Assembly (NCBI RefSeq): GCF_006345805.1
Contig: NW_021832486.1
Coordinates: 1-30,955, forward strand
Direction: 5' to 3'
Length of the DNA stretch: 30,955 nt
From: Octopus sinensis
Lineage: Eukaryota
In this document: positions 1 to 30,955 of the stretch, one piece after another
Layout of the letters: each line of letters starts with the position of its first letter
How positions within the stretch are numbered: position 1 is the stretch's first letter
Translations under genes and position numbers: made by a program
The notes under the pieces: model-generated
Told to the model about the DNA's origin: nothing
Databases searched by the model: none
Seen by the model: the letters and a program-made list of their open reading frames with translations, nothing else

Positions 1-362
1 CACCCCTAACATCTGGCCACCTAACTCCCTCCCCAGACTGCAACCCCCTTGATTATTATGTGTGGGGTGCAGTTGAGCGAGAGACCAACAAAACTCCTCG
101 CAACACCAAAGATGGAACGAAGCAAGGATTATGCAGCATTCACCAACTTAAACAAGGAGACTGTCCAGAAGAGTTGCAGGATATTCCGAAATCGTCTACA
201 GACCGTGGATGAAGCCGATGGCAATTTTATTGAATAAATTTATTCTTTAGCTTTTCAAGATATTTTTAAGTAATTTTGGTAAATATTTCTGTTAAAATGA
301 GATGTCAGCATTATTTTCATTTTTACATAATTTAGACGACAATATATTCACCACACCCTGTA
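1..362 (+). mobile_element. Tc1/mariner-superfamily DNA transposon, 3' end (frameshifted transposase C-terminus, right TIR, TA target site)
   Basis: Joining frames gives TPNIWPPNS/PDCNPLDYYVWGAVERETNKTPRNTKD.../AAFTNLNKETVQKSCRIFRNRLQTVDEADGNFIE* (stop 235-237). WPPxSPDxNPLDYxVWG is the conserved motif around the third catalytic D of Tc1/mariner (maT/DD37D-like) transposases. The element ends ...CACCACACCCTG (360) followed by TA (361-362). Confidence 0.85.
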
Positions 363-559
363 TACATGTGTATATACATTATACACATTTATGTATAAAG
401 CTCTCTATGCCAGTATTTATACTTCATGATAATTACTGCATGCATGTTTGTGCATGTCTATACATCTATAAAGCTATCTATGTTTGTGTTTATGCTTAAT
501 TAGAAAATTTGTGCTGTGTGTACGTATATGTGCATGAATTTCTATATATGTGTGTATAA

Positions 560-661
560 ATGTATATATGAGTGTGTGTTATGTGTGTATATATATATAT
601 ATAATATATATATATATGTATATGTATGTTATATGTATATATATATATACATATATATATA

Positions 662-701
<40 letters not shown>

Positions 702-766
702 TATACATATATATATGATATATATAATATATATATGTATATATATATATGTATATATATATATAC

Positions 767-797
<31 letters not shown>

Positions 798-830
798 GTA
801 TATATATATATATATATAATATAAGGCCAT
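560..830. repeat. (TA)n microsatellite, interrupted, flanked by (TG)n-rich sequence
   Basis: Direct reading; it generates the YIYI ORFs. Confidence 0.95.
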
Positions 831-1264
831 TTGAATTTGTGATTATGTTTGAATATAATTTGCGTGCGTTTGCGTATTTCATTGTATGTGTGTGTACATA
901 TGTGTATGAATGTGAGTGTGTGTGTGTGTGTGTGTTTATGTGTATGCACGTATACATGTATGTGCGTGTAAGGCCATCTATGTTTACACTTACGTTCCAT
1001 TAGAATTAGTGTGCTTTCCGTGTGTATAGATATATATATGCTGTGTGGATGTGTGCAAATATGTGCTGGTATGTGTATGTGTGTGTGTGTGCAGGTGTGT
1101 ACCCATGTGTGTGTCTATACATGTTAATCTATGTGTATGTGTGCATGTATGTGTCTGTATATGGACGTATATATACGTGCGTATATATTTCAACAGAACT
1201 TTGTACTGTTTTTCAGTGTGTGTGTGTATACATATGTATGTATATGTGTATATCTTTGTGCGTG

Positions 1265-1274
1265 CCTGTGTTCC

Positions 1275-1315
<41 letters not shown>

Positions 1316-1470
1316 ATGTGTTCCTGTATGTGCGTGTGTGTAATGCCATTAGTAAGTTTATGTTCCAATATAAATTCTATATACATTCTTGCATATATTT
1401 ATGGAGTAAATTATCTCAGAAAAATCTTTTTTCTATTTCCTATTTTAAATTTAAATTATCAAAGCAGAAC

Positions 1471-1530
<60 letters not shown>

Positions 1531-1545
1531 CATACTCACTCACAC
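1265..1545. repeat. (TG)n and (CA)n microsatellite tracts
   Basis: (TG)n at about 1278-1315 and (CA)n at about 1473-1532. Confidence 0.9.
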
Positions 1546-1859
1546 ATTTCTCACCTACACACATCCAGTTACATGCTTTCTGTTGCATAATTATTGTATT
1601 TCTGATGAATGTGACAAAATAAATGAATGTACATATGTAAATATTGTTGCTGTTGCTGTTGTTGTCATTATTATTGTGCGTGTGCATGTGTGTGTGTGTT
1701 TTCTTTTCTATGAGAAATATGACAGCTGTATCTATTGTTTCATGTGGAATCATAAATCTTCCGTACGCAGTCTTCCACAGACATTTCCATTGTGCTTGTC
1801 TAATATATGCACATATATACACCCATACACACATCTCCGAATATAAAAGCATATATACA

Positions 1860-1874
1860 TATACAGAATATATA

Positions 1875-1934
<60 letters not shown>

Positions 1935-2175
1935 CCACACATATATATGCACACACTCATATATATATATATACACACATACACACATTTATATATATAC
2001 ACACATATACATATATATATACATGTATATACATATATATATACACACACACACATATATTATATATATATGTATGTATATATACACACACACACACAAC
2101 ATATATATATATTTATATAAACACACATATATATACATATATATATATTACATATATATATATATACATATATGT

Positions 2176-2221
<46 letters not shown>

Positions 2222-2235
2222 CACATGTGTATACA
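1860..2235. repeat. (TA)n/(CA)n compound microsatellite
   Basis: Direct reading. Confidence 0.95.
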
Positions 2236-2722
2236 TAATATTAGCTTGTGAAATTATCGCTGGCAGTCATTAAAAGTTGATCTATGTATGTGGTACGTTA
2301 CAGCGAGTGTTTATGGCAAGTGTGTGCATACAGGTTCCCAATTATAATTTACTGTGCATATTATTATTAGATGTTCTTATACAATGTTCGGATTCAGCAT
2401 TTCTGTACATGGCCAGTCCGTGCAAGTAAGACGACCAGAAGCAGCATCTGTTTATATGGGGAAACTTTATGTTTCGTCTTAACTTGCACACCTGCTGCTC
2501 CGTGCATCCATCTGCACCAATTCAAGAAACAGACAGACAGACAGACAGGTACAGACTGAGAGACGGAGATAGCCATCATACATAGATTGTACTGAACTGT
2601 TGTACATACTACATACATACATACATACACATCATATATGTATAAACACATATATACATACATGCACACATAGATGTCAATACATACACGAATACATATA
2701 CATACATACATACATACATACA

Positions 2723-2997
2723 TAAATCCTTAAATCCTTAAAAATGTTTTAGCCTGAAGGCCGCGGCCATGCTGGGGCACCACCGCTGAATGAGCTACAC
2801 TAGTTTGTGAATCCACCTCTGATACGTGGCACTTGATCAACAAGGGAGTTCGATGCTGCTGCCCGCATCCGTGTCTCCTGTCGGGAGGTAGGTTCATCTG
2901 GGACTCCCAACAAGAAGAGATCCAGTTTAGTTTTAAAGAAACCCACATCCACACCATGTAAGTCTCTCAGGCATTTAGGGAGGATGTTAAAAAACAG
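2723..2997 (-). mobile_element. CR1/L2-group LINE 3' end (ORF2 C-terminus, short 3' UTR, tail)
   Basis: Minus strand reads FNILPKCLRDLHGVDVGFFKTKLDLFLLGVPDEPTSRQETRMRAAASNSLVDQVPRIRGGFTN* (stop 2802-2800), resembling the FN.LP..LR...FK..LD.FL..VPD.P tail of CR1-like ORF2. It is followed by GGTGGTGCCCCAGCATGGCCGCGG...CTAAAAC and a repeated TAAGGATT tail. Confidence 0.75.
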
Positions 2998-3064
2998 ACT
3001 GAAACATGTATACTATATAACTCCATGCATATGTATACACACACACTTTTAGTCATATAGGTAC

Positions 3065-3076
3065 ATTATACATATA

Positions 3077-3110
<34 letters not shown>

Positions 3111-3327
3111 ATATATATATATATAGATATATATTACTATATATATACATAATATATATACATATATATATATATACACATATATATATACATACATATA
3201 TATACATATATATATACATACATACATATATATATACATATACATATACATATATATTATATACATACATATATATATATACATAATATATATATATATA
3301 CATACATATATATATATATATACATAC

Positions 3328-3391
<64 letters not shown>

Positions 3392-3430
3392 TACACACAC
3401 GCATATATATATATATATATATATACATGT
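3065..3430. repeat. (TA)n/(TACA)n/(CA)n compound microsatellite
   Basis: Direct reading. Confidence 0.95.
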
Positions 3431-3931
3431 ACAAACAAATGCACACACATGAATGAACACATCAACATTTTCTCACACACGGCTATAAATACATATGTGA
3501 ACAACCTAAGCCTATCTCTCTCTCTCCCCACCTCACACACACAAAACAATTTCATAACAGCTGGGTATGTGAGTTTTGGGAAGAAACCTTAGTTTCCAGT
3601 TAATAAAAATAGATTTCTTTTCACTTCAAAGCTAGTTATATACCGACAGTATATACCTACAGATACATATATTTTATGATTTGGTAATACTAGTAACCAG
3701 TTATCAGAACTTAGTACATATATGCTTTAGAATAAAGTGTTTCATGAATAGAGAGCATAATTTTGATTATGGAATGACAAGGTAACAGGAATTGCATAAG
3801 CAACTTCATTAGCTTACAGTTGTTTCTGCAATGAGAAGTACTGCGTTCAGAGCTGAGTGTTTGTGCAACATGTTTTAGCTTCTTCAGAACCATTCTATTT
3901 GTATGATATACATATGCATAATATATATATA

Positions 3932-4231
3932 TCACCGTGACCGATCAGGCTATCAGATGTTGCTACACATTGCTGGTCACAATGCGCTTCGCATGTCTTT
4001 AGCCTTCAAATGACGCCACCCCACTGGCTAAGCGAGCAGGCCAACAGAAGAAAGTGTGAGAGAAAGTTGTGGTGAAAGAGTACAGCAGGGATCAACACCC
4101 CCTGCCAGAGCCTCGTGGAGCTTTAGGTGTTTTCGCTCAATAAACACTCACAACGCCCGGTCTGGGAATCGAAACCACGATCCTACGACCGCAAGTTCGC
4201 TGTCCTAACCACTGGGACATTGTGTGCCTCC
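3932..4231 (-). mobile_element. tRNA-derived SINE (family F), inserted in (TA)n
   Basis: Minus-strand head GGAGGCACACAATGTCCCAGTGGTTAGGACAGCG...GTGGTTTCGATTCCCAGACC with A-box and B-box-like motifs. Its 5' half is homologous to the SINE at 12349-12620. TA repeats lie on both flanks. Confidence 0.85.
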
Positions 4232-4332
4232 AATATATATATATATTATATATTATATAATATATATATATATATATATATACACCAAATATCTATTTAA
4301 ATGTGAAACTATATTTTCATTTACAGAATAAG

Positions 4333-4725
4333 TGCAGGTATGTTTGTGTGATAAGAAGCATGCTTCCCAAACACATGGTTCTGAGTTCTGTCCCACTGTG
4401 TGGCACTCGGGCAAGCCTCTTCTACTATAGCTCTGCTCTGACCAAAGCCATGTGAGTGGATGTGGTAGATAGAAACTGAAAGAAGCCCATCGTACAGATA
4501 TATGTGTATGTGTCTGTCTGTCTGTCCTCCACCACTGCTTGACAACTGGTGCCGGTGTGTTTATACCCCCATAACTTAGTAGTTTGGCAAAAGAGACCAA
4601 TAGAATAAGCACTAGGCTTATAACGATAATAAGTATAAAGATCAGTTTGACTAAAGTTCCTCAGGTAGTGCCCCAGCATGGCCATAGTCTAATGGCTGAA
4701 ACAAGTAAAAGATAAAAGATAAAAG
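4333..4725 (+). mobile_element. tRNA-derived SINE, family B, full length
   Basis: Matches copies at 18785-19209, 22107-22539 and 28037-28459 (GTTCnGTCCCACTG.GTGGCAC, ACCAAAGCC.TGTGAGTGGAT.TGGTAGA, GCTTGACAAC, CCAGCATGGCC, CTGAAAC), with a (GATAAAA)n tail. Confidence 0.85.
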
Positions 4726-4844
4726 ACTCTTTAATTAATACCGATATCAATATTAATTAATAAACTTTGGTAAATGAATATTCCAACTGTTACATTAACA
4801 ATAAATTCTCATGGGGCATTCAACCATGTGGTACTGCAAAGTGG

Positions 4845-4985
4845 TCATGCAATCAGCTAGAAACAGCTACCAAATCCCTTCAGTAACACCCTTTCTATCT
4901 TAAAACAAAATTGATATCAGACAACAGAAAACTTTTGATCATGGTTCTGATAAACTAGCATTGGCCTCGGGCTGAAGAACACGAG
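4845..4985 (+). repeat. Degenerate interspersed repeat (family E) fragment
   Basis: CAGCTAGAAACAGCTACCAAAT...ACACCCTTTCTATCTTAAAA resembles the reverse complement of 10190-10240 and the motif at about 30757-30775. Confidence 0.4.
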
Positions 4986-5263
4986 AAACATATCAATCAT
5001 TTCACAACAGAATTCACGCTGATTTTACAATAAGGAACCGTGTAAAAATATTTCTCTGCCAACTAAACGATTCCTGCATCACAAATGACTCCCATGATTC
5101 GTAAAATACTTTTGCTGAGCAGCTAAGCAAAAAGCAGACTTAAGATAATTACTGCTGATGTTCAACAAAGCAAGATGTCCCACAGTGAGCTGAGGTTTGC
5201 GTGAGAATTGTCTCACCTCAGTACAAACTCCATACATAATAGCTAAACTATATATGAATATAT

Positions 5264-5482
5264 ATTTCTTTATTGCCCACAAGGGGCTAAACATAGAGGA
5301 GACAAACAAGGAAAGACAAGGGATTAAGTCAATTACATAGACCCCGGTGCGAAACTGGTACTTTATTTATCGACCCCGAAAGGATGAAAGGCAAAGTCGA
5401 CCTCGGCGGAATTTGAACTCAGAACGTAACGGCAGACGAAATACGGCTACGCATTTCGCCCGACGCGCTAACGTTTCTGCCA
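5264..5482 (-). mobile_element. tRNA-derived SINE, family A, young copy
   Basis: Reverse complement of TGGCAGAAACGTTAGC...GTTCTGAGTTCAAATTCCGCCGAGGTCGACTTTGCCTTTCATCCTTTCGGGGTCGATAAATAAAGTACCAG...TTAGCCCCTTGTGGGCAATAAAGAAATA; highly similar to the copies at 15507-16083. Confidence 0.9.
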
Positions 5483-5675
5483 CTTCGGTGCTTTTATATT
5501 AATATAGCACTGACAGTGCATGCATGTGTGTGTGTGTTTGTGCATTGATGCGTCGGTGTGTGCAGTGGTAAAACCCTGTGACGGAAATAAATATAGACTG
5601 GTTTTCAGTCCACCCATTAACCCTTTCCCTATCCGCCGCCACTTCCTTAAACAAACCATTTCAAAGTGTTTATAT

Positions 5676-5880
5676 TTAACCCTTTAGTATTTCGACTATT
5701 CTGTCAAATGTAATGCTTATTTATTCACATTCGTTTCAATTAATCCTGCATTATCTCATGGCTTTGAGAATCCAATGAAGTGATTATTTCGATGGTTTAT
5801 TTTTAGAATGACATTCCAGGGAGGTTGTCAGCAGCTGGTTCTGGCCAGTTTGAACGTGAAACAGGTAGAACATCTGGGAT
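5676..5880 (+). mobile_element. piggyBac-type MITE, right end missing
   Basis: Starts TTAA-CCCTTTAG and is homologous along its length to the complete copy at 20126-20354; no right TIR. Confidence 0.7.
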
Positions 5881-6399
5881 AAATAGAATTAGTCTAAATT
5901 AAAATCTGCCACCGTAACTTTCTTTAAGAACATTTTCTTGTTTCACATTCCACTTGGTTTGGAAATTGATGAGAGCGTCAGACAGAATACGTAACAGTAT
6001 TTATTATGGCTCCTTGTGCTCCAAGTTCAAATCTCACCTTGGCCTACCTGAGTGAAAGACATGATCAATCACTTTAACATTCCCCTCCTCCCACCTGACC
6101 CTTCAGTCAAGTTCACTTTAATAAAAACATTCAGGGCAGATCTCCCCTTCTCTTCTTGTACCCCCTCCCTACTGCCTCACTCTCTACCAGCCTCCCTCTA
6201 GTTTCAGAAGCCCTAAAATTAAAAACATGACCCCTCTCTCTCCCTTTTCCCTAACATTCTTCCTTTCCTAGCCCACCCCCTCCTCACAAGTCTTGGAGTC
6301 CCTATAAAATATCATGGCCCCCATCTTATTCCCTTTTTCCCTTCATATCCTTCCAGGAGTTTTTCTCTCCCAGCAGACTTGGAGACCCTAAAAAGCAAA

Positions 6400-6715
6400 A
6401 ATAAGGACCACAATCCTTTCCCCCCCGTCTCTACATCCTTTCCTCTCCAAAAAGGACCATGACCCCCCCTCCCACCTTCTCCTACCCTATTACCCCCTCT
6501 CTCTCTCTCTCTACATCCTTTCCTCTCCAGCTCCCAACCTCCAGTTTTTCAAATCCTTAAAAAAAAGGACCATGACCCCTCCAACCTTCTCCTACCCTAT
6601 TACCCCTCCTCTCTCTCTCTCTCTCTCTACATCCTTTCCTCTCCAGCTCCTAACATCCAGTTTTGCAAATCCTTAAAACGAACCATGCCCTCCTCTCCTA
6701 CCCTACTGCCCTCTT
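6400..6715. repeat. Degenerate ~113-115 bp pyrimidine-rich tandem repeat (~2.5 copies)
   Basis: AGGACCATGACCCC at 6453 and 6566 (variant near 6679); TACATCCTTTCCTCTCCA at about 6432, 6512 and 6627. Confidence 0.75.
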
Positions 6716-7282
6716 TCCATCCCAACTAAGCAATAGAAAGCAAAAAAAAAAAAAAGAAAAGCCATCCTACTAACTTCACAACGAAGAATAAAACAAATAA
6801 CCATTTTAGTAAATCCCTTTAAATTATTGATTATTTTTTCCAAATTAAACCCCAAGCCTTTATCATCAGAAATCTGGTGACAAAACGGTTAAGCTATATT
6901 TGTTATCCTCCCAGAATCTTGTTGCTTGTCATTTTGATTCCTTCCTTCATTTTTCATTTCGTTAACCGAATCTTGACGCTATTTACTTCTCACATTCTTC
7001 TTCATTTTTTTCAATCCATTTATCTCTTTTTTATTTCTTCTCTCATCAATTTTTCTCCTCCTATTTCTTTTTTTTTTTAATTTTTTGGTGGGACTTTTAT
7101 TGCTATGCTTATGGCTTTCTGGCATATGTAGTTAATCTGCTTGTATTTTCCAGTTTGCATGTAGTTACCGATTCTATTTTCGTAACAGATTTTTCTTTTC
7201 GTATTATTTTGATTTCTCTTAACAGTTTTTTTTTAATGTTTTTTGGTTTCCTTACATTTCACTATTTTCTGTGTTGTTGTAA

Positions 7283-7326
7283 TTATTCTTATTATCATCA
7301 CTATCATTATTATTATTGTTATTATT

Positions 7327-7363
<37 letters not shown>

Positions 7364-7413
7364 CATCACTATCATTATTATTATTATTATTATTATCATC
7401 ACTATCATTATTA

Positions 7414-7468
<55 letters not shown>

Positions 7469-7476
7469 CATCACTA

Positions 7477-7516
<40 letters not shown>

Positions 7517-7545
7517 CATTGTTATCATCAATATTACTATTAGTA
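7283..7545. repeat. (ATT)n/(ATC)n trinucleotide tract with recurring ATCATCACTATC interruptions
   Basis: Direct reading; it produces the poly-I/poly-L/poly-Y ORFs. Confidence 0.95.
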
Positions 7546-8061
7546 AATAGAGGCTACAATCATTTCTTTATTTGCTTACACCGAACTGGCATTTTCCCAG
7601 AGAGTAACTTTCAAAAGTGTGCAGTCCTAATATTGTCATATTCAAGAATCTTGTCCCAGTGTCTTTCCTTATTGCTGATTTGTCAATACCACAGCCGAGA
7701 AAGAATTGAAAAGTAAATAATACACGCATTGTTTACATTCCACAGTAAGTTCAGTTTCATAGCTGAGCTCCTGTAAAGTCTTTTACTTTCCTATTCTCTC
7801 TCCTTTAGAAAACCTCGTGTATACATTCTATTGTGAGTGCAATTATCAGTTCACTATTGTCATCTTAATTGCGTAAGCATTATGGTTTGGCGGGAAATGG
7901 AACAGATGAAGTGACTTTGGTAGTAAAATACTAGATTCGCCGTTTCATAGCAGCATTACGTTTGGTTAAATAGAGCATTGTTAGGAAGTTAACTCTATTT
8001 TGGAACATAGGTTGTGAGTTTAACCTTATCTAAGAGCAATAAAATAAGCACCTCTCAGGCA

Positions 8062-8089
8062 AATAATAATAGTAATGATAATAATAATA

Positions 8090-8147
<58 letters not shown>
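8062..8147. repeat. (TAA)n microsatellite
   Basis: Direct reading. Confidence 0.95.
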
Positions 8148-8149
<2 letters not shown>

Positions 8150-8548
8150 CACTCTCAAGTTATCTGAATGAAATGAAAAAATGAACAGCAGCAACAACAA
8201 CAGTGCAAGTGACAGTAATAATGCTATCTTTTACACAGAGAAATGGTGCCAACCATTGTACGACAGCAACATATATGGCTGTCCATGTACCAAGTGACTT
8301 GTGGTGCTACAATGTTACGCAATTATAATGTCATGCATTTATTTTTTTTATTATTATTATTATTATTTTGTTCTTTTGCAAGAATAGCAGCAACAGGAAG
8401 AGGAATGGTGCCCTGGCCAAAGTTCAGTTCTACTATTCCTCCTCCTCCTCCTCCTATCGGAAAATGGTGCCATTAAAAGTAGGTGAGGAAACAATTTTAC
8501 GGAACAGCATTGTTGATGTTATCATCATCATCACCATTATTATTATTA

Positions 8549-8592
<44 letters not shown>

Positions 8593-8593
<1 letters not shown>

Positions 8594-8810
8594 GGCAATG
8601 AACTGGAAGAATTGTTAGCATGCTGGGCAAAATGCTTAGCAGCATTTTGTCATTCTTTACATTCTGAGTTCAAATCCTGCTGAGGTTGACTTTGTCTTTC
8701 ATTCTTTCGGGGTTGACAAAACAAGTACCAGTTGCATACTGGGTTGATCTAATTGACTTAACCCTTGGCCCAAAATTGCTGGCCTTGTGTCAAAATTTAC
8801 AACCAATATT
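8593..8810 (+). mobile_element. SINE family A, diverged copy, preceded by (ATT)n
   Basis: TTCTGAGTTCAAATCCTGCTGAGGTTGACTTTGTCTTTCATTCTTTCGGGGTTGAC core; 3' end GGCCTTGTGTCAAAATTT. Confidence 0.8.
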
Positions 8811-8838
8811 GTAATTATTGTTGTTGTTGTTGTTACTA

Positions 8839-9371
8839 AGTGAGAAAGCAATGCCTGCCATCAAAGTGACACTGGGGTAAAATACACAAAACCCAATATA
8901 CCTATCATGACTACCCAACTACCCTAAGGATGCATCAGGCACATGCATCATAATCATATGTGCACAACATGGTGATCTCACATCAAGATTAACAGAGCAT
9001 GACCTTGCAGATGTGGCCCAGTTAGAATTTTCTTCAGATCAAATAGCCCATCCTACTCAAAAAGTCCCTGAATAAAGGTCGTTTAAAGATGATGAACAAA
9101 AGACCCCAGTTTCCAGGGGTGAATTATTCAAACCCCAAAGAATTTCTCTCAACACATGGTTATGATGTTTTCCGCCCCACCATTTCTGCTCAGAGATGCT
9201 CATATCATCATCAGCCACTAAGGGACATGCTCAACTGGTTAAGGTCAAACAACTGACAAGCAAGTCTGTGGTATTGAGTAGAATATTTGCTGTAGGCCAT
9301 AAGACAAAACAATTTACATGATAACACTTCCAATCAGTTAAGATCAGAAGTCACGAGGGCTGCTGCCTGGT
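8839..9371 (-). mobile_element. Unclassified non-LTR retroposon, family D (~530 bp)
   Basis: Colinear homology with 27086-27571 (GCCATCAAA, CCAGGCACATGCATCA, GTCCCTGAATAA, CAGCCACTAAGGGA, CAAACAACTGACAAGCAA). A simple-repeat tail lies at the left end, which is the minus-strand 3' end. Confidence 0.75.
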
Positions 9372-9544
9372 GATGGCAAGCTGGCAGAAATGTTACCTTG
9401 TTGAAATTCTGCCTAGGTCGATTTTGCCTTTCCATCCTTTTGCGGTTGATGAAATAAGTACCGGTCAAGCACTGGGGTCAGTGTAACCAACTAGCCCCCT
9501 CCTGCAAAACTGCAGGTCTTGTGCCTATAGTAGAAAGGATTATT
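9372..9544 (+). mobile_element. SINE family A, internally deleted copy
   Basis: GCTGGCAGAAATGTTA head; GGTCGATTTTGCCTTTCCATCCTTTT core; tail GTGCCTATAGTAGAAAGGATTATT. Confidence 0.75.
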
Positions 9545-9844
9545 GCTGTTGTATACCCCTCCTGATAAAAAGTGGTAGGAACCAGCCATTATAAATAAAC
9601 CAGTAACTGGTCAAGAGAGGGTCAAGAGTTAAAGAGTTGAGAGTCAACAGTTCTAGTCGGTGTCTTGTGGAGTTATCAGCGATAGTAAGAGAGAAGTTAG
9701 TGTATTACTGTTCTGGTACGAAGAGATACAACAGTATCCGATGACTAGTAACTAATGTGGCTACTAGTATGAAATAGCAACTACAGTACAATGGCAGTCA
9801 CACATCACACCAGTGGGAGGAACTCACTTCACACCAATTATCAA

Positions 9845-10052
9845 AGCAGCAGGCTGGCAAAATAACTAGCATGTCAGACAAATGTTTTCCAGTTTGATAT
9901 TCTGAGTTCAAATTACACCAAGGTTGGCTTTACTTTGCATCCTTCCAGGGTTAATAAAACATGGACTTGTTGGATACTGGGGGTTGATATAACCAACTAA
10001 CTCCCTTCTGCAAAATTTCAGGCCTTATGCATATAGTAAAAAGGATTATTAT
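9845..10052 (+). mobile_element. SINE family A, old diverged copy
   Basis: TTCTGAGTTCAAATTACACCAAGGTTGGCTTT core; tail AAAATTTCAGGCCTTATGCATATAGTAAAAAGGATTATT. Confidence 0.7.
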
Positions 10053-10061
10053 TGTAGTTGT

Positions 10062-10250
10062 TTGTTGTTGTTGCTGCTGAGTAACCCTGATCAAATAGAG
10101 TTATGATCAAGTATAACCCAACTATGACCATCCTGTCATTTTCCTAGACACAGTAAAGCCAGAACCACATTATCCAATAGTGACCTTCTTTTCTTAGAAT
10201 ATAGGGTATGATCAGATGAAAGTTTAACTGCTATTTCTGGCATATTAAGT
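10062..10250 (-). repeat. Degenerate interspersed repeat (family E), with (AAC)n tail on minus strand
   Basis: Its reverse complement resembles 4845-4985; (GTT)n lies at the left end. Confidence 0.4.
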
Positions 10251-10488
10251 GTCCATATATAAGCTCCACAAGACTTCACCACTGTGATGGTTTAACTGAC
10301 ACCTCATAGTGCAACCATTGTTTGGAATGGTGAAGTCTGCAACACCTAACAGTGGCCCGGCAACATCCTTCATTCCCAGAGGCAAAGATAATCATAATTA
10401 TGGTGTTCTCACTTTAATTAACAAACATGATTAATTAATCTCATTTTAATTAACAGATGTGGTTAACAAAAGGAAATTCAGCATCTCT

Positions 10489-10730
10489 TTAACCCTTTCG
10501 GCGCCAACCTCTCCCAGACCATTCCTAGTTCTATGATACAAGATTCCTGTTTTAAAGAAATCCAAATTCAGACCTTAAAATGAAAATTAAATTTTGGTGG
10601 AAGGTTTGAATTTCTTCCAAATTCCAGCTTAACAGTGACAATGTCGTTTTACCAAATTCTTCATTATTTCCTAAATTAACCGAAACAAAGTTTGTGTAGT
10701 TTGAAAGAAGGATGGTAACAAAAGGGTTAA
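10489..10730. mobile_element. piggyBac-type MITE (second family), complete
   Basis: TTAA(10489-92)-CCCTTTCGGCGCCA...TGGTAACAAAAGGG-TTAA(10727-30): imperfect ~14-bp TIRs starting CCC, with a TTAA target duplication. Confidence 0.75.
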
Positions 10731-10904
10731 ACCAATGCCCTGAGGGTAACTGCCCTCCTTTTGCCCTTCACTCTTACTATGCCCCTGGCACAGGACTTGG
10801 CAGCTGAGGATTAGGCACAGAACATCCCGAATCACACAACAAAAAACTTGCCACTCTTTCAGTCTGTTGTGGAATACATTTTTGGCCCAGCTCTGAGCAA
10901 CTTT

Positions 10905-11033
10905 TAGTAGTAGCAGCAGTAGAAGCAGCAGCAGCAGTATTATTATTATTATTATTAGTAGTAGTAGTAGTAGTAGTAGTAGCAGCAGCAGCAGGACTAG
11001 TAGTAGTAGTAGTAGTAGCAGCAGCAGCAGGAC

Positions 11034-11066
<33 letters not shown>

Positions 11067-11535
11067 CAGGACTAGTAGTAGTAGTAGTAGTAGCAGCAGC
11101 AGCAGGACTAGTAGTAGTAGTAGTAGTAGTAGTAGTAGCAGGACTAGTAGTAGTAGTAGTAGTAGCAGCAGCAGCAGGACTAGTAGTAGTAGTAGTAGTA
11201 GTAGTAGTAGCAGGACTAGTAGTAGTAGTAGTAGTAGCAGCAGCAGCAGGACTAGTAGTAGTAGTAGTAGTAGTAGTAGTAGCAGGACTATAGTAGTAGT
11301 AGTAGCAGCAGCAGCACAGGACTAGTAGTAGTAGTAGTAGTAGTAGTAGCAGGACTAGTTAGTAGTAGTAGTAGTAGCAGCAGCAGCAGGACTAGTAGTA
11401 GTAGTAGTAGTAGTAGTAGTAGCAGGACTAGTAGTAGTAGTAGTAGTAGCAGCAGCAGCAGGACTAGTAGTAGTAGTAGTAGTAGTAGTAGCAGGACTAG
11501 TAGTAGTATAGTAGTAGCAGCAGCAGCAGCAGGAC

Positions 11536-11568
<33 letters not shown>

Positions 11569-11985
11569 CAGGACTAGTAGTAGTAGTAGTAGCAGTAGCA
11601 GCAGCAGGACTAGTAGTAGTAGTAGTAGCAGCAGCAGCAGGACTAGTAGTAGTAGTAGTAGTAGTAGTAGTAGCAGGACTAGTAGTAGTAGTAGTAGCAG
11701 CAGCAGCAGCAGGACTAGTAGTAGTAGTAGTAGCAGTGGCAGTAGTAATAGTACTAGTGGTGGTGGTAGCAGCAGCAGCAGCAGCAGTAGTATTAGTAGT
11801 AGTAGTAGTAATAGTAGCAGCAGCAGCAGTACTAGTAGTTGTAGCAGTGGCAACAGTGGTGGTGGTGGCTGTAGTAATAGTACTAGTGGTGGTGGTAGTG
11901 GCAGCAGTGGCAGCAGCAGCAATAGTAATAGTAGTAGTAGTAGTAGTAGCAGTAATAGTAGTAGTAGTAGTAGTAAGCAAGTAAT
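10905..11985. repeat. Compound (TAG)/(CAG) trinucleotide array with a higher-order ~72-bp unit
   Basis: Alternating (TAG)7(CAG)4GAC and (TAG)10(CAG)GAC subunits at about 10985-11720, degenerating into TAG/CAG/TGG/TAA mixtures to about 11985. Confidence 0.9.
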
Positions 11986-12179
11986 GCATTGTAAAAGCAC
12001 GTAGCTGCATCTACCGTTTGTTTCTGATTCCCTGCTGCTCCTGGCAGATGATGCTTTTGCCCCTCTCAGGTGACAACCCCCCCAACCCATCGGTCTGTTT
12101 TTGAGGTTTTTTACGAGGTCAAAGTAGAAATCCTACCTGAAGCTATTTCGGTCACATTTTACAACACAAAGAGGGAACA

Positions 12180-12945
12180 TTGTGGTTTATTCTTTGGCAT
12201 GTTGGTCCCTGAGCAAAGCAGGACACAGGAAAGATTTGAACAAGGGACGAAAAAACATTATATATCGCTATGGCTGGGGCTTCATGTGATAATGGAATCA
12301 GATATCGGAAACCTGAAAATTGTGCCTCTTCTTAGGCATGGCTTGTCCGTGAGGGCACATGGCCTAGTGGTTAGAGCAGCAGACTCACAGTTGGGGGATC
12401 GTGGGTTCGAATCTCAGACGGATGATGTGTGTGTTTATGAGTGAAACACCTAAGCTCCACAAACTTCTGCTGACTCTTTCGCCACAGCTTTCTCTCACTC
12501 TTTCCTCCTGCATCTTGCAGCTCACCTGCGAAGGACTGGCGTCCCATCCAGGTGGGGAACCTATACGCCAAGGAAACCGGGAAACCGGCCCTTATGAGCC
12601 AGTCACGGCTTGAGAAGGAACATGGCTTGTCCAGGTGTCAGTCACATTGCCAAAATTGGAGGAAAAGAATGACAAGTTATAAAACTTTGAAGAGAGAAAT
12701 CTAAATGCTGAGGTCAATGGAAAAGGTGTAAATAATTGGTGGTGTCCTGGGTAGAGTGAGTGAAGAAATTGAAAACTTATGGGAAAAGGAAAAAATAAAA
12801 GTGAAAATAGAAAATATCCAGAAAACAGCAAAGTGTCTCTGCAAAGTCTTTGAGAATGGGGAAAAAAACATACCACCTTTGTTCATGAGAAGTGAACAGC
12901 TGGCACATGACTGAAACTGCCAGCAACAAGCTGAGAATGTTAGAT
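12180..12945 (+). mobile_element. Decayed R4/Dong-like (restriction-like endonuclease) non-LTR retrotransposon 3' part, split by a SINE
   Basis: Removing the SINE and one TSD copy joins CLFLGMAC|PGVSHIAK. Downstream reads YKTLKREI*MLRSMEKV*IIGGVLGRVSEEIENLWEKEKIKVKIENIQKTAKCLCKVFE, resembling the RLE C-terminus (..DxAxP....EKY.DLKREI..W......P.VVGALG....L.......I..LQK.A....R.L). It ends in a (TGA)(TAA)n tail at about 12946-13008. Confidence 0.6.
12349..12620 (+). mobile_element. tRNA-derived SINE with Meta/V-like central domain and 12-bp TSD
   Basis: Head GGGCACATGGCCTAGTGGTTAGAGCAGCAGACTC...GGGTTCGAATCTC. The segment CCTGCGAAGGACTGGCGTCCCATCCAGG...GAAACCGGGAAACCGGCCC resembles the MetaSINE/V-SINE conserved domain (from memory). 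TSD CATGGCTTGTCC at 12337-12348 and 12621-12632. Confidence 0.85.
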
Positions 12946-12954
12946 ATGATGATG

Positions 12955-13011
<57 letters not shown>

Positions 13012-13163
13012 CAGCAGAAAACAATGTTTCTAATACCAACAGATGACAATGTTTCTCTAAAACATTTTGTTTTAAATAGCCTACCAATGTACACAGTGAG
13101 TTTCTGTGCCTTAGCTGTTGAGGAGACACTCAGTAAGAAATGGAAACAAAATTGAAAGAAGAC

Positions 13164-13316
13164 AACAACAACAACAACAACAATAATAATAATAATAAAT
13201 AATAATAATAATAACCACAATAACAATAATAATAATAATATTAATAATAATAATAATAATAATAATAACGATAATAATAATGATAACAACAACACAACAA
13301 CAACAACAACAATAAT
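13164..13316. repeat. (AAC)n/(AAT)n trinucleotide tract
   Basis: Direct reading. Confidence 0.95.
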
Positions 13317-13728
13317 CATCATCATCATCATCATCATCATCGTTTAGCGTCCGTTTTCCATGCTAGCATGGGTTGGACGGTTCTACTGGGGTCTGTGAAG
13401 CCAGAAGGCTTCATCAGGCCCAGTCAAATCTGGCAGTGTTTCTACGGCTGGATGCCCTTCCTAACACCAACCACTCCGTGAGTGTAGTGGGTGCTTTTTA
13501 CGTGCCACCCGCACTGGTGCCAGACAGAGCTGGCAAACGGCCACGAACGGATGGTGCTTTTTATGTGCCACCGGCACGAGGGCCAGGCGAGGCTGGCAAC
13601 GGACACGAAACGGGGCGGTGCTGGCAACGGTCGCGAAACGGAAAGTTCTCTTACATGCTACCGGCACTGGTAACACATCTGCAATTTCCATTGATCGATT
13701 TCCATTGATCGATTTCGATTCTGATCGA
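13317..13728 (-). mobile_element. Retroposon family C (SINE-like, (GAT)n tail; RTE-type 3' end inferred)
   Basis: CATCATCGTTTAGCGTCCGTTTTCCATGCTAGCATGGGTTGGACGG...GGATGCCCTTCCTAACACCAACC, with internal GGTGCTTTTTA(C/T)GTGCCACC subrepeats; homologous to 29251-29622, 14800-15055 and 19226-19446. Confidence 0.85.
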
Positions 13729-13762
13729 ATAATAATGATAATAATAATGATAATAATAATAA

Positions 13763-13793
<31 letters not shown>

Positions 13794-13818
13794 GTAGTAG
13801 TAGTAGTAGTAGTAGTAG
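13728..13818. repeat. (AAT)n-(AGT)n microsatellite
   Basis: Direct reading. Confidence 0.95.
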
Positions 13819-14799
13819 CTATAACCACTGAAAGCTTTTGTTCAATATGGTTTTTGCTTTCAAATTGTAGCTATTTGAAGTAATCCACACCTAAGTAAGA
13901 TAAACTACCAAATAATGTTACATATTCTTTAAATTTGCTGAAGCCACGAAATTATGCTGTGTCAGATTTTGGTAACATGGCATATTTACAGTTATTTTGG
14001 GGTCAGACTGGTCAGTCTTAGGAAATTAAGTTGTCAAAAAATTAAATTATCATTTACAATTCCATTTACAAACAATGGAATGACAAAATGGCTAATTTGG
14101 ATTTAGCATTCCTATTTATGTCAGTAAATGTTTTCTAGTGTTTTTTTATCAGAAAATATCAGCAATTTTAGAATTTCTTATGAGGTGAATATTTTGTATT
14201 CATGATAGAAAACACTAATGCTGTTTGTAGTTCAACGTTTTTGGGTGTCTTGGAGACAAGACAATTTTCCAGATGAAATTCCAACAATATCAAAAAATAT
14301 TTGTTTTGTCTAGCAACAAAAATGAAGAAATCGGAACAGTATGAAGTCTTGCTGACATCTTGGATACACCTACTTCATCTTAAACCATTTACGCAGCTTA
14401 TTCAGAAGTTCTACTGATCTTTAGAACTAAATCACTGATCAAAATAAGAGAATTCTTCAAATGGTTTTGCTCAACCTTAGAAACTAAATATTTCATATTT
14501 CATATATCCTCACAAAGAACAGCAAATTAGCAGAATCTTAAGGGTTCGTTTTAGGAACATGGCAGGTGACACTCCCCTCTATCCCCTCTGCTTCCTGTGA
14601 GGTGGTCTTCATGCTATTTCTGTCTCTTTTTCTCCATCTGACTGTTTTTCTCTACCTTTCTCTCTAACTTGATCTCTCCTTCCTTCCCTTTCTTTTCCTC
14701 CTGGGGCAGCCAAGTATCTCATCTGTACCATTACACCTATTTCTATCCCTCTGTTTTACTTTTTCTTCTCACCTGGAACAAAGTTGCTTCCCTTGGTTC

Positions 14800-15055
14800 A
14801 GCTCCTTCTTCCAGCCAAGGGGTCTTTGTCTTACAAGATATTCGGTGTCCCCACAGGTGTTGGTGCCACATTCCAAGCACCCAGTACAATCTGTATAGTG
14901 TTTGGCATTCGGAAGGGCATCCAGATGGAGAAACCACACCAAAGGAGACAACGGAGCTGATGCAGCTCTCCAGCTTATCATCCCTTGTCAAACTGTCCAA
15001 CCCATGCCAGCATGGAAAAAAAACATCAAATGGTGATGATGATGATAATGATGAT
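14800..15055 (+). mobile_element. Retroposon family C, diverged 3' part
   Basis: TTGGCATTCGGAAGGGCATCCAG...AAACTGTCCAACCCATGCCAGCATGGAAAA...(GAT)n tail. Confidence 0.75.
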
Positions 15056-15179
15056 TAGTCTAATAGAGTAAGTGACAATGGTTCCATTGTTGTCAGAATG
15101 GAGTGCCACCTTCTTGGTAGTAGAATTTCACTTATTGGCACCTACAGACGACCTTGGAAGCACAGGAGCATCTCCTTGA

Positions 15180-15500
15180 GTACGCAGTACAGACTCACTT
15201 GTTTGCACACCTGAAACTCTTGAGTTAGCGTGTACAGACTCCCTTGCTGACACAGTAAAGATTTCTTTCATGGCACAGATTAATCTCCCTTGATAGCCCG
15301 GTACAGACTCTCTCGTTGGTATGCACAGATTTTCTTGCCGGCACAGTAAAGTCTGCCTTGGTGACGTAGTAGAGTTTTCCTGGTTGCTATGAACAGACTC
15401 TCTTGTTGACACCATACAGACACCCTTCTTAGTACAGTAAAGACTCTTTTGTTTGTACAAAGCAGACTTGCTTGTTGACATAGAAGAGTCCTGTGGTGGT
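15180..15500. repeat. Ancient degenerate 22-23 bp minisatellite (~14 copies), resuming at 16084-16150
   Basis: AGACT-like anchors at 15191, 15214, 15236, 15259, 15282, 15305, 15327, 15350, 15373, 15395, 15418, 15441, 15464 and 15487; approximate consensus AGACTCTCTTGTTGGCACAGTAA. Confidence 0.7.
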
Positions 15501-15506
15501 ATTAAA

Positions 15507-16083
15507 GGAGGCGAGCTGGCAGAAACATTAGCATGCCGGACGAAATGCTTAGCGGTATTTCGTCTGCAATTACGTTGTGAGTTCAAATTCCACCGGGGTC
15601 GACTTTGCCTTTCATCCTTTTGGGGTTGATAAATTAAGTACCAGTTATGCACTGCGGTCGATATAACCAACTTAATCCATTTGTCCTCTCTGTGCTTAGC
15701 CCCTTGTGGGTAGTAAAGAAATAGGTATTTCGTCTGCCGTTACGTTGTGAAATCAAATTCCGCCGAGGTTGACTTTGCCTTTCATCCTTTCAGGGTCGAT
15801 AAATTAAGTACCAGTTACGCACTGGGGTCGATATAACCGACTTAATCCGTTTGTCCTCTCTGTGTTTAGCCCCTTGTGGGTAGTAAAGAAATAGGTATTT
15901 CGTCTGCAGTTACGTTCTGAGTTCAAATTCCGCTGGGGTCGACTTTGCCTTTCATCCTTTTGGGGTCAATAAATTAAGTACCAGTTACACACTGGGGTCG
16001 ATGTAATCGACTTGATACCTATGTCTGTCCTTGTTTGTCCCCTCTATGTTTAGCCCCTTATGGGTAATAAAGAAATAGGTATT
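15507..16083 (+). mobile_element. SINE family A head-to-tail trimer (one head, three bodies; 170-bp period)
   Basis: GGTATTTCGTCTGC at 15554, 15724 and 15894; only the first unit has the GGAGGCGAGCTGGCAGAAAC head. Confidence 0.9.
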
Positions 16084-17058
16084 AGAGTCACCCTTGGAGG
16101 CACAATACATACAACCCAGTTGTTGGCACAGTAAAAACTCCAAAGCTGGCACAAATAGTGGGTGGGTGGCAGCAATCAAAAATCACTCACAGGTATGGTA
16201 ACAACTCCCTTGTCTGTTGTTATAAGAAAACATAAAAATAACAAGAATATCCATCAATTTCTTACAGGAAATTCCATGTAGATGCGGTTTTGATTTCAAA
16301 AAGAAGAAATTGTTTTTATTTTTCATTTCATTTCTTGTTTACCAAAATATGTAAACAACATGCTGAAGAATATTCTTCAACAACAAGACAAGAAAACAAG
16401 TTAAAATATAATGAATCGTAAAACCAGTTTAATTCTATGTAAGTTTTATCACCAATGAATATTTAAACAGCTTTCACTGGTAACCAAAGCTAATAAGAAC
16501 GGCAATTCATTCCGATTCCATTCTCAACTTTTAGCTCGATGCCATAATAGATGTCTTCTACTCTTTCACACAATATTCAAACGGACTTACTTGCATATGA
16601 AAAGAAAACAATGTTTACTGCCATTCTTACCATCTTTCTTCATTCCTTACCACCTTCCTTCCTTCCTTCCTTCCTTTCATTAATTAGATGTCTTTTATTT
16701 TCTGTCTTACCTCATTCTTTTGCATAAAATAATTCTTTATTATTGCTTTATAATTCTTTTTTATATTTTAGTATTATTATTTTTGTATTCTCATTTATTC
16801 ATTTATTCATATCATATATGTTTTATACATAACATCTTGCTTTTTTTTTTTTTTTTCCTTCATTTAATTTTTGTTCTTGTTTTCGGGGGTCTTTTTTCTT
16901 TTTCATATTTTTTCCCCCCACTTTATTATTTTTTTTATTCATTTATTTGCTGTTTATTAATGTGGTTTCTGTCGTGCTTTGAAAAATGTTAACCTAAAAA
17001 TATCTGAACTTTTGTTGAACAAATACATCAAACATTAAACAGAGTATTAATATATTTC

Positions 17059-17068
<10 letters not shown>

Positions 17069-17092
<24 letters not shown>

Positions 17093-17145
17093 TGTATGTG
17101 TGTGTGTACACATTACATATATCAATGTACATATATATAATATAT

Positions 17146-17203
<58 letters not shown>

Positions 17204-17212
17204 TGTATATAC

Positions 17213-17245
<33 letters not shown>

Positions 17246-17784
17246 ATGTATGTATATGATGTATGGGGGTGGGAGTTGTACATGCTTATGTGTATGTGTT
17301 TTATATATATATATATACATATACGCATATACACACACACACAGAGGTGTGTATGTGTGCACACACATGCATGTGTACAAAAAAAATAATATTTGTACTT
17401 GTGTGTTTGTGGGTGTTTATGTGTACATGCATCTATCTATCGCTCTATCTATCAAATCAATGTGTGTGTGTGTGTGTGTGTATGTCTGTATACACAATAT
17501 AGATATACATACGTAAATATATAGATGAACAATATTATTACCATATGCATACATGCACGCATGCAAGCACACACACGGATACACATATATATAATTCCTA
17601 AACACACAAGCACATACACACATATATGCAGACATTATATATTATATAATATATATATATAATAATATATATATATATAATAATATATATATAATATATA
17701 TATTATATATATATATATATATTATATATATATATATATATATAGTATTATAATATATATGTATGTATGTATGTATGTATATAT

Positions 17785-17830
<46 letters not shown>

Positions 17831-17853
17831 ATATATATATATGTATATATGCG

Positions 17854-17916
<63 letters not shown>

Positions 17917-17920
17917 ATAT
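17069..17920. repeat. Compound (GA)n/(TA)n/(TG)n microsatellite region
   Basis: (GA)n near 17060-17087; (TA)n near 17135-17250 and 17635-17920. Confidence 0.9.
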
Positions 17921-18562
17921 ATGAACACGTGTATTTACATTTACATATTTATTACTTCATCATCATCATCATCATCATCATACTTCTACATCCGCTTTTC
18001 CATGCTTGCATGAATTGGACATATCTAGACATATTCACATATGTACATAGAACCACACACACACACACATACATACACACACACACTCACATCTGTAGAA
18101 TTTGTGAATACCTGCCATAGAAAGTAAATAATTTTCCAAGACAGACACGTCACAATACATCTCTATATACAGATCGGTTGCTTCAGCTTTGCTAAAACAT
18201 TTTGTATGTATCGTAACTAAGTAAATATATAAATAATAGCCACACACAAGCAAAAATACAATAAATATAGAATAAAATGAAATATTATAAGTTGGTCACT
18301 AATCCATGATTTAGTGAAATCTAAATTTAAAATAACTGAATACAGCAAACAACATAGATTTACAACAACAACAACAACAGCAGCAAGAATAATAGGATTT
18401 CTTTCATTTGCCACAAGGGCATCACGTGAGGGAAACATTACAAAGATAAGCTACAATTTGTGTGGATGTTTATATAAAATTGGTGAGGGGGAAAAAATGG
18501 GAGGGGAGGTGGTGGAACTGAAAAGAAAATTGGAGATGGTTTATAAAAGATGAGAATATATA

Positions 18563-18730
18563 GGTGCAGGAGTGGCTGTGTGGTAAGTAGCTTGCTTACC
18601 AACCACATGGTTCTGGGTTCAGTCCCACTGTGTGGCACTTTGGACAAGTGTTTTTATTGTGGTCTCAGGCCACCCAAAGCCTTGTGAGTGGATTTGGTAG
18701 ACGGAAACTGAAAGGAGCCTGTTATATGTC

Positions 18731-18766
<36 letters not shown>

Positions 18767-18780
18767 TTGTGTGTGTGTGC
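18563..18780 (+). mobile_element. SINE family B, 5' half ending in its internal (TG)n tract
   Basis: GGTGCAGGAGTGGCTGTGTGGTAAGTAGCTTGCTTACCAACCACATGGTTCTGGGTTCAGTCCCACTG head, directly followed by a second copy. Confidence 0.85.
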
Positions 18781-18784
18781 ATTT

Positions 18785-19209
18785 GTGCAGGAGTGGCCAT
18801 GTGGTAAGTAGCTTGTTTACCAGCCACATGGTTCCGAGTTCAGTCCCACTGTGTGGCACCTTGGGAAAGTGTTTCCTACTGTGGTCTCAGGCCAACCAAA
18901 GCCTTGTGAGTGGATTTGGTAGACGGAAAATGAAAGAACACTATCGTTTATATATGTGTGTGTGTGTGTGTGTGTTGTGTGTGTGTGTGTGTGTGTGTGT
19001 ACGTTTGTGTGTCTGTGTTTGTCCCTCCACCATTGCTTGAAAATCGATGTTGGCGTGTTTACGTCCTTGTAACTTAGCAGTTCAGCAAGGGAGACCGATA
19101 GAATAAGTACTAGGCTTACAAAGAATAAGTCCCGGGGCTCGATTTGCTCAACTAAAGGTGGTGCTCCAGCATGGCCCCAGTCACATGACTGAAACATGTA
19201 AAAAGAAAG
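18785..19209 (+). mobile_element. SINE family B, full length
   Basis: tRNA-like head, internal (TG)n, GAATAAGTACTAGGCTTACAAAGAATAAGTCC and 3' GGTGGTGCTCCAGCATGGCC...GACTGAAAC. Confidence 0.9.
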
Positions 19210-19225
19210 TATATATGTTGATGCC

Positions 19226-19446
19226 ACATTAAAAGAATCCATGCTGGCACCATGTAAAAAGCATCATTGTTAGTGCCACACAGAAAGCATCTATGCTGGT
19301 ACCACATGAAAGACACATACAAAACATCCACCTGTATGCTCTGAGAAACCATGGCAAAATGGACAACTGGGGTCTGGTGCAGCTTCTGTCAAACCTTCCA
19401 ACCTATGCCAGCATGGAAGACGGACATTCAATGATGATGATGATGA
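19226..19446 (+). mobile_element. Retroposon family C, diverged 3' part
   Basis: TGTCAAACCTTCCAACCTATGCCAGCATGGAAGACGGACATTCAATGATGATG tail; merges into a (GAT)n tract extending to about 19625. Confidence 0.7.
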
Positions 19447-19684
19447 CGAAGATTGTGGTCGTGGTAGTGATGATGATGATGATGATGATGATGATAACAG
19501 GATGGTGATGATAATGATACGGGGATGATAGCAATGGTGATGGTGATGGTAGTGATGCTGATAATGATGATGGTGTTGGTGGTGGTGGTAGTGATCATGA
19601 TGAAGATGAGGAGGAGGAAATGATGGATAATGGCAGTTCTGATACAGCAGAACTTCTAACTGTGGCCAATAAGGGAACCTCTTT

Positions 19685-20060
19685 AGGTTCAAGATCACCC
19701 TGAACAGCAAGGCTAGGAGACCTGGCTTCAATGTGTTCCATCTTGTGAAGGACAAAACAAAAAAGAAAAAATGCAAAAAAGTGTAAGATCCCTGACTATG
19801 CAATATCATCCGATAGCAGATTGGAAATTGATTGGAAACTGAGCAGAGTGAGACATTTGAGGGTCTCGCCAGAGAGACAAAGAAACTGTGGAAGACAAGA
19901 GGTGATAATTGTTCATGTGAGAATTGGTGCATTTGGCACAACACTCAAGATTCTACATAAAAGACTGGAAGATATTGGAACTGAGACATGCTTTGTTAAC
20001 CTCTGCCTTATATTTTGCAAGAATTCTTGCAAGAATTCTCGCAGACATTGCTGGAGAGCA
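19685..20060 (+). mobile_element. Decayed R4/Dong-like RLE retrotransposon fragment (second copy)
   Basis: SKARRPG (cf. EARRPD), KCKIPDYAISSDSRLE (cf. C.I.D.A.P.D.R), then VIIVHVRIGAFGTTLKILHKRLEDIGTE (cf. V.PV..GALGT..K.L.K.L..IG). Confidence 0.6.
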
Positions 20061-20125
20061 AAGATGAGATCATCAGTGACCCAAAGCATGTGTGTGCAAA
20101 TTTTGGTAGCCCACATCGAACCTAC

Positions 20126-20354
20126 TTAACCCTTTAGTGTTCGTATTATTCTACCAAAATTAATGCTTCTTCATCCACATTGTTTTGAATTAATCATGCA
20201 TTACCTTGTAGCTATGAGATTTTGATGAGGTAGCTGTTAATTTTTAAAATGATATTGTAGGGTTGGTGTGAGAGACCAGATCTGGCCAGTTTGAACATAA
20301 AACAGGTAGAATACTTTTGGCGGGATATGGCCGGTTTAAATGCTAAAGGGTTAA
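20126..20354. mobile_element. piggyBac-type MITE, complete
   Basis: TTAA(20126-29)-CCCTTTAG...CTAAAGGG-TTAA(20351-54); same family as 5676-5880. Confidence 0.85.
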
Positions 20355-20740
20355 AGCAACTGTGCAAGGATTCTGACCTACCACATGTGATGGCAGACTG
20401 AAGAGTCTGAAGAGAATGAGTCAAGGTGATCCATGCGATAAGCTTCACTGACTGATGGATGATGATGAACCATTTCTTCTGTCTTGCACAATATCATGAC
20501 CACCACTACCATTCGACTGGTGCGGCTTCTATTTCAGCAATTGCCAATATTCAGATACAATTCTTTGTTAACATAGTGTATAATTAACTCTGTAATTGAT
20601 ATGGTTTCTCTTCTGGTTTTTTTTTTTTTATACTTTTATTTCTTTTTAAATGGAGGGGGGGGGGGCAGTTGAAAATGATAGTTTTTTGTGAGAAGCCCTT
20701 GCAACACCTAGAGAACTGATAACAATGATGATGATGATGA

Positions 20741-21561
20741 GGGCGGTGGAGGAGGGAGAAGAAGAGAAAGAAGGAAGGCAAGTAAAGTGAGGAGAAAGAA
20801 GAAGAGAAAGAAGAAAGGCGAGTTGAGTGAAGAGGGGAAAGAAGAAGAGAAAGAAGGAAGGCAAGTTGAGTGAAGAAGAGAAAGAAGACGAGAAAGAAGG
20901 GAGGCGAGTTGAGTGAAGAGGAGAAAGAAGAAGAGAAAGAAGGAAGGCAAGTGAAGTGAGGAGGAGAAAGAAGAAGAGAAAGAAGGAAGGCAAGTTGAGT
21001 GAAGAGAAAGAAGAAGAGAAAGAAGGAAGGCAAGTTGAGTGAAGAGAAAGAAGGAAGGCAAGTAAAGTGCGGAGGAGAAAGAAGAAGAGAAAGAAGGAAG
21101 GCAAGTTGAGTGAAGAGAAGAAAGAAGAAGAGAAAGAAAGAAGGCAAGTAAAGTGAGAAGGAGAAAGAAGAAGAGAAAGAAGGAAGGCAAGTTGAGTGAA
21201 GATAAAGAAGAAGAGAAAGAAGGAAGGCAAGTAAAGTGAGAAGGAGAAAGAAGAAGAGAAAGAAAGAAGGCAAGTTGAGTGAGGAGGAGAAAGAAGAAGA
21301 GAAAGAAGGAAGGCAAGTTGAGTGAAGAGAAAGAAGAAGAGAAAGAAAGAAGGCAAGTTGAGTGAGGAGGATAAAGAAGAAGAGAAAGAAGGAAGGCAAG
21401 TTGAGTGAAGAGAAAGAAGAAGAGAAAGAAAGAAGGCAAGTTGAGTGAGGAGGAGAAAGAAGAAGAGAAAGAAGGAAGGCAAGTTGAGTGAAGAGAAGAA
21501 AGAAGAAGAGAAAGAAGGAAGGCAAGTAGAGTGAAGAGAAAGAAGAAGAGAAAGAATGAAG
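20741..21561. repeat. Purine-rich ~40-43 bp minisatellite, 19 units
   Basis: Unit approx. GAAGAGAAAGAAGAAGAGAAAGAAGGAAGGCAAGTTGAGT; 19 GGC(A/G)AGT anchors counted between 20777 and 21521. Confidence 0.95.
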
Positions 21562-21585
21562 GCAATAATAATTATAATGATAACA

Positions 21586-21616
<31 letters not shown>

Positions 21617-21805
21617 CATGATACTGGCAATGATGTGATCATGATGGCAACAATGATGATGATGACGATGATGATAAAGACAACCAAGTTGGTGATGATG
21701 ATGATGATTGGGGTGACGGTGGTGGTGGTAATGGCAATGATGATGATGATGATGATCATGATGGTGATAACAACAATGAAGGCAATAATAATTATAATGA
21801 TAACA

Positions 21806-21839
<34 letters not shown>

Positions 21840-21960
21840 CATGATACTAACAATGATGTGATCATGATGGCAACAACGATGTCGATGATGATGATAAAGA
21901 CAACCATGGTGACAATATTGCTGCTGCTGCTGCTACTGCTGCTGCTGATGATGATGATGG
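21556..21960. repeat. (GAT)n-rich tract containing a ~130-bp segment duplicated at 220-bp spacing
   Basis: GGCAATAATAATTATAATGATAACAATGAT...GACATGATACT...GATAAAGACAACC begins at both 21561 and 21781. Confidence 0.85.
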
Positions 21961-22106
21961 GGGTGAATAGGCTTTCTTTAGCAGAGGCCCATATTAGAAA
22001 GTGGTTGCCTACTTCACATAAGACAATCGATTTGAGACAGAAAAGAATAAGAAATCCAAATAAGATTCTAGAATTTGTTTTTGTTAGTTTTTTTTTTTTA
22101 CTTTTT

Positions 22107-22351
22107 TACTTGTTTCACTCATTTGACTGCAGCCATGCTGGAGCACCGCCTTTAAGGGTTCTTTTAGTTGAAGAAATTGACCCCCCCCCATGATTTATTC
22201 TCTGTAAGACTAGTACTTCTTCCATTGGTCTTTTCTGCCAAACCACCAAAGTTACAGGGACGCAAACACACCAACATCGGATGTCAAGCAATGGTGGGGA
22301 GACAAACACAGACACAAAGACACACACACACACAAATATATGCATACATAC

Positions 22352-22391
<40 letters not shown>

Positions 22392-22539
22392 GACAGGCTT
22401 CTTTCAGTTTTGGTCTACCAAATTCCACTCACAAAGCTTTGGTTGGCCTGAGACTATAGTAGAGGAGACTTGCTATGCTGTAGGACTGAACCCAGAACCA
22501 TGTGGTTGGGAAGCAAGCTTCTTACCACACAGCCACACC
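22107..22539 (-). mobile_element. SINE family B, full length
   Basis: Reverse complement of family B; internal (CA)/(TA) tract expanded. Confidence 0.9.
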
Positions 22540-22799
22540 CAAAAATATCAAAGAGGGAGTTTAACACCCCAACTTGTTACCATGAATCCTCATGCTTACC
22601 CTGATCATATACCTCACGCCCATACTCAATCACTATACAGAAGGAATATATTTCTTGAAGGTGTTGACTTACCCATCATATTCTTCAGACTGGCTCTTCT
22701 ACATGCTGTAGCTTTTTATATTTACTCTTTACAAACCTAAGAATTATGGTTGTGTAGCTATTGATCTAACAACACACTAAATTGATGAAATTTTAGTTA

Positions 22800-23040
22800 T
22801 GTCCATTGGCTGACATCGACATATGTCGAGATTTCAACATCCACCACAAAGACTATTGATATTCTGTCAAAACAGACATCATTGGCAAATATCGTTGTGA
22901 TTTCTCCACATCATAAAACAAATTCATGTTGTTGATCATATTCTAAATGTAAGTAATCAAAACTGTAATCTACTAATGCTGTCCTTAACTACATCAGTCC
23001 CGTTAGTGAGGCTTCCCACCATCTTATCTCCTGCACAAAA
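22800..23040 (+). mobile_element. Possible highly decayed LINE apurinic-endonuclease fragment
   Basis: Frame from 22818 reads DICRDFNIHHKDY*YSVKTDIIGKYRCDFS, like the (C)GDFNxHHxxW motif of CR1/Jockey-type APE domains; many stops. Confidence 0.35.
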
Positions 23041-23547
23041 CACACATGTGCTTGCCTCAACTACTAGTTCAAGGTACTTCTACAATCCTCCCAGTTCTGT
23101 CATTCATTATGCCAATATTAATGATAGAAACCCAGTTTTTTCTGAAGCAGAAAAGAAGGAAGTGTCTGGCAGTGTATGTGGTGTGTTTGATGTCTATATC
23201 TACATCTGCAAAGAAGAGAGCTACTGCAATCGTTTGATTACATCCAGTTTGTTCAAACATGGCCAAATGTTCCCACCTAACCAATATGATACCTGATACC
23301 ATACACAGCACCAATGTGTGTGTTATAATGTGTATAATAAGTGCACTGTAATTCATGTTGTTCACATTTATTTTATCAAAACAGTTTCAATTATCCAACA
23401 TGGTGGGACAAAATCTATGTGACTCAGGCGAGAGATTTGATCTGCCATAACTTACCACCAAAAATATATACTTCTTGCTACTACTTTACTCTTGGAATAT
23501 AAATTTATTTAATTAAACACAAGGACAATTTATTTCATAACAAAACA

Positions 23548-23720
23548 AAGTGGTTCTCAACCAGGAACCGTATAAGATTTTTGGGGGTTCCATGTAACAA
23601 AAATGGCACACCGGGGATTCACAATAGTATTTTAAGGACCCCTGAAAAAATTTTGCTTTAGATGTATCTATTGGTATGTATTGCAAGAAACAGCTGGGTT
23701 TCTTTCTCCAAAAGCTAGGC
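23548..23720 (+). mobile_element. Possible hAT (Charlie-like) MITE left end
   Basis: Begins AGTGGTTCTCAACC, a typical hAT terminus motif; no matching right end seen. Confidence 0.4.
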
Positions 23721-23724
23721 TTCT

Positions 23725-24187
23725 TTCCGTTGTTTGAAATAATAAGGACACAGATCGTGTTGTATAGCCAGCTGGAGACGATGTCTCCTGGGACTAAATT
23801 ATGGCAACAGTCGTCCTAAACCAGGACTGCCATGTTATATTGGCAAACAATCTTTATTCCAAAGTACTGTTGCTAAATATCTCACGTTGTGAGGTTTAAA
23901 AATAGTAATTTTCTAATTTATAGATCAGTGACTAGTTGTCACTTTGAAATCTATATATTTCAAATGGGAATTTGGCAGCGCCACCTCTAGCCAAACAATT
24001 ATTCTGTGCTGATGAAGGGAAATATCCCAGAAATCACGATACACAGATATTGTTTTGAGGTGAATGGTGGTGCGAGATTCCCTTGTTCGAAAATATAAGG
24101 GCACTGATCATGTTGTATAGCCAGCTGGAGACGATGTCTCCTGGGGCTAAATTACAGCAACATTCGTCCTAAACCAGGACTGCCATG
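23725..24187 (+). mobile_element. Candidate non-LTR retrozyme / Penelope-associated element: 353-bp unit with 110-bp terminal redundancy
   Basis: Direct repeats 23725-23834 and 24078-24187 (11 mismatches in 110, no indels) bracket a hammerhead ribozyme motif. Confidence 0.6.
23993..24055 (+). ncRNA. Type I minimal hammerhead ribozyme motif
   Basis: Stem I UCUGUG(24003-08)/CACAGA(24042-47) plus AAACAAU(23993-99)/AUUGUUU(24049-55); core CUGAUGA(24009-15); stem II GGGA/UCCC with AAUA loop; GAAA(24030-33); 3-bp stem III; AUA cleavage triplet (24039-41). Atypical A.A pair at 10.1/11.1. Confidence 0.7.
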
Positions 24188-24209
24188 AATATGTGCATGT
24201 GGTTTTTAT

Positions 24210-24384
24210 TTTTGTTTGCCTCTTCCACCCCTATCCACTGCTTGACAACCAGTGTTGGTTTGTTTACATCTCTAACAAGTACCAAAGTTAATAAAATAAA
24301 TAGCGGGGGTCAATTTGTTTGACTAAACCCTTTAAGACAGTGCCCCAACATGGTCGCAGTCCAATGACTGTAAACACGTAAAAA
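24210..24384 (+). mobile_element. SINE family B, diverged 3' half
   Basis: CTGCTTGACAACCAGTGTTGG...GTGCCCCAACATGGTCGCAGTCCAATGACTG. Confidence 0.75.
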
Positions 24385-24769
24385 CAACAAAAAAAATTAA
24401 AATAAACAATAAACCTCAAGAATAAAAAGATAAGATCAATAGGAGACGCACAGACAGACAGTGGGAACGAGAGAAATATACGGTGAGAAATTAGCAAACG
24501 AAACAATGAAGACGGTTGCTGTAAGTCGTTTAGTGAAGTGTTTGAATGTTTTTGCCGACACCGATAGCTCTGACCCCCCACCCCCATCACCACCACCACC
24601 CCAGCTCTTTCATAAACTGATCAATAGGTTTATAGAGGGCAGCAGTGTCAGGGAGGAAAGAATAACAATGAGTACAAATACACAATTTTCCAAATAAACC
24701 ATATTCTCCTATTTTCATTGCATAACTTCACTTTTTTTTTTTTACTTTATTCTAATTTATTTTCTATCA

Positions 24770-24986
24770 CATATACACACATATATATGAATGTATGTAA
24801 ACATATATATATACATATATATATATATATACATATATATTTTATACACATTTTTATATATACATATTTATATATATATATATTATACATATTTATATAT
24901 ATATACATATTTATATATATACCTATTTATATATATATACATATTTATATATATACATATTATATATATATTACATATTTATATAT

Positions 24987-25038
<52 letters not shown>

Positions 25039-25109
25039 ATATATAATATATATATATATTATAATACATATATATATTATATAATATTACATATATATAT
25101 ATATATATC

Positions 25110-25178
<69 letters not shown>

Positions 25179-25324
25179 TATATACATCTATATATATATA
25201 TATATATACATATATACATTATATATATATATATATATATCCATATATATATATATATATATATAATGTATGTCTGTCATATATGTATATAATATATATA
25301 TATATACATATATAATATATATAC

Positions 25325-25356
<32 letters not shown>

Positions 25357-25427
25357 CTATATACATATACACACAATATATATATACATATATATACATA
25401 CATATATATATACATAGATATACATAC

Positions 25428-25459
<32 letters not shown>

Positions 25460-25532
25460 ATATATGTATGTATGTATATATATGTATATATATTATATAA
25501 TACATATATATATATATATACTATATATATAC

Positions 25533-25565
<33 letters not shown>

Positions 25566-25614
25566 CATATACACACATATATATATATACATATATATAT
25601 ACATATATATATAC

Positions 25615-25661
<47 letters not shown>

Positions 25662-25680
25662 TATGCGCATATATATAACA
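24770..25680. repeat. ~900-bp interrupted (TA)n/(TACA) microsatellite
   Basis: Direct reading. Confidence 0.95.
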
Positions 25681-26054
25681 TGCATACATATGATTACGTA
25701 TGTATAGGTATACATATTATTTTGAGCAGTAACCTTTTTTTGGTGTTCTGAACATTTTCTCCTGTCACTACAGCTTGCATAAACATTTTATGTTGCAAAC
25801 GGTTTTTGATAGAATATTGTTGTTGTTGTTATTGTTGGAACAGTTGTTGTTGTTTGTTTCAACAATAAACTATACAAAAATAAAATAATAAAATAAGAAT
25901 AAAAATAAAAGTTTTTCGAAAAATATGCTATTTTTCACTTGCAACTTGACAATTCATTTATCAAAAATGAAATTCTGTAATTAATTCATTTCAGATGGCA
26001 GTGAAAATTGACAGAATATAAATAAAATCGTTCCAAAGAGGGTTTTTATAGTAT

Positions 26055-26065
26055 ATCTCCATGTA

Positions 26066-26104
<39 letters not shown>

Positions 26105-26426
26105 GTATATAAATATATATATATACATATTTATATGCACATATAAATATACATATACACAGATATAAATATGTATGTGCACACATACACATATATATAT
26201 ATATATATATAACATATATGTATATATACATATATATATACACACATATATATATACACACATATATATATAAATATACATATATATATATAAATATACA
26301 TATATATATAAATACATATATAATATATACACACACATATATATATAAATATATAAATATGTATAGATATTTATATACACATATTTATATATATAGACAT
26401 ATGTATATATACACACATATATGTAC

Positions 26427-26461
<35 letters not shown>

Positions 26462-26490
26462 TGTATGTATGCATGTGTGTACGTATATAT
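26055..26490. repeat. (TA)n/(CA)n/(TATG)n compound microsatellite
   Basis: Direct reading. Confidence 0.95.
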
Positions 26491-26745
26491 GTAGGTTAAG
26501 AACTATTTCCCATTCGGGGGGGGGGTATTTTCATTCTTCCCCCATTTCCCCCTGCTAGTACCATTTCATCTGTGTTATAGTTAAAACTGAATATTTCTAC
26601 ATATGTTTGATTTCGGTTACAATTTTGGAAGGCAGGGGGTAGGGTAGGCCCTTCAAGCTAATTTCAATTTGTAATGTAGGATAACAACACTAGCTGCTAT
26701 TTTGTACAGCAAACTGCAGTTCCATACAATCACAGCAATATTATT

Positions 26746-26912
26746 AGCTGACAGAATTGTTGTTGCATCAGCATTTCTTCTAGTTTTATGTTCTGAGTTC
26801 AAACGCCAATGAGGTTGACTTTGCCTGTCGTCATTTGAGGGTCAATAAAATAAGTACCAATTGATACTTGTTCAAACCTGATGGCCTTGTGCCAAAATTT
26901 GAAACCATTATT
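26746..26912 (+). mobile_element. SINE family A, diverged copy
   Basis: GTTCTGAGTTCAAA...GAGGTTGACTTTGCC...GGTCAATAAAATAAGTACCA; tail GGCCTTGTGCCAAAATTTGAAACCATTATT. Confidence 0.75.
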
Positions 26913-26950
26913 GTTATTGTAATTGACTTACCCCCTTCCCCCACAAATTC

Positions 26951-27005
26951 CACCCATGCTAGCATGGAAAATGGACGCTAAACGACGATGATGATGATGA
27001 TGATG
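26951..27005 (+). mobile_element. Retroposon family C, extreme 3' end only
   Basis: CACCCATGCTAGCATGGAAAATGGACGCTAAACGACGATGATGATG. Confidence 0.75.
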
Positions 27006-27030
27006 TGCCTATAATAGAAAGGATTATTAT

Positions 27031-27042
27031 TATTATTATTAC

Positions 27043-27081
<39 letters not shown>

Positions 27082-27571
27082 CATTGAGTGAGAGAGCAGT
27101 GCATGCCATCAAAATTATACTGGGGTAAAATTATACAAAGCCCAGTCTACCCATCATGACTACCCGTCTGATAAGGGTACACCAGGCACATGCATCACAA
27201 CCATATGTGCGCGACATGGTGATCTCATATCAAGATAAACAGCGCATAACCTTGCAGAAGGGGCTCCATTTAGAATTTTCATCATGTCGAGTAGCCTATC
27301 CCACTCAAAAGGTCCCTGAATAAGAGTTGTTCAAGGATGTTGAACAAAACACCCCTGTTTCCAAAGGTGAAGTGTCCAAACCTCTAACAATCCGTCTCAA
27401 CACATGGCTATGATGCTCCCCCACTACTTCTGCTCGTGGTCAGAGATGCACATATCGTCAGCCACTAAGGGAGATGCTCAACTGGTTATGGTCAAACAAC
27501 TGACAAGCAAATCTGTGGTATTGAGCAGAATATTTGCTGTAGTCCATCTTTTATACCAAAACGAAACAATG
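27031..27571 (-). mobile_element. Retroposon family D with (AAT)n tail and 16-bp TSD, 5'-truncated
   Basis: Homologous to 8839-9371; flanked by TAGAAAGGATTATTAT at 27015-27030 and 27572-27587. Confidence 0.8.
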
Positions 27572-27628
27572 TAGAAAGGATTATTATAATTATTATTATT
27601 ATTATTATCATTATTATTAAGGTGGTGT

Positions 27629-27852
27629 TGGCGTTTGCTGGCAGAATTGTTCGCATGCCAGATGAAATGCTAAGTGGCATTTCGTCCCTCTTTATATTCT
27701 GAGTTCAAATTCTGCTGAGGTTGTCTTTGCTTTTCATCTTTTCAAGGTCAATAAATGAAGTATCAGGGAAATGCTGGGGTCGATGTAATCGACTTGCCCC
27801 CTCCTGCCAAATTTCAGGCTTCGTACCTTTAAGAGAAAGGACTATCATTATT
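27629..27852 (+). mobile_element. SINE family A
   Basis: GCTGGCAGAATTGTT head; TTCTGAGTTCAAATTCTGCTGAGGTTG core; tail AAATTTCAGGC...AGAAAGGACTATCATT. Confidence 0.8.
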
Positions 27853-27855
27853 ATT

Positions 27856-27988
27856 AAGGTTGCGAGCTGGTAGAGTCATTAGCATGCTGGACGAAATACT
27901 TAGCAGTATTTCGTCTGTCTTTACATTATAAGTTCAAATTCTGCCAAGGTCAACTCTACCGTTCATCCCTTCGGGGTCGTTAAATTAA
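27856..27988 (+). mobile_element. SINE family A, 3'-truncated
   Basis: GCGAGCTGGTAGAGTCATTAGCATGCTGGACGAAAT...CATCCCTTCGGGGTCGTTAAATTAA. Confidence 0.75.
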
Positions 27989-28036
27989 CCACCACCACCA
28001 CCACTGCTGCCACCACTACAACCATCATCATCTATC

Positions 28037-28459
28037 TTTGACTTGTGTCAGTTATTAGACTGTGGTGGCCATGCTGGGGCACCATGCTGGAAAGTTTTAG
28101 TTAAATTAATTAAGGCAAGTACTTATTTTTTTTAAAGCCTAGTATTTATTCTATCAGTTTCTTTTGCCAGACTGCTAAGTTATAGGGACATAAACACACC
28201 AACACCAGTTGTCAAGTGGTAGTAGGGAACAAACACACACACACACACACAAACAGACATACACACACATGCATGCACAAACACATAAGCACACGCATAT
28301 ACGACAGGCTTCTTTCAGTTTCCATCTACCAAATCCATTCACAAGGCTTTAGTTGGTTGAGATTATAGTAGAAAACACTTGCCCATGTTGCTGTACAGTG
28401 GGATTGAACCTGGAACCATGTGGTTGACAAAACAAACTTCTTACCACACAACCACACCT
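28037..28459 (-). mobile_element. SINE family B, full length
   Basis: Reverse complement of family B (GCCATGCTGGGGCACC...CAGTTGTCAAG...CTACCAAATCCATTCACAAGGC...TTACCACACA). Confidence 0.85.
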
Positions 28460-29147
28460 TCTGAGAAAGCACCTGTTTCTCAGAGTTGTAATACAAATGG
28501 CTGAGTATTCCTAATATCTACTTTGTCAATCCTGAAACTTAAAGATGCTTACAGAACTTGAACTTACGTATTGATGGAACTGGAACTAAATAATGGTAAC
28601 TATTTATTACGCCAACGTTACCAAATACTTGTGACTGTCAACTGTGAAACGGTGTTCTACAAATAAATGATTGTAGTTTTAGATATCTTCATTCACTCTC
28701 GCCCACTTTCTCCTCCAACCATTCCTACACCGCACCCACATTTAATATGGATAAATTCTTGAATTACAACCAGCTACAAAGCTGCTGGTACTGATTGCAG
28801 AATAATGCTGTCAAACTTCCTGAGGAAATCGTGAAACTAGGACGGAAGAGGGGTCAATTTTCGATTTGAGGTCACTGTTCCATACTTCAGTTAGCTGTCA
28901 TACATTGCCTTTTATTCCAGCAAATTAATTCATTCTTCTGTCCAATCAAATTCCTCATTTTGTTATGGCATTACATGACTTTCAGCAAACAAGAAAGCCA
29001 TTCTGACACGCGTTAGCCGATTCCAGTCTGCTTTGATGCTGTCATCACAGCTAAGCAATTGCTTTGTTTCACAACACAAAACAAATTCATAAACATAAAG
29101 CCATTCCTTCTCTTTGAACTTCTGAAGTTCCAAATTTTTATGGTTAT

Positions 29148-29250
29148 TTGGTTAGGATGTTTGCTTTGCAAGCATCTGGTTTCAGGTTCAGTCCCACAGC
29201 AGGGCAGTGTGGGCCAGTGTCTTCTGCTTTAACTTGAAACCAACCAATGC
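29148..29250 (+). mobile_element. SINE family B, 5' fragment
   Basis: GGTTCAGTCCCACAGCAGGGCAG...GTGTCTTCTGC...ACCAATGCC; truncated where the family C copy begins. Confidence 0.6.
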
Positions 29251-29622
29251 CATCATCATCGTCATCATCGTCGTCGTTTAACGTCCGCTCTCCATGCTGG
29301 CATGGGTTGGACGGTTCGACCGGGGTCTGGGAAGCCAGGGGCTGCTCCAGGCTCCAGTCTGATCTGGCAGAGTTTCTACAGCTGGATGCCCTTCCTAACA
29401 CCAACCACTCCGCGAGTGTAGTGGGTGCTTTTTATGTGCCACCTGCACAGGTGACAGGGGGTCCGGCATCGGCCACGATCGGTTGGAGCTTTTAACGTGC
29501 CACCGGCACGGAAGCCAGCCAAGGCAGCGCTGGCAACGGCCACGTTTGGATGATGCTTTTTATGTGCCACCGGCACTGGAGCCAGTCGAGGCAGCGCTGG
29601 CATCGGCCACATTCGGACGGTG
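29251..29622 (-). mobile_element. Retroposon family C
   Basis: CGTTTAACGTCCGCTCTCCATGCTGGCATGGGTTGGACGG...GGATGCCCTTCCTAACACC, with three (G)CTTTT.A.GTGCCACC subrepeats. Confidence 0.85.
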
Positions 29623-29739
29623 AGTGAATGTGGTAAACAAAAACCTCTCATGTGCATGTGTGTGTGAGTGTGTGCATGCATGCATGCGTGCATGTGCGCA
29701 TGCATTGTGCATGCAAATATTAATACTCCAAAGTATTAC

Positions 29740-30230
29740 TTGTCACCAGCTGAATGAAATGGTGATATGATGTTGACATTCCTTGTTGATGCTCTCAAGG
29801 GGTCACACTATAGCTTCCAAAACCTTCCTTTCCTTCCTTCATTCTGATCCCTTGATCATGTGGTCATTGAGGCATTTATTGATGCTGTTGCAGCCAAATT
29901 CCATCGTATCTCTTTGTTTTCTGCTGTCCTTTGTGAATCAGTGAAACTGAGGTCTGTCCACCCATTGCTGGTAACCCAGGCAATGACCAAACTGGTATGG
30001 GATCTGGTCCAATTGTCATCATCGTGAATATTTCATGGGCAAGTTGGCTTGGCAGCACCCATTCTTTTCAAAGCCACAACCATATTCTTCTGCCTGGGAC
30101 ACACCTTGGTGGTGAACACTAAGCCATTGACCCAAGCAGGTTCTTCTGACCAAGCCAGTGACTCCTTAGGAAGCCTTACCTGGAGTCTTTCATATACAGG
30201 TGTAGTATTAACACAATCGCCTGAAGTGAG
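29740..30230 (-). mobile_element. Possible decayed RTE-clade LINE fragment (region leading into RT)
   Basis: Minus frames give VYERLQ...KESL...VVALKRMGAAKPTCP (cf. YERLL...KESL...V.KAIK.MK.GKA.GP) and KVLEAIV (cf. KVLERVI); heavily degenerate. Confidence 0.35.
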
Positions 30231-30451
30231 GTGTTGGGATGTGGGGTTAGGCCTCATCAAATGAGAGATTAGAAGTTGAAAAAGGACCAGTGATGTCTGT
30301 CTGATCAATCATCCCAGACAAGGTAGAGCTGCCAGACACCGAAAGGTATTACTTCTATTCAAAGCCCCTTAGACCTGTGGGATAAGACCACTTAATTAGC
30401 ACTTGAGTTTTGGGGTGCCAGCATCAGATGCCTTAATAATAATAATAATAA

Positions 30452-30672
30452 TAATAATGGTTTAAAATTTTAGCACAAGGCCTGAAACTTTGAGGGAGGG
30501 GTGCTCGTTGATTACATCGACCCCAGTGTTCGACTGGTACTTATTTCATCGACCCAAAAGGACAAAAGGCAAAATCAGCCTAGGCAGAATTTGAACTCAG
30601 AACGTAAAGATGGACAGAAGGCTGCTAAGCATTTTGTCTAGTGTGCTAACGATTCAGCCAGCTCGCTGCCTT
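30452..30672 (-). mobile_element. SINE family A, full length
   Basis: Reverse complement reads GGCAGCGAGCTGGCTGAATCGTTAGC...GTTCTGAGTTCAAATTCTGCC...GGGTCGATGAAATAAGTACCAG...GGCCTTGTGCTAAAATTTTAAACCATTATT, with a (TTA)n tail on the element strand. Confidence 0.85.
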
Positions 30673-30879
30673 ATTACCATTAAATATAGTATGCAAAATA
30701 CTATAGAGAACGTTTTTTCTTGTCTTACAGACATTCAGCAACATGGCCACTCAGCCAGCTAGAAAGAGCAGCTGACTGTGCATCCCTCTCAAAACTATTT
30801 GAAATAAGAACACAAATGATAATGAAATTCTTGATAGTTATACATAGAAAGGGAGCAGTGGGGGGTTGATTGATTTTGA

Positions 30880-30955
30880 TCAGGGAGGAGGGAGAAATAA
30901 GGGAGAGGAGAGAGGAAGGAGAGGGGAGAGGAGGGAAAGGAGGAGAGAGAGGAGA
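30880..30955. repeat. GA-rich low-complexity tract
   Basis: Direct reading; it runs off the window end. Confidence 0.85.

What the first reader, a model, noticed from the sequence alone, without database searches (positions are those of the whole stretch)
23993..24055. Type I minimal hammerhead ribozyme hidden in unannotated DNA
Seen (+ strand RNA): AAACAAU-UAU-UCUGUG-CUGAUGA-A-GGGA-AAUA-UCCC-A-GAAA-UC-AC-GA-UA-CACAGA-U-AUUGUUU. All invariant core nucleotides are present (CUGAnGA 24009-15, GAAA 24030-33, UH = UA 24040-41), with predicted cleavage after A24041. Stem I has 6 bp, an internal loop and 7 more bp, positioned for the loop I/loop II contact of natural type I hammerheads. Stem II has 4 bp. 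Stem III is only 3 bp with a near-palindromic UCACGA cap. Known: such short-stem-III hammerheads are typical of Penelope-like elements and metazoan retrozymes and can cleave as dimers. Unusual: A24016.A24029 replaces the usual 10.1-11.1 pair, either an inactivating mutation or a family variant. I do not know whether this family is already described in this organism.
Basis: partly seen in the sequence, partly recalled or inferred. Interest (0 to 1): 0.85.

Follow-up and report, generated by a model that had tools for sequence, protein, structure and literature searches.

The report
Decayed hammerhead in octopus-type retrozyme repeat
The motif is real: it is one worn copy of a hammerhead-ribozyme-like sequence carried by a 353-base mobile repeat present more than 1,000 times in this (probably octopus) genome. 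That is a known kind of element, with one unusual base pair, and this copy is probably no longer active.

Summary
A relaxed hammerhead descriptor hits the window once and hits 300 shuffles never.

The motif is not an isolated oddity. It lies in a 463-nt insertion (23725-24187), made of 1.3 copies of a 353-nt unit. The 2.7-Gb genome holds at least 1,188 hammerhead-bearing copies.

Copies are 5'-truncated multimers with two alternative 3' ends about 55 nt apart and no poly(A). About 80% have a head-to-head inverted partial copy. This is the insertion signature of Penelope-like elements (PLEs).

The unit is non-coding, 40% GC and very strongly self-paired (z = -7.8), like the "non-LTR retrozymes" of other animals.

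The ancestral ribozyme has the canonical metazoan type I layout:
- helix I of 6 bp plus a bulge and an extension;
- helix II of 4 steps;
- helix III of 2 bp with a perfectly palindromic AUCGCGAU that gives a double hammerhead as dimer.

Position 10.1/11.1 is A.G in the family, never G-C. The window's A.A and its broken palindrome are CpG decay.

Rfam models do not detect it. Catalysis is untested, and the autonomous partner was not found.

Verdict: a new member of a known kind with a notable core-adjacent variant. This copy is a solitary relic.

The parts
23725..24187 (+). Whole insertion: 1.31 copies of the 353-nt repeat unit. It is the only copy in the window and has no inverted partner.
   Evidence: Direct repeat D5 with spacing 353. 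93.7% identity to the family consensus over 463 nt, and no other hit in the window.
23725..24077 (+). Complete 353-nt unit, carrying the single hammerhead motif
   Evidence: It differs from the majority consensus at 25 sites, many of them CpG-type.
24078..24187 (+). Partial second unit (unit positions 1-110; pseudo-LTR-like terminal repeat). It ends earlier than the usual family 3' ends at about 135 or 192.
23993..24055 (+). Hammerhead-type motif as reported (helix I distal through helix I distal)
24003..24008 (+). Helix I proximal 5' strand UCUGUG, pairing with CACAGA 24042-24047 (6 bp). Bulges UAU 24000-02 and U 24048 separate it from distal helix I (23993-99 with 24049-55).
24009..24015 (+). 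Core C3-A9, CUGAUGA
   Evidence: At least 90% conserved in 66 copies.
24016..24029 (+). Helix II with loop 2. A10.1 (24016) opposes A11.1 (24029); GGGA 24017-20 pairs with UCCC 24025-28; the loop is AAUA. The family ancestor was A-GGG-AAAUAA-CCC-G, so this copy carries G->A at 24029 and A->U at 24025.
24030..24033 (+). Core G12 A13 A14 A15.1 (GAAA)
24033..24040 (+). Helix III plus loop 3, AUCACGAU: 2 bp plus a 4-nt loop in cis. The ancestral form AUCGCGAU is a perfect palindrome; here G->A at 24036 breaks it.
24041..24042 (+). Predicted scissile bond, after H17 = A24041 and before C1.1 = C24042
   Evidence: Inference from hammerhead numbering; not tested
23966..23987 (+). 5' strand of a long imperfect extension of helix I (GGGAAUUU.GCA.CGCC ACCUC). 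It pairs with 24057-24082.
24057..24082 (+). 3' strand of the helix I extension. It runs across the unit junction at 24077/24078.

Best explanation
The site is one old, solitary copy of a short non-coding retroelement with a 353-nt unit that carries a canonical-layout type I hammerhead. The element is a non-autonomous, Penelope-like-element-mobilised repeat of the 'non-LTR retrozyme' kind, in what is probably an octopus genome.

Inferred life cycle of the family:
1. Transcripts spanning at least two units bring two hammerheads together.
2. Their palindromic AUCGCGAU segments pair into an 8-bp intermolecular helix III, forming a double hammerhead.
3. Each ribozyme cuts after ...GAUA, releasing a 353-nt, highly self-paired monomer.
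4. By analogy with other retrozymes, a host tRNA ligase can circularise the monomer.
5. Either the circle or unprocessed multimeric RNA is copied by a PLE reverse transcriptase supplied in trans. Copying starts internally near unit position 135, leaving a roughly 55-nt 'tail' class ending near 192.
6. The cDNA is inserted by target-primed reverse transcription. This gives 5'-truncated multimers, often with an inverted partial copy.

Shown here: the motif, the family, its copy number, the insertion architecture, the ancestral sequence, the predicted dimer fold and the strong RNA self-pairing.

Inferred only: self-cleavage, circularisation, and which PLE mobilises it.

The family hammerhead has A.G instead of G-C at 10.1/11.1. 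The window copy has decayed further: A.A, a broken palindrome, a changed loop 2 and no partner hammerhead. It is most likely inert DNA.
For: Family and copy number:
- 82 scored matches at 88-92% identity out of 3,032 first-look candidates.
- Exhaustive pattern counts: 285 exact and 1,188 within 3 mismatches of the 33-nt CpG-degenerate hammerhead pattern, with reverse-pattern controls of 0.
- 624 sites for a 15-mer of the core, control 1.

PLE-type architecture:
- Variable 5' truncation, with copies running through unit junctions (0.5 to about 4 units).
- Two 3'-end classes, at about 133-141 and 187-198, without poly(A).
- About 23 of 28 loci in the less biased sample have a head-to-head inverted partial copy, which mostly carries the longer 'tail' end.
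- These match the hallmarks described for PLEs (PMC8557442; PMC11167929).
- The genome encodes intact RT plus GIY-YIG PLE ORFs of 780-883 aa.

Retrozyme-like unit:
- 353 nt, 40% GC, longest stop-free stretch 73 aa.
- Monomer minimum free energy -124.5 kcal/mol against -83.2 +/- 5.3 for shuffles, z = -7.8.
- Mussel retrozymes are 350-390 nt, low in GC and highly self-paired (PMC7229834).

Hammerhead:
- The ancestral sequence inferred from 66 copies keeps all core bases.
- It has helix I of 6 bp, helix II of 4 steps and helix III of 2 bp plus a palindromic tetraloop. That is the canonical metazoan layout in PMC4209133.
- The homodimer minimum-energy structure is a double hammerhead: -39.1 against 2 x -16.2 kcal/mol.
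- A mismatch at the base of helix II has a working precedent, the U.U of axolotl HHR_Amex2 (PMC7229834).
Against: - No Rfam hammerhead model reports the motif at E<=10, for the window copy or for a consensus-like copy.
- The G10.1-C11.1 pair, described as highly conserved in canonical and PLE hammerheads (PMC4209133), is absent from the whole family.
- No covariation evidence is available. The copies are one young, homogeneous family, about 6% from consensus, and no other animal genome could be searched.
- No copy was seen whose 5' end lies at the predicted cleavage site.
- Only roughly 5-10% of hammerhead copies have a tandem partner, estimated from 13 tandem 15-mer pairs against 624 single sites.
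- The autonomous partner was not identified. The two PLE ORF loci examined share nothing with the unit.
- For a PLE tested in vitro, hammerhead cleavage was not needed for insertion (PMC11167929).
Confidence: 0.8

Rival explanations
1. Dead-ribozyme relic at the family level. The repeat descends from a hammerhead-bearing PLE or retrozyme, but the A.G at 10.1/11.1 already abolished cleavage in the master copy. The family then spread purely as unprocessed linear or multimeric RNA copied by a PLE reverse transcriptase, with the hammerhead sequence riding along.
For: - G10.1-C11.1 is absent in all copies.
- Rfam models are silent.
- No 5' ends lie at the cleavage site.
- Most insertions carry one hammerhead only.
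- Hammerhead cleavage was dispensable for PLE insertion in vitro (PMC11167929).
- Naiad PLEs proliferate without hammerheads (PMC8557442).
Against: - Apart from 10.1/11.1, the ancestral sequence keeps every core base, the 6-bp helix I with its bulge, and a perfect 8-nt palindrome containing two mutable CpGs. That would be unexpected after a long period without selection in the master lineage.
- A helix II base mismatch (U.U) still cleaves in axolotl retrozymes (PMC7229834).
- The predicted dimer fold is the catalytic one.
Confidence: 0.35
2. Chance resemblance. A repeat family happens to contain CUGAUGA...GAAA with flanking complementarity, and it has no evolutionary connection to hammerhead ribozymes.
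For: - Rfam does not call it.
- A relaxed descriptor is needed.
- Any chance motif in a transposon is amplified with it, so copy number alone proves nothing.
Against: - 0 hits in 300 shuffles of the window.
- Several features not demanded by the descriptor coincide: a palindromic AUCGCGAU, a helix I of exactly 6 bp followed by a UAU/U internal loop and a long extension, and a helix II of 4 steps.
- It sits in a repeat with PLE insertion hallmarks, exactly where such ribozymes are known to occur.
Confidence: 0.04
3. Plain satellite DNA, amplified by unequal crossing-over like classic newt satellite 2 arrays, rather than a retrotransposed element.
For: - Unit size and tandem structure.
- Arrays of 3-4 units exist.
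- A 163-nt derivative forms a local array of at least 7 units (L002).
Against: - Copies are dispersed over all large contigs as short insertions of 0.5-3 units.
- They have defined 3' ends, variable 5' truncation and inverted partners.
- Only about 5-10% of hammerheads have a tandem neighbour.
Confidence: 0.05

Closest known systems
Metazoan non-LTR retrozymes (Cervera & de la Pena 2020, PMC7229834), especially the 350-390-nt mussel repeats
   Same: A short, non-coding, low-GC unit of 353 nt. It carries a type I hammerhead on one strand, occurs as tandem multimers, and has very strong RNA self-pairing. It coexists with PLEs in the same genome.
   Different: - Most octopus-type copies are single insertions of 0.5-2 units with one hammerhead, rather than long arrays.
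- 10.1/11.1 is A.G.
- RNA circles have not been shown.
- Cephalopods are not mentioned in that paper.
Hammerheads of Penelope-like elements (min-HHR; Cervera & de la Pena 2014, PMC4209133) and PLE insertion architecture (Craig et al. 2021, PMC8557442; Frangieh et al. 2024, PMC11167929)
   Same: - Partial tandems.
- An inverted 5'-truncated neighbour.
- A 'tail' at one end and no poly(A).
- A palindromic helix III region implying dimer action.
   Different: - The unit has no ORF.
- The ribozyme has a real, though short, helix III and a 6-bp helix I with an internal loop, which is the canonical layout and not the minimal one.
- The genome's own PLE-type hammerheads found by RF00163 (GUACCUGAAGAGACCC...GGGUCGAAACAUGUGUCGUAC, G10.1-C11.1) are a different sequence family.
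Amphibian satellite 2 / axolotl retrozyme hammerheads (HHR_Amex1 and HHR_Amex2)
   Same: - A very short helix III with a palindromic tetraloop.
- Weak cleavage as a monomer and better cleavage as a dimer.
- HHR_Amex2 has a mismatch (U.U) at the base of helix II yet still cleaves.
   Different: - The mismatch here is purine-purine (A.G).
- Copy number is about 1,200, not about 120,000.
- There are no biochemical data for the octopus-type motif.
Schistosoma Sm-alpha type I hammerhead (from my own memory of the sequence; not fetched or tested here)
   Same: CUGAUGA core, a 4-step helix II capped by an A-rich AAAUA-like loop, and a helix I of about 6 bp followed by a UAY bulge that makes the loop-bulge tertiary contact.
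   Different: The Schistosoma ribozyme has G10.1-C11.1 and a longer helix III. I did not check the equivalence of the tertiary-contact bases with any tool.

Membership tests
Hammerhead ribozyme (type I) | Conserved core: C3 U4 G5 A6 N7 G8 A9, G12 A13 A14, A15.1-U16.1, H17 not G | tested here: met
   Read directly at 24009-15, 24030-33 and 24040-41. The core is intact in 58 of 66 family copies.
Hammerhead ribozyme (type I) | Three helices around the core, with helix I open | tested here: met
   Helix I has 6 bp plus 7 bp plus an extension. Helix II has 3-4 bp. Helix III has only 2 bp in cis but 8 bp in the predicted ancestral dimer.
Hammerhead ribozyme (type I) | Watson-Crick 10.1-11.1 pair (normally G-C) closing helix II | tested here: not met
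   A.A in the window. A.G (32) or A.A (31) in 66 copies. An exhaustive pattern search found only about 20 sporadic non-A 10.1 variants and no G-C subfamily.
Hammerhead ribozyme (type I) | Score at or above the Rfam gathering threshold (RF00163 and related models) | tested here: not met
   No hammerhead hit, even at E<=10, for the window copy or for a consensus-like copy. RF00163 does find other hammerheads in the same genome.
Hammerhead ribozyme (type I) | Compensatory covariation in helices I-III among relatives | tested here: inconclusive
   Only one homogeneous family, about 6% from consensus, was available. No other eukaryotic genome was searchable.
Hammerhead ribozyme (type I) | Site-specific self-cleavage | not testable with these tools
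   Needs in vitro transcription or RNA-end data.
Metazoan non-LTR retrozyme | Tandem repeats of about 170-400 bp, each with a type I hammerhead, low GC, and no ORF, LTR, PBS or PPT | tested here: met
   The unit is 353 nt, 40% GC, with no stop-free stretch over 73 aa. Multimers of up to about 4 units exist, though most insertions hold one hammerhead.
Metazoan non-LTR retrozyme | Highly self-paired monomer RNA | tested here: met
   Minimum free energy -124.5 kcal/mol, z = -7.8 against shuffles.
Metazoan non-LTR retrozyme | Expression as linear and circular RNAs of unit length | not testable with these tools
PLE-mobilised (non-autonomous Penelope-like) element | Partial-tandem insertions, an adjacent inverted 5'-truncated copy, and a terminal 'tail' on one side | tested here: met
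   compared with the descriptions in PMC8557442 and PMC11167929.
PLE-mobilised (non-autonomous Penelope-like) element | Sequence shared with the ends or pLTR of an autonomous PLE in the same genome | tested here: inconclusive
   PLE ORFs exist, but the two loci examined share no sequence with the unit.

The most novel reading that the evidence does not exclude
The A10.1.G11.1 hammerhead is a naturally active variant. In it a third purine-purine pair extends the core's tandem G.A pairs. Current covariance models miss it, so cephalopod genomes would hide a whole retrozyme family that produces 353-nt circular RNAs.
Probability: 0.35. Interest if true: 0.55.

Novelty: new member of a known kind. 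Interest (0 to 1): 0.35.

Why it matters
If the family ribozyme cleaves, three things follow:
- It would extend retrozymes and their small circular RNAs to cephalopods.
- It would show that the 'highly conserved' G10.1-C11.1 pair can be replaced by A.G in nature.
- It would show that standard Rfam-based scans undercount hammerheads in animal genomes.

If it does not cleave, it is a clean natural example of a PLE-dependent repeat that spread to more than 1,000 copies with a dead ribozyme. That bears on the open question of whether hammerheads are needed for PLE or retrozyme mobility at all.

For annotation, the 463-nt block should simply be masked as a PLE-type non-autonomous repeat.

Tried and rejected
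1. Rfam was run at gathering score on the window, and at E<=10 on the site and on a consensus-like copy. There were no hammerhead hits. The only weak hit nearby, mir-1597 at E = 6.5, is noise.

2. RF00163 was run across the genome. It found a different, canonical PLE-type hammerhead family and not this one. Those loci held no PLE ORF.

3. I looked for a sister subfamily with G10.1-C11.1 using an exhaustive pattern. Only sporadic point variants turned up.

4. I looked for the autonomous partner with a GIY-YIG search. The two full-length PLE loci I fetched have no similarity to the unit and no hammerhead near the ORF.

5. I tested whether 5' ends of insertions fall at the predicted cleavage site (unit 317/318). 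None do. The ends are scattered, with loose clusters near unit positions 1-7 and 242-262.

6. I compared conservation of the hammerhead with the rest of the unit among copies. Non-CpG divergence is 0.029 against 0.051. I reject this as evidence because the sample was selected by BLAST with the hammerhead region.

7. I checked for young arrays. Units within one insertion are only about 88% identical, so there is no sign of recent activity.

8. Literature searches for octopus or cephalopod together with retrozyme or hammerhead found no description of this family. A search for A10.1 variants found nothing.

9. Organism identity: the genome size (2.719 Gb), the 30 large contigs and the repeat content fit an octopus assembly. 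This is partly from my memory, with only a weak literature check.

Full report
**Observation.** All invariant hammerhead core bases are present. Helix I has 6 bp, then a UAU/U internal loop, then 7 bp. Helix II is GGGA/UCCC, flanked by an A opposite an A. Helix III can form only 2 bp in cis, closing a 4-nt loop.

A descriptor I wrote finds this single site in the window, and only when a 10.1/11.1 mismatch is allowed. It finds nothing in 300 dinucleotide-preserving shuffles, both strands. Rfam does not see the motif. There were 0 hits at gathering score. There was no hammerhead hit at E<=10 around the site, nor on a consensus-like copy from elsewhere in the genome.

**Context in the window.** The motif lies inside a 463-nt block, 23725-24187. 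The block consists of a 353-nt unit followed by the first 110 nt of the same unit (family D5). It is the only copy in the window.

The window is eukaryotic: rich in microsatellites and SINE-like repeats, with GC from 14% to 49%. Its assembly is 2.72 Gb with 30 chromosome-sized contigs. From memory, and from a weak literature check, this fits an octopus genome. I treat that as probable, not shown.

**The family.** The 463-nt block matches many places in the genome at 88-92% identity, with 3,032 first-look candidates. Exhaustive pattern counts give the following:

| Pattern | Sites | Reverse-pattern control |
|---|---|---|
| CTGATGAAGGGAAATAACCYRGAAATYRYRATA, exact | 285 | 0 |
| Same pattern, within 3 mismatches | 1,188 | 0 |
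| 15-mer CTGATGAAGGGAAAT | 624 | 1 |

Thirty near-complete units average 93.7% identity to their consensus. Divergence is 4.7% at ordinary sites and about 30% at CpG sites. The family is therefore old enough to show heavy CpG decay.

**Architecture of the copies.** The first sample was biased toward the window's own structure. A second sample, fetched with only the hammerhead-bearing part as query, shows the real pattern:
- Insertions begin at variable unit positions, that is, they are 5'-truncated.
- They run through one to three unit junctions.
- They end in one of two narrow classes, at unit positions of roughly 133-141 or 187-198, with no poly(A).
- About 23 of 28 loci have a second partial copy in inverted, head-to-head orientation immediately upstream. 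That copy usually carries the longer end.

Partial tandems, an adjacent inverted 5'-truncated copy and a short 'tail' at one end are the published hallmarks of Penelope-like element insertions (PMC8557442). They are explained by internal initiation of reverse transcription (PMC11167929). The genome also encodes PLE proteins. There are 149 GIY-YIG matches, some inside 780-883-aa ORFs that also contain the reverse-transcriptase motifs.

**The unit as an RNA.** The unit is 40% GC and has no stop-free stretch over 73 aa. Cut at the predicted cleavage site, the 353-nt monomer folds to -124.5 kcal/mol, against -83.2 +/- 5.3 for shuffles (z = -7.8). Helix I of the hammerhead continues into a long imperfect rod. 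The window copy keeps this rod (23966-23987 with 24057-82). The rest of the unit forms a branched domain.

Size, composition, non-coding nature and strong self-pairing match the metazoan non-LTR retrozymes. Mussel retrozymes, for example, have 350-390-nt units (PMC7229834). [quoted passage not shown]

**The ancestral ribozyme.** Sixty-six distinct copies, read with CpG decay in mind, give:

...GAACAAU-UAU-UCUGUG-CUGAUGA-A-GGG-AAAUAA-CCC-G-GAAA-UCGCGA-UA|CACAGA-U-AUUGUUUUG

- Helix I has 6 bp and helix II has 4 steps. Helix III has 2 bp with a palindromic tetraloop. This is the 'canonical metazoan type I' layout described in PMC4209133, not the minimal PLE form.
- AUCGCGAU is a perfect palindrome.
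- As a monomer, the minimum-energy fold is a non-catalytic alternative: -16.2 against -9.7 kcal/mol for the hammerhead fold.
- As a homodimer, the minimum-energy fold is a double hammerhead with an 8-bp intermolecular helix III: -39.1 kcal/mol.

This fits the known dimer mode of short-helix-III hammerheads.

**The 10.1/11.1 question.** In the family, 10.1 is A and 11.1 is G. The G sits in a CpG and has decayed to A in about half of the copies: A.G occurs 32 times and A.A 31 times among 66.

An exhaustive pattern requiring a non-A at 10.1 returned only about 20 scattered family copies. None restores a G-C pair. The deviation from the 'highly conserved G10.1-C11.1' is therefore a fixed family trait, and the window's A.A is a secondary mutation.

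Whether A.G allows catalysis cannot be decided here. Structurally it would add a third purine-purine pair next to the core's two G.A pairs; this is my inference. A U.U mismatch at the same place in axolotl HHR_Amex2 still cleaves, better as a dimer.

**State of this copy.** Relative to the ancestor, the window's hammerhead has four changes:
- G->A at 23993, which is harmless (G.U becomes A-U);
- A->U at 24025, which shrinks loop 2 from 6 to 4 nt;
- G->A at 24029, giving A.A;
- G->A at 24036, which breaks the palindrome.

Its helix III self-duplex drops from -12.1 to -1.9 kcal/mol, and its dimer no longer folds as a double hammerhead. There is no second hammerhead in the window. I rate this copy as most likely inactive.

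**What remains inferred.**
- Self-cleavage, circularisation and the identity of the mobilising PLE were not shown.
- No insertion starts at the cleavage site.
- Only roughly 5-10% of hammerheads have a tandem partner. This estimate comes from 13 tandem 15-mer pairs against 624 sites, corrected for the fraction of copies that keep the 15-mer.
- A PLE tested in vitro did not need its hammerhead for insertion.

The rival view, that the family spread with an already dead ribozyme, therefore remains serious (about 0.35).

**Verdict.** The element is a new member of a known kind, a PLE-type non-autonomous retrozyme-like repeat. It carries an unusual A.G at 10.1/11.1 that Rfam models miss. The copy in the window is a decayed relic.

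Noticed in passing
L002 about 1990-3100 (G000:C10064, about 35.8-36.9 kb): A local array of at least 7 units with a period of about 163 nt. It is built from unit positions 1-137 joined to the last roughly 26 nt of the unit (...TTTCTTTGAGCTGAGTGGGGGTGCTAGA). This is a hammerhead-less deletion derivative that has become a small satellite.
   Followed up: partly
G000:C1 110.7-115.0 Mb and 208.2-212.5 Mb (contig length 213.4 Mb); G000:C2 195.9-207.9 Mb (contig length 207.9 Mb); starts of C3 and C7: Hammerhead copies are very unevenly spread. On C1, 15 and 14 of about 51 listed sites fall into two 4.3-Mb stretches, one of them at the contig end. Similar crowding occurs at the end of C2 and at the starts of C3 and C7. 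This may reflect subtelomeric or centromeric preference, or assembly structure.
   Followed up: no
G000 loci L031, L034-L037, L039-L046, L049, L050: A different, canonical PLE-type hammerhead family, GUACCUGAAGAGACCC-AGAAC-GGGUCGAAACAUGUGUCGUAC, with G10.1-C11.1 and a palindromic ACAUGU. RF00163 detects it, with 8 hits over the cut-off. L038 and L047 carry a roughly 60-nt insertion in helix II.
   Followed up: partly
L032 (G000:C5:60037714-60037760): A single Schistosoma-like type I hammerhead, CUGACGAGUCCCAAUUAUAGGACGAAAUCGCAGUC, scoring 41.9 bits. It lies next to a LINE-like ORF fragment. It is unrelated to the family studied here.
   Followed up: no
L081 (G000:C10:27568300-27573600) and L082 (G000:C6:82397300-82402300): Apparently intact Penelope-like ORFs of 883 and 780 aa, with reverse-transcriptase (YLDD) and C-terminal GIY-YIG motifs. 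No hammerhead core was seen in their flanks by a simple scan.
   Followed up: partly
Family copies, unit positions 1-7 and 242-262: The 5' ends of insertions show loose clusters at these two places rather than at the cleavage site (317/318). The 242-262 class gives a recurrent form of about 590 nt with two hammerheads. This could mark a transcription start or a reverse-transcriptase stop at the helix I rod.
   Followed up: partly
window 24781-25661: An (AT)n tract of about 880 bp (449 repeats, 80% matches) lies 600 bp downstream of the insertion. Further long AT microsatellites are at 588-823, 1851-2219, 3091-3369, 17636-17922 and 26068-26470.
   Followed up: no
window 10905-11975 and 20749-21565: A 1.07-kb (TAG)n/(CAG)n block with a 36-nt higher-order period, and an 817-bp purine-rich minisatellite with a 43-nt unit and extreme GC and AT skew.
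   Followed up: no
window 15554-16013 and 18564-19009: Tandem copies (170 nt x 2.7 and 221 nt x 2) of tRNA-like SINE sequences. From memory they resemble the abundant octopus SINEs. A SINE-end-like fragment, AGGCTTCTTTC, abuts the 5' end of the insertion at 23717-23727.
   Followed up: no
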